Source: Promethearchaeota archaeon
GTDB lineage: Archaea; Asgardarchaeota; Lokiarchaeia; Sigyniarchaeales; SOKP01
Assembly: GCA_048939015.1 (NCBI GenBank)
Contig: JBHLPW010000016.1
Span: 33,652 to 80,739 of the forward strand
Reading direction: 5' to 3'
DNA: 47,088 nucleotides
Shown: positions 1 through 47,088 of the stretch, piece after piece
How the letters are laid out: every line of letters starts with the position of its first letter
Position numbering within the stretch: position 1 is the stretch's first letter
Program-made: the position numbers and the translations under genes
The notes under the pieces: generated by a model
The model's input: only the letters and a program-made list of their open reading frames with translations
What the model was told of the DNA's origin: nothing
The model's database searches: none

Positions 1-109
1 TTAAGGAAAAACATGAAACAACTTACACAGGGACTATAGAATAATTAGGCAAAAAAGTCAAATTTTAGCAAAAAAACCTGATCTGGATTCTTCAAAGTTT
101 ATTTCTACT

Positions 110-895
110 TTGAATGCAGGATTAACAAAATTCTTAGAGTTGTCTTTTGCTCCATTCATTTCAATGTTAAATTCTTGGAGTGAAAATATGATCCGAAATA
201 CAGTTGAGAAGAATTTACAATTAAGAAAAGATTTGATGGCAATAAAAACCAAATTAAGTGAAGGTATTTCAAGTTTACAAAAAGATTTTAAATTTTCATT
301 AAAGGAACAATTAAATGATTTAGATATATATATTGACGATAAATTCGAAGAATTTGATTTTGATCATGAAAATTCTAAAAAACTTCTTGTGGATGTTGAA
401 ATTGAATTAAATCAACAATTTAAGTCAATGTTCGAGGAGAAATTCCAAAAGTTAATACAAGATTATTTAGTTCAATTTAATGATTATATAAATGAATTAA
501 ATGAAATAAATAGCAAAGCATTAACTAAATCTGAACTTTTAGAAGCACAAAAGAATATTTTAGAAGGTCTTAGCAAAAATATTACTTCAATAGAAAATAG
601 AAATACTGAATCATTAGAGCAAAAAGTAGAAGAAATATCCGGAAATTACACTAAAAATGCTAATAAAGTTATTGGTAACTTTATTAATTTAAATAAGGAA
701 GCAAAGAACTTTCTTTCAGATTTAAAAGCTGCTATTATATTATTAGAAAGTACAAAAACACCTCTACAAAATAAATTGGACAGTCAAGAGGTAGAAATTA
801 AAACTCTTAAGAAAAGCATTGCAGAATTAAAGAGTAACAATGAAAAGCTATTATCTAAATTAGAAAAATTAGAAAAAAAGGAGGAAACGGGATAA
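110..895 (+). CDS. Long helical/coiled-coil protein, paralogous to the C-terminal region of the downstream JAMM protein; true 5' end uncertain
   Basis: Heptad-rich E/K/L/N sequence. Aligns without gaps by eye over ~120 aa with the helical tail of 896..2269. The frame is open upstream to position 17. Its TAA abuts the next ATG. Confidence 0.7.
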   Translation: MNAGLTKFLELSFAPFISMLNSWSENMIRNTVEKNLQLRKDLMAIKTKLSEGISSLQKDFKFSLKEQLNDLDIYIDDKFEEFDFDHENSKKLLVDVEIELNQQFKSMFEEKFQKLIQDYLVQFNDYINELNEINSKALTKSELLEAQKNILEGLSKNITSIENRNTESLEQKVEEISGNYTKNANKVIGNFINLNKEAKNFLSDLKAAIILLESTKTPLQNKLDSQEVEIKTLKKSIAELKSNNEKLLSKLEKLEKKEETG

Positions 896-2269
896 ATGCC
901 TAAAAATCAACAAATTGATAATTCCAATGAAAATAAAGGAGATATTTTCATTAAAAAAGAAGCTTTTAGAAATATGTTAACTCATGTTTTACGTTTTGGT
1001 AGTAATGCGTTAGAAAAAAGCGTTGAAGTATTGGGAGTTTGCCTTGGAAAATATGATCCTGCTGATGAGAGTATCATCATAGAGAATGCAGTACCAATAA
1101 CTCATGGAGACAAGGTCGAAATTGGATTTGATAAAGAAATGTATGAATTATTTGTGCAGATAGGGAATAAATACTCATTACCATTAATCGGTTATTATCA
1201 TTCACATCCATCATGGGGATTATATCTCTCAGAAAGTGATTTAACAAATATTCAATTTTTTCAAAATGATAAATTCCCTAAAGGATTCTGTATCGTTTTT
1301 GACCATACTCTAATTGGTAAAAATGGGAATCTGGGATTTGAAATATATAGATTAGACAAATTTTCAAAAACTGATAAATATCATACAGTACCTTTCGAAG
1401 TTGAAATTCCAAATTCTTTAGAATATTTCAAATGGGTTCAAAAATTCTCAGAAGATTTTCAGAAAAAAAATCCAATTCTTATCAAAGAAATCAATGAATT
1501 TGCTGAACCTGTTTCAGGAGATTTACAGGAAATCCCCGGATCGGATGATTTAGAAACGATTGAAGAGAGTACAATAGAATCATTAGAATTAACGGCACTT
1601 GATTCAGGATTTTATAATGGGACAGAAAAACTCTCTGAGATGTTTCTAGACATAACTAAAAATCAAATGGGAAATTGGATTAAAGATATAGATCAAGGAA
1701 CATCAAAAGGATCTGAATATATAAGCAAAGCAGTTAATAAAATGCAAGATGCAATCTCATCAGGATTAACTAAGGTTGATACATGGTTTAATAAAACTAT
1801 GAATAACGCTATAAAGGAATTTAAAAAGAGTGTCTCTAATTACGTGAACTCTCGTGTAGATAGAAATAAAGAAATTATTAAAGATATATCCAATATAAAG
1901 GAAAAATTCTCTAATAATCTGAAAATTGTCTTTGAAGAAAGTATCTCACCCATTAGAACCAAGATGGAAAATCTAGCAAATTTATCAAAAGGAACAGTTG
2001 AGAAAAATAATCAGACAATTTTGAAATTTGATGATAAACTGAATACTTTTAATTCTTTATTAATAGATATTGAAAAGCAACTAAATTCTACTACTCAATA
2101 TTTTGAGAAGAAAATAGAAGATTCTAAAACAACATTAAATACAAATATTGATGAAAAAACGGAAAAATTGAATACTGAATTAAATCAATTTAAAGAATTT
2201 AACAATGAAATAAATTCTTTATTGGAAAAACTTCAAAAAGCAATTACAGGATTCCGAAATTTAACGTAA
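896..2269 (+). CDS. MPN+/JAMM (Rpn11/CSN5-like) metalloisopeptidase domain fused to a long C-terminal coiled coil
   Basis: VEVLG (catalytic Glu) and GYYHSHPSWGLYLSESD match the JAMM motif E-xn-HxH-x7-S-x2-D. CIVFD..GFEIYRL strands follow, then ~230 aa of amphipathic helices. Confidence 0.9.
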   Translation: MPKNQQIDNSNENKGDIFIKKEAFRNMLTHVLRFGSNALEKSVEVLGVCLGKYDPADESIIIENAVPITHGDKVEIGFDKEMYELFVQIGNKYSLPLIGYYHSHPSWGLYLSESDLTNIQFFQNDKFPKGFCIVFDHTLIGKNGNLGFEIYRLDKFSKTDKYHTVPFEVEIPNSLEYFKWVQKFSEDFQKKNPILIKEINEFAEPVSGDLQEIPGSDDLETIEESTIESLELTALDSGFYNGTEKLSEMFLDITKNQMGNWIKDIDQGTSKGSEYISKAVNKMQDAISSGLTKVDTWFNKTMNNAIKEFKKSVSNYVNSRVDRNKEIIKDISNIKEKFSNNLKIVFEESISPIRTKMENLANLSKGTVEKNNQTILKFDDKLNTFNSLLIDIEKQLNSTTQYFEKKIEDSKTTLNTNIDEKTEKLNTELNQFKEFNNEINSLLEKLQKAITGFRNLT

Positions 2270-2277
2270 AATTAATG

Positions 2278-2556
2278 CTAAAAAAATTGTAAACTTGACA
2301 CTTTCGAGATTTGCAATTTATATTTAGGTATATTTGTATTGAGTCTTTTCAATTCATTTAACTTAGCAACCTTACTTAATATTCTTCCTATTTTATCAAC
2401 TTTGATATCTACACCATAAGATTCTTTTAAAACTGAACTAATTTTATATGATGAGAGAATTACAACACTTGAGATATTTTTTTCACACAATAACTCAATA
2501 GCTTTTTTGACTAATTTTGTCAAGCTTTCTTTGCTTTCTAAGGGTTTTCTTTCCAT
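2278..2556 (-). CDS. Small basic winged-helix-like protein
   Basis: ATG at 2556 preferred over the TTG at 2577. Three-helix plus beta-hairpin pattern, Lys-rich. Confidence 0.55.
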   Translation of the reverse strand: MERKPLESKESLTKLVKKAIELLCEKNISSVVILSSYKISSVLKESYGVDIKVDKIGRILSKVAKLNELKRLNTNIPKYKLQISKVSSLQFF

Positions 2557-2710
2557 TTTCAAAATGACATAATACAATAAGTATATATAAATTTATATCT
2601 CAAAATTTTTAAAATTTGCATTTAAAAATTAAACTTGATTAAACACATTTGTTAGTTTTGTTTTTAAGATACAAATAGGTTTATTAGAAAAAAATAAATT
2701 TATTTATATA

Positions 2711-5182
2711 ATGTCTGGTAATCAAAAGCAATCAAAGAATTCTAAAATAGAAACTAAGAAAAAACAAGACAAACTTAAATCATTCAAACTCCCTAGCACT
2801 CCAAAATTGGGAAAAAGAGGGATTAAAAATAAGTTTAAAGACTTTTCTTCAAGACAAAGAGGAAAGCTAAGCCGCTTTAAAGATAGAATGAAGCGGAGTT
2901 TTTATGATAAGATAATCCACCAAGAAGTTTATCTTGATGGGCAAGAGCCACCATCATATTCTTTTCAAAAAAGATTTTTTGGTTTATATTTCATATTTAT
3001 ATTTTATTCGCTAGTTTTAATTGTATCAATAAATTTTCCTGGATTATGGATTAATGCTTTAACGTTTGGAAATCCATTCGTATTTTCAAATGCCATAGTC
3101 GCGTTTTTTCTAGTTTTATCAGTCGTGCTTAGTAATGACAAGGTCAGAATTTTTATCTATGAAAAAAATTATGTGATTAAGCAATTAATATTATATTGTG
3201 GCATTTTTGTAGGTTTATTCATCTTATTTCTATATATTGGTACAAGTATCAATTTTTTATCATATTTATTAGGTCTTGGAATGATTTGGTTATTCCTATT
3301 GAGTAGTAGATTTTATATTTACTCACGTAAATTTTCCACTAAAATTGAAGCAAGATTCATTAAAAAATATTCAATTCTAAGATATTTTATTGCTATAATC
3401 ATACCATTTATAATATTAGGAGTGTTAGTTATTATTTCATTATTTTACAGAAGTTTTTTAGTATTTTTGTCATTAGATTTTTTTGGACCTAGCAATCCAA
3501 GCAGTGCTGTTGCAGTATATAGATTAGAAATGACAAGGATTATGCCTTTAATGTATTTTAGCTTAGTGATGACGCTTGTATTTATCATCTTTGAATATGT
3601 ATCTACAAGGCGACGTGCTGAAACTAAAAGAGCTGGCACATTTGATAATTTAACGTTTGCTCTGATAGTTTTTTTTATATTTTTCTTTCAGATTTTACAA
3701 ATTAGCATCTTTATGTTACTCCAAGATGAGACTATTAGTGCTTTTAAATCAACGATTGGAGCAACTGGTTCTGCAGTTTCATTTATTTTTATATTCGAAT
3801 TTATTATATCAATGTACTTTTTATATCGTGTTGTGAAGAAGCTGGGGAAATCACTTGGTTGGCGAATTATTATCTTTAAAAAAGATGGTTTGATTCTTTT
3901 TTGTTTAGCATGTGTTTTTGCTCAAACCTTTACACGTTTTACTCTTGCTAATGAAATACCAAATCAGATTATCTCTAATGTGGGCGTATTTTTGATGTGG
4001 GATAAGTATATTATCTCAGTATTGATGATCTTTTTCCTAGGTACCACATTATTAGTTTATTATATAAAGCCTCATGAAACATCGATGTTTATGAGATTAC
4101 AAAAAGAAACTGTAAGCGAAGAAGAAAGAAATTTAGATAAGGTTTATAAAATTATTAGAAGTGAATATATACGAAGAGGCGAGGCTTATCCAATAGAAAT
4201 TATTGAACGAGAATTAATTAAATCAACACAATTATCAAAAAGTAGTGTCTATGAACTTATTAATACTTTAGTAAAGAAAGATATGGATATCTTAATTAGA
4301 GAAGTTAAGCAAGATTTAGGCAAACCCGTAAAAATGCTTGATTTTGTGTCAGTAACTGAACGTTTTGAGAAAAAGGAAGTTGCTCATAAGAAGGCAAGGA
4401 GCTATTTAAGCGAAAGATTATTTGAAACTGCTATTGAAAAAAAAAGTTCTGTTAGTAGACTAACAAAAAGTTTAAAAACTGATCAGCCAGCTGATAGTCT
4501 TATCTCATCCTTAGCCTCTGATTATAGTAGAAAACACAGAGATAGAGAATTATTAAAGCAAAAAAGAAAGGAAGCACAAATTTCTTTTACTGCAGAAGAT
4601 CTTGCTGAAGATTTAGAAAGCCAAATAATAAATATCATAAAAAAAGAATATACTTTTCGTTTAGAAAACCCTGAGAAATCTCCAGATTTTTATATTCCCA
4701 TCTCTGAAATGACAAATATAATTGAACGAAGAACTAAAGTTACTCCCGGAGAGTTATACCCTATTTTAGAAGAATTGAATAATAAAGATATTGAACTTAT
4801 ATTAGTTGAGAATCCTGAAGAGCCAGAAGATAAAAAAATTAAATTTTTACCATTTGCTGATGGCACCATGAGTTTTTCCTTAGCATATTTTAGACCAGAA
4901 GAATATTCTGAATTTAAAATTGTAGTTATTAAAAACTTTTTAAAAGCCTTAAAAACTAAGAAAGAAAAAAGACAACTTTTTCAACTAAAAAAGGATATAC
5001 CAGATCGAACAGAGGAACAGAGAGTTTTACTAGATTTATTGAATAATTTATATAAATATTATCCTCTATATTCAGAGCAAATTACCCAAGAACCTGATAC
5101 AAAGAAATTATTAAAGCAACTAGATACTTGGATTAAAGCACTTGAAAAAATTGATTCTTTAAAAAAGTCGAATTCTGCATAG
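2711..5182 (+). CDS. Polytopic membrane protein (~11 TM) with a basic N-tail and a cytoplasmic C-terminal region containing two winged-helix-like repeats
   Basis: Hydrophobic segments over aa ~90-455. Internal repeat VYKIIRSEY..YELINTLVKKDMDILI / IINIIKKEY..YPILEELNNKDIELIL. Confidence 0.75.
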   Translation: MSGNQKQSKNSKIETKKKQDKLKSFKLPSTPKLGKRGIKNKFKDFSSRQRGKLSRFKDRMKRSFYDKIIHQEVYLDGQEPPSYSFQKRFFGLYFIFIFYSLVLIVSINFPGLWINALTFGNPFVFSNAIVAFFLVLSVVLSNDKVRIFIYEKNYVIKQLILYCGIFVGLFILFLYIGTSINFLSYLLGLGMIWLFLLSSRFYIYSRKFSTKIEARFIKKYSILRYFIAIIIPFIILGVLVIISLFYRSFLVFLSLDFFGPSNPSSAVAVYRLEMTRIMPLMYFSLVMTLVFIIFEYVSTRRRAETKRAGTFDNLTFALIVFFIFFFQILQISIFMLLQDETISAFKSTIGATGSAVSFIFIFEFIISMYFLYRVVKKLGKSLGWRIIIFKKDGLILFCLACVFAQTFTRFTLANEIPNQIISNVGVFLMWDKYIISVLMIFFLGTTLLVYYIKPHETSMFMRLQKETVSEEERNLDKVYKIIRSEYIRRGEAYPIEIIERELIKSTQLSKSSVYELINTLVKKDMDILIREVKQDLGKPVKMLDFVSVTERFEKKEVAHKKARSYLSERLFETAIEKKSSVSRLTKSLKTDQPADSLISSLASDYSRKHRDRELLKQKRKEAQISFTAEDLAEDLESQIINIIKKEYTFRLENPEKSPDFYIPISEMTNIIERRTKVTPGELYPILEELNNKDIELILVENPEEPEDKKIKFLPFADGTMSFSLAYFRPEEYSEFKIVVIKNFLKALKTKKEKRQLFQLKKDIPDRTEEQRVLLDLLNNLYKYYPLYSEQITQEPDTKKLLKQLDTWIKALEKIDSLKKSNSA

Positions 5183-5324
5183 TTTTTTATTTTTTCTCTT
5201 TGATTTCTATTCCTTTCATCTAAATAGACAAAATTATCTACTCTAGGTAAGAATAATTAGTAAAATTTAGAAAAAAAACTTCTTTTAATTATTTCAAAGA
5301 TATATTATTGCTAAAACGGGAAAT

Positions 5325-6611
5325 TTGTCAAAAAACAAAATTTCAAGCTCACCATTTCGAATATTTTCTGGATTATCCTCATTTCAAATGTTAGCTATGT
5401 TTAGAAGAGGTCTTTTTTACACGTATCTATCAATCTATATGAGAGAATTCTTGAATTTATCAGTTACTATGACAACGCTCTACGCAAGCATTCCCATGTT
5501 TATGAGCGTTTCTTTTCAAAATTTTATCTGGGGACCTATAAGCGATAAGTTTCAACGTCGAAGAACTTTAATAATATGTGGTGAAATTTTAGCTGGAATA
5601 GGTACTTTGACTGTCTGGGGTGTGCATTATATATTTACTGATTTTTTTATAGCTGGATGGGTAATAATAATTGGTCTTAGTATTATAGAAATGTTTTGGT
5701 CAATGTCTAATATCGGTTGGAGTGCCTTAATAAGTGATTTATATCCTTCTGAAAAAAGGAGTAAAATAATTGGACAATTAACCAGTATAGGGGGATTAGG
5801 ACGTATGTTTGGCATCTTTATTGGTGGTTTCTTATATGAGTCAGGATTTGGATTTAGAAATGGACCGTTATTTTTTGTGGCATCACTTGTTATGTTTATA
5901 TCATCAATACCTATGTTATTTACCCCAGAAGGAGGAGTTTATTCAGAAGTCCATTATCGAGATAGTTCATCAGAAATAAATAGAAACAATGAAAAAAATA
6001 TCTTGATATTTATTGTTTTTATTATAGCCTTGATCTTTATTAATTTTGGAAGAAATAGTATCGCTGTTCCTTATTCTCAGTATCTTTCTTTAGATTCTGG
6101 GTTTAATGTAGATAGTGTTACTTTAAGTTTTATTGCAAATACACGTTCAGTTGCGACATTGATCATTGGATTTACAGCAGGATTTTTAAGTAAAAAGTTC
6201 GGTTATGCTCAAACATTAATATTAGGAACTTCTATAGCAACTATAGCATTAGTAATAACCGGAACCGTATCTATTTTAGGTTTTATGTTTGTAGGAGGTT
6301 TTTTATTTGGAACTGCTGAAGTTATAGTATCTGCGTCATCCTATGCTATTGCTTCTATGCTGATTCCAGCAAAAATGCGAGCAAAATTATTTGCAGTATA
6401 TAATACAACTTTTTTTCTTTCATGGGGAACAGCGGGAACTTTTATAGCTGGTCCACTTATTGATTTTTTAATTAAAAAAGGTACTAGTGAAGTGGTAGCA
6501 TACCAAATTGCATTCCTTACAGGAGCTTTATTGTGTCTTATAGGTCTCTTAATCTTTATTTTTTTGGAAATGCGATTGAGAAAGATAAGGAAAGAAAAAG
6601 AGATTATATAA
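5325..6611 (+). CDS. MFS transporter
   Basis: 12 TM in a 6+6 arrangement. Motif A GPISDKFQRRR and its repeat GFLSKKFGY. TTG start. Confidence 0.9.
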   Translation: MSKNKISSSPFRIFSGLSSFQMLAMFRRGLFYTYLSIYMREFLNLSVTMTTLYASIPMFMSVSFQNFIWGPISDKFQRRRTLIICGEILAGIGTLTVWGVHYIFTDFFIAGWVIIIGLSIIEMFWSMSNIGWSALISDLYPSEKRSKIIGQLTSIGGLGRMFGIFIGGFLYESGFGFRNGPLFFVASLVMFISSIPMLFTPEGGVYSEVHYRDSSSEINRNNEKNILIFIVFIIALIFINFGRNSIAVPYSQYLSLDSGFNVDSVTLSFIANTRSVATLIIGFTAGFLSKKFGYAQTLILGTSIATIALVITGTVSILGFMFVGGFLFGTAEVIVSASSYAIASMLIPAKMRAKLFAVYNTTFFLSWGTAGTFIAGPLIDFLIKKGTSEVVAYQIAFLTGALLCLIGLLIFIFLEMRLRKIRKEKEII

Positions 6612-6856
6612 ATATTTCCTTGTAAAATTAGATGTCATAATCGATATTTGCATCAAAAAGCTGTATGTAATGTAAGTTTATTTCAAAGATTTTAACACTC
6701 AAAATATAATTTTATAAATTTTTATCAAATTTGTCAGAAAGATTAATATCGACATCTGAACACTATTAATAATCCTTAAAATTACATTTAAATTTCTATG
6801 ATAATAATGCAATATAATTCAAAATTTTTTAAAACTTGAAAATGATGTGAAATAAT

Positions 6857-7381
6857 ATGGGAAAAGGTACTGGATTAGCTATTGTGGCTTTAATAATTGC
6901 CATTGGAGGATGTGGTTTTGGTGTTTATGCTGTAATAATTCAGCCAGCATCTATTATCCAACAAGCTTCGGGAGAATCTGAGATTACCCAAATTTGGACT
7001 GTTGAACAAGTAGGTACTTTTTATCCGGGAACTAGTTATAGTGACATGACGGATATGGATGTGACCATAACTGTGAATACTGGAGAAACTGTTTATGTCA
7101 TGTTTAATGCTCAGATTTCAAATGGCCCTACTGAAGGTAATGGATGGCTTACAGGCGGAGTAAGAATAATGAGGAATAACGTTGAAATACCAGGATCTGA
7201 AAGGTTTTTCTTTATTGAAACATCCTTTGGGTTAAGTGTTGGTACTAGTATAACGACACATTTTATCATCGAAGGCCTAACTGCAGGGACTTATGAACTT
7301 AAAGTCCAAGCTACAGCCGCGGCAGAAATTGGCTCCGATAGAGTCGAAGATGGATTATTGATGGTTTATACTTATAAATAA
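6857..7381 (+). CDS. N-terminally membrane-anchored small beta-sandwich (surface) protein
   Basis: Hydrophobic N-terminus GLAIVALIIAIGGCGFGVYAVII, then a T/G/V-rich all-beta region (GLTAGTYELKV). Confidence 0.7.
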   Translation: MGKGTGLAIVALIIAIGGCGFGVYAVIIQPASIIQQASGESEITQIWTVEQVGTFYPGTSYSDMTDMDVTITVNTGETVYVMFNAQISNGPTEGNGWLTGGVRIMRNNVEIPGSERFFFIETSFGLSVGTSITTHFIIEGLTAGTYELKVQATAAAEIGSDRVEDGLLMVYTYK

Positions 7382-7385
7382 TTTA

Positions 7386-7395
7386 TTTTTTTTTT
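7386..7395 (+). terminator. Oligo-T terminator of 6857..7381
   Basis: T10 run 4 nt after the stop codon; archaeal terminators are U-tracts. Confidence 0.5.
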
Positions 7396-7525
7396 AATAA
7401 TGAGTTATTAGTACAAATTTTGTTTAAAAAGAATTCAAACCAGTTCTTTAGGAATATCCTCTTACTAATCTTTTTCTTGGGATTCTTCATAGGCATTTAC
7501 TCCCAAGTGATCGATTCTACGTTTT

Positions 7526-7539
7526 AAAAAAAAAAAAAA
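7526..7539 (-). terminator. Oligo-T terminator of copA
   Basis: A14 on the + strand (T14 on the - strand) ~27 nt past the copA stop. Confidence 0.5.
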
Positions 7540-7566
7540 TAAAAATATGGAGTTGAATATAGAATT

Positions 7567-10440
7567 TTATTCAATGACTTCCATTTGTTTGTCATGATGT
7601 TCTGGAATCGGTTGAGCTCCACAACTAGCCCCCATCCAGCAGACTAATTGATCTCCTTCTTTATGCATTGCTTGTCCGCAATGCATTGGAAGTTCTTGTT
7701 CTAAACCACATTCCACACATTTTAATTTTCCCATTTTTTTATCCTCTTTTTTTATATTTATATTTTCATTTAATTGATCAACTTTTTCGTCTTCTACAGG
7801 ATTTCTCATCATTAATTTAGGGTTCATAGCATTATAATTTTTGAATTTCTCAGGGTCATGTTTAAAATGAAGTTCACAATTTGGATTGCAAAAATGATAA
7901 ATTTTACTTTTGTATTCATATTCTATTGCTCGTCTAGGATCAATTTCCATGCCGCATACCGGATCTATTACTTTTTCTTGAGAAATTAATAAACGTTCTT
8001 CTTCAATTTGCTGAGGTGTTTTGGGTTCATACCTTTTTAAAAACAAGGCATTTGTTACTACTGAGACCGAACTTGAAGCCATAAATACAGCAGCCAAATA
8101 AGGTGGTAAAAAGAATCCAGTTGCATAAAATAAAACGCCCGCAGCTATAGGTATGCCTATAAGATTATAAATAAAAGCCCAGAATAGATTCGTAATCATT
8201 TTCTTGTATGTTTTTTTTGATAAATTAATAGCTGCAACAACATTTCGAAGATCACCTCTCATTAGAACTATATCTGCTGTTTCAATAGCAATATCAGTTC
8301 CAGAACCAATTGCAATTCCCACGTCTGCTTGTGCTAAAGCAGGCGCATCATTAATACCATCTCCGACCATTCCAACTATTTTGTGATCATTTGAATGCTG
8401 CAAATTTTGAATCGTAAGCGCTTTCTCATTAGGTAAAACTTCTGCAAGAATATTTTCTTCTTTGATATTCAATTGATTGCCAATATTATGAGCTGTTTGT
8501 CTATTATCTCCCGTAATCATATAGATCTCCAATCCTTTTTCTTTTAATTTTTCTAAAGCATATAATGCTTGATCTTTAATCTTGTCTGCTACGCCAATGA
8601 TTCCGCTGATATTGCTTTCAATACTGATTAAAAGAGCTGTTATACCTTGTTGTTGAACTTGATTAAATTTATTAAAGTAGCCATTTATTTTGATATTGTT
8701 CTCATTCATTAATTTTTCATTTCCTATAAGTATATTTTTGTTTTTAATTAGCGCTTTTATGCCTTTACCTGGAAAAGCATTGAATTCACTGGGTTCTTCA
8801 AGTGTCAATCCTCTCTGATTAGCTTCTTCAATTATAGCTAGCCCAAGAGGATGCTCAGATCCCATTTCTGCACTTCCTGCATAATACAGAAGTTCATTTT
8901 CATCAATCCCTTGACCTCTTACATTTTTTTCTGAAATGATCATAGATACTTTAGGTTTTCCAACTGTTAATGTTCCAGTTTTATCAAATACTATTGTGTT
9001 AATAGTATTTATTGCTTCTAATGAATCTCCACCTTTCAAAAGGATCCCATTTTCTGCACCTTTACCAGTTCCAACCATAACAGCTGTAGGGATTGCTAAA
9101 CCCAAAGCACATGGACATGATATGACCACAATAGAAGTAAAAACTAATAATGATAATTCCAATCCAATTTGAGCAATCAAATACCAATATAAAAATGCAC
9201 TTATTGCTATTATAACGACAATAGGTACGAAATAATTACTAACTTTATCTGCTAACCTTTGTTTTGCAGCTTTCTTACTTTGTGCTTCCTTCACAAAATC
9301 TATTATTTGAAATAAAAGTGTTTCCTTACCAACTTTTTCAGTTATTATATGTATTAACCCTGTTTGATTGACTGTCGCACCTATTACTTCACTGTCAATT
9401 TCTTTCTTTACGTATCTACTTTCACCTGTTATCATAGATTCATCAATTTTTGTCTTACCTTTGATTACTTTGCCATCCACAGGTACTTTTTCACCAGGTC
9501 TTACAATTAATATATCTCCTACTTCAATTTCCTCAATGGGGATTTCAATTTCTTTCCCACCTTTTAATAGTGTGGCTGTTTTTGGTTGTAAACCAATTAA
9601 TTTTTTAATTGCTTCTGATGTCTGTCCTTTAGTTTTATGTTCAAAATATTTCCCTATTAGCAAAAAGGTTAATATCATACTCATCGCTTCATAAAAGGTC
9701 TTACCTTCAATCAAAAAGGTTGTTAATATTGAATAAACTAAAGCGGTAGTAGTTCCTAGTGCAACTAGGACATCCATGTTGGTAGATTTATTTCTTAATG
9801 ATTTGTACGCTCCTATTAAAAAGAAGGAACCGGCAATCATATAATTAACCATTGCGAGGATAAACAATAAAATATTTCTTATAAATGATGCTTCTACAAA
9901 CCAACTTATTGGTGTAATTATTAATGTGAATATAAAAGATATTATTAAAATTCGAAGTCGATATCTCATTTCTTTTTTGTGTTTTTCGATCTCCTTATCC
10001 ATTACCCCAGCTGTCTTCTCAATTGTGTAACCTTGTTTTTTAATATGGGCAAAAATTTTATTTTCATCTAATAACAATTCATTAAATTCAATAAATAATT
10101 TACTTGCCTTGAAATTGCCTCTTACATCGTAAATTCCGTTTATCTCTTTTACTTTCTTTACAAGGTCACCAAATTCTTCTTCATTTAGGGTATCTATTAT
10201 TTTAAGATCTATTTTAGCTAATGAAGATTTATAACCTAAATCATAAATCGCTTTATTAAAATTAGTATAATTAGTAATTTTTGGATTGTATTCCACGGTT
10301 GCCTCCTCGTTAGCAAAATTTACTACTGAGTTATTTACTCCATCCAAACCTTTTAATTTAGTTTCAATTTTATAAGCACAGTTTGCACACGTCATTCCAC
10401 TAAGCTTTATTTTAACTTTTTCAACAGATTCTGATTCTAT
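7567..10440 (-). CDS. copA: Cu+-exporting P1B-1 ATPase with an N-terminal HMA domain, a degenerate second HMA, a C-terminal YHS domain and an extra Cys/His-rich domain
   Basis: Motifs GMTCANC, TGES, CPC, DKTGT, SEHPL, GDGINDAP, YN, MASSS and DPVCGM..FCNPNC (YHS). Start extended from 10395 to the ATA at 10440 to complete the HMA beta1 strand. Confidence 0.95.
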   Translation of the reverse strand: MESESVEKVKIKLSGMTCANCAYKIETKLKGLDGVNNSVVNFANEEATVEYNPKITNYTNFNKAIYDLGYKSSLAKIDLKIIDTLNEEEFGDLVKKVKEINGIYDVRGNFKASKLFIEFNELLLDENKIFAHIKKQGYTIEKTAGVMDKEIEKHKKEMRYRLRILIISFIFTLIITPISWFVEASFIRNILLFILAMVNYMIAGSFFLIGAYKSLRNKSTNMDVLVALGTTTALVYSILTTFLIEGKTFYEAMSMILTFLLIGKYFEHKTKGQTSEAIKKLIGLQPKTATLLKGGKEIEIPIEEIEVGDILIVRPGEKVPVDGKVIKGKTKIDESMITGESRYVKKEIDSEVIGATVNQTGLIHIITEKVGKETLLFQIIDFVKEAQSKKAAKQRLADKVSNYFVPIVVIIAISAFLYWYLIAQIGLELSLLVFTSIVVISCPCALGLAIPTAVMVGTGKGAENGILLKGGDSLEAINTINTIVFDKTGTLTVGKPKVSMIISEKNVRGQGIDENELLYYAGSAEMGSEHPLGLAIIEEANQRGLTLEEPSEFNAFPGKGIKALIKNKNILIGNEKLMNENNIKINGYFNKFNQVQQQGITALLISIESNISGIIGVADKIKDQALYALEKLKEKGLEIYMITGDNRQTAHNIGNQLNIKEENILAEVLPNEKALTIQNLQHSNDHKIVGMVGDGINDAPALAQADVGIAIGSGTDIAIETADIVLMRGDLRNVVAAINLSKKTYKKMITNLFWAFIYNLIGIPIAAGVLFYATGFFLPPYLAAVFMASSSVSVVTNALFLKRYEPKTPQQIEEERLLISQEKVIDPVCGMEIDPRRAIEYEYKSKIYHFCNPNCELHFKHDPEKFKNYNAMNPKLMMRNPVEDEKVDQLNENINIKKEDKKMGKLKCVECGLEQELPMHCGQAMHKEGDQLVCWMGASCGAQPIPEHHDKQMEVIE

Positions 10441-10444
10441 TTAG

Positions 10445-10451
10445 ATCACCT
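10445..10451 (-). promoter_or_regulatory. Shine-Dalgarno site AGGTGAT of copA
   Basis: 4 nt upstream of the in-frame ATA at 10440. Confidence 0.7.
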
Positions 10452-10644
10452 TTAGCTCTAATGAATAAGTACAATGTTCAGTTATTATAGATTCGGCTTA
10501 TATTTTGAAAACATTTTGAATTTTTTAGTTCTATATTAAATTCAATTGAGCTCAAATTGTTATCAGAACTAAAATTTAAGTAGAATTAAAATTTAAAAAA
10601 TTAGGATGTAATGATTTGGGCATAATAACTCTGGTTATCAGAAA

Positions 10645-11025
10645 TCATATCTTTTTCTCACGATAAACTCTAATTGCCTCTTTCAATCCATCAGCAACCA
10701 TTAAACTACAATGAATTTTAGGTTCAGGTAATCCATCTAAAGCTTTAACGATTTCCATCTTCGTAATTTTTTCTGCTTCATTTAAAGATTTACCTTTAGC
10801 CATCTCTGTAGCAATACTTGAAGAAGCTATAGCAGCGGCGCAACCAAAAGTCTGGAAAGTTATTTCATCTATTATTTTCTCGCCGCCTTTTTCTTTTACT
10901 TTGATATACACATTGATATAGTCACCGCACTCTAGAGAGCCGGCTTCTCCAATTGCATCAGCATCTTTCATTTCACCCATATTTCGCGGATTTTTGAAGT
11001 GTTCCATAACTTTTTCCGAGTATAT
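10645..11025 (-). CDS. iscU: IscU/NifU-N type Fe-S scaffold (MisU-like)
   Basis: HFKNPRN, ECGD, FQTFGCAAAIASSS and LPEPKIHCS give three conserved Cys. Start extended to the ATA at 11025, giving (M)YSEKVMEHF. Confidence 0.93.
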   Translation of the reverse strand: MYSEKVMEHFKNPRNMGEMKDADAIGEAGSLECGDYINVYIKVKEKGGEKIIDEITFQTFGCAAAIASSSIATEMAKGKSLNEAEKITKMEIVKALDGLPEPKIHCSLMVADGLKEAIRVYREKKI

Positions 11026-11030
11026 GCGTA

Positions 11031-11036
11031 ATCACC
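11031..11036 (-). promoter_or_regulatory. Shine-Dalgarno site GGTGAT of iscU
   Basis: 5 nt upstream of the in-frame ATA at 11025. Confidence 0.7.
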
Positions 11037-11115
11037 ATACCGAATGTGTAATTTTATGAAAAATAATATATTATTACCTTAAAGTTTTATGGGTTTTATC
11101 TTATAACGTAAATCA

Positions 11116-13407
11116 TTAATTCAATATTTGAAGTTTTCTTTTAATAGGTAAAGATACTTTTTCCACACCTAAGCCTTCTACAAACTCTACTACTTCTGTT
11201 AACTTTTTTGCAGATTGATGGAAAAAACAGACCTGTTTTGGTTCAAGCGCTTTAATCATTTCACGTAATTGATTTTTATCAGCATGAAGTTTTATTTTTA
11301 AATGAGGAGCGAATTTATTTAATAACAATGCTCGGAATGGCATTTTCCAAGTTTCGGAAAATTCGATTTCTTCAGCACCTTCTACAAGATCCAAACCAGG
11401 TTGTTCATGAATCGATCCTGCAAGGAACACAAAATTATGAGGATTTCGACCTATAACATTGATTATATTTCTTATCAGCCCATATGAAAGATCTGGAGGA
11501 TGAGATATGATTATATTATTTCTTTTTCGAAGGAAATTTAGATTCGTGTTATCAAACCATCTGAATTTTATACTATTAAACGGATTTGCTTTATCTCTAA
11601 TTAATCTTGAAATTGGACCATAAATGTATTCATAGCGATGGTTTATAACTTGTATATTTTTACGTACCATCATATCTACATATATATTAGGACGTTTCTT
11701 AAATCCACGTCTTAATTGAAGTTTTCTAAAATATCTCCAAAAGATTAACATAAAACTAATAGCTAAACTTGATGGGTCTGCACCAATTAAAGAACTGTCG
11801 CCATATTCTGCCTTTTGCTCTAAGAATAATATTAAACTATGAAACTGATCAGAAATATTTCCATAATCTTCTTGCGCAGCAGTTCCATCTATAAGTAAAT
11901 AATCTATAGGGCGAGATAATTGTTCCAAAAATCGTCTTGTACCTGCAAATGGCGTAATATCAATATAAGTATAATCACCTGTATATAAGAACCTAAAATT
12001 GTTTACTTTTGCTAACATCATTAAAGCACCGGGCATATGGCCCGCATGGAAAAAAGAGAGAAAACAATTCTTTTCTTTGAAGTCGATTTTTGTACCATTT
12101 TCAACATATATTACATTTTTGATTATATTTCGATACTCATCTTCTTCAATTTCTTTGTGAGTTTCTTGTTTTAAAAAACCTGAATCTCTGAGAAGAAATA
12201 AATCTAAAGTAATTCTAGAACTTAAAATCGGCACGTCTGGATATAATTTAATTAATTCTTTTAACCCTGAAATATGATCATAATGACTATGTGATATAAA
12301 TATGGCATCAATCTTTGGATTTTTTGGAATACTTTCCAGAATTACATTATCTTGATCATCTTCTGTAATATTTCTTCTATTTTTTTCTTGTTCCAAAAGG
12401 TATTGTGGTAAATTTAGAATATAATCTTCAATATGCTGTATATCCCCCTCTATTTCATTTTCTTCATCTTTTTCTGAAAGACCGCAATCCAATAATATAT
12501 TGAGATTCCCTAATCCTAAAATATGACAATTATGGTTTGGTTTAAGGACAATAGGATATATTGTTACTCTAATTTCATTATCTTTCGAATCATTCGTAAG
12601 AGATACTTCAGAAAAATAATCGACATCAAATTTGTTTTCTATTTTATCAATTGCGATGCAAAGTTCACTTTCTCCTACAGGAACTCCAGTGATATAAAAG
12701 TACCATCCATATTTTTTTACTAAATTCTCTAGATTTTCATACATTTCATCACCCACTAAAGACTTAAGAACTATTACCTTATCCTTTTGATAATAGATTA
12801 TTTTTCGAATGCTTTTTTTTTCCTCAATTGGAACGAGTTTATCCTTGAGGAAGAAATTATCAAGAAATTCTTTTATGGGAGTCTGAGGTAATTCATTTGA
12901 TTTAATTATTTTTAGATAATGATTATATTCTTTAGTTTTGTACAATGGTCTCATATTTTCTTTTTGTTTTAAAGAAATAGGACCATCTTCAAAATAATAT
13001 TCCTCTCTACTTATGGTCTTTTCTACTTTTGATACCTCTTTTTTTTTAGGTTTTTTCTTTTTAGATTGCTTTATTGGTTTTTCTATGAAAAAGAACCATC
13101 CATAATCTTTTATTAATCTATCTCGATTTACTATAATTTCTTTACCATGATCGGTAATAATTATAAGGATTCTAGCTTTTTGACAATAAATAATCTTAGA
13201 AATGGAGTTTTTTGTTTTATCTGAAATACTTTTATTATCGTTAAAAAAATGATTTACTACATCTTTTATATCTTTTTGAGGAATTTTTTTGCTTTCCATG
13301 AAGTTGAGTTTACTTTTGTAAGTATTAATTTTATATGAAGAGCTTATATTTTCTTTATTTTCAAGTAAAACAGTTTTATCTGAAAATTTATATTCCTCAT
13401 TAATCAT
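11116..13407 (-). CDS. MBL-fold beta-CASP ribonuclease (aCPSF/CPSF73-like) with a duplicated N-terminal domain
   Basis: MBL motifs LLDCG, SHSHYDH, AGHMPG and YTGD, plus beta-CASP motifs IDGT, LHAD and FFHQ (His at motif C is typical of RNA-acting members). Confidence 0.88.
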   Translation of the reverse strand: MINEEYKFSDKTVLLENKENISSSYKINTYKSKLNFMESKKIPQKDIKDVVNHFFNDNKSISDKTKNSISKIIYCQKARILIIITDHGKEIIVNRDRLIKDYGWFFFIEKPIKQSKKKKPKKKEVSKVEKTISREEYYFEDGPISLKQKENMRPLYKTKEYNHYLKIIKSNELPQTPIKEFLDNFFLKDKLVPIEEKKSIRKIIYYQKDKVIVLKSLVGDEMYENLENLVKKYGWYFYITGVPVGESELCIAIDKIENKFDVDYFSEVSLTNDSKDNEIRVTIYPIVLKPNHNCHILGLGNLNILLDCGLSEKDEENEIEGDIQHIEDYILNLPQYLLEQEKNRRNITEDDQDNVILESIPKNPKIDAIFISHSHYDHISGLKELIKLYPDVPILSSRITLDLFLLRDSGFLKQETHKEIEEDEYRNIIKNVIYVENGTKIDFKEKNCFLSFFHAGHMPGALMMLAKVNNFRFLYTGDYTYIDITPFAGTRRFLEQLSRPIDYLLIDGTAAQEDYGNISDQFHSLILFLEQKAEYGDSSLIGADPSSLAISFMLIFWRYFRKLQLRRGFKKRPNIYVDMMVRKNIQVINHRYEYIYGPISRLIRDKANPFNSIKFRWFDNTNLNFLRKRNNIIISHPPDLSYGLIRNIINVIGRNPHNFVFLAGSIHEQPGLDLVEGAEEIEFSETWKMPFRALLLNKFAPHLKIKLHADKNQLREMIKALEPKQVCFFHQSAKKLTEVVEFVEGLGVEKVSLPIKRKLQILN
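12691..13398 (-). repeat. Tandem duplication of a ~105-aa domain (aa 4-108 and 135-239) in the beta-CASP protein
   Basis: Gapless alignment at an offset of 131 aa, ~40/105 identities by hand count (EEY.F.D, KEN, PQ..IK, SI.KIIY.QK, K.YGW.F.I), with a Lys-rich linker. Confidence 0.9.
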
Positions 13408-13510
13408 TAAATAGAAGAAAACACCTTCTACAAAAATCCTTTCGAATTTTTAATTTTAAATATTATTCGACTTTAGTGCTCTTCTTGAGGTGGAACATCA
13501 AATAAAGATA

Positions 13511-14701
13511 CTATGACTTTTTTATTGGAGAAATCTTTCTTAATCTTTCAATTACCCCAGGTAGTTTCTCTAAAAAGTAATCTACATCTTCTTTAGTTGT
13601 AAAGCGTCCTAAAGAGACTCTCAAAGTACCATGAGCTTCCTTAGATTTTAAACCAATAGCTAATAATACATGTGATGGATCGAGTGATTTTGAAGAGCAA
13701 GCAGAACCAGTAGAGGTAGCAATTCCTTCCGTATCTAAATCTAACACAATCGATTCTCCCTCAACATATTTGAATCCTAAATTAACATTATTTGGAAGTC
13801 TTTGAGTAGGATGTCCATTCAAAAATGAATCTTCAATATTTTCTGTTACCCATTTTATAATCTTATCTCTTAATTTTATCTGTCTTTGAGATTCAACTTC
13901 CATTTCTTCTTTAGCTAGTTCTACTGCTTTAGCAAAACCAGCAATCCCTGGTACATTTACAGTACTTGGTCTCATATCCCTTTCATGACCTCCACCATAC
14001 ATCAGTGGTTCAATATACTTTCCCCACCCCTCTCTTTCTCCTTTATTCCGTATGTATATCAAACCTACACCTTTGGGACCATAAATTTTATGTGCTGAGG
14101 CAGATAACAAATCAATATTCATATCATCTACATCTATTGGAACTTTTCCGAATGCCTGAACAGCATCGGTATGAAAGATAACATCATTTTTCTTTGCTAT
14201 AGCTCCAATCTCTTTTATCGGTTCAATTGTACCAATTTCGTTATTAGCAAACATTATACTAATTAGAATTGTTTTATTTGTTATCGAATTCTCTAAATCT
14301 TTTGTATTAATTAGTCCGTATTTATCAACAGGTAAAAATGTAAGTTCAAATCCTCTCTTTTCTAATTCTTTATAAGGATTTTCTACCGCATGATGTTCTA
14401 TTGATGTTGTAATTATATGATTTCCTCTTTCCTTATTTTTAAAAGCTACACCAAAAATAGCAGTATTATCAGCTTCTGTCCCTGAAGAAGTAAAATAAAT
14501 TTCATCTCTTTTCGCATTTATTAGTGAAGCTATCGTTTCACGTGATTTTAACAATACTTGCCCGGCTTTTTGACCTATTGAATGTAGACTGGAGGAATTT
14601 CCATAAGTTTCCTTAAAATGTTTGTTAATTTCTTCAATAACTCTAGGATCCATGGGAGTAGTTGCAGCATTGTCAAGGTATATATATTTAGAATCACTCA
14701 T
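13511..14701 (-). CDS. iscS: Group I cysteine desulfurase (IscS/NifS, MisS-like)
   Basis: YLDNAATT, HTDAVQ, SAHKIYGPKG (PLP Lys) and STGSACSS (catalytic Cys). Confidence 0.96.
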   Translation of the reverse strand: MSDSKYIYLDNAATTPMDPRVIEEINKHFKETYGNSSSLHSIGQKAGQVLLKSRETIASLINAKRDEIYFTSSGTEADNTAIFGVAFKNKERGNHIITTSIEHHAVENPYKELEKRGFELTFLPVDKYGLINTKDLENSITNKTILISIMFANNEIGTIEPIKEIGAIAKKNDVIFHTDAVQAFGKVPIDVDDMNIDLLSASAHKIYGPKGVGLIYIRNKGEREGWGKYIEPLMYGGGHERDMRPSTVNVPGIAGFAKAVELAKEEMEVESQRQIKLRDKIIKWVTENIEDSFLNGHPTQRLPNNVNLGFKYVEGESIVLDLDTEGIATSTGSACSSKSLDPSHVLLAIGLKSKEAHGTLRVSLGRFTTKEDVDYFLEKLPGVIERLRKISPIKKS

Positions 14702-14854
14702 ATTTAGTCTTAAGCCTAAAATATTTGGTTAATCTAATTAAATAATTAGAATGATTAAATTTTTAATTATTTTCATTAGTTTTTATAAACAAAGTTAATT
14801 TTTCATACATTAAGAATTATTTTAACTTCTTAAAACATAATTTAAAATATTATA

Positions 14855-15367
14855 ATGAATGATAAAAAATCCAATAATGAAACTATTGATCTAATTGTAG
14901 AACATGAACTCCTTGGAGTTACTCCTGAAATGATTGATTGGTGGTGGGATCATATTGATAATTCAAAACGCTATAGGTTATGGCATCCTGAAGACCATAA
15001 ATCATTTAAGTGGGAAGTCTCTCCTGAAGATGTGAATGGTCATGTAGGAGCAATTCAACGCGTAGTTGAAACAATTGAAGGAAGACCAACAACGTTAAGA
15101 ATTCGATGGGAAGATCCTAATTCAATACCCATAAAAGCGGAGTTTAAGCATAAAAATGCTGGATCTGTTTTAAATGATAAAGATAAACCGATGAGTTGGG
15201 TTTTACATGAATATTACTCGATTCCTGATGGGACTTTTTTACGATCAACATTTCGTTTACCAGCAATAATCCCAAATTCTTTCATAGAGCATTTACGAAA
15301 ACATAATAAAGAAGAAATAGGATATTTTACTGTATTTTTGCCAAAATTATATGAACAAGGAAGGTGA
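14855..15367 (+). CDS. DAPG hydrolase (PhlG)-like, Bet v1-fold metal-dependent hydrolase
   Basis: GVTPEMIDWWW and RYRLWHPEDH motifs, a conserved Glu (VVETIEG), and a C-terminal HNKEE metal-ligand pattern. Confidence 0.75.
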   Translation: MNDKKSNNETIDLIVEHELLGVTPEMIDWWWDHIDNSKRYRLWHPEDHKSFKWEVSPEDVNGHVGAIQRVVETIEGRPTTLRIRWEDPNSIPIKAEFKHKNAGSVLNDKDKPMSWVLHEYYSIPDGTFLRSTFRLPAIIPNSFIEHLRKHNKEEIGYFTVFLPKLYEQGR

Positions 15368-15377
15368 CTGTAGCAAT

Positions 15378-15929
15378 ATGAAACTTATGTGGGGTATGAC
15401 TGGAACGGGTTATGTTCTTCAAGAATCCATTGATTTAATGAAAGAATTACAAGAGGATTTCAACGTAGATTTAACTGTTATTCTATCAAAAGAAGGAGCT
15501 GCTGTGGTTAAGTGGTATAAAAAGTGGTTAGCACTTACTGATACTGTTAAAAAGGTAAAAATTGAAAAAACTCCTAATATACCTTTTTATGCAGGACCTC
15601 TACAACTTGGAAACTATGATTTATTTCTTGCTTGCCCAGTTTCTGCGAATAGTGTTGCTAAAATTGTTTATGGTATTGCAGATACTTTAATAACTAATTG
15701 TGTGGCTCAAGCAATTAAAGGTGGTCAAACTGTTTATATCTTTCCATCAGATCAAGATACTGAGCCAATAGTTACTTCTCGACCTGATGGTTCGCCCCTT
15801 ATTCTAAAAATAAGAGATATTGAAATAGAAAATATACAAAAATTAAAACATATGGAAGGAATTTTTGTTATAGAGAAGTTTGAAGACATCAGAAATATAA
15901 TTTTAAAGAAAATTGAAGAATATGGTTAA
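15378..15929 (+). CDS. afpA: Archaeal flavoprotein AfpA family (HFCD-like FMN-binding; related to DmrX)
   Basis: MKLMWGMTGTG, PVSANSVAKIVYGIADTLITNCVAQAIKG and PSDQ. ATG at 15378 follows the SD AGGTGA. Confidence 0.75.
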   Translation: MKLMWGMTGTGYVLQESIDLMKELQEDFNVDLTVILSKEGAAVVKWYKKWLALTDTVKKVKIEKTPNIPFYAGPLQLGNYDLFLACPVSANSVAKIVYGIADTLITNCVAQAIKGGQTVYIFPSDQDTEPIVTSRPDGSPLILKIRDIEIENIQKLKHMEGIFVIEKFEDIRNIILKKIEEYG

Positions 15930-15933
15930 AAAT

Positions 15934-16374
15934 TTAGGCTTCAAACTTTACAGGTTGAATTGCTCCTTCCGGGCAGAGAATAGAGCACTTTAAACAACCT
16001 TGACACTTTGCAATTTCTCTATACTTGTACCTGATTCCTTCTTCTTCCTTCCCTACTTTTTTTACAAAATCTTTATAAAAAAGATTTTTAGGACAGAATT
16101 TACCTTCTTCTTCAAGGCATTTCTCACACATTGAACATAATTCATGGTCAATCTTGATACTTACAATTTGATCTGGAGCTGTTATCGAGGTTACTTCAAT
16201 CGCATTCCTGGGACAGACTTGAACACAATTCAAACAAGCTTTGCATCGCATGTAATCCACCTTTCTAATTCCATGTTCAAAATAGATAGCTTTAGCCTTA
16301 CATGCTCGTAAGCACCGCTCACATTTTAGACATAATTCTTGATCAATTTGAACAGGTATAAATTTCTCTTTAAT
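15934..16374 (-). CDS. Polyferredoxin with four [4Fe-4S] motifs (~146 aa)
   Basis: CLKCERCLRAC (upstream of the tracked start), CKACLNCVQVCP, CSMCEKC..FCP and CQGCLKCSILCP. The frame is open to the TAA at 16381-16383; proposed ATT start at 16374. Confidence 0.88.
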   Translation of the reverse strand: MKEKFIPVQIDQELCLKCERCLRACKAKAIYFEHGIRKVDYMRCKACLNCVQVCPRNAIEVTSITAPDQIVSIKIDHELCSMCEKCLEEEGKFCPKNLFYKDFVKKVGKEEEGIRYKYREIAKCQGCLKCSILCPEGAIQPVKFEA

Positions 16375-16531
16375 AGCAAATTACCTCAAAAAATATTGTT
16401 TTAAAGCTATAAGTCTAATTACTGAAAATCTGAGGATATTATAAATGTAATTTTTATAGAATATCAAATAAGACTTATATTATTCTTAGAAAAAGTAAAT
16501 AAAAAGATAGAATTTAGAATAAATTATTATC

Positions 16532-17323
16532 TTATTGAAAGTATCCAGTATATTCTTTTCCAGTACCAGGTAATTGTTGCTGTTGTTGGTATTGTTGTGC
16601 TTTCTGGGCGAGCTCCAGCATCTTAGCTTTAATTTCCTTTCCTTGTTCAATAAGAGGTGCTGTGTCAATGGTTAAATTATACATTTTATTCAAAACCTCT
16701 AAAATACTGGCTGCACCTTCTGGAGTAGGAATTTCTAATACAGGAGTAAACAATGCAAAAGCATTCAACCTATTGGTTAGTGCTTCATTTAATACGGTAG
16801 CTTCTGGCCCAACAATAATTCCTTTTTCTACTTTTGCAATACCGAATTTTTCAAGATGTTCCATCATCACCTCTTCAGCAGCATAATAGACTGGATATTC
16901 ATCGATGATTCCTCTCTGAGGAATACCTTGAAAGATAATTATTTCCTTTGCTTTAACATCTTCTGAAAGAGCCCAATTACAAATTGTCTTACTTAAGTCA
17001 TTATAAGCCGTTGGTATCTGAAAAGGAACTTCACAAATACCAATAATTAAATTATACTTAGTGGAATAGAGCAATCTGAATGGATGTTTTAAAACACCCG
17101 CATAAAATACTGAGATAGGCGGGAGATATTCAGAAGTAATGAATCCAATCTCTTTAACATCTGAAAGTTGTTCAATTAGAGTATTAGCAACAATTGGGCC
17201 TATTAACCCAATCCCCGCAAAACCTAGAATGAATGTAGCGCCTTGTTTAATTTCAATTGAAAGATCATCAATAACCACCGTGCTTTTTTTCCCTTTTTCA
17301 CAAATGTACTCTTTTTTTACCAT
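16532..17323 (-). CDS. PAC2-family proteasome assembly chaperone (PbaA/PbaB-like)
   Basis: GFAGIGLIGPI, LPPISV..G..HPFRL, GIIVGP and PTPEGAA. ATG at 17323 follows the SD GGTGA. C-terminus ..GYFQ. Confidence 0.88.
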   Translation of the reverse strand: MVKKEYICEKGKKSTVVIDDLSIEIKQGATFILGFAGIGLIGPIVANTLIEQLSDVKEIGFITSEYLPPISVFYAGVLKHPFRLLYSTKYNLIIGICEVPFQIPTAYNDLSKTICNWALSEDVKAKEIIIFQGIPQRGIIDEYPVYYAAEEVMMEHLEKFGIAKVEKGIIVGPEATVLNEALTNRLNAFALFTPVLEIPTPEGAASILEVLNKMYNLTIDTAPLIEQGKEIKAKMLELAQKAQQYQQQQQLPGTGKEYTGYFQ

Positions 17324-17547
17324 AACTTTCACCAAATTATTTTTAAAGTTAAAAATATGATTATATTGTTATTTCTTTTTATGTTATTTATTGAGCTTAT
17401 ATTATTAAAATTAACCGATTATAGATCATTAAAGTGAAATTCAATCTTAGATTAATTTTATTGATTTAAATTTTTATTCTAAATACAATTTATAATCTTA
17501 ATGAGTAATTTCAGAAAATTTCAATTATTTCATGTTATGTGATTATC

Positions 17548-18345
17548 ATGATTTTAGAAGTACAAGATCTGACAATTCCTACATTGGATCAGAAATGTGT
17601 TATAATAAATAAAGTCTCATTTAGTGTAAAAGAAGGATCAATACATGCAGTTATTGGTCCAAACGGATCTGGAAAATCTACTTTAGCTTATACGATAATG
17701 GGATTAAATAATTACAAACCTTCTGAAGGAAAGATTTACTTTGATGGAATTGACATTACTGATATGAATATCACAGAGCGTGCTAAATTAGGAATAACAT
17801 TAGCCTGGCAGGAACCTGCTAGAATTGATGGTTTATCCATTCCAAAATATATCTCTCTTGGTATTAAAGATGTACAAAATAAGAAAAATATAATTCAAGA
17901 AGCTTTAGAAATTGTAAACTTGGAGCCCGAAAGGTATATGAATCGAACAATTGATGAATCTTTAAGTGGAGGAGAAAGAAAGAGAGTAGAATTAGCAGCG
18001 GTAATAGCTATGAGACCAAAGTTAATAATGTTAGATGAGCCAGATTCTGGATTAGACTTCATTGTTATCGAAGATTTTTTAAATATTTTTGAAAAAATAA
18101 AGGCGTTAAATATGACAATACTATTAATTACTCACAGAGAAGACATTGGGATGGTTGCAGATTATGGAACCCTAATTTGGCGAGGTGATTCTTTAGTAAC
18201 AGACGTATTTCCTAAAGTCATGTTAAGATATTGCGTTAAAGCAGGATTAAAAGAATTTTGTAAAAGAAAATTATTTAATGGGAAGGAAACTTGTTTCGAT
18301 GAAGATTATATTGATAGAATATTTAGGGAGGAACAAGGACTATGA
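17548..18345 (+). CDS. sufC: Fe-S assembly ABC ATPase SufC (SmsC-like)
   Basis: GPNGSGKST, ERAKLGITLAWQEP, LSGGERKRVE and LDEPDSGLD. ATGA overlap with the sufB-like gene. Confidence 0.9.
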   Translation: MILEVQDLTIPTLDQKCVIINKVSFSVKEGSIHAVIGPNGSGKSTLAYTIMGLNNYKPSEGKIYFDGIDITDMNITERAKLGITLAWQEPARIDGLSIPKYISLGIKDVQNKKNIIQEALEIVNLEPERYMNRTIDESLSGGERKRVELAAVIAMRPKLIMLDEPDSGLDFIVIEDFLNIFEKIKALNMTILLITHREDIGMVADYGTLIWRGDSLVTDVFPKVMLRYCVKAGLKEFCKRKLFNGKETCFDEDYIDRIFREEQGL

Positions 18346-19304
18346 GTAAAATAGAATATCCAGAAGAAATTTTAGAAAGTCTTGAAGATTACAATATTGA
18401 TATAAGGGATTTCTTACCCGGACATGGAAAGGGTGCCAAACTTTTACTAGATTTTAATAAAATTAGTGGAGTAGAGCAAGTAGAAGGTGTTATCTTAAAG
18501 GGCAGAGAAATTGAAAATGGAATTGTAGCAGATGTTCTAATTAAAGAGGGTACAAAAATTGATGATCCTGTTCATTTATGTTTTGGAGTAAATAAAGAAA
18601 CAGGTATCCAAGAAATATTTCCCAGAATTATTGCAGAAGATAATACAAAAGTTACAATACAAGCACATTGCAGTTTTCCTAAAGCTAATGGGCTTATTCA
18701 TAAAATGTTTGGCCATTTTTATATAGGGAAAAATTGTAATTTTACTTATAGTGAGACTCATTATCATGGGGAAAATTCAGGAGCATTAGTAGCTCCAGTT
18801 GGTTATATGTATGTCGGTGAAAACAGCATTTTTGAAAATAATTTTAATCTCACAAGAGGAACTCCAGGAAAAGTAAAAATATTGATTGATATATATGCAA
18901 TGAAAAATAGTGTGGTAAAATCCAATATTAGAGCATTTGGAAAGTGTAGAAAAGATTCGATTAGGATAAGGGATTCTGTATTTCTTGAGGGAGAAAATGC
19001 AAGAAGTATTATAAAAATGAAAGCTGCCGCTAAAGATGGTGGAGAAGTGCTAATGTATGGGGTGACTGAAGGAAATGCACCACAATGCAATGGACATGTA
19101 GAATGTAATGAAATTGTATTAGGAAAGGGATCTATATGTAGAGCTCGTCCATTTATTAGGGCGATTGACCCAACATCAAGTGTTTCTCATGAAGCTTCTT
19201 TAGGACGATTTCCTCAAAAGTGGCTTGATGAACTTGAAGCAAAGGGTTTAACTGAGGAGGAAGCTACCCAAATTTTAATTGAAGCAATGCTTCAAGAAGA
19301 ATAA
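18342..19304 (+). CDS. sufB: SufB/SufD-family scaffold (SmsB-like)
   Basis: PVHLCFG, AHCSFP, beta-helix repeats, GHVECNEI and VSHEASLG. Confidence 0.88.
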   Translation: MSKIEYPEEILESLEDYNIDIRDFLPGHGKGAKLLLDFNKISGVEQVEGVILKGREIENGIVADVLIKEGTKIDDPVHLCFGVNKETGIQEIFPRIIAEDNTKVTIQAHCSFPKANGLIHKMFGHFYIGKNCNFTYSETHYHGENSGALVAPVGYMYVGENSIFENNFNLTRGTPGKVKILIDIYAMKNSVVKSNIRAFGKCRKDSIRIRDSVFLEGENARSIIKMKAAAKDGGEVLMYGVTEGNAPQCNGHVECNEIVLGKGSICRARPFIRAIDPTSSVSHEASLGRFPQKWLDELEAKGLTEEEATQILIEAMLQEE

Positions 19305-19338
19305 TAAATTTAATAAATTTGAAAATTAGTGAAATAAA

Positions 19339-19983
19339 ATGAAAGAAAAAACAAAATATCATAATTATCGTTTTATAGGAAAAATAAATGTGGATGAGAT
19401 CGAACCTTGGTTTGATTTTACCACAGCAAAACCTTGGGATGACCCCGAAATTCCATGGCTATTAGATAATAAAGTAAGGCGTGAAATTTTAATAATACTT
19501 GCAGATACCCCAAAGACTTTTCAAGAGATCTATGAACATGTTAATTTTTCCCCTAAACCATTGCTAATTAATGAAGAAGAATATAAATGTAATATTTCTT
19601 ATCAATGGACTAAAGAAACAATTGAGAATCATTTAATGAATTTAGAATGGTATAATTTAATTAAGTTATCCAAAAATAAATATGAATTAACGATCCCGAT
19701 TGTTTCAATAGAAGAGTCTAAAAATTTAGAAGAATATATCGTTAAGTTTACAACGAATTTGATTACAATTATTAAGCAGTTTATAGATGAAATTAAAGAA
19801 AGATTGGAATATAAAAATGAAAAGATTCCTTTATACGATATTTTAATTGAAAAAACAACTGAAAAATTATATGAAATACTTAAAAAAGAGAATTTAGTTC
19901 CTGATACACCTAATTTAAAAAAATTATGGGCAGAACAACTGAGAAAGATTAAATTTGAAGATTGGCTAAAACTGAATTATTAA
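19339..19983 (+). CDS. Winged-helix (ArsR-like) putative transcription regulator with an insertion and a helical C-terminus
   Basis: LLDNKVRREILIILADTPKTFQEI ... TIENHLMNLEWYNLIK..NKYEL pattern. Confidence 0.65.
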   Translation: MKEKTKYHNYRFIGKINVDEIEPWFDFTTAKPWDDPEIPWLLDNKVRREILIILADTPKTFQEIYEHVNFSPKPLLINEEEYKCNISYQWTKETIENHLMNLEWYNLIKLSKNKYELTIPIVSIEESKNLEEYIVKFTTNLITIIKQFIDEIKERLEYKNEKIPLYDILIEKTTEKLYEILKKENLVPDTPNLKKLWAEQLRKIKFEDWLKLNY

Positions 19984-20170
19984 AAAAAGTGCTACTATTA
20001 CTCTGAAACCTCCTTCAAAAATATGAGTAATTATAAGTTAAAAAAAAATAAAAAGTAAAATAGTAGTGGAAAAATAATAAGAATTAAATATTCAGAAAAT
20101 TAAATTAATAAAAATCAGTTAAAGCTTCTAAAAAAAATTAGAAATCAATTGTTTTAAGAAATTTAACATA

Positions 20171-20665
20171 ATGAAATTAGCATTATTATATTTTAATACC
20201 GTTATTGGCCCTGAGATTTATTTTTCTCATCCCGGTTCGATTTTAGAGAAAGTTGGCAAAAAAATGTTAGGTTTTTTTGACTTAGATATGACAGATAAAT
20301 TCTTTGAAGTTTCATTAATTGAAGAAGAATTAAAGATAACAAACTTGTACTTTGAAATAACTTCCTGTTGGGCTCGTGGTAATAAAGAAATGTTGATGCT
20401 TTCTGTAATTACGGATAAAAACTTCAAAAATGAATTACTTTACGATACAATGAAAGATTATTCTACTAAAATAATGTCGTTAGTAAATATATATAAAGCT
20501 TTTTATAATAAAGGGTATCTAAAAGAGAATGATCCAGAAATTGATTTAAAAGTAAAAGAATTACATGAAATACTTCTGGAATGTTATAATGATTTAGGAA
20601 AAAGGTTAAAAGATACAGTTGATGATGAAAAAATAATTAAAAAATTTAAGAAATTTAAATGGTAA
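20171..20665 (+). CDS. Stand-alone uDENN/longin-like domain protein
   Basis: N-terminal LLYFNTVIGPEIYFSHP (F-x4-GP-x6-P hairpin) and FEI..WARG..MLMLSVI, followed by two helices. Confidence 0.7.
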   Translation: MKLALLYFNTVIGPEIYFSHPGSILEKVGKKMLGFFDLDMTDKFFEVSLIEEELKITNLYFEITSCWARGNKEMLMLSVITDKNFKNELLYDTMKDYSTKIMSLVNIYKAFYNKGYLKENDPEIDLKVKELHEILLECYNDLGKRLKDTVDDEKIIKKFKKFKW

Positions 20666-21447
20666 TCAATTTGGAAAAGACTCATTTCATTTACATAGCG
20701 GGACTTATTATTATTTCGATAATTTCTGTCTATGTGTTAACTGTACTACCTCATGGAGCTCCAATCATTGTATTAGAATCAAGTTTCTTTTTATTTGGTC
20801 TTGGTTTGAATAGTACCATATTATTATGGACAATAGGTGGATATTTATTATTAAGATGGATTAGAACAAAAAGAAAAAATACATCTTTATTTATTTGGAG
20901 TATATCTTTTTTCATATTTAGTATTACGTTTGTAGCTCATATCTTTAGAGCACTAGGTTTGCCAAATGCTAATGAGAATTTATCTTCCTTTCATTTTCTT
21001 GCATGGAGATGGGGAATGCCATGTTTTTCTGCGGGAATTTTATATGGAATTTTATTAATTCTAACTGATAGTAAAAAATTGAGACAAATTCCCAGCATTT
21101 CTGTCTTAATTCTTGGATTCTTATTGTTGATAATAGGATTATTTATAATTCCTTCTGAAAATCCTATAGAAGTTACAATGTATCTTTTTCTACATACAAT
21201 TTGGATCCCTATTTGCTTTACTATGGCATATATTTTCGCATATTATGGATATAGAGCGAAAGAAATCGGTCCTAAACTCGTAGGACTTGGATTTTTTGTT
21301 CTTATGATATCTTATCACGGATGGGCTCCTTGGCATTTCCAAGACGTTGTTTATTTGTACTTTATCTGGTATTTTTTATTTTTACTTTCACTCACTCCAA
21401 TTTTATTAGGTTTTGTTTTGATGTCTGTTGAAGAAAGACGTGAATAG
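20659..21447 (+). CDS. Integral membrane protein (~8 TM; 7TM-sensor-like)
   Basis: Eight hydrophobic segments with short loops; overlaps the upstream gene by 7 nt. Confidence 0.75.
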   Translation: MVINLEKTHFIYIAGLIIISIISVYVLTVLPHGAPIIVLESSFFLFGLGLNSTILLWTIGGYLLLRWIRTKRKNTSLFIWSISFFIFSITFVAHIFRALGLPNANENLSSFHFLAWRWGMPCFSAGILYGILLILTDSKKLRQIPSISVLILGFLLLIIGLFIIPSENPIEVTMYLFLHTIWIPICFTMAYIFAYYGYRAKEIGPKLVGLGFFVLMISYHGWAPWHFQDVVYLYFIWYFLFLLSLTPILLGFVLMSVEERRE

Positions 21448-21517
21448 CACAGAAATATAAAAAATTATAATAAATTTTTTATGAAAATATTAATTTAAAT
21501 ATCAAATAAATAATGTA

Positions 21518-22048
21518 ATGTGGGATATTATGGGAAAAAATGATATAAAAGAAGGAGATGACGCTCCATTATTTTCATTTGAATCATATAACAAAGGCAC
21601 TGTTAATCTGGCAGAATTAATTGGAGAGCAAAAGATTGTTTTAATTTTTTCAAGATATTTTGGTTGCCCTTTATGTCAGTTAGATCTAAAAATTCTTTTG
21701 GAACATAAGAATAAAATTATGGAGAAAGGAGCTATAATCTTGTATATAACACAATCAGGTGAGAAAGTAGCAAGAAAATATATAGAGAAAAAAAATATTG
21801 ACTTTCCGGTTATTCCAAGTTCTAAAGATGAATTATATGCAGAATATGGACTAGGATTAATGACAGCTGGAGCTTTCACTCAAGTGAGAGCGAAATTAAA
21901 AGAAGCTACAAAATTAGGTATTGAACATGGTGAATATGAAGGGTGGGAAAAGCAAGGTCCCGGACAATTTGTGATTGATAAGCAAGGAAAGATAATTCAT
22001 GCATTAAAAGGATGGCTTGATGTTGAACGAATATTGTCTGTTCTATAA
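21518..22048 (+). CDS. Peroxiredoxin-like (AhpC/TSA, PRXL2-type) thioredoxin-fold protein
   Basis: GDDAPLFSF, FSRYFGCPLC (CxxC), LYAEYGL and QGPGQFVIDKQG. Confidence 0.85.
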   Translation: MWDIMGKNDIKEGDDAPLFSFESYNKGTVNLAELIGEQKIVLIFSRYFGCPLCQLDLKILLEHKNKIMEKGAIILYITQSGEKVARKYIEKKNIDFPVIPSSKDELYAEYGLGLMTAGAFTQVRAKLKEATKLGIEHGEYEGWEKQGPGQFVIDKQGKIIHALKGWLDVERILSVL

Positions 22049-22141
22049 TAGGCTTTAAAAAATAACAACACTAAATAAATTATAATAAGTCGGTAATATT
22101 AGGAAGTAAATAGTATTTGAAATTATAAGCGGGATGATTTT

Positions 22142-23299
22142 GTGCAAAGTGACGATCAAATCTATAAGAAGCTCCATAAAGAAATTGATGAACGGATGCC
22201 TATTGACTTCCCTGCGCACAAGGATGGTTTAGAAATAGAAATATTGAAACTTCTTTTCACACCAGAGGAAGCGGCAATTGCTATCCATTTAAGTGCTCTA
22301 CCAGAACCTCTAGACAAGATATATAAACGTGTCACAAAAAGTGGCATCTCAATATCTAAAGAAAGATTAGAAGAAGTTTTGAATAATCTTAATGAAAAAG
22401 GAGCTATTCAAGGAGGCGGTTCTATATATGATCATAAGCATAATAGGAGAAGATATCGATTACTTCAATGGGCTATTGGTATTTTTGAATATCAATTGGG
22501 TCAGGTAACTAAAGAATTTGCTGAACTTGCGAAAGAGTACTCTCTTGATGTGTTCTATGAAGAGTTTCATAATAAAAATAAACCTGGTCAAATGCGCACT
22601 ATTCCAATTGAGAAGAGCCTTTCTCCAGATTACACTACTAGTACTTATGATAATATAAGAGATATCATCACAAATAAGGTTAATAAAATCGCTATAATGA
22701 ACTGTGTATGCCGTGAACAGCAAGATGTGCTTAAAGAGTCTTGTAAACTTTCAGATACTCGTCGATGTTGTGTTATGTTCAATGATGCAGCTGAAAGAAG
22801 AATTAACGATGGAATAGGTAAAGAAGTATCTCAAGATGAATTTTTTAAGATTCTAAAGAATTATCAAAAAGAAGGCTTTGTACTCCAACCTGAAAATAGT
22901 CAAAATCCTGAGTTTATGTGTGTCTGTTGTGGATGTTGCTGTGGTGTTTTAAAAATGGCCAAACAGTATCCAAAACCTGCTGAATATTATTCTAATAACT
23001 TTTATGCTCAATCGAATCCAGAACTCTGCAATGGATGCAAAGTGTGTGTAAATAGATGTCAGATGGACGCTATAACTCTTGTAAATGAAAAGGCGATTGT
23101 AAATTTAGACCGATGTATTGGATGTGGGAATTGTGTTCCAACCTGCGGAATGAAAGCTATGAAACTCTATAAAAAAGATAAAAGCGTCACACCTCCAAAA
23201 AGCTCTGGAAGAATGTATACCAAGATGATGATGAAGAAAAGGGGCTTTTTTGGCACACTAAAAATGATAGGGAATATAATATTTGGAAGAAAAGTCTAG
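22142..23299 (+). CDS. Fe-S protein: N-terminal winged-helix-like region, Cys-rich middle and C-terminal 2x[4Fe-4S] ferredoxin
   Basis: LFTPEEA, CVCR, CC, CVCCGCCC, CNGCKVCVNRC and CIGCGNCVPTC. GTG start. Confidence 0.85.
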   Translation: MQSDDQIYKKLHKEIDERMPIDFPAHKDGLEIEILKLLFTPEEAAIAIHLSALPEPLDKIYKRVTKSGISISKERLEEVLNNLNEKGAIQGGGSIYDHKHNRRRYRLLQWAIGIFEYQLGQVTKEFAELAKEYSLDVFYEEFHNKNKPGQMRTIPIEKSLSPDYTTSTYDNIRDIITNKVNKIAIMNCVCREQQDVLKESCKLSDTRRCCVMFNDAAERRINDGIGKEVSQDEFFKILKNYQKEGFVLQPENSQNPEFMCVCCGCCCGVLKMAKQYPKPAEYYSNNFYAQSNPELCNGCKVCVNRCQMDAITLVNEKAIVNLDRCIGCGNCVPTCGMKAMKLYKKDKSVTPPKSSGRMYTKMMMKKRGFFGTLKMIGNIIFGRKV

Positions 23300-23369
23300 C
23301 TATTCAGAACTATTCTTAGTAAAAATTCTCTAATGATAAAATTAAAAAATTAAAGAATTATTAATATCT

Positions 23370-23732
23370 ATGGATTCAATGAATATTCCTGAAAAATATA
23401 TGGATGAAACTATACGCGCTATAGGATTAATTACCAGATCCAAATATTTTTCGCTAATATCTGTTAAAAAAATTAGAGATTTATTTGATATTGATCCATT
23501 AGAGTATTCTAAGATTAATTTCTATTGGAGATCCTTGCAATCCCTTGAAGAAAGTAAAGTTTTACAAAGATATGGCTCTAAAAAACCAAAAAAATATCGA
23601 GTTCGAGATTTTTTCAAATTCTTTGAATTACTTTATGATGCTTACACTCATCAAGCAGGGATTACAAAAAATGAAACTAAAGAGTTAACAACTCATAAAT
23701 ACTCTAAAAATGATGGGGAATATAGTATCTGA
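23370..23732 (+). CDS. Small winged-helix-like protein
   Basis: Helix-helix-helix-wing pattern ending LQRYGSKKPKKYRV. Confidence 0.55.
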   Translation: MDSMNIPEKYMDETIRAIGLITRSKYFSLISVKKIRDLFDIDPLEYSKINFYWRSLQSLEESKVLQRYGSKKPKKYRVRDFFKFFELLYDAYTHQAGITKNETKELTTHKYSKNDGEYSI

Positions 23733-23930
23733 AAGAAATTTATAGCTATGAAGCTATTTAACATTCAAAAAAACTAAAGAATACAGTAATTGCTACTACT
23801 TTTTATTTCAAGTGATGATGTAGATAAAATATTACCTAAATATTACTTAGTTTCAAAAGAAATTTCCATTTGTTTTTTATATATATCTAGATATCTCTCT
23901 GCTATTACCACAAAAGTATAAGAGAAATAT

Positions 23931-24434
23931 TTGAAGAATTATATAAAACTAAATGTAAAATTAACGAAAATGATGATTCCAAATCTACAAGAATCGGAAG
24001 CTTTTTTTAAAAAAACCCAAAACACTTGTCGAGTTAAATCCTCTCCATGTGCTTATGATTGCCAAGATTGTAGATATAGGCATAAAGGATTATGTGATAT
24101 ATTTATTGACTATAATTCTGAGAATCCCATTAATGATAATTCAATTAATCTTGATAACAAAATAGAAGTATTGGCAGATTTAAGATTAGAAGATTTAGAA
24201 CCCGTTTTAGATCTTAAAGATTTATTTTATGAAGTTAAGATAAATAACGGTATAAGAAATACAATTGAAAATTTCCCACAAAAGACAAAATATGATAGTT
24301 TCAAACTACTTACAGATATCCAGAGGGTATTAAAAAAATGCAAGCATTTAACACAAAAGGATAAATTAATGTATTGTCAAAGTCAAAGATATTTTATGAA
24401 ATTGTATTTACGGGAAATTAATAAACCTGATTAA
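23931..24434 (+). CDS. Hypothetical Cys-cluster protein, possibly the remnant of a decayed gene
   Basis: C-x6-CAYDCQDC-x6-C cluster. Weak start; upstream DNA reads as short broken frames. Confidence 0.4.
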   Translation: MKNYIKLNVKLTKMMIPNLQESEAFFKKTQNTCRVKSSPCAYDCQDCRYRHKGLCDIFIDYNSENPINDNSINLDNKIEVLADLRLEDLEPVLDLKDLFYEVKINNGIRNTIENFPQKTKYDSFKLLTDIQRVLKKCKHLTQKDKLMYCQSQRYFMKLYLREINKPD

Positions 24435-24545
24435 AGGTATTACTTACATATACACCTTTTTCCTCCATATTTAGTTTGATAACATCATAGAAAAAATAAA
24501 AGACTCAAACAAATTGATTGACTATATTTATATAAAAAAATTGAA

Positions 24546-26264
24546 CTATAAATAATATTTTTTGACTTCTGTTATAACCAAACTAATTAAATCTTTAGCA
24601 TTTCCTATTCCATAAAAGGTTACCTTATTGAGAAGGTTTTTAAATTTGTCTTTAGGTATCTTTTTAGACCCTATGAAAAATCCAACAATTTTATGTCCTT
24701 TTTCTACTAACTCTATCATTGTTTTTTTTGTTTTACTCCAATTATAGATACCAAAATCAGTGATAATAAAGACAAGAGCTTTTTTTTCGGCTTTATCACA
24801 TTGATTTGCTATTTCTTTAATTGGTAAAAAGGTTCCTCCACCTTGATACCTTAAAAGCACATTTTCAGCTTTTTTATAATCGCAAGTCCATTGACAAACA
24901 TCTGCTTTATTAGAAAAATTAATGACGCTAAATTTTACCCCTTTACTAGCAGCATAGTGTAGAGATGCGAAAGCCGCTACAAGTGCTGTATGATAAGGTC
25001 CCTTACCACGGTTTGATGTTGATGTGTAGTTCCAACCCATAGAACCTGAAGAATCTAAAACAATTAGAAGATCAGGAATTTGTTGTTCAACCAATTGACC
25101 TGGTCCTTCTTTATATGCCCATTTTCTCGTTGTAATGTTAGGTATAATTATTGGACTATTTAATAAGCTCTGAGTAATATCTAATTCTTCTATTCTATCT
25201 CCTATACGCCAAACTTCAGGATAAACTAGCAATTGTCCTCCCGGTTTTTCTTCAAAAATTCTTATGTCAATAAGATTTTTCGCTAATCCTCTATACCAAG
25301 TAGCTAAGGCATTTCCATCAATTAAGATTCCTGCTTGACGTGCAGGTCCACCAAATTCAGAATAGGGAATGTCTTTAGCAAATTCCTCAGATTTTTGTCT
25401 TAATTCGTCTTCATTGCTCTCTTTTAATTTATCTGCATTTTTATTTTCTAATGGATTATCCATAATTTCTAGAACATCTTTAGGTACTTCTAAAAAAGCT
25501 CCTCCGGGACTTTTTCTCTTTTCCTTATTTTTGTCTACTACACCTCCAGTGCCTATTAAAGTGAATGTATCTTGTATTAATATTTTCAACGATCTCGCTA
25601 CTTGAGATACTTTATTTTCCCAGGTTGACTCGTTCTCGAAGTCTTTGAGTATTATTTTAGACACTCTTTCTGCTAAAGAATCCAATTCCTTTAGTTTCTC
25701 ATCAGCGATAACATCCTTATTCCACATTTTTTCATAAGTCCGGAACAAAAATTTACTAAAATTACTTATTGGTCCTTTACTTGTAATATGCTTGTAGGTT
25801 TCAGCCATTTCCCATTCGATCAAGTTGGAATATTTCTGATATAATTTGGTATCGATAATTAAATCCGCAAAAATATTTACTACTATAGGAGCATAATTTT
25901 GATTCACATGGACCATAGCAGCTCTTAATAATTTGGCATGTGTTAAACCATCGTAAGGTATGACTTGATAATGTGATACTTCATGAAGAGATATAATGTA
26001 AAAATAGTCGATATATTCTTGTTCAGCTTTTAACGGAGGTGTATTCGCTAGATTCATTGTTATTTGCCAATGGTGTTCAGGATCGATATAAAATCCCTCT
26101 AAATGTGTATAATCAAATACATAATTTGGATCATTTAAAGGAGGATAATAAAATTCCTTTAGTGTTTTACTCCAGGCAATATTCGCTAATTCTATTGTTT
26201 TTTTTTCTTTAGCTGTTAATTCCTTATTCGATTGTTTTCCTTTTTTTCTTCTTGTTTTTATCAT
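24546..26264 (-). CDS. vWA-domain protein with an N-terminal zincin-like HExxH domain (MoxR partner)
   Basis: LHEVSH and NIFADLIID, then MIDAS DSSGS...GGT...ITD. Confidence 0.88.
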   Translation of the reverse strand: MIKTRRKKGKQSNKELTAKEKKTIELANIAWSKTLKEFYYPPLNDPNYVFDYTHLEGFYIDPEHHWQITMNLANTPPLKAEQEYIDYFYIISLHEVSHYQVIPYDGLTHAKLLRAAMVHVNQNYAPIVVNIFADLIIDTKLYQKYSNLIEWEMAETYKHITSKGPISNFSKFLFRTYEKMWNKDVIADEKLKELDSLAERVSKIILKDFENESTWENKVSQVARSLKILIQDTFTLIGTGGVVDKNKEKRKSPGGAFLEVPKDVLEIMDNPLENKNADKLKESNEDELRQKSEEFAKDIPYSEFGGPARQAGILIDGNALATWYRGLAKNLIDIRIFEEKPGGQLLVYPEVWRIGDRIEELDITQSLLNSPIIIPNITTRKWAYKEGPGQLVEQQIPDLLIVLDSSGSMGWNYTSTSNRGKGPYHTALVAAFASLHYAASKGVKFSVINFSNKADVCQWTCDYKKAENVLLRYQGGGTFLPIKEIANQCDKAEKKALVFIITDFGIYNWSKTKKTMIELVEKGHKIVGFFIGSKKIPKDKFKNLLNKVTFYGIGNAKDLISLVITEVKKYYL

Positions 26265-26281
26265 CTTTCTATTATATCTTC

Positions 26282-28009
26282 TTATTCTTCCCTCTGTACG
26301 TATTCAAAATTATTCAATATGGATCTCAATCTTAATGCTTCAGATCCACCAGAAATTTGAATATTCACTAAAGAATCTTCTTTAGTGCCGGTTACATTTA
26401 TCTCAATTAGCATATCTTCGGTTCTTATTTGTTTAGTTTGTCGTTGACTAAACGCTTCCTTCAATGGTTGATCTAAATTAGAAAATTCAGCTGCGATATC
26501 TGCCCAAACTTCTTTCCAATAAGTATATTTTATAACATAATCAGTTACTGTTTGCTTGAAAAGTTCTCGATTACACCATTCAATTAGGTCTCCTCTATTA
26601 GGGAAATCAATCTCTTCTAGAAGATTATTTCTAATTTCTGCTAATTTATTTATATCACCATTCTTCGCTGAATCTTGTATTTGTTGGGCAATTGGTGAGT
26701 AATCTTTGTTATTTACTGAATTTACAAATGGTATTAAATCGTAATTCACAATTAAATCATTTTTCTCAAACTTTTTTAACTCCTGTAGATCATTTTCTTT
26801 TGGAGTTCCTACGCGGAATCTTTCTGTGATGATATAACAAACTTCGCGATTTTTAAATCGTTTCTGAACAGTTTTCAAAATATTATTAGAAAATTCATAT
26901 TTATTTCCATAGTATGGCGATTTCTCAATTTCCCTTTTCACATATATTACTCTATGTGAAATAACATAAGGAGCGATAGTATTCACAATATTCACATCAA
27001 TACTATTTAATCCCAATAACCAAGCTAAGGCTTTAGAATATCTTAGAAGATCCTTAGCAACTCTAACACTCAAAATTGAATCTATTTTATTACATATATT
27101 TTGAACTGTATTGAAATGACAACCTGAACATAGTCCAGTACTAGGTTTTATATCTTCGGTATTACCCTTATCTACCCTTGCACATAATGTAAATTCTCTA
27201 ATAATAGCATGTATATAATTATTCACTTCAGGAGAGAATGTAACTCTATTCACATAATACCAAATTTCCATCAACTCATCAATTGTTAAAATTTCAGGAA
27301 CCTGAATTAATTCATCCATTCCTGAATATTTCTCATCTTTCCCTGTTAAGATAAGTTGTAGATCATGACTTCCAGGCATAGAAATAGGAACTGAGATACC
27401 AAATCTGTCTAAAAATGGTTGAGATAATTCAAATGTACCAACATCATGAGGATTTATTGTTGCAAATAAGCAAAATTTGTTAATATTTGTTATTGAGTCG
27501 TAATATTTAACAGTTCCCTCTGCTAATAATGATAACAAGATGTCTTGAGCATATGGAGTCAACCGATTTACCTCATCAATAATTTTCCAAAAATTTGTTA
27601 CAAATTGTCTCCATACCACTTCCTCTTCTCCATCTTTCATTAATTTTCCTAACTTCAAAGTTCCAATTAGTTTCTCTTCCGTTAGTTGAGGATGACCTCT
27701 AATAATTGAATTTTCTATTTCACTTAAGGAGTTTGCTGTGAACATGCGACCTAAAAGCTTTACAAGCGTAGTTTTACCGCCTCCATGACCCCCTATTAAA
27801 AGCATGGCAGAGTTGGGAACAATCGCATTAAGAATGCATAATGATAAAATTTCTGGTAAAGACCGTGTAGTAACTTTTTTACTCTTTTCGGGTAGATATT
27901 TAATACTTAGATCTTTATAATGTACAAATAATTGGTTCGCTTGTATTAGATTGATAATTTTCCATACTTTTTTTCGTAAATTGTCTTCTTCTCCTAATTT
28001 TGTCGACAT
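26282..28009 (-). CDS. MoxR-like AAA+ ATPase with a Cys4 insertion and C-terminal extension
   Basis: Walker A GGHGGGKTT, Walker B IIDEVNR, ATINP, FLDRF and SVR (sensor II). C..CSGC..C cluster. Confidence 0.9.
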   Translation of the reverse strand: MSTKLGEEDNLRKKVWKIINLIQANQLFVHYKDLSIKYLPEKSKKVTTRSLPEILSLCILNAIVPNSAMLLIGGHGGGKTTLVKLLGRMFTANSLSEIENSIIRGHPQLTEEKLIGTLKLGKLMKDGEEEVVWRQFVTNFWKIIDEVNRLTPYAQDILLSLLAEGTVKYYDSITNINKFCLFATINPHDVGTFELSQPFLDRFGISVPISMPGSHDLQLILTGKDEKYSGMDELIQVPEILTIDELMEIWYYVNRVTFSPEVNNYIHAIIREFTLCARVDKGNTEDIKPSTGLCSGCHFNTVQNICNKIDSILSVRVAKDLLRYSKALAWLLGLNSIDVNIVNTIAPYVISHRVIYVKREIEKSPYYGNKYEFSNNILKTVQKRFKNREVCYIITERFRVGTPKENDLQELKKFEKNDLIVNYDLIPFVNSVNNKDYSPIAQQIQDSAKNGDINKLAEIRNNLLEEIDFPNRGDLIEWCNRELFKQTVTDYVIKYTYWKEVWADIAAEFSNLDQPLKEAFSQRQTKQIRTEDMLIEINVTGTKEDSLVNIQISGGSEALRLRSILNNFEYVQREE

Positions 28010-28133
28010 TTCGGCTAGTCTCTTAAGATTTTCAATATTAAATAAGAAGCAGTATGAATATTTAATTTTATGTCTTAAGAAGAAGTCGTTCTATAACTTA
28101 TTCGAATAACTTACATTTTCAAATTACTATAAT

Positions 28134-28358
28134 TCATAATGAAAACATACACCCCAATGGATATGCGATAAAAGGGATAAAAATTCCAAGAATAAATCCA
28201 ACAGGAATAACCCACCATAAATCAAGAATCCAGACTACCCCAATACCATATTGTTCCTCAGCAGTAGCGAGTGTATGAAAAAATATACCGATGGCAGCAA
28301 AGCCACAGATTAAAGAACAGATAGTGTCTACAATTAACCAAATTTTCCACTTCTCCAT
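28134..28358 (-). CDS. Small 2-TM membrane protein
   Basis: Two hydrophobic helices; SD GGAGG upstream of the ATG. Confidence 0.7.
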   Translation of the reverse strand: MEKWKIWLIVDTICSLICGFAAIGIFFHTLATAEEQYGIGVVWILDLWWVIPVGFILGIFIPFIAYPLGCMFSL

Positions 28359-28377
28359 AGAATTAACCTCCCAATTT

Positions 28378-29865
28378 TTAATTAAAGAATTTATTTAGTG
28401 TTAGATTTGCCTTTAATACTGCGAATATAGTAGAAATTATTCTCTTAGGATTAAATACGAAAGAAAAACCTCTCGCTTTAATCATTCTTGATACAAATCC
28501 TACAGCATTCTTATGGTAAGCATGATGTTTAAATGCATATTGTAATAAATCCTGTAATTTTTTTGAACTTAAATGGGATGTATGATATACTGGCTTAAAA
28601 GGAGTATATTTACTCCAATCTTTTGTTACAATTAAATTTCTATGTTCCATTTCCTCATAGATTGGCGTTCCAGGATAAGGAGTTAGTAAGTTAAGGACTA
28701 AAATATCAACATCAATTTTTTTCATATAATTAATTTCCTTCATAATCTCTTCTTCAGTTGCATTTAAATCAAATCCAATGATTACACTTCCAAATACACT
28801 TATATTATAGGAGTGGAGTGTTTGTATTGCTTCTAATACTTCATTAAAACTCATTCGTTTGTTCATATCCTTTAGAGTCTCATCGTTAACAGATTCAATG
28901 CCAATTAAAACTGACCAAAATCCTGCTTCACCCATCAATTTTATCATTTGAGGTGATTTTAGAATTGAATCGACACGAATTTGAGCATAAAATTTGAAAT
29001 CATTCATCTCTCCCCGTTTTTTACATTGTATGATCTTTGAACATAATTCTTCAACCCTTTTTGTACTGGCAGTGAGATTATCATCAAGAATTATTATATC
29101 GGTTATTTTCTTATTTTTGGAAATCATCTTTAACTCGGTTATTATACTATCTACTGGTCTTGGTCTCCAAGTACCTTTCATTGCAACAGGGGTTGTACAA
29201 AACCTACATCTATGTGGACATCCTCGTGAAGTCTGGATTGTATCAATTTTCATACCTAATAAGGTATAATTGTTATTTTTTATTAGATCCCTTGAAGGAT
29301 ATCTAAGGTTTTTTAAACTTTTCATTAGTTCTCTCTCAGGATTATGAACTATTCTCCCATCAGATTTATATGAGATACCTTTTACACCTATAGGAGATCC
29401 ATTGAGAATTAATTCTCTAAATGTTATTTCTCCTTCTCCTCTAACAATCATGTCAACTTCTTCTAATTCCAATGCTTTTTCTGGCATCATTGATGGTTGA
29501 CGACCACCAAAAACAACTGTAATATTCTTATTTATTCTTTTGACCATTTTAGCAATATCATTACATACATTAATAGAAGAACATACTAAGACTGAAATAC
29601 CTACTATATCTGGATTATATTCCTTAATTCTATCTTTTAATTGTTTATTAGTTAAATTTTCAATCTTCGCATCTATAATTTTAACATCGACTTGCAAATC
29701 TTTCAAATAACTAGCTATATACATAAGACCAATTGGAGGATAAATTCTCTGAATAAAACGATTAGCCTCTTCCATCCGATAATTTGGCATAATAAATAGA
29801 ATTTTCTTCCACTTGAGAACTAAAGGATTCATAATTTTTTCACTTCTTATTATTTCACTAATCAT
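28378..29865 (-). CDS. Cobalamin-binding radical SAM enzyme (BchE/class B methyltransferase-like)
   Basis: PPIGLMYIAS, VFGG, VRGEGE (B12 domain), SRGCPHRCRFC, GIES and LTPYPGT. Confidence 0.92.
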   Translation of the reverse strand: MISEIIRSEKIMNPLVLKWKKILFIMPNYRMEEANRFIQRIYPPIGLMYIASYLKDLQVDVKIIDAKIENLTNKQLKDRIKEYNPDIVGISVLVCSSINVCNDIAKMVKRINKNITVVFGGRQPSMMPEKALELEEVDMIVRGEGEITFRELILNGSPIGVKGISYKSDGRIVHNPERELMKSLKNLRYPSRDLIKNNNYTLLGMKIDTIQTSRGCPHRCRFCTTPVAMKGTWRPRPVDSIITELKMISKNKKITDIIILDDNLTASTKRVEELCSKIIQCKKRGEMNDFKFYAQIRVDSILKSPQMIKLMGEAGFWSVLIGIESVNDETLKDMNKRMSFNEVLEAIQTLHSYNISVFGSVIIGFDLNATEEEIMKEINYMKKIDVDILVLNLLTPYPGTPIYEEMEHRNLIVTKDWSKYTPFKPVYHTSHLSSKKLQDLLQYAFKHHAYHKNAVGFVSRMIKARGFSFVFNPKRIISTIFAVLKANLTLNKFFN

Positions 29866-30020
29866 AATTAATTATATTATGAAATCTAATTATAGTTTTT
29901 AGTATGAAACTAAGACTGGATCGTTAGACTATCCTTGGATTTTTATAGCATTAGATGCGAAACAAAATTAAAATGTGTGTGATATTAAATTGTTATTTGA
30001 AAGGATTTAATTTAGGTTCA

Positions 30021-30716
30021 TTATATTAAGAGAAAAATTTCATTTAATCCTTCTATGACGAAATCTGGTTGAAAGTCCCATTCTTTGTAGTGTTTATTAT
30101 GTGGACTTGTTTCCCTTCTAATTAAACATGCATTAATGTTAGCTCTTTTAGCTGCAATAATGTCAAATTTTGAGTCTCCAATAAAGATAGCTTTTGATTT
30201 TTTCAGATCAAACTTAAATTTTTCTAATACAGATAAAATACCTTTTGGAGATGGTTTAGCTAATTCTTGGTCATTTTCATAATAACCTAAACTAAAAATT
30301 TCATGAAAAAATTGAGCAATATTAAATTTATCTAAAATATAATTAACAATATAATATGCTGCGTTTGAAACTATAGCGAGTTTATTCTCTTGTTGTTTAT
30401 GGATCATTCGTAGGGTACTATAAACGTCACTATACAAGAAAATTTGTTTTTGGTTTATTAATTTCTTCCTCATAGTAAAATCTATCTTATCAAACACTTT
30501 CCAAAAATTCTGAGGATTATTAACACCCCATTCTGTCAAAACATCAAAAACATTTTCTTCAGGGGACCAAAGTCTATATTTTTCAATTCTTCCTGGAGGA
30601 TTACTAGCTTTTAATTTTTTGAAGGTTTCTTCTAGTATTATATCTACATAAACTCCAATGTTACCAAGATGGAGTAGAGTTCCATCTAAATCAAATAAAT
30701 AAATGTTAAATTTCAT
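30021..30716 (-). CDS. HAD-superfamily phosphatase (Gph-like)
   Basis: FDLDGTL, VSN, KPSP and IGDSKFD. Confidence 0.9.
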   Translation of the reverse strand: MKFNIYLFDLDGTLLHLGNIGVYVDIILEETFKKLKASNPPGRIEKYRLWSPEENVFDVLTEWGVNNPQNFWKVFDKIDFTMRKKLINQKQIFLYSDVYSTLRMIHKQQENKLAIVSNAAYYIVNYILDKFNIAQFFHEIFSLGYYENDQELAKPSPKGILSVLEKFKFDLKKSKAIFIGDSKFDIIAAKRANINACLIRRETSPHNKHYKEWDFQPDFVIEGLNEIFLLI

Positions 30717-30746
30717 ACAATTATGATTTGAAATTAAGTGAGATTT

Positions 30747-31100
30747 TTAAAAATAACCTATTTGCCCTAAATTTTTTCCATCCTCGTCTAAAGCATAGAC
30801 GATACCCATAGATAAAGGTTCTTCTTTATCATATTTAGTAGATTTTGCTACATATTTCAGAGTTTCAAGTTTTAGAATGAAATTGCGATTACATTTTTTA
30901 CATTTTATATAAATCTTTTTAATTATTTTCTTATCATCCTCTTGTATTTCTTTCTTATATGGTTCTAGGAGGTTTGGGTCTTGATTATCGCAATCATGAA
31001 GAAAACATTGATCTAATGAGATCTTTTCCATACCTCGTCTCGCAAGAGCAATGAAAGCATAACTTGGGATTTCAAGTCTTAAATCTTCTTTTTCAACCAT
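30747..31100 (-). CDS. Small Zn-ribbon-like hypothetical protein
   Basis: CFLHDC ... CKKC pairs in a beta-rich 117-aa protein. Confidence 0.65.
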   Translation of the reverse strand: MVEKEDLRLEIPSYAFIALARRGMEKISLDQCFLHDCDNQDPNLLEPYKKEIQEDDKKIIKKIYIKCKKCNRNFILKLETLKYVAKSTKYDKEEPLSMGIVYALDEDGKNLGQIGYF

Positions 31101-31144
31101 ATTTAAAAAAAAATTGGATATAACTTAATTCTAATGGTTTTTTT

Positions 31145-32116
31145 TTAAAAGTAGAGATTTGAAGGTTCTAGGATATTTGGATAATAAGGACGAAGGAAAT
31201 TCCTTACTGAAAAACAAAGATGGCACTTGTCTGCATATCCTTTCCGAGGTTTATATCCTTTTTCAATCGCTATTTCAAGAAGATTTTGAGGTCCTCCTTT
31301 GGTAACTAACTTGCCTATTATTGGATGTTTTCTATAATTAAATTCACGTAAGATCTCAGACAATGATTTGTCTTTAGCATTACCTATACAAATTCCATTG
31401 CATAATTGATGAAAAACCCATCCATTAGGATCAACCATAAACATCGGAACCTTGAAAATAAGACACCTTTCTGAGGGGATTGCATCCATTGAGAAATAAT
31501 CAGTAAGATTATTTACTGCTCGTCCTTTTACTTGTAACTCACTGTTTATTATCTGACAAAACTCTAGTTCTTTGGAAATTGAACATGCAAATTTTTCATT
31601 CTGTTCATTAATAGAATTATTTATATTACTAAGTCCAAGATTTTGAGTTATTGAATAAATAGTTTCAATTCCAGCTTCGTAAGCAGCTTTCATAGCTCGT
31701 TTCACTACTTCAAGTGGAACAAATTCTTGATGAAAAGTGTCAACGCTAAAGCCAATGGTATTTAAACCTGCTTCCTTTAGCTTTTGGGTATAATGCTTAG
31801 CAGTTGAGTCATTTTTTCCCCAAAACCCATTGGTTGGCAATCCTATTATTGGTATACCATATCTTTTTACTTCTTTAATAAAGCTAATTAGTAAATCAAA
31901 ATGAAGTAGAGGCTCTCCTCCAAAAAAGCCAACTTCATCAACAATATAATTTTGTGTAACTTCCTCCAGATATTTTTTTACATCCTGTAATTCCATTAAC
32001 TTATTGTCTTGATTTGGAGACCCTGGAATTGCACAATGCTTGCATTCGTTAGTGCATTTATAGGATATAAGAAACGTGAGAAAATTTATTCTTTTTTTAT
32101 TTTGTTCAAGGCTCAT
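31145..32116 (-). CDS. Radical SAM enzyme with a C-terminal auxiliary Cys cluster (twitch/SPASM-like)
   Basis: CTNECKHC, GGEP, TNG and SVD, then C..VDPNG..LC...IGN and KCHLC. Confidence 0.88.
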   Translation of the reverse strand: MSLEQNKKRINFLTFLISYKCTNECKHCAIPGSPNQDNKLMELQDVKKYLEEVTQNYIVDEVGFFGGEPLLHFDLLISFIKEVKRYGIPIIGLPTNGFWGKNDSTAKHYTQKLKEAGLNTIGFSVDTFHQEFVPLEVVKRAMKAAYEAGIETIYSITQNLGLSNINNSINEQNEKFACSISKELEFCQIINSELQVKGRAVNNLTDYFSMDAIPSERCLIFKVPMFMVDPNGWVFHQLCNGICIGNAKDKSLSEILREFNYRKHPIIGKLVTKGGPQNLLEIAIEKGYKPRKGYADKCHLCFSVRNFLRPYYPNILEPSNLYF

Positions 32117-32177
32117 TTTTATATTAACTTCTTTTAAATCATTAGTTTCTAATTTCTTAAAATTTAACTGGTAGAAA

Positions 32178-32762
32178 TTACTTTTTTTTATCTTCCATTT
32201 CTTTTTTAATTTTTAAAATAGTCTCTTCAAAATCCTTTATGTATTCATTCATTCGATCTCTGGTTTCTATAAATGCTACTTTTTTGGTTTCAAGAAGTTG
32301 GATTTTTTCCTTAGGTTTTAAATTATCTTTAAACCTTTCAGGTTTTAAAGCCATCGGTAGAACTTGAATTGAAGGAATATCATCAAAACGTTCAAGATCA
32401 TCTGAATCAATTGCAGTTCCTTGATCTATTGATGCTGCTAGAAATCGACGATATGTATTTCTTATATTTCTTTGAGTCAATTTCATTAATCTTAATGCTT
32501 CTTTACCTGTATCTGAAATCTCATACACTTTCTTATTTTTATCTTCTTTAAGAATTTTTATGAAGCCTTTATCCCTTAGGTTATTTAAGATCCAGTATAA
32601 AGTCGATGCAGATGGATTCCACATTCCTAAAGTACGTTTTTCAATTTCATTCCCTATTTTATATCCATGAGAAGGTCCTCTTTCAAGAATAGAAAGAATG
32701 AAAATATTAGTAAAATTCTTTTTCATTACTTTTTCGAAGTTCTTATTATAGTCTTCAACCAT
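32178..32762 (-). CDS. PadR-family transcription regulator
   Basis: ILSILERGPSHGYKI, STLYWILNNL..KGFI and KKVYEISDTG. Confidence 0.9.
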   Translation of the reverse strand: MVEDYNKNFEKVMKKNFTNIFILSILERGPSHGYKIGNEIEKRTLGMWNPSASTLYWILNNLRDKGFIKILKEDKNKKVYEISDTGKEALRLMKLTQRNIRNTYRRFLAASIDQGTAIDSDDLERFDDIPSIQVLPMALKPERFKDNLKPKEKIQLLETKKVAFIETRDRMNEYIKDFEETILKIKKEMEDKKK

Positions 32763-32808
32763 AGCACATCTAACATTAAATTATGAGCAATTGTTTTATT
32801 AATATTTA

Positions 32809-32847
32809 CAGTCACTAAAATACCAGTGACTGGACTACCAGTAACTG
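32809..32847. promoter_or_regulatory. Three phased palindromic boxes CAGT-N-ACTG (putative PadR operator)
   Basis: CAGTCACTA at 32809, CAGTGACTG at 32824 and CAGTAACTG at 32839: an exact 15-bp period in an otherwise AT-rich intergenic region. Confidence 0.75.
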
Positions 32848-32989
32848 ATATATAGTTTATTAAATATATAAATTTTCTTTTTGAAATTTAAGATTCAAAT
32901 AATTCTAAAATTACCAATTCAAGGATTTTTGAAGTCTAATAGGATCAAGCTTAATTATTATATATTACTATAACTTAGTGAACTAAAAT

Positions 32990-33298
32990 ATGAACCAAAA
33001 AGAAGGTTTATCAAAAGAAACTGTAGATCATATTTCGAAATTAGCGTTATTAGATTTATCTAAGGAAGAAAAAGCAAAGCTTGCAATGGAAGCAAGTAAT
33101 ATTCTCAATTACTTCAAGAAACTAGACAATTTAGACACAAGCAATGTTAATCCAATGACTCATCCAATAGATGGATTAAAAAATGTCTTCAGGGATGATG
33201 AGCCTTGGGAATCACTTTCTCCTGAAGAAGCGTTAAAAAATGCTAAACACAAGAAAGATGGATATTTTAAGGCTCCGAGAATACTAAAAGAAAAATAA
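32990..33298 (+). CDS. gatC: Asp/Glu-tRNA amidotransferase subunit C
   Basis: VDHISKLALL, LDTSNVNP, NVFRDDE and ALKNA..GYFKAPRI. Confidence 0.93.
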   Translation: MNQKEGLSKETVDHISKLALLDLSKEEKAKLAMEASNILNYFKKLDNLDTSNVNPMTHPIDGLKNVFRDDEPWESLSPEEALKNAKHKKDGYFKAPRILKEK

Positions 33299-33302
33299 AA
33301 CA

Positions 33303-34301
33303 CTATTTTTTATATTCATCAGTTAATTTTCTTATTGCTTCAGCCATATCTTTAAGTGCTTGCCTTCTCTCTTTTCTTGTCATCTCATAGAAATCTTCTT
33401 CAGAATTAGACCCTATTTTTTCTGCGGATGCCATGTTTCGATATTTTGCATACACTAAGCTTGTTACATATTTATCATAACGCTCTAAAGCTTTGATTAA
33501 CCTAGGATCATCTTGAATTGTATCCCATAATTCTAAAGTTTCTAAAGATCTAATCCCTAAATCAATTCTGAACCAACTAATTGGAAATAAAAGTTCTCTT
33601 TGAATTCCCATCTCAATAATGGCTAAGTTTTCTTCGTCTATGTAGAGTTCAGGGATCTCATCTTCTCTATATACAATGTTATCACTCATAATATAAAGAT
33701 TTGCAGCACCTCGAGAGGTGCAGACAATTCCAGTTGCAAATCCCTTAGCCATTCTCAATGTATCAGCTAAATCCTCCAATTTATTTCCTATAATATGGAG
33801 TTTGTGTTTTTTAGTTCCTTGAATTTCTACATAAATTTTTTTTATATTTTTTGAATCAAAAAGAATTTGAGGAAATAGATTTTTATCTCGAGTTTTTTTA
33901 TGAGCTTCTAATAGTTTATTTATAATCTCGTAATCTAATTTAAGACCCGGAATCACTGTATTTTGATTAAGAAATGCATCTACTTCAAAATCAGCAATTC
34001 CATAGAATAATTTTCCATTATTTATAATATTATAAATAGTGTTTACAATAGTTTTAATTAATGCTTCTGGATCTTCGCGAATAGAGTCATATTCTTTAGT
34101 TTCAAAAGTATCAATTTGATCTTCTAATCCCTCTTCTTGATAAAATGCACCCCAGCTAAGTTCACTGAATATAACACTCTCTGAATATAAATTGTGGTGG
34201 GAGTCAAAACTCAAAATACTTTTACTGCCCCCTAATTCAACACCTAATTTAGATCCAGAGGCTAGAATCGCTAAAGGAGGATTAAAAAATACGATTGGCA
34301 A
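33303..34301 (-). CDS. Hypothetical globular protein (332 aa)
   Basis: Long ORF with typical composition and a TTG start; no motif recognised. Confidence 0.7.
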   Translation of the reverse strand: MPIVFFNPPLAILASGSKLGVELGGSKSILSFDSHHNLYSESVIFSELSWGAFYQEEGLEDQIDTFETKEYDSIREDPEALIKTIVNTIYNIINNGKLFYGIADFEVDAFLNQNTVIPGLKLDYEIINKLLEAHKKTRDKNLFPQILFDSKNIKKIYVEIQGTKKHKLHIIGNKLEDLADTLRMAKGFATGIVCTSRGAANLYIMSDNIVYREDEIPELYIDEENLAIIEMGIQRELLFPISWFRIDLGIRSLETLELWDTIQDDPRLIKALERYDKYVTSLVYAKYRNMASAEKIGSNSEEDFYEMTRKERRQALKDMAEAIRKLTDEYKK

Positions 34302-34432
34302 ATAGAAACCCGTTATATTGTAATTAAATTGACTTAATTCTACACTTTACTTTTTACAATAATTCTAATAATTATAGATAAAAGACATTTAAATAATTAG
34401 TGATATAAGTAGAATTTTTGCAACTTATATTT

Positions 34433-35956
34433 TCAATTTTTAGATTTAGGATTTATTTTTTTACGATATTCAGAATATCGACTTAAAATGCTAAGACATT
34501 TGGTAGGATAATCAAAAAACTCAAAGATCGGAATGTCTTTGGAAATAAATTTTTGATACCATGAATATTTATAGGGAAAAGGACCGACGTAAAATACAGG
34601 AATTGAGAACTTCTTCATTAAACGTTTAATAGGTTTAAATATAGCGGTATCTATAAGTTTTGATAAACCTTTCATTTTTTCGTCAATAATCAGCCCAGAT
34701 TCTTCTATAGTATCCATTACCTCATCAAAGTCAAATACACCATAGACAATAATCATGTCGACTTCACCTGAATTCATTAATAATTTTGGATAATAAAAAA
34801 ACATATTCATGAAATTTGCATGAAAAGTGACATCTATAGGGTTACGTACTGCTGCAGTATGAGGCAATGATTCCTTTATTTTATCCTGTAATTCCTGTGA
34901 AAATTCTGGGACACTCAAGCCATATAATTCAGCGGTCTTAGCCATCATGGACCCTGGACCCCCTGAATCTGTGATTATCCCCAATTTTTTTCCTTTTGGA
35001 AATATATTATATAGTTGAGCTTGAGAAAATGTTCTGAGATAATAAAGAAAATCCATGATCGAATTGGTGGGGAAAATACCTGTTTCTTTAAACACAGCCT
35101 TAAAGATTTTAGTATTTCCTGCAATTGACCCCGTGTGAGAGTTAATTGAACGATCTGATGCTTGGGTTCCTCCTCCATATATAGCTACAATGGGCTTTTT
35201 TGGTGTAATTTGCTTAGCGAGGTTTATAAATTTTTTTCCTCTTTTAATTTCTTCTATATACAAACCAATCGTATCAGTTTGAGGATCATTTAAGAAATAT
35301 TCCAATATATCAACTACATCAATATTTCTCTCATTTCCAACAGAAATCGATTTCCCAATTTTTACGCCCATATTTTTCGCATGCCAGAATATTTGAGCCG
35401 CTATAGTTCCTGATTGGCTAACAATAGAAATTTTACCTCTATCTGGGGGGAGATATGGCCAACCAGTATTAAAATATGCGTTTCCTTTTACAGGAAATCC
35501 GTACCAACCATTATAAACTCCTAAACAATTAGGTCCTATAAATCTCATATTATATTTATTCGCTATAGCATCAATCTCTTTAGATAATTTCTTACCATCA
35601 TCTCCAATTTCTCTAAAACCGGCTGAAGTAATGATTAAACGCTTAATACCTTTTTGACCACACTCTTCCATAACTTTAGGAACAACTTTCGTGGGTAGTA
35701 TGATAAAAGCTAAATCTGGAACTATAGGAATATCAAATATGGACTTATATGCTTTTAATCCTTGAACATTTTCTAATCGAGGATGAATTGGATAAATAGA
35801 ACCATTAAAGCCACCCCCAGCTATGATATTACGAAGTTGCATAGAACCCATTGTAGTTAATGGATTATTATTTGCACCAAAAACACAGATACTCTTTGGA
35901 TTTAGAATTTGTTCTATAAAATTATTTTTTGTGTATTCTGAATTATTTTCACTCAT
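34433..35956 (-). CDS. acdA: ADP-forming acyl-CoA synthetase alpha subunit (paralog 2)
   Basis: CoA-binding domain, GPNCLG, SQSG, SVGNE, phospho-His SHTGS, SGGPG and NPIDV. Confidence 0.88.
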   Translation of the reverse strand: MSENNSEYTKNNFIEQILNPKSICVFGANNNPLTTMGSMQLRNIIAGGGFNGSIYPIHPRLENVQGLKAYKSIFDIPIVPDLAFIILPTKVVPKVMEECGQKGIKRLIITSAGFREIGDDGKKLSKEIDAIANKYNMRFIGPNCLGVYNGWYGFPVKGNAYFNTGWPYLPPDRGKISIVSQSGTIAAQIFWHAKNMGVKIGKSISVGNERNIDVVDILEYFLNDPQTDTIGLYIEEIKRGKKFINLAKQITPKKPIVAIYGGGTQASDRSINSHTGSIAGNTKIFKAVFKETGIFPTNSIMDFLYYLRTFSQAQLYNIFPKGKKLGIITDSGGPGSMMAKTAELYGLSVPEFSQELQDKIKESLPHTAAVRNPIDVTFHANFMNMFFYYPKLLMNSGEVDMIIVYGVFDFDEVMDTIEESGLIIDEKMKGLSKLIDTAIFKPIKRLMKKFSIPVFYVGPFPYKYSWYQKFISKDIPIFEFFDYPTKCLSILSRYSEYRKKINPKSKN

Positions 35957-36053
35957 AATTTAGCCTTAACCAAAATATTAATAATGAAAATTAAAAAAAT
36001 AACAAAAGATTTATGATTAGGATTTGTATGAAATTTGGTTATCTCGAATAAAT

Positions 36054-37565
36054 TCAAATTTCAAATTTAGCCCCAATTTTTTTTCGATAATCAGAATACT
36101 TTACTAATGCTGAGAAACATTTTACTGGCATATCCCATAAATCAAAAATTGGTATATTTGATTTGAGAAATTCTCGAACCCATGAATTAGAATAACCTTG
36201 TGGACCTATATAAAAAACTGGAACACCTTTTTTCTTTACCAACCTTTGAATAGGTTTTAAATATAGCCCCCTCATCATCTCATTAGATACCTCAAATTCA
36301 TCATAACTTTTACCCCCAGATGCTTTAATAATATCTAAAACTTCTTCAAAACCAAATGCAGCATAAATAATTATACCATCAACTTCGCCAGAATTAATCA
36401 TAGCTTTTGGAATTTTAATATAAAGATTATATTGATTGAATTGGAAAGTTAGATCTAGGGGATTATCAATATTTGCAACAGGTGGAACATATGGTTTTAA
36501 TTTATTTTTTAATTCGTCTGAAAATTCTGGTAAAATCAACCCTGATTTTTCAGCAACTTTTGCCATCATCGCACCACATCCTCCTGAATCTGTAATTATA
36601 CCTAACCTATTTCCTTTTGGTATTATATTTTTAGAAAATGCTCTTAGATAATAAAAAAAATCTTTAATTGAATTTGTGGAAATTATTCCTGTTTCCTTAA
36701 ACACACTTTCAAAGATTTTATCATCTCCAGCAATAGCCCCTGTATGTCCCATGATTGAACGAGACGCTGCTACTGTTCCACCAGCATAAATTGCCACAAT
36801 TGGTTTTTTGGGAGTAATTTTCTTTGTTAAGGCTATAAATTCTTTACTTCTCTTAATTTCTTCTATATATAAGCCGATAACATCTGTCTCAGGATCATTT
36901 TTAAGGTATTCTAAAAAATCAATCAAATCAATATCTTCTTCATTTCCAATCGAGAGGGATTTCCCTATTTTAACTCCAATATTATTACAAAACCAAAATA
37001 CATGGGACGCAACTGTACCAGAATGAGCAATAATGGATATATTTCCACGTTTAGGAGTCTCATATATCCACATAGTGTTTAGACATTTATCCTGATATTC
37101 AGGATAGTTATAAAAAGCATTATAGACACCCAAACAATTTGGACCAATATATCTAATATTATATTTTTTTGCAATTTCATGTATTTTTTGAGAAAGATCT
37201 TTCCCCTCAATTCCAAACTCTCGGAATCCTCCTGAAACAATTATAACGTGTTTAACCCCTTTTTCTCCACATTCTTCAAATACATTTAGAACCCTATTAG
37301 GTTTTAAAATGATAAAACCTAAATCTGGTACCTCTGGAAGATCCAGTATTGATTTATATGCTTTTAATCCTTGAATATTATCTAATCTAGGATGTATTGG
37401 GTATATTCTATCTTTTGGAAATCCACCAAAGATAATATTTCGAAGCATCATAGCACCCATATTATCTAAAAATGAATTTGAAGCCCCAAAAACTGCAATA
37501 CTCTCAGGATTTAAAAATGGATATAGGAAATGGTTCCTAACACCAGTATATTTACTTTCAGTCAT
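36054..37565 (-). CDS. acdA: ADP-forming acyl-CoA synthetase alpha subunit (paralog 1)
   Basis: GPNCLG, HSG, SIGNE, phospho-His GHTGA, SGGCG and NPLDL. Confidence 0.88.
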   Translation of the reverse strand: MTESKYTGVRNHFLYPFLNPESIAVFGASNSFLDNMGAMMLRNIIFGGFPKDRIYPIHPRLDNIQGLKAYKSILDLPEVPDLGFIILKPNRVLNVFEECGEKGVKHVIIVSGGFREFGIEGKDLSQKIHEIAKKYNIRYIGPNCLGVYNAFYNYPEYQDKCLNTMWIYETPKRGNISIIAHSGTVASHVFWFCNNIGVKIGKSLSIGNEEDIDLIDFLEYLKNDPETDVIGLYIEEIKRSKEFIALTKKITPKKPIVAIYAGGTVAASRSIMGHTGAIAGDDKIFESVFKETGIISTNSIKDFFYYLRAFSKNIIPKGNRLGIITDSGGCGAMMAKVAEKSGLILPEFSDELKNKLKPYVPPVANIDNPLDLTFQFNQYNLYIKIPKAMINSGEVDGIIIYAAFGFEEVLDIIKASGGKSYDEFEVSNEMMRGLYLKPIQRLVKKKGVPVFYIGPQGYSNSWVREFLKSNIPIFDLWDMPVKCFSALVKYSDYRKKIGAKFEI

Positions 37566-37642
37566 AATAAGTAAAAAATTAAAAGATTAAAGAAGAAAAA
37601 TTAAAAAGCAATTTGAGGTTTTCGATTAGAGAATTTCTACTA

Positions 37643-37855
37643 TTAGAGATCTCTGATTAATTCGATTTCAGCAGAAAATCCTGGAATCATGCCCTCATAT
37701 TCAACAATTCCTTTTTGTTTTAATTTTTTCAGAACTAATCTTACTCCTTCAAATTCATTTTCACATAGAATTTGTAACTCCTTATAATTTACCTTACCAC
37801 CTTTTTCCTTAAGTTTTTTAACAATAAACTGCTCTTCAACTGTTAAATCTGTCAT
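37643..37855 (-). CDS. Small winged-helix protein (70 aa)
   Basis: LTVEEQFIVKKLKEKGG..YKEL...VRLVLKKLKQKGIVEY is a canonical wHTH pattern. Confidence 0.75.
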   Translation of the reverse strand: MTDLTVEEQFIVKKLKEKGGKVNYKELQILCENEFEGVRLVLKKLKQKGIVEYEGMIPGFSAEIELIRDL

Positions 37856-37897
37856 AATATATCATTTTTTATCTTTGTATTAATATCTATTTGAAAT

Positions 37898-38413
37898 TCA
37901 ATTCTTTCCAGTTGAACCAAATCCTCCTAAACCACGTTCAGATTCAGGTAATTCATCAGTTTCAATAAAATTATAATCATACATTTTTGATAGAATTAAT
38001 TGGCAAATTCTCTCACCCTTTTTCAGTGTCACTTCTTTATTAGAAAGATTTATGACAATAGCCATCCATTCATTTCGGTATCCGGCATCAATCGTACCAG
38101 GAGAATTTACAATAGATAGACCATCCCATAAAGCTAAGCCACTTCTCGGAACAACTTTAAAATAATATCCTTTTGGGATAGCTGTTGAAAATCCAAGAGG
38201 ACATCCTATTCTTTCAAGTGATTTCAATGTATACGTATCTGTTTCAACTTCAATCAATTCTTTTTTATTTCCGTCATGTATTATTTTATTAAATCCCATA
38301 ATTCGAGCATCAATACCCGCATCACCAGGTTTAGACTGTTTTGGGATAATAAGCTGTTTTCTTAATTTTTTTATAGGAATTGAAAGTGGTTCATCATTAT
38401 TCTTTTGGGTCAT
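37898..38413 (-). CDS. dut: Trimeric dUTPase
   Basis: Motifs AGID, PRSG, GTIDAGYR, ERICQL and RGLGGFGSTG. Confidence 0.95.
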   Translation of the reverse strand: MTQKNNDEPLSIPIKKLRKQLIIPKQSKPGDAGIDARIMGFNKIIHDGNKKELIEVETDTYTLKSLERIGCPLGFSTAIPKGYYFKVVPRSGLALWDGLSIVNSPGTIDAGYRNEWMAIVINLSNKEVTLKKGERICQLILSKMYDYNFIETDELPESERGLGGFGSTGKN

Positions 38414-38515
38414 ACTTCATCAATTTATATTATTTTCAGTTTTAAAAAACAATTTTTATTAAATAATAGATATTTTGTTAAAATAATTATAACAATATTT
38501 CCTACAGTGAATAAT

Positions 38516-38971
38516 TTGATTATAATTGATAGGTATGATCCAAGAGTGGACAAAGAAGCATTGAAGGAAATCTTTAAAGATTTTATTGAAACCAAATCTT
38601 ATTTCTTTTCTCATTGGGATAGATTTGAAGAGGAATTAAATCGGAGGAGTCTTGATCTTCAGTATCGTAATTCAATGGTTGTAGCAAAAATAGATGGAAA
38701 AATCGTAGGGTTTGGAACTTATACACTATTTCGGGACTATTTAGGTAATGATAGAGTCCTCATTCATCAAGTATTAACAAAAAAAGAAGATTCTTTTAAA
38801 AAAGGAATTGAAGAACAAGTAATTCGAGAGCTTCAATTATATATTAAGAGATCCTTGAAGATTGATAAGGTTTATTTCATTTGTCCAGACGATGATGGGG
38901 CTTTAAGGAGTTTATTTTTAAAATTAAGTATAAAGAAATCAAAATACATCTGGTATGAAAACGAAATATAG
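38516..38971 (+). CDS. GNAT-fold protein (degenerate acetyl-CoA motif)
   Basis: VVAKIDGKIVGFG, LIHQVLT..FKKGIEEQVI and ALRSLFLKLS. Start reassigned to TTG 38516 (GTG 38507 possible). Confidence 0.7.
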   Translation: MIIIDRYDPRVDKEALKEIFKDFIETKSYFFSHWDRFEEELNRRSLDLQYRNSMVVAKIDGKIVGFGTYTLFRDYLGNDRVLIHQVLTKKEDSFKKGIEEQVIRELQLYIKRSLKIDKVYFICPDDDGALRSLFLKLSIKKSKYIWYENEI

Positions 38972-39008
38972 ACCAGAGATTAATCTCTTTTAATCAATTA
39001 TATATACT

Positions 39009-39545
39009 GTGAATAGTTCTATGGAAAGCAACTATAACATTAAACAAATAATTGAAAAAGTAAAATCCTTAAAGAAACAAGAGAATTTTGAAGAAGCCTT
39101 GGAAATTCTAGATGAATTATATAAGAATAATCCCGATTCAGAAGAGGTTAAAAACAATTTAATAGATTTGTTATTTGATTATGGGGGATACCTTAACGAT
39201 TTCTATACTGTAGAATACGAAAAAGCACAAAAATTATTTATGAGAATAACCGAAATGAGTCCAAATCATTATAGAGCTCACTATAATTTAGGTATTGCTT
39301 TTTTCAATTTAAAACAATTAAAAAAAGCTAAAAACTCATTTGAAACTGCATTAAAAATTAAACCAGATTATAAATATTGTTTTTACAATTTAGGTCTGAT
39401 TTATGAAGAAAAAGAATCATATGAAGAAGCTTTAGCTTATTATGAAAAAGCTTTAGATATTGATCCTAATTTCACCTATGCTTTGGCTGCACAATCTCAA
39501 ATCCGGCAGAAGTTAGATGAATTAAAAAGATTGAACTTGAATTGA
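39009..39545 (+). CDS. TPR-repeat protein
   Basis: AHYNLGIAF..AKNSFETALKIKP and CFYNLGLIY..ALAYYEKALDIDP. ATG 39021 is an alternative start. Confidence 0.9.
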   Translation: MNSSMESNYNIKQIIEKVKSLKKQENFEEALEILDELYKNNPDSEEVKNNLIDLLFDYGGYLNDFYTVEYEKAQKLFMRITEMSPNHYRAHYNLGIAFFNLKQLKKAKNSFETALKIKPDYKYCFYNLGLIYEEKESYEEALAYYEKALDIDPNFTYALAAQSQIRQKLDELKRLNLN

Positions 39546-39569
39546 AATTGGAAACTAGATTCTATCTAT

Positions 39570-39698
39570 TTATGATGTTAATTTCCTATGTATAGAATAA
39601 CAGACTATAACAACCACTATAAAAACAATCGCCCCGATTACGTATTGCCATACACGCGGATCTGATAGTAAATCTCCTATAAGGTCTGACTGAAACAT
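39570..39698 (-). CDS. 42-aa single-pass membrane microprotein (not in the ORF track)
   Basis: MFQSDLIGDLLSDPRVWQYVIGAIVFIVVVIVCYSIHRKLTS*, with purine-rich AAGAAAGGG upstream; fills an intergenic gap. Confidence 0.65.
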   Translation of the reverse strand: MFQSDLIGDLLSDPRVWQYVIGAIVFIVVVIVCYSIHRKLTS

Positions 39699-39848
39699 GA
39701 TAACCCTTTCTTGAATATACTAAAGTCTTAATAGAATTCGTGATATTTAAAATTTGACCATCATTATTAGTTGAATTCATTATTTTTTAATTAAATACCA
39801 AAATTAAGGATTTAGAAAAGGAAAAAAAATAAAAAAATATGTTATATT

Positions 39849-40055
39849 TTATCTTTCTAATTGAAAATTTACTTGGACTCTGACCCTGTAAATTAATTTG
39901 TCAATATCTTCCTTTACTTTCACGTCAGATTCAACAATTTGAATATTTCTTATACCTCGCAGTGATTTTTTAGCTTCTTCATAAGCATTTTTTACAGCAT
40001 CAGCCCAGTTCTTTTCACTCGTTGCAACAAGCTGAATTGATTTATATACAGTCAT
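39849..40055 (-). CDS. Dodecin (flavin-binding)
   Basis: VYKSIQLVATSEKNWADAV..A.KSLRGI..YRVRVQVNF. Confidence 0.9.
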   Translation of the reverse strand: MTVYKSIQLVATSEKNWADAVKNAYEEAKKSLRGIRNIQIVESDVKVKEDIDKLIYRVRVQVNFQLER

Positions 40056-40245
40056 TTTGATTTCACTTCCATTTTAATTTCTTTGTAAGTTAATTTGTCA
40101 TTATTTAGTATTTAAACATTTCGCAGAATAACGATAAATCTGAAGAATTTTATTTTAACTTGATTGAAATCTTTTGAAATTGTAAAATGAGATAATACAA
40201 AATAAAAAAAGTAAAAAAAGTAGTAATAAATTTTTTAATAAATTT

Positions 40246-41529
40246 CTAAGCATCCATATTTTCTATTATTGTTGCAACGCCTTGACCTCCACCTACACAT
40301 GCGTTCGCAACACCATACTTAGCTTTCTTATCTTTTAAGATACGAGCAAGAGTACCAGGTAGTCTTATCATTGTTGCTCCTAAAGGATGTCCAATAGCTG
40401 TAGAACCCCCCATGACATTAACCTTTTCTTCAGGAATGTTAAATGATTTCATACAATTAAGAGCTACTATCGTAAAAGCCTCATTAATCTCCCAATAATC
40501 GATATCGTCTGCTTTTAAGCCTGCATAATCTAATGCTTTTTGAGTAGCGGGAACTGGTCCCCTCCCCATAACGGATGGATCTACTGCAGCCCACCCTATA
40601 GATACGATTCTCGCTAAGGGTTCAAGACCTCTCTTTTTCGCTTCTTCTGCTTCCATCATAATACATGTAGTTGCCCCAGCATTAAGAGGTGAAGAATTAC
40701 CAGGAGTAATTACACCATCTTTAGTTCCTTCGCGTTCCTCATATCCTTGTCTGCCACCATTCTTTTTCAAATAGAAAGGTTTTGATAATCTAGGTAATTG
40801 GGCAACTCTTTCTAATGTAGATTTTCTAGCTGCCATATCCCTGTCAACCATTAATGGTTCTTCAATATTTCCTTCAGCATGACCTTCAATAGGGATAATC
40901 TCACCTTTAAACCAACCATTTTCTTGATTATCTACTGTCAAATTATGACTTCTGACTCCAAATTTATCTAAATCCTCTTTTGTGAAAGCAGGTACTTCTT
41001 CCTCATAAAGTTTTTGCGCAGTTTGAATCATATTAATTGTAGTCATCAAATCATATTGTGGTCTATACCACTCGCTTTTTTTATTAATCATTGTTAAGTT
41101 GGGGCGAATCCAATCATTTTGCATTGGAATTCTCGTCATATGTTCGATACCTCCAGCTAAGCAGATTTTACTATTTCCTGTCATAATTTCCATAATGCCT
41201 ACATGCATTCCTGAGCCAGCAGACCCACATTGACGATCTACGAACATAGCAGGAACATGAGCAGGAAAATCTGCTAGAAAGAGAGGTAATCTTCCTCCGT
41301 ATGTCCAGGCTTCATATACCCCCATTGCTGTACCGACAGTAAATTCATCGATTTCATCCTTTTTTATTCCTTTATCAGCAAGTTTTTCATCAAAAAATTT
41401 CATAAGCAATTTAGCTAAGAGCTCATCACCACGAATTTCACCAAAAACATCTCTTTCTGGTTGTTTTGGCCTTGAACGAGAAAACGCAGTCCTGGCATAA
41501 TCAATTAACCAAACTTCCTTTAATTCCAT
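40246..41529 (-). CDS. Acetyl-CoA C-acyltransferase (thiolase)
   Basis: RQCGS (active Cys), GIEHMT, NEAF, GHPLGAT and CVGGGQG. SD GGTGAT. Confidence 0.95.
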   Translation of the reverse strand: MELKEVWLIDYARTAFSRSRPKQPERDVFGEIRGDELLAKLLMKFFDEKLADKGIKKDEIDEFTVGTAMGVYEAWTYGGRLPLFLADFPAHVPAMFVDRQCGSAGSGMHVGIMEIMTGNSKICLAGGIEHMTRIPMQNDWIRPNLTMINKKSEWYRPQYDLMTTINMIQTAQKLYEEEVPAFTKEDLDKFGVRSHNLTVDNQENGWFKGEIIPIEGHAEGNIEEPLMVDRDMAARKSTLERVAQLPRLSKPFYLKKNGGRQGYEEREGTKDGVITPGNSSPLNAGATTCIMMEAEEAKKRGLEPLARIVSIGWAAVDPSVMGRGPVPATQKALDYAGLKADDIDYWEINEAFTIVALNCMKSFNIPEEKVNVMGGSTAIGHPLGATMIRLPGTLARILKDKKAKYGVANACVGGGQGVATIIENMDA

Positions 41530-41736
41530 ATCTTATATCACCAAATTCATGACTAATTTAGTACTTTAAAATCAAATAAAAATTAAATATTACTAATTGG
41601 AAGTTTAAAAAAATATTAAAGTTTTTGATAAATGTGTGTTGTATATTTTTCACTAAAGCTTATCTTTTCAAAAATTAAATATTGCTATTAAGATACTATT
41701 AGAATTATTTTTATGCATAGAAGATTTAAATAAAAT

Positions 41737-42126
41737 ATGCCTAAAATCTCTATAATAGCTGGAAGTACGTCGGATGAAGAAGTTTATAAGAAAGCTGAGA
41801 AAGTTTTGAAAGATAATCAGATAGAATATGACCTTCAAATTCTTTCTGCCCATCGGAATCCAAAAGAATTAGATAATTATATTAGTAATTGTGATTCTTT
41901 AATATATATTGCTGTAGCCGGTCTTTCTGCTGCTTTACCTGGGGTAATTGCTTCAAAAACTAATAAACCTGTGATAGGAGTACCTGTAAGTGCAAAGTTA
42001 AATGGTTTAGATGCTTTACTATCGATAGTCCAAATGCCTCCAGGAGTTCCAGTTGCTTGTGTTGGTATCGATAGAGGAGAAAATGCAGCATACTTAGCGA
42101 TTAGGATTTTAGATCTTTTAGAATAA
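41737..42126 (+). CDS. purE: AIR carboxylase / N5-CAIR mutase PurE
   Basis: [26 protein letters not shown] and [12 protein letters not shown]. Confidence 0.93.
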
Positions 42127-42136
42127 TGCATATAAA

Positions 42137-42853
42137 GTGATAAATTTGGCAGAAAATCTAATTGAATTAGGAAAAAAAAATGCTGCTATAAAAGCTGTAG
42201 AAGAAAACATTAAAAAAAATATGATAGTTGGTATTGGAAGCGGATCTACCATCGTGTATGCTGTAGAAAGACTAGGAGTGCTAAATAAGGAAAATAATTT
42301 AAATTTGAAATGCATTCCAAGCTCATTTCAGTCTTACCAATTAATAATTCAGAATGGTTTGAATCTAGTGTCTTTAGAACAGTTTCCAGAAATTGATGTA
42401 GATATTGATGGAGCAGATGAAATAGATAAGGATCTTAATTTAATCAAAGGTGGTGGGGGTTGTTTAGTACAGGAGAAAATTCTTGCTTCAAACTCAAATA
42501 AATTCATAATAATAGCAGATTTTAGAAAAAAATCCGAATTTTTAGGAACTAATTGGAAGCAAGGTATTCCTATAGAAGTGATTCCTATGGCTTATTTTCC
42601 AATTATGGAAAAAATAAAAAAACTTGGTGGAAATCCTAAACTTCGAATGGCTAAGTCAAAAAGTGGACCACTGATTACTGACAATGGTAATTTTATTTTA
42701 GATGTGGATTTTGGTAAATTAGATAATCCTAAAGATATTCATAATAAAATTATGTCTCTTCCAGGAGTAGTTGATACAGGTTTATTTATTGGGATGGCAA
42801 ATAAAGCTTACATTGGAAGTAAAGATGGGGATGTTTTAATAATCGGAAAATAA
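42137..42853 (+). CDS. rpiA: Ribose-5-phosphate isomerase A
   Basis: GIGSGST, DGADE, KGGGG..EK and TDNGN. TTG 42146 is an alternative start. Confidence 0.96.
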   Translation: MINLAENLIELGKKNAAIKAVEENIKKNMIVGIGSGSTIVYAVERLGVLNKENNLNLKCIPSSFQSYQLIIQNGLNLVSLEQFPEIDVDIDGADEIDKDLNLIKGGGGCLVQEKILASNSNKFIIIADFRKKSEFLGTNWKQGIPIEVIPMAYFPIMEKIKKLGGNPKLRMAKSKSGPLITDNGNFILDVDFGKLDNPKDIHNKIMSLPGVVDTGLFIGMANKAYIGSKDGDVLIIGK

Positions 42854-42879
42854 TAAGAGAAAAAAATTACTAGATTTAA

Positions 42880-45800
42880 TTAATCATCTTGTTCTTCAAA
42901 CATAAGGGATTCCCCGCAGTGAGGACAGAATTTTTTAGGTGTTTTAATCATTTGTCCACAGAATGGGCAATAAAATTGTCCTAACTGAGATATTGGTTCG
43001 GGTGTTATATATGACTCTTTTTCAGTATCTTCATAAGAAGGACGGTAATATAATTCTTGGTAACTTGGTTGAACTGGAGATACTCTCGGATGTTTTTTCC
43101 TTCGCGCATAGTATATAATCATACTCACGACGCCAATTAGAGCTACTATTGAAACTATGACTATTATTATCATTGAAAAATTTATTGGCGGTTCAGAAAT
43201 TAAGATTGCAATCCAAAAGTCTTCAGCTTCTCCTTCACTGTCATAAACAGTAACCACGAGAATTCCGATATATCCTTCATTAGTTATTGTGTTGAAATTT
43301 GTTTTTGTTGATATTGATTTAATTCCAGAGATTGTGCTATATTGGATTGTATAAGGAATGGTAATTGAACCTTCGAATCTATCTAAGGAACTTTGATAAC
43401 TTAGCTCACTGAATTTATTAGAACTAGGGGAAATTAATATAACATAATTATCTGGGGTTAGAGATCCGATAAATAGATTTACAAAAACTCGCATTTCAGA
43501 ATTAGTATCTTCATAATCAACTGAGTCTTGTACATCTACTACGAAATTAATTTCATCTAATTGTTTTACTGGATAAATATAATTTTCAGCTTCTTTAAAA
43601 GTTGTAGAAGAGGAGCCAGGATAATTAAAAACTGATTGTTCTTCTAAGATCTCTGGGGGGTGATTAATAATCTGAAATGGAACTCTTGGTGAATTTGGAG
43701 TTGAATAATTTGAAAATTGAGGGATAATATAATAAATACCGTATCCAGAAGGATCATTTAATAATGGATCAAACGTCTTTAAATAGATATTTGCATTACT
43801 GTGACTGAATAATAAGTCTTTGACTTCTAATTGTTTTGTGTTATAAAATGAAAAGGGGTAAATCGATAAATAACCTTCTATATCTCCATATGATGGTTTA
43901 TCTAATTCGGTAATTAAATCTAAAGTTTCATTTGGTTCTCTTGATACTGAAGAATTACTTACATATAGAGAAGTTATTTTTGGAATTTTAGCACTATCAA
44001 AATATAGTATTTTTGTGGTTTTATTATAATCTGTTAAACCGACACTTAGACTTACTTTAATAGAATATGGTATATAACTTGGAAATGGTAAAGTAAATGA
44101 ATCATTATAATAGATTCCATCATTTCCATGCGAAACATTTAATATAATTGGTTTAGAGTAAGTTGCATTTTTAATAAATACATTTAAAGAATCATAGTCT
44201 GCTGGAGTTATTGGTATCCCTGATGTTTGATTTTTCAAATAGAGTGAAAGATCAATTCTTTGATTTGAAATGCGATTTTCTTTCAAATATATATTAATAG
44301 AAATATCTTCATGGATCAAGAAATATTCAATAATATTTTTTAACATTAAATAATGATCTTGGATATAATATGTTAATGAATATTTATCAAACATCCAATG
44401 CAAATCTCCAAACGCTAAAAGTCGTCCCTTTCCTTCTAATTGTCCATCATATCGAGCAACTACTGTTTTATTATCTATTGTAGCGAGAGATTCACCACTA
44501 CCAGACGTTGTAAAACTATTGCCATAAAGCCAATAAAATTTGTCTACTCCACTAAAAATACTCACATTATTTAAATTATTTACACTCTGAGAACTTACAC
44601 TTATACTATCTCCTAACCAACTATCATTCATAATATTTTCTTCATTTATTTGAAGATCTGCGCCTAATTGTGCAAATAAATTGTTTATATTTTCAACTGC
44701 CATATCTTGATATCTTGTTCCTAAGAATAAGATATTACCTCCATTTTCAAAATAATTTTTTATATTTTCTATTTCTATTGCACTATACGGTAAAATTGGT
44801 GCTTGTAAAGCGATTATATCATATTGAGCTAATTTTTCTTCAGTTAATATAGAATTATTAAAATCTCGATTATAATCTGGAGTCCAGTATTCCATACTAT
44901 AATCAATTGAAATATTCAATTCAGTAAGATCATCCATTGCATCATAAAATCCTAATTGATTAAAGGAGAATTCTGGAAACCAATCATTTAGACCGTGATA
45001 TGATTCCATTAGTATTTTATACTCAGGTAATCGGATATTTAATGAAATATTAGCAAAATCATAGACATATCCCCCCACTGTAAGATTAATTTGGAAATTT
45101 CTTAAACCAGGAGTAGCATCATTATTAATTTCAATATCAAGTTCTACAAACTCTATACCTGATTCATTAAACACAATATTAGACTTATCTAATGAAATTG
45201 AAACTCCCTGTATATAAGTTGGAATATCGATATCAACTGTTTTGTTTTCACCTGATATTATCGTTAAATTAAATTTTTGGTGATCTCCTGGAAAGTGTAA
45301 TAAATCAAATGGTTTTACAGGAAGATCATCGGGATATATTTTTAGTATGTCATTATAATTAGGAGTTATCTCACTTAAATAATTAAGAGAGGCAGAAACA
45401 TTTATTAATCCTGCCCCAGATTTCAAAATATCATTTTTATTATCAATCTTTCTTGCCCCCTCTAATAAAGCAATTCTGGCGGTTTCTGCTGTAATATTCG
45501 GGTAGGCTTCTAACAATATCGCTAATGCCCCTGAAACAATGGGACAAGCCATACTGGTTCCACTAAGAGGTATATAATCTGCATCTCCAGGAAAATCGAA
45601 ATAATCACCTAAATAACGATATTCATCTGAAAGAACGGAATCTGGCGCTTCTGTTGAAATAATATTAACACCAGGAGCTACAACATCAGGATATCCAATG
45701 TAACTAAATGTAGGACCCCAACTGCTGAAAGAGGCCAAATTATCATTTCTAGCTGTCGCACCTACAGCTATAACATCAATACCAGATGCGGGAGTAGAAC

Positions 45801-46857
45801 CCGTAAAATAATCTGGACCATAATTACCTGCTGATGCAACAAAAATCACACCATATGCATCTTTGGCATTTGTAATTGCTTCTGTTATAGAATCTGATAT
45901 TCCAGGAAATCCCCCTCCAAAACTCATTGAAATTATGTCAGCACCAGCACCTCCCTCACTCGTAGGTTTAGAAGCCCATTGAATTGCTTTTATAATATCT
46001 CCATCTTGGAGTCCACTTGCATTTCCAGCTCTCGCATTAATCAAGAGAGCACCAGGAGCCACACCACGATACTTTCCAGAGGATCCACCACCATCTCCCG
46101 CGATAATTCCAGCTACATGAGTACCATGACCTATATCATCATTAAAATTTGATATACTTTCATTCAAAACAAAATTACTATTATTTACAATAGTTAAGTC
46201 CGGATGAGGATATATTCCAGTATCAATTACAGCCACCTTCACACCTGAACCATTATATGGTAAATCTTCAGCTCCGATAGCAGGAAGCCACCAATTTGAA
46301 TAAAAATCCTCATCTAGAGCACTGAGTTGTAGATTATCTTCTTGAAAATAAGGATATTGGTAATTTTTTGATTTGCAGATTTTAGTAATAGCACTATTAC
46401 TCTCAATTGATTTACCATTTTCAATTAATTCATATGGCTTGATTTCTAAATAGATTCCTGAGATAATATCATAATTTGTAATTAACTTATAATCTGTAAA
46501 TATTGAATCCAAGACTTTAATCCTTTCTTCTTTTGAAAGAGAATTTTCAAAATGAACAATTATTTTAATCTTTGAAGGATTATCATTAAGATTATATGTA
46601 ATATTTACTAAATAATCCGTAAGGTATATATCAAATTTAGATTTGTCTTTTCCTTTATATCCGTCTAATTCACTGTTATATGAATAAAATTTCGCATCAG
46701 ATGAGGATGGTGCTGATTTTAACTTTATTTCATCGTTATCTCTTGGATTATATGGATTTAAATTATTTAATTGAATTCCTATAAATGGAATCACAAAGTA
46801 AGTGAAAAGAATAAATGTAAAAATAAGCAAATTTGTTATTTTTTTTATTTGCGTCAT
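42880..46857 (-). CDS. Membrane-anchored S8 subtilase: signal anchor, propeptide, catalytic domain, Ig-like domain, GIFT/GldG-like domain, beta-rich stalk, C-terminal TM and cytoplasmic Zn ribbon
   Basis: Catalytic triad VAVIDTG, HGTHVAG and GTSMACP, with oxyanion SAGN. TM MIIIVIVSIVALIGVVSMIIYYA-RRKK, then CPFC..CPHC. Confidence 0.92.
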   Translation of the reverse strand: MTQIKKITNLLIFTFILFTYFVIPFIGIQLNNLNPYNPRDNDEIKLKSAPSSSDAKFYSYNSELDGYKGKDKSKFDIYLTDYLVNITYNLNDNPSKIKIIVHFENSLSKEERIKVLDSIFTDYKLITNYDIISGIYLEIKPYELIENGKSIESNSAITKICKSKNYQYPYFQEDNLQLSALDEDFYSNWWLPAIGAEDLPYNGSGVKVAVIDTGIYPHPDLTIVNNSNFVLNESISNFNDDIGHGTHVAGIIAGDGGGSSGKYRGVAPGALLINARAGNASGLQDGDIIKAIQWASKPTSEGGAGADIISMSFGGGFPGISDSITEAITNAKDAYGVIFVASAGNYGPDYFTGSTPASGIDVIAVGATARNDNLASFSSWGPTFSYIGYPDVVAPGVNIISTEAPDSVLSDEYRYLGDYFDFPGDADYIPLSGTSMACPIVSGALAILLEAYPNITAETARIALLEGARKIDNKNDILKSGAGLINVSASLNYLSEITPNYNDILKIYPDDLPVKPFDLLHFPGDHQKFNLTIISGENKTVDIDIPTYIQGVSISLDKSNIVFNESGIEFVELDIEINNDATPGLRNFQINLTVGGYVYDFANISLNIRLPEYKILMESYHGLNDWFPEFSFNQLGFYDAMDDLTELNISIDYSMEYWTPDYNRDFNNSILTEEKLAQYDIIALQAPILPYSAIEIENIKNYFENGGNILFLGTRYQDMAVENINNLFAQLGADLQINEENIMNDSWLGDSISVSSQSVNNLNNVSIFSGVDKFYWLYGNSFTTSGSGESLATIDNKTVVARYDGQLEGKGRLLAFGDLHWMFDKYSLTYYIQDHYLMLKNIIEYFLIHEDISINIYLKENRISNQRIDLSLYLKNQTSGIPITPADYDSLNVFIKNATYSKPIILNVSHGNDGIYYNDSFTLPFPSYIPYSIKVSLSVGLTDYNKTTKILYFDSAKIPKITSLYVSNSSVSREPNETLDLITELDKPSYGDIEGYLSIYPFSFYNTKQLEVKDLLFSHSNANIYLKTFDPLLNDPSGYGIYYIIPQFSNYSTPNSPRVPFQIINHPPEILEEQSVFNYPGSSSTTFKEAENYIYPVKQLDEINFVVDVQDSVDYEDTNSEMRVFVNLFIGSLTPDNYVILISPSSNKFSELSYQSSLDRFEGSITIPYTIQYSTISGIKSISTKTNFNTITNEGYIGILVVTVYDSEGEAEDFWIAILISEPPINFSMIIIVIVSIVALIGVVSMIIYYARRKKHPRVSPVQPSYQELYYRPSYEDTEKESYITPEPISQLGQFYCPFCGQMIKTPKKFCPHCGESLMFEEQDD

Positions 46858-46968
46858 ATTAGTTGTATCAAATAAGGACAGTTATTTAAACCTAAAGATT
46901 TTAACCTAAAATGTTTTTAAAAATTATGAATTATATCTTCTTACGTAGAAAATTCTAAATTTAATCTT

Positions 46969-47088
46969 ATGACTAAATATAGCTTTAAGGTGCTTCTATT
47001 AGGTGCACCAGCTGTAGGGAAAACTAGTATATTATATAGGTTTGTAAAAAACCAATTCTCTCACGACTATATAACTACAATTGGTATC
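46969..47088 (+). CDS. Rab-like small GTPase, 5' part (runs off the window; not in the ORF track)
   Basis: [40 protein letters not shown] contains the G1 P-loop and switch I Y..TIG. Confidence 0.9.

Follow-up and report, generated by a model that had tools for sequence, protein, structure and literature searches.

Paired MPN subunits in eukaryotes and archaea

Eukaryotic ubiquitin machines characteristically pair an active with an inactive MPN subunit, as in the proteasome lid, the signalosome, eIF3 and BRISC. In BRCC36-Abraxas, an MPN+ enzyme and an MPN paralog are joined both by contacts between their MPN domains and by C-terminal coiled coils. MERIT40 is the VWA subunit of the BRCA1-A and BRISC complexes.

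MPN heterodimers of the Rpn11-Rpn8 kind were stated in 2018 not to be known in archaea (PMC6043591). CsRpn11 of Caldiarchaeum subterraneum is an archaeal, eukaryote-like MPN+ protein, the crystal homodimer of which also forms via helices H1 and H4 (PMC6043591). Here we describe a pair of adjacent genes, A and B, at the start of a 47,088-nucleotide window (the whole stretch of DNA that was analysed, to which coordinates refer unless a contig is named); our literature search found no description of the pair.

In several respects the pair is like Rpn11-Rpn8 and CSN5-CSN6. Its members are two paralogous MPN subunits, A always keeps the catalytic motif while B loses catalytic residues in many species, and the predicted interface consists of the first and fourth MPN helices of both proteins together with their C-terminal helices. 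In contrast to the eukaryotic pairs, B is a complete MPN+ protein here and in 37 of 77 species, the tails of A and B are helices of ~230 residues instead of short helices in a PCI helical bundle, and no PCI-domain gene was seen in the A-B cluster among the neighbours scanned. BRCC36, which pairs with Abraxas or KIAA0157 in BRCA1-A and BRISC, is among the matches by both sequence and fold, and a VWA-domain protein encoded near A-B recalls MERIT40, although this protein is a ChlI/ChlD-like AAA+-VWA fusion. This archaeal pair further differs from BRCC36-Abraxas in that B often still has the catalytic motif and in that no UEV subunit was seen. The CsRpn11 structures 6fjv/6fju are the top sequence match of A (E 2.9e-9), but CsRpn11 is a monomer in solution and its single gene belongs to a ubiquitin/E1/E2/E3 operon.

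Gene A is split by a scaffold gap

ORF1, the first open reading frame of the window, is the tail of a ~490-aa MPN+/JAMM gene, A, that is split by a gap of 10 Ns, and is not a stand-alone helical protein. The gap (L001 9991-10000) lies directly before nt 1. The ~53 nt of unaligned sequence that follow it (1..53) match no homolog frame and carry the in-frame stops, at nt 2-4 and 14-16, that seem to bound ORF1; this stretch is an assembly artefact and lies outside gene A. The 14-nt AAAGTCAAATTTTA at 54..67 (+ strand) has a second copy just before the gap and marks the overlap of two contig ends, and when the ends are joined at this sequence the reading frame runs on as ...E S Q I L A K K P D.... 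The ORF upstream of the gap, outside the window at C85:32997-33641 (L001 9346-9990), encodes the MPN+ domain of A in 215 codons that end in ...FPSESQIL, with a match to PF01398 at E 4.7e-11 and the motif GWYHSHPGLDIFFSSTD. The window holds the 3' part of the gene (56..895, + strand), ~279 codons for the linker and helical tail. It is the MPN+ domain in frame upstream, together with the restoration of the frame at the overlap, that shows ORF1 to be part of a larger gene.

Relatives agree with this anatomy. The homologs P0124, P0128 and P0130 read an unbroken FPSESQ[IV]LAKKPEL across the position of the gap, and orthologs of A are 488-493 aa in length with PF01398 present, including one of 491 aa in the closed genome CP070805.1, which has the pair complete. 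The frame is intact at 488-500 aa in 10 of 10 other genomes of the genus and uninterrupted in all 80 species loci. A sequence-only reading of the window had taken ORF1 for a helical protein beginning at about nt 86, a view that falls with the position of the bounding stops, and had suggested searching the upstream sequence for an MPN domain, which is indeed found there.

Gene B and the A-B junction

Gene B (ORF2, 896..2269, + strand) encodes a protein of 457 aa comprising an MPN+ domain, a disordered linker and two long helices. Its ATG at 896 adjoins the TAA of ORF1 (893-895), and a Shine-Dalgarno-like GGAGG (880..884, + strand) is located in the last codons of A, 11 nt before the ATG. In 78 other loci the gap between A and B varies from -32 to +57 nt, with a mode of 6, and the two genes are probably translationally coupled.

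The features of B that follow are all on the + strand. The MPN/JAB domain (residues 17-201, 944..1498) matches PF01398 with an E value of 4.4e-10 and includes H1 (21-34) and H4 (174-189), which make up the predicted dimer interface. The upstream catalytic Glu, E44 in VEVLG, is encoded at 1025..1027 and is aligned in nearly all B proteins; the JAMM motif H-x-H-x7-S-x2-D, HSHPSWGLYLSESD, is intact at residues 102-115 (1199..1240). An acidic linker modelled at low confidence (residues 193-242, 1472..1621, pLDDT <50) leads to the tail (1610..2263), consisting of helices 239-367 and 374-456, which is homologous to that of A and is predicted to pair with it in register. The catalytic Glu and the H-x-H-x7-S-x2-D motif are complete in both proteins, those of A, which include E36, H102 and H104 in P0136 numbering, lying upstream of the window, and the pair of this genome is MPN+/MPN+, not MPN+/MPN-.

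By sequence and fold, the solved relatives closest to A, B and a third JAMM protein encoded nearby (C) are CSN5, Rpn11 and Caldiarchaeum Rpn11; a Foldseek search with the AF2 model of B finds Rpn11 chains at an E value of 3e-11 and a TM score of 0.70-0.74 on the Rpn11 chain. The abutting genes, the intact motif of ORF2 and its likeness to Rpn11/CSN5 had each been noticed from the letters of the window, and all three observations stand. With both active sites complete in this genome, B need not be a mere scaffold.

A and B as full-length paralogs

The relationship between the two proteins had been proposed from a gapless alignment of their tails over 120 aa. This alignment is weak by itself: 15 of 120 residues are identical, and its BLOSUM62 score, 38, ranks 14th among 20,700 same-length windows. 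BLASTP of ORF1 against ORF2 reaches no better than E 0.043 and aligns the two in another register, with gaps. Because the pairwise comparison of ORF1 and ORF2 was too weak, full-length homologs and profiles were used. P0130, a full-length homolog of ORF1, is collinear with ORF2 (E 3e-37 over 427 aa), and profile-profile comparison of the tails alone with hhalign gives a probability of 98.9%, an E value of 1.7e-17 and a score of 123, compared with 40 for the reversed control and no more than 21.6 for 20 column shuffles. The tails thus prove homologous in the register first proposed and, judged from their sequences, A and B are full-length paralogs, each with an MPN+ domain followed by a helical tail of ~230 aa.

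A search of 1.84 billion representative proteins with the tail profile returned 26 matches at ≤1e-30, each either as long as A-family proteins or a shorter fragment. B members, like generic long coiled-coil proteins, came up only between 1e-7 and 1e-19; in this search the tail was found with no other domain partner and in no named family. Pfam matches of the tails to apolipoprotein, phasin, Baculo_PEP_C and similar families were rejected as helical-repeat noise, being far below the cut-offs (29 versus 90 bits).

Conservation and lineage range

Conservation was followed in a set of 80 species-level genomes of Lokiarchaeia type. In 79 of 81 loci B is the next gene downstream of A, and the other two loci lie at contig ends. 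The conservation of the pair, which the sequence-only reading had proposed to check by synteny, is thus borne out within this lineage. The NCBI locus tags of A and B are consecutive in at least 10 MAGs, every one of the 40 genomes sampled from the window's GTDB family has full-length A, and all 79 copies of B are open frames of family length, two of them cut by contig ends. Among Lokiarchaeia-type Asgard archaea the pair is confined to a single lineage of family rank and, since the A/B architecture is restricted in this way, it looks more like a parallel, lineage-specific duplication than like a forerunner of the eukaryotic pairs. All pair-bearing genomes come from this one lineage, and the kept gene order in part reflects shared ancestry.

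Decay of the motif in B and constancy of A

The JAMM ligands of A are intact in 80 of 80 loci. Those of B are intact in 37 of 77 and degenerate in 40, with 14 different degenerate patterns, and the basal B lineages have an intact motif. By parsimony the B motif must change 10 times on the A tree and 6 times on the B tree, and strongly supported branches alone force at least 5 (A tree) and at least 4 (B tree) of these changes; the trees point to at least four to six independent losses. The MPN domain of B has diverged ~1.6x faster than that of A, the better conserved member of the pair. A conserved archaeal pair in which the motif of A is constant and that of B ranges from fully intact to fully degenerate would provide a tractable system for studying how and why a catalytic partner becomes a scaffold.

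Even after the loss of three or all of its four ligands, as in one ten-species clade, B is still found beside A as an open frame of family length. Conserved columns of B are overrepresented at the predicted interface (18/35 versus 50/165, p 0.019), with the most conserved of them on helices H1/H4 and not at the active site, whereas those of A are without such enrichment (15/37 versus 90/173).

One motif, GWY[IL]SRPGWGLDFT.., is found in two separate B clades. A wholesale domain swap was rejected as its source, given an MPN identity of 51% between the two clades versus 61% to their intact sisters; convergence or short-tract gene conversion may account for it.

A predicted heterodimer

Prediction of the A-B complex gave a score of 0.67, compared with 0.00 for the best control, with at least 87% agreement in contacts between runs and a partner pLDDT of at least 69. 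That mark is reached by 58 of 80 solved complexes and by 2 of 110 mismatched pairs, counts that are rough since custom alignments were used. The predicted interface is formed by H1 (11-29) and H4 (170-195) of both chains. Each tail is modelled as two long helices, and in the model the tails are in contact in register over ~190 residues (252-448 versus 251-443). Solved MPN dimers exist (Rpn8-Rpn11, CSN5-CSN6, BRCC36-Abraxas), and likeness to these may partly explain the passing score.

The strict adjacency of the two genes, the one-sided catalytic decay and a complex prediction that passes its controls together support a heterodimer module. We consider it probable, with some reserve, that A and B constitute a lineage-specific heterodimeric deubiquitinase-like module; binding, catalysis and substrate alike are what we infer from these observations. 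H1 and H4 of the two subunits would build a four-helix bundle that holds the MPN domains together, and the homologous tails of ~230 residues would pair along their length, parallel and in register. Catalysis would fall to A, the constant subunit, as a Zn isopeptidase like Rpn11/CSN5, most likely one that strips off ubiquitin or a ubiquitin-like tag. B would act as an auxiliary partner with a dispensable active site of its own, complete here and repeatedly lost in relatives. The coiled-coil-linked MPN heterodimer put forward by the sequence-only reading, for which it had proposed multimer prediction, thereby gains from adjacency, decay and model, while its picture of a helical-only partner gives way to that of an MPN+ paralog.

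A different account would have two independent JAMM enzymes sharing an operon, each with a substrate of its own and working singly or as a homodimer, with degenerate B proteins as pseudoenzymes of another role or genes on their way out. In its favour are the intact motifs of both proteins in this genome, the seven MPN+ paralogs that the genome encodes, suggesting a family that is expanding and diversifying, and the behaviour of other JAMM proteins, CsRpn11 being a monomer in solution and JAMM crystal dimers differing among themselves (PMC6043591). Set against these are the persistence of B at family length beside A after loss of most or all of its ligands, the location of its best conserved columns on H1/H4 and the A-B heteromer model that passes its controls. 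We regard independent enzymes as unlikely.

Genomic neighbours and the ubiquitin system

A 99-aa protein encoded convergently with B (2278..2577, - strand) closes the A-B transcription unit and is kept in 71 of 80 loci, and an 823-aa multi-pass membrane protein downstream (2711..5182, + strand) is kept in 66 of 80. The other kept neighbours are a Zn-ribbon protein (77/80), the third JAMM protein C (72/80, PF01398 E 5.2e-15), the AAA+-VWA protein (65/80) and an ATP-grasp ligase (57/80). The gene for C has a 30-nt insert. The N-terminal domain of the Zn-ribbon protein has a confidently predicted fold (pLDDT ~90) for which no clear match was found, the best being E 0.17 in Foldseek and Z 6.9, to a designed protein, in VIA-align. 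No Pfam match to a PCI domain was found among the AAA+-VWA, third JAMM, Zn-ribbon, 99-aa, 823-aa membrane and MFS neighbours; matches to PF01399 (PCI) elsewhere in the genome are weak, and control genomes also give them in the same search.

The A-B cluster contains no ubiquitin, E1, E2 or E3 gene. The genome does encode E2 enzymes and, as possible substrates, ubiquitin-like proteins with genes near C35:16.3 kb, C116:51.8 kb and C5:31-33 kb, and a canonical ubiquitin operon with its own JAMM protein is located elsewhere, at C5:31-36 kb. Unlike CsRpn11 and the JAMM proteins of Asgard ubiquitin operons, A and B are long-tailed and without ubiquitin-system neighbours, and the pair would be a second JAMM system in Asgard biology, independent of the ubiquitin operon.

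The module might extend beyond the pair. We put forward tentatively, as a possibility only, that A-B joins with the third JAMM, the Zn-ribbon protein and the AAA+-VWA protein in a single deubiquitinase machine of several subunits, specific to Lokiarchaeia and of independent origin from the proteasome lid, the signalosome and BRISC, with the partner caught at every stage from active enzyme to pseudoenzyme. If true, nature would here have repeated the evolution of the eukaryotic MPN+/MPN- pairs.

The same retention of neighbours, the lack of ubiquitin-system genes in the cluster and the weak apolipoprotein/phasin-like matches of the tails could also be read as signs of a larger machine with a non-ubiquitin target, of which the pair would be a subunit: a coiled-coil scaffold or membrane-associated assembly with the AAA+-VWA protein, or a peptidase removing tags made by the ATP-grasp ligase. 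We hold this to be rather improbable: the neighbours are on the opposite strand or across intergenic gaps and all of the genomes are close kin, the Pfam matches of the tails are far under their cut-offs, the tail profile retrieves only the A/B family and generic coiled coils, and the MPN domains are nearest to ubiquitin- and NEDD8-specific enzymes.

Finally, the arrangement that the window presents by itself, an MPN-less helical ORF1 with bounding in-frame stops, paired through coiled coils with a single JAMM protein ORF2, can hardly be correct, given stops that lie in junk after the 10-N gap, an in-frame MPN+ domain and 14-nt overlap, and the uninterrupted frame of every other genus genome and of all species loci, and for the family it is already refuted. 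There is a lesson here for annotation, in that a scaffold gap can make a false 'helical protein' out of one gene.

Gene A and its artificial truncation

The window covers C85:33652-80739 of an Asgard MAG of 4.86 Mb with ~29% G+C. ORF1, as listed, starts from a TTG at nt 110, in a frame whose nearest upstream stop is a TGA at 14-16. ORF2, which is gene B (896-2269), is a complete frame of 457 aa whose ATG directly follows the TAA of ORF1 (893-895), as the sequence-only reading had noted, and lies 11 nt downstream of a GGAGG. It encodes a eukaryote-type JAB domain (PF01398, E 4.4e-10) with a complete JAMM motif, HSHPSWGLYLSESD, at 1199-1240.

The same reading took ORF1 for a stand-alone helical protein. 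ORF1 is instead a gene fragment produced by an assembly gap, the 3' part of an MPN+ gene that we call A. Among its homologs are proteins of 408-450 aa whose N-terminal JAB domain has its JAMM motif intact, and the MPN domain sought upstream is present: the contig there carries an in-frame 215-codon MPN+ ORF (PF01398, E 4.7e-11; motif GWYHSHPGLDIFFSSTD) that ends in ...FPSESQIL and is followed by ten Ns and then by the window start. The 14-nt sequence AAAGTCAAATTTTA occurs twice, directly before the Ns and at window 54-67, in frame at both places, and joining the two parts there gives 215 + 275 = 490 codons, within the family length of 488-493 aa. Homologs of A read FPSESQ[IV]LAKKPEL unbroken, and the frame of the gene is uninterrupted in 10/10 other genomes of the genus. 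Together, the repeat, the unbroken homologs, the restored length and the intact congeners identify the window's first ~53 nt as contig-end junk, and the stops that seemingly bound ORF1 belong to it. The affected stretch (C85:33642-33651 of the contig plus window 1-67; 9991-10067 of L001, the locus spanning the window start) comprises a 10-N gap, ~53 nt that do not align and a 14-nt copy of the pre-gap sequence. The scaffold gap makes one gene look like two, an 'MPN protein' and a 'helical protein', and automatic annotation of the MAG will miscall both.

Paralogy of A and B

The gapless ORF1/ORF2 alignment originally put forward has 15 identities in 120 positions and a BLOSUM62 score of 38, ranks 14 among 20,700 equal-length windows and is not recovered by BLASTP. 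A full-length homolog of A aligns collinearly with ORF2 in that same register (E 3e-37, 26% identity over 427 aa), and profile-profile comparison of the two tails gives a probability of 98.9% (E 1.7e-17, score 123, 224 columns). As this score is clearly above those of the controls (40 for the reversed profile, at most 21.6 for twenty column shuffles), the proposed similarity of the coiled-coil tails holds, and A and B are true paralogs over their full length. A search of the tail profile against 1.84 billion representative proteins gave just 26 matches at ≤1e-30 and, outside A and B, generic long coiled-coil proteins only; the helical tail is specific to the A/B family. The abutting genes, the intact motif and the tail homology of the earlier observation are therefore retained, and the separate helical protein is not.

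Conservation of the pair

Homologs of ORF2 (~196) and A (~385) come from Asgard MAGs without exception. When 200 genomes of the phylum were sampled, full-length A was found in each of the 40 genomes from the GTDB family of the window and in a single genome from a sister family; the remaining families gave matches at the level of the MPN domain but no full-length A. Synteny was compared across 80 loci, each from a species representative and carrying the title Promethearchaeota or Promethearchaeia. B lies immediately 3' of A in 79/81 loci (the window counted), that is, wherever the sequence continues, with a gap of -32 to +57 nt (mode 6); the pair is conserved within one lineage.

On the strand opposite to A are an ATP-grasp gene (57/80 loci), an AAA+(ChlI/D-like)-VWA gene (65/80) and a third JAMM gene, C (72/80). 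A Zn-ribbon protein is encoded on the same strand, ending ~180 nt before A (77/80), and a 99-aa gene (71/80) and a gene for a membrane protein of ~800 aa (66/80) lie downstream of B. Because the genomes are kin, their shared gene order is by itself a weak argument for function. In the window's own genome, the ATP-grasp and AAA+-VWA genes are separated by two genes upstream of the window (L001 2585-4675, minus strand), for a Zn-ribbon membrane protein of 179 aa and a beta-helix-like protein of 407 aa; as each is found in 1/80 related loci, they are probably a recent insertion. Several JBHL* MAGs (L008, L017, L020, L024, L026, L029, L031 and others) are labelled Hodarchaeota, Hermodarchaeota, Thorarchaeota or Odinarchaeota, labels that look unreliable given that their A and B share 60-80% identity with the A and B of genomes labelled Promethearchaeia/Loki.

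Predicted structure of the A-B complex

AF2 modelling of ORF2 (mean pLDDT 70.8) predicts an MPN domain (residues 17-201), a disordered linker (193-242) and tail helices (239-367 and 374-456). Among known folds, the model comes closest to Rpn11 in Rpn8-Rpn11 crystals, followed by CSN5, Caldiarchaeum Rpn11, eIF3 and BRCC36. The complex was modelled with the complete A-B pair of the closed genome CP070805.1, each chain given as an alignment, and an interface was predicted: the score was 0.67 (runs 0.60, 0.70 and 0.67), against 0.00 for the best of three controls. The score mark is reached by 58/80 solved complexes and 2/110 mismatched pairs, counts that are only rough since our own alignments were used. 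The runs share at least 87% of contacts, with a partner pLDDT of at least 69. In the model, H1 (11-29) and H4 (170-195) of both chains form a helical bundle, and the contacts continue in register along the two tails. The prediction supports binding of A and B to each other. Solved MPN dimers exist, so the pass may in part reflect likeness to them.

Asymmetric evolution of A and B

All four JAMM ligands of A (H, H, S, D) are kept in 80/80 species. Those of B are complete in 37/77 and degenerate in 40, in 14 patterns (IRTT, LRTT, HRSD, LHSG, SHSE, SHSS, SHSA, LHTD, VHTD, IHTD, IHKD, IHRD, IHVD and CNAH). Parsimony requires 10 changes in the B motif on the A tree, at least five forced by strongly supported branches, and six on the B tree rooted with A, at least four forced, all approximate counts from quick trees with some long branches. 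Since the motif is intact in the basal B lineages, B was originally an active-type MPN+ protein. It is an open frame of family length beside A in 79/79 loci that have it, two being cut by contig ends. The MPN domain of B has diverged ~1.6x faster than that of A (mean identity 0.49 versus 0.68), and the conserved columns of B are over-represented at the modelled interface (18/35 versus 50/165, p 0.019); the same comparison for A gave no enrichment. This asymmetry fits an obligate catalytic subunit, A, with a partner, B, retained for a non-catalytic role.

One degenerate B motif, GWY[IL]SRPGWGLDFT[ED][IV]T, occurs in two clades distant on both trees (L021, L022, L029, L030 and L038; L052-L054, L056, L059, L061, L068, L071, L082 and L083). 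Its source is not a whole-domain swap; either convergence or gene conversion over a short tract may account for it. Replacement of the second His by Arg also arose independently in the HRSD group.

Relation to known MPN pairs

A-B resembles Rpn11-Rpn8, CSN5-CSN6 and BRCC36-Abraxas in its paralogous MPN partners, its predicted helical C-terminal pairing and the loss of catalysis by one partner. In contrast to them, its cluster shows no PCI-domain gene and its tails are much longer; from MPN+/MPN- pairs it differs in one feature, B of this genome being still MPN+. Its confinement to one Lokiarchaeia-type lineage speaks for an invention in parallel to the eukaryotic pairs and against their descent from it. 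An organisation of the Rpn11-Rpn8 type has been stated as not known in archaea (PMC6043591), and we found no description of the A-B pair in the literature. The proposed MPN heterodimer is partly supported by the conserved pair and its predicted interface, with ORF1 reassigned as the tail of an MPN+ gene. A-B is a real and conserved archaeal variation on the MPN heterodimer theme, apparently undescribed so far, whose biochemistry we infer; the gap artefact, the one-sided decay of the motif and the complex prediction are what the analysis adds to the gene layout of the cluster.

Genomic context

The window's genome encodes seven MPN+ proteins, 7/7 with a complete JAMM motif; most also have a long extension (167-536 aa) at the C-terminus. 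Further MPN+ genes lie at C5:35668-35997, C87:23923-24270, C32:71617-71916, C90:74041-74373 and C85:31481-31849; one is within the canonical ubiquitin/E2/JAMM cluster on contig C5 and another adjoins an E2-like gene on C32. Ubiquitin-type substrates therefore exist, given the ubiquitin-like and E2 genes of the genome; none is encoded beside A-B. A search for PCI domains elsewhere in the genome gave unspecific matches only.

The Zn-ribbon protein (228 aa; L001 8442-9128, plus strand), just upstream of A and outside the window, is very well conserved. Its N-terminal domain of ~100 aa is confidently predicted to fold, and a structure search with it gave no clear match. Conserved linear motifs (APISETK.VELEKVPESELKRP..QGWVK and RQLPSIP) accompany a C-terminal ribbon, CPxCG...CPYCG.

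Gene C is uninterrupted in the window's genome (L001 7245-8201, minus strand). In 11/60 species (L013, L016, L017, L019, L026, L028, L035, L037, L038, L056 and L071; e.g. L016:5495-5584, minus strand) it has an insert of 30-32 nt exactly between the HSHPGF and KVMMSHID codons, inside the catalytic motif, which brings stops or a frameshift. Within the insert lies a hairpin that shows compensatory changes, and the exon flanks are able to pair (RNAalifold, -7 kcal/mol, 3 covarying pairs); the insert may be a spliced mini-intron.

Follow-up and report, generated by a model that had tools for sequence, protein, structure and literature searches.

Within 6 kb of its minus strand, the 47,088-nucleotide window (the whole stretch of DNA that was analyzed, from an uncultured Loki-type Asgard archaeon) carries three genes for metal and iron-sulfur (Fe-S) proteins, copA, iscU and a polyferredoxin gene, whose coding sequence continues upstream of the first ATG, GTG or TTG codon (Table 1). 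An earlier note on this DNA had placed the translation starts of all three at ATA or ATT triplets behind strong Shine-Dalgarno (SD) sequences, and this description agrees with the arrangement at the locus: in each reading frame, a stop codon lies zero to two codons before the ATA or ATT triplet, and an SD sequence of the GGTGA type is found 5-6 nt upstream of it. The note had also pointed out that SD sequences of the same type precede ordinary starts in this region, and this is indeed the case for the PAC2 gene (TGGTGA, 5 nt, and ATG at position 17323) and for afpA, in which AGGTGA is located upstream of the ATG codon.

Table 1. Genes, inferred start codons and SD sequences at the locus (positions within the window).
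Feature	Position	Strand	Remarks
copA-type P1B copper/heavy-metal ATPase gene	7567..10440	-	stop-to-stop ORF; 957 codons counted from ATA
copA inferred start codon ATA	10438..10440	-	TAA at 10443-10441 directly 5'
copA SD AGGTGATC	10444..10451	-	GGTGA end to ATA, 5 nt
iscU/NifU-N scaffold gene	10645..11025	-	126 codons from ATA; Pfam NifU_N
iscU inferred start codon ATA	11023..11025	-	no canonical codon ahead of residue 7
iscU SD GGTGAT	11031..11036	-	GGTGA end to ATA, 6 nt
763-aa metallo-beta-lactamase-fold protein gene	11116..13407	-	between iscS and iscU; ATG start; Pfam Lactamase_B; context
Cysteine desulfurase (IscS/NifS type) gene	13511..14701	-	ordinary ATG start; Pfam Aminotran_5, residues 7-376; isc cluster context
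Polyferredoxin gene	15934..16374	-	146 codons from ATT; several 4Fe-4S motifs; Pfam Fer4 families from residue 8
Polyferredoxin inferred start codon ATT	16372..16374	-	TAA (16383-16381) two codons 5'
Polyferredoxin SD GAGGT(AA)	16383..16387	-	aligned spacing 6 nt

Pfam searches place the beginnings of the encoded protein domains upstream of the first canonical start codon in each of these genes. The CopA product matches E1-E2_ATPase and Hydrolase, with HMA at its N-terminal end and YHS at its C-terminal end; numbered from the ATA codon, its residues 11-71 correspond to positions 2-62 of the HMA profile, and the first ATG (10395) is the methionine of the GMTCxxC metal site. Residues 2-125 of IscU correspond to positions 2-124 of the NifU_N profile, while the first ATG is found only at residue 7; an in-frame TGA is contained within the GGTGAT motif, two codons 5' of the ATA triplet. 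In the polyferredoxin, Fer4_6 covers residues 8-30, and the first canonical codon, a GTG at position 16260, corresponds to residue 39 and hence lies past the first CxxCxxCxxxC motif. That gene-calling programs truncate such proteins, as the earlier note had predicted, is borne out by public database entries: predicted members of the polyferredoxin family begin at many differing places, some of them inside the first cysteine motif. An exact look-up of the full and truncated IscU and CopA proteins in a protein collection found none of them present.

Comparison with related genomes revealed that these codons are conserved to different degrees. At the iscU start position, 18 of 21 same-genus copies carry either ATT (11 copies) or ATA (7 copies), with GTT, GTA and ATG represented once each, and the GGTG core of the SD is kept in nearly all of them. 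The codons that follow (Y, S, E, K, V) vary synonymously among these copies, which indicates that this stretch is translated; homologues elsewhere read MYSEKVM. Outside the Asgard archaea, iscU homologues possess an ATG or another canonical start at or adjoining this position, with a single Thermoplasmatota record (ATC) as the sole exception, and a non-ATG start is also present in more distant Asgard relatives. Retention of the non-ATG iscU start across nearly the entire genus and beyond could reflect selection specific to this gene. In about 20 of 28 genomes of the genus, the polyferredoxin gene carries ATT or ATA at this site; in the rest, a TTG located farther upstream serves as the start, and ATG never occurs. 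Orthologs bearing ATT or ATA keep a (G/A)AGGTAA sequence. For copA, ATA is found in only three of the 28 same-genus assemblies (G017 and G002 among them), and most of the others have ATG at or near this place, so that comparison of the orthologs shows a turnover between ATG and ATA. Synonymous changes and conserved residues in the interval between the near-cognate and the first canonical codon point to protein-level constraint in the iscU, ferredoxin and copA orthologs alike.

We then examined starts throughout the genome for the minority of genes that have an SD. Requiring an SD of 6 nt or longer, an upstream stop codon no more than eight codons away and an ORF with 100 or more codons yielded 279 sites (the strong-SD set), and a canonical start was present at 190 of these. 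At the remaining 89, the codon positioned 5-7 nt past the SD was ATA in 26 cases, ATT in 25 and ATC in four, the latter number being in line with the rarity of ATC in a genome of 30% G+C. ATA and ATT thus occupy 51 of the 89 sites, where 7.5-10% would be expected (binomial p = 4e-28 against 10%; the background rate at SD-like sites within ORFs is 7.5%), and the corresponding count when SDs down to 5 nt were admitted was 116 of 354 versus 8.6%. This enrichment is specific to frame and spacing, and no enrichment of CTG, ACG, AAG or AGG was detected at the SD-defined position genome-wide. ATA and ATT starts amount to approximately 20% of the strong-SD genes; they lie a median of 15 codons, and at most 87, ahead of the first canonical codon. 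Most likely, about 85-115 genes of this genome begin translation at ATA or ATT, some six bases past the ribosome-binding site.

The ATA and ATT starts depend on the type and the spacing of the SD. Genome-wide, the spacing peaks at 6 nt, the value observed for 33 of the 51 cases, whereas ATG starts are distributed as 28, 19 and 23 over spacings of 5, 6 and 7 nt (p = 2e-4), and a GGTG-core SD precedes 46 of the 51 ATA/ATT starts as compared with 32 of 70 ATG starts (p = 3e-7). Since the 16S rRNA was sought in this genome (G000) and in the same-genus genome G006 and not found, the anti-SD was read in the sister-family genome G032, whose 16S 3' end (GGATCACCTCC) is complementary to the copA SD. 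Re-initiation or translational coupling was discarded as the cause, because an upstream same-strand ORF lies within 30 nt of just 16 of the 51 ATA/ATT starts and of 53 of the 70 SD-led ATG starts. The practice appears to be restricted to this lineage: ATA or ATT was found at two of 16 strong-SD sites lacking a canonical start in G032, a weak signal, and at four of 38 in G083, a member of another Asgard family (3.5% background; p = 0.04, borderline), and outgroup orthologs mostly have ATG. Given the data from G083, the habit may not be wholly absent outside this order.

We found a single initiator tRNA gene, with a canonical CUCAUAA loop, three G-C pairs, an A1:U72 pair and the anticodon CAU. 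In the gene for the initiation factor aIF1, ATT is the only start candidate ahead of the zinc knuckle, an ATT start is present in this family as well, and the protein departs from other Asgard aIF1 proteins at the otherwise conserved EQR and IIEG positions.

Collectively, these observations make it very probable that the ATA and ATT codons of copA, iscU and the polyferredoxin gene are genuine translation starts and represent ordinary cases of a lineage-wide habit, and not an arrangement peculiar to metal genes. In the process that we envision, a GGTGA-type SD would pair with the 16S 3' end and thereby place the codon about 6 nt downstream in the P site, where the normal initiator tRNA (CAU) would be accepted on AUA or AUU through pairing of the first two bases only; Met-tRNAi would accordingly be used at these codons. 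Proofreading of the start codon would be relaxed at the third base in an SD-dependent fashion throughout the lineage, with the divergent aIF1 as the putative permissive element, and A+T mutation pressure in this 30% G+C genome would turn ATG into ATA or ATT wherever a strong, well-spaced SD compensates. The efficiency of initiation at AUA and AUU would presumably suffice for housekeeping genes. Some of these starts may nevertheless have been selected as weak starts and not merely tolerated, and the GTT and GTA codons in two iscU copies would pair less well with CAU than this model expects.

The earlier note had offered two readings, SD-dependent AUA/AUU initiation across the genome or a translational control of metal-homeostasis genes, and it is the former that ortholog conservation, genome-wide enrichment and the controls in two other Asgard genomes sustain. 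A gene-specific control, in which weak ATA or ATT starts are selected to throttle or regulate metal-homeostasis and Fe-S genes in the manner of the AUU codon of bacterial infC, would fit the presence of three such genes within so short a distance and the persistence of the non-ATG iscU start among Asgard relatives, and the ATT start of the fidelity factor aIF1 makes a factor-dependent control of weak starts conceivable. We nevertheless consider it unlikely. A Pfam scan, which took in 50 of the 53 other strong-SD candidates with ATA, ATT or ATC, recovered ribosomal proteins (L19e), proteasome components (the alpha subunit), GTPases (RagA-like), response regulators, transporters, dehydrogenases and others, and only about three of the 50 were metal or Fe-S proteins, so that the survey revealed no metal bias. 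Nor do the non-canonical starts form the special cluster that had been proposed: when their mutual distances were compared with those obtained by shuffling labels among SD-led starts, p was 0.1-0.4. On these two results, metal or Fe-S specificity was rejected. Furthermore, copA itself has ATG in most genomes of the genus, and rpl19e has changed from ATG to ATA only in the closest genome pair (G000 and G020), behind a longer SD (GGGAGGTGA); ATG is present in 25 of 29 genomes, where the SD match is mostly shorter.

Sequencing or assembly errors (G to A or G to T), pseudogenes, or true starts at the downstream canonical codons with an untranslated upstream stretch would be an extremely improbable source of the pattern. 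The genome is metagenome-assembled with an estimated contamination of 6.5%, and one G-to-A change converts ATG into ATA; such a change, however, cannot yield ATT, these codons are found again in 20-30 genomes that were assembled independently, and the synonymous changes and conserved residues behind ATA and ATT, together with the specificity of the enrichment for frame and spacing, argue against error or decay. A downstream start would moreover deprive the proteins of metal ligands (in GMTCxxC or the first 4Fe-4S motif), of the P-loop or of the Rossmann beta-1 strand. At least 19 candidates possess a Pfam domain whose first residue falls within residues 2-10 and which a canonical start would truncate; they include L19e, RagA-like GTPases, response regulators and SDR, PanE, Usp and Rpp14 proteins. 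A changed decoding is likewise very hard to reconcile with the data, whether ATA were read as methionine, AUA underwent A-to-I editing, an additional initiator tRNA carried a different anticodon, or ribosomes that had started at a canonical codon farther upstream read through the TGA in GGTGA. Mitochondria do combine AUA as a methionine codon with AUA and AUU starts, and many of our sites have an in-frame TGA within the SD. Yet internal ATA codons exchange with ATT and ATC at isoleucine positions of orthologs, ATT is as frequent as ATA and thus beyond the reach of editing or AUA reassignment, the upstream stop in copA and the ferredoxin gene is TAA and not TGA, and ATA or ATT falls at Pfam profile positions 1-2. 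When the anticodon stem-loop and the 5' half of the initiator tRNA were used as queries, only the gene with the CAU anticodon was returned, in an incomplete assembly in which ARAGORN and Rfam detected just 18-20 tRNAs.

In Escherichia coli, infC (encoding IF3) and pcnB have AUU or AUA starts behind an SD, and ATT, ATC and ATA figure among the alternative initiators of NCBI table 11; such bacterial starts concern isolated genes, make up well under 1% of all starts and are autoregulatory. The archaeal starts resemble that of infC in that a codon with a third-base mismatch stands at normal SD spacing, presumably read by the initiator tRNA, and in that the gene of a fidelity factor, here aIF1, itself carries AUU. 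They differ from it in that copA, iscU and the ferredoxin gene encode no initiation factor, in that roughly a fifth of the strong-SD genes, housekeeping genes included, are affected and swap with ATG among close relatives, and in that the factor is the eIF1-like aIF1 instead of IF3. Routine AUA, AUU and AUC starts in an A+T-rich genome are shared with animal mitochondria, which lack SDs, read AUA as methionine and possess one tRNA-Met with a modified C34; in the genome studied here, by contrast, internal ATA specifies isoleucine and the starts rely on a GGTG-core SD placed 6 nt away. Eukaryotic near-cognate initiation mostly involves CUG, GUG and ACG, relies on scanning and is of low efficiency, unlike the SD-positioned AUA and AUU codons proposed here. 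The aIF1 protein, a homologue of eIF1, has been reported to destabilize initiation complexes on non-AUG mRNA (PMC6237735), and the weak start on the aIF1 gene recalls the poor start context of eIF1. Proteogenomic mapping of N-termini in the bacterium Deinococcus deserti reported non-canonical starts missed by annotation (PMC2830850); the Asgard case comes from comparative genomics, and such starts appear far more frequent here among SD-led genes. Reviews on Lokiarchaea describe SD sequences as rare, and a search of the literature for AUA or AUU starts in Asgard archaea found no report.

A more far-reaching possibility, which we put forward tentatively and regard as rather doubtful, is that start stringency in this family is globally lowered and tunable. 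The AUU-started, divergent aIF1 would set a threshold by which roughly 100 genes with SD-led AUA or AUU starts are co-regulated; these make up about 2% of the proteome and include those for ribosomal proteins, the proteasome, small GTPases and Fe-S assembly. This would constitute an archaeal counterpart, and a possible forerunner, of the near-cognate control exerted by eIF1 and eIF5 in eukaryotes.

Eukaryote-like proteins are widely sought in Asgard proteomes, and those affected include RagA-like GTPases (which lose the P-loop), an E2 ubiquitin-conjugating enzyme (70 residues lost), Roadblock proteins and proteasome subunits; a re-annotation allowing ATA and ATT behind GGTG-type SDs would mend their inconsistent or truncated database entries. 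The selection of start codons is regarded as strictly controlled, with AUA and AUU starts being rarities outside organelles. If our interpretation is true, a free-living archaeal lineage in which about one-fifth of the SD-led genes start at AUA or AUU would show that start stringency can be reset in evolution, and, within the archaeal group nearest to the eukaryotes, it would offer a natural setting in which to examine how start selection is divided among the SD helix, the P site and factors of the aIF1/eIF1 type.

Conserved coding sequence lies 5' of any canonical start codon (ATG, GTG or TTG) in copA, iscU and the polyferredoxin gene of the window, as the earlier note had claimed, and in all three genes domain sequence is found there. 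The ATA or ATT codons for which that note had described a short spacing behind a Shine-Dalgarno (SD) sequence are positioned 5-6 nt past the nucleotide that aligns with the last base of the consensus GGTGA, with an in-frame stop 0-2 codons further 5'. In copA (AGGTGATC-TAA-ATA-GAA...), the earliest ATG encodes the M of a GMTCxxC motif, and positions 2-62 of the Pfam HMA profile correspond to residues 11-71 when numbering begins at the ATA. The start region of iscU reads GGTGAT-TACGC-ATA-TAC-TCG-GAA-AAA-GTT-ATG, the TGA of its SD being in frame, and residue 2 counted from the ATA matches position 2 of the NifU_N profile. For the polyferredoxin (GAGGTAA-TTTGCT-ATT-AAA), the earliest canonical codon is a GTG at residue 39, downstream of the first CxxCxxCxxxC motif.

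Coordinates of the features discussed (window positions unless a contig or locus is named)
Feature	Position	Strand	Remark
copA-type ATPase	7567-10440	minus	
CopA C-terminal region	7567-8100	minus	YHS domain (residues 824-868), then Cys/His-rich tail
iscU	10645-11025	minus	NifU_N (Pfam)
Metallo-beta-lactamase-fold gene	11116-13407	minus	763 aa
Cysteine desulfurase	13511-14701	minus	
Start region of afpA-like flavoprotein gene	15351-15380	plus	candidate ATGs at 15351 and 15378
Polyferredoxin	15934-16374	minus	
Initiator tRNA	C27, about 31180-31393	minus	two introns
aIF1/SUI1	C27:8575-8895 (locus L161 1420-1743)		ATT at L161 1426

Several other features of this region deserve mention. For an isc cluster, the protein encoded between the cysteine desulfurase gene and iscU is unusual: two similar repeats at its N-terminus, each about 100 residues long and ending in ...KYGW.F.I, are fused to the metallo-beta-lactamase-fold domain. 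CopA carries a single HMA domain at its N-terminus. Two plus-strand genes, for a DAPG-hydrolase-like protein and a flavoprotein, separate the desulfurase and polyferredoxin genes; the first candidate ATG of the afpA-like flavoprotein gene would give a 17-nt overlap with the upstream gene, the second is located 10 nt 3' of an AGGTGA whose TGA is the stop codon of that gene, and the Pfam domain starts at the second.

We scanned the source MAG of a Loki-type Asgard archaeon (G000; 4.86 Mb, 125 contigs, about 30% G+C) for all stretches of 6 nt or more matching AGGAGGTGATC, here called a strong SD, that had an in-frame codon 5-7 nt past the aligned GGTGA end, a downstream ORF of 100 codons or more, and an in-frame stop at most 8 codons upstream. 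Among the resulting 279 sites, 190 possess ATG, GTG or TTG at a spacing of 2-10 nt. Of the 89 sites lacking a canonical start, 26 carry ATA, 25 ATT and 4 ATC, and every other codon occurs at most four times; the canonical strong-SD starts at the same spacing of 5-7 nt number 70 for ATG, 29 for TTG and 10 for GTG. The expected share of ATA plus ATT is 7.5% judged from SD-like sites within ORFs and about 10% judged from control codons downstream, so that 51 of 89 represents a pronounced excess (binomial p = 4e-28). When SD matches of 5 nt or more are allowed, 354 sites lack a canonical start, and 116 of them carry ATA or ATT (8.6% expected), an excess of about 86 genes. The candidates are spread over about 40 contigs, and the first canonical codon follows the ATA or ATT after a median of 15 and a maximum of 87 codons, as expected where canonical codons are merely internal.

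Pfam scans, run on 50 of the 53 candidates located outside the window, revealed many domains that start at residues 2-10 counted from the ATA or ATT and that a canonical start would truncate; in a UBC-type E2 enzyme, about 45 residues of UQ_con and about 70 N-terminal residues in all would be lost.

Pfam domains of candidate proteins, residues numbered from the ATA or ATT codon
Domain	Residues	Profile positions	First canonical codon
Ribosomal L19e	2-53	1-52	8
Gtr1/RagA GTPase	2-190	1-195	65
Response regulator	4-115	1-111	35
SDR (adh_short)	6-198	1-193	8
PanE/ApbA	3-136	1-135	76
Usp	2-151	2-141	15
Rpp14/Pop5	8-105	1-102	40
GFO/IDH/MocA	7-116	1-113	30
OYE (Oxidored_FMN)	4-258	2-262	7

Eukaryote-signature-type proteins with ATA, ATT or ATC starts comprise two Gtr1/RagA-like GTPases, one UBC-type E2 and one Roadblock/LC7 protein (G000:C32:95328-96233, C76:18948-19880, C17:33836-34342 and C117:43093-43911). 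One of the GTPases, whose earliest canonical codon is at residue 65, would lose its P-loop with a canonical start.

The earlier note had left two readings side by side, SD-dependent AUA/AUU initiation throughout the genome and a translational control directed at metal-homeostasis genes. The strong-SD scan upholds the former. The latter is not supported, since the functions of the candidates are diverse and metal or Fe-S proteins account for only about 3 of 50 (a P-type ATPase, an aldehyde:ferredoxin oxidoreductase and RACo). Nor do the non-canonical starts form a special cluster: ATA or ATT occupies three of the six SD-led starts of the window, and shuffling of labels among SD-led starts yields as many close pairs as observed (p = 0.1-0.4). 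Translational coupling as the source of these starts is ruled out, because a same-strand ORF ends within 30 nt upstream at 16 of 51 ATA/ATT starts versus 53 of 70 SD-led ATG starts (p = 2e-6); SD-led ATG codons are mostly operon-internal in this genome, and SD-led ATA/ATT codons mostly follow longer gaps. The two classes differ further in their SD. A GGTG core is present at 46 of 51 ATA/ATT starts versus 32 of 70 ATG starts (Fisher p = 3e-7), TTG and GTG starts being intermediate, and 33 of 51 ATA/ATT starts have a spacing of precisely 6 nt, while ATG starts are distributed 28/19/23 over 5, 6 and 7 nt (p = 2e-4).

Comparison with related genomes showed that ATA and ATT recur at iscU and polyferredoxin and are not errors. 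Among 21 same-genus copies of iscU, the codon at the start position is ATT in 11, ATA in seven, and GTT, GTA and ATG in one each, and nearly every copy has a GGTG-type SD in front of it; the Y-S-E-K-V codons behind it vary synonymously and are therefore translated. In 80 wider loci, nearer Asgard relatives use ATT, ATA, ATC, GTT or TTG, and non-Asgard homologues have a canonical start at or adjoining the position, with the exception of one Thermoplasmatota record. In that MAG of an unrelated archaeal lineage (locus L123), the start position of iscU has ATC behind GGGGGTGAG; near-cognate starts at iscU thus occasionally occur outside Asgard archaea too. About 20 of 28 genomes of the genus have (G/A)AGGTAA followed by ATT or ATA at the polyferredoxin gene, and the remaining ones use an upstream TTG. 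In copA, ATA is limited to G000 and two same-genus genomes (G017 and G002); the majority of the others carry ATG there or close by, and one has ATT-GTG. For rpl19e, ATA with a longer SD (GGGAGGTGA) is limited to G000 and its closest relative G020, and 25 relatives have ATG, mostly with shorter SD matches. Hence, within the genus, single genes switch back and forth between ATG and ATA/ATT.

The same scan was applied to 1.2 Mb of a genome from another family of the same order (G032; 31% G+C) and to 0.8 Mb of one from another Asgard family (G083; 41.5% G+C). In G032, ATA/ATT was found at 2 of 16 non-canonical strong-SD sites, which is not significant, and at 15 of 87 sites with an SD of at least 5 nt (7.5% expected; p = 0.002); a few G032 sites, such as GAGGTGAT-N6-ATA, look genuine. 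The corresponding values for G083 are 4 of 38 (3.5% expected; p = 0.04) and 10 of 116 (5.1% expected; p = 0.07). Orthologs of the candidates in the scanned stretches mostly start with ATG (proteasome alpha and others), and the E2 ortholog in G032 has ATT. The use of ATA/ATT is therefore strongest in the genus of G000; the sister family shows a faint signal, and G083 a marginal one at most.

Inspection of the initiation machinery, a check proposed in the earlier note, revealed an ATT-started, divergent aIF1. This single gene has ATT as its sole start option before the CPIC...CIC zinc knuckle, no ATG, GTG or TTG being present there. ATT is the start in six of seven genomes from this family. Elsewhere among Asgard families ATG predominates, and in two families ATA stands behind AGGAGG. 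At the otherwise conserved EQR and IIEG, the protein of this family also diverges from other Asgard aIF1 proteins, EQR being changed to EQQ and IIEG to ITFxG. According to the discussion of one paper, aIF1 destabilises initiation complexes on non-AUG mRNA (PMC6237735). Only one initiator tRNA was found in this MAG, in which no more than 18-20 tRNAs are detectable; it has introns after position 38 and in the T loop, an encoded CCA and A1:U72. Its anticodon arm is canonical, with three G-C pairs in the stem and the anticodon CAU in the loop CUCAUAA. A 16S gene was not found in G000 or in same-genus G006; the anti-SD was read in G032, whose 16S 3' end (...GGATCACCTCCTTTA) is a sister-family sequence and not that of G000 itself.

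Gene callers do shorten such proteins, as had been predicted. Start positions vary widely among public predicted polyferredoxins: some have 146 residues and start at the ATT position, others have 149-156, and about 20 of the 120 clusters listed have only 125-137 residues and start within the first cysteine motif. We found no description of AUA/AUU starts in Asgard archaea in the searchable literature; the reviews go no further than describing SD sequences as rare in Lokiarchaea.

Genuine SD-anchored initiation at AUA/AUU in the lineage of G000 is the best-supported conclusion. Third-base discrimination at the start codon would be relaxed across the lineage, and A+T mutation pressure would convert ATG to ATA or ATT wherever compensation comes from a strong GGTG-type SD at the exact spacing. 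That Met-tRNAi would read these starts, that aIF1 would be the permissive element, and how efficient AUA/AUU starts are, is what we infer. Gene-specific selection may add to this at iscU and aIF1, both of which almost never start with ATG within the genus.
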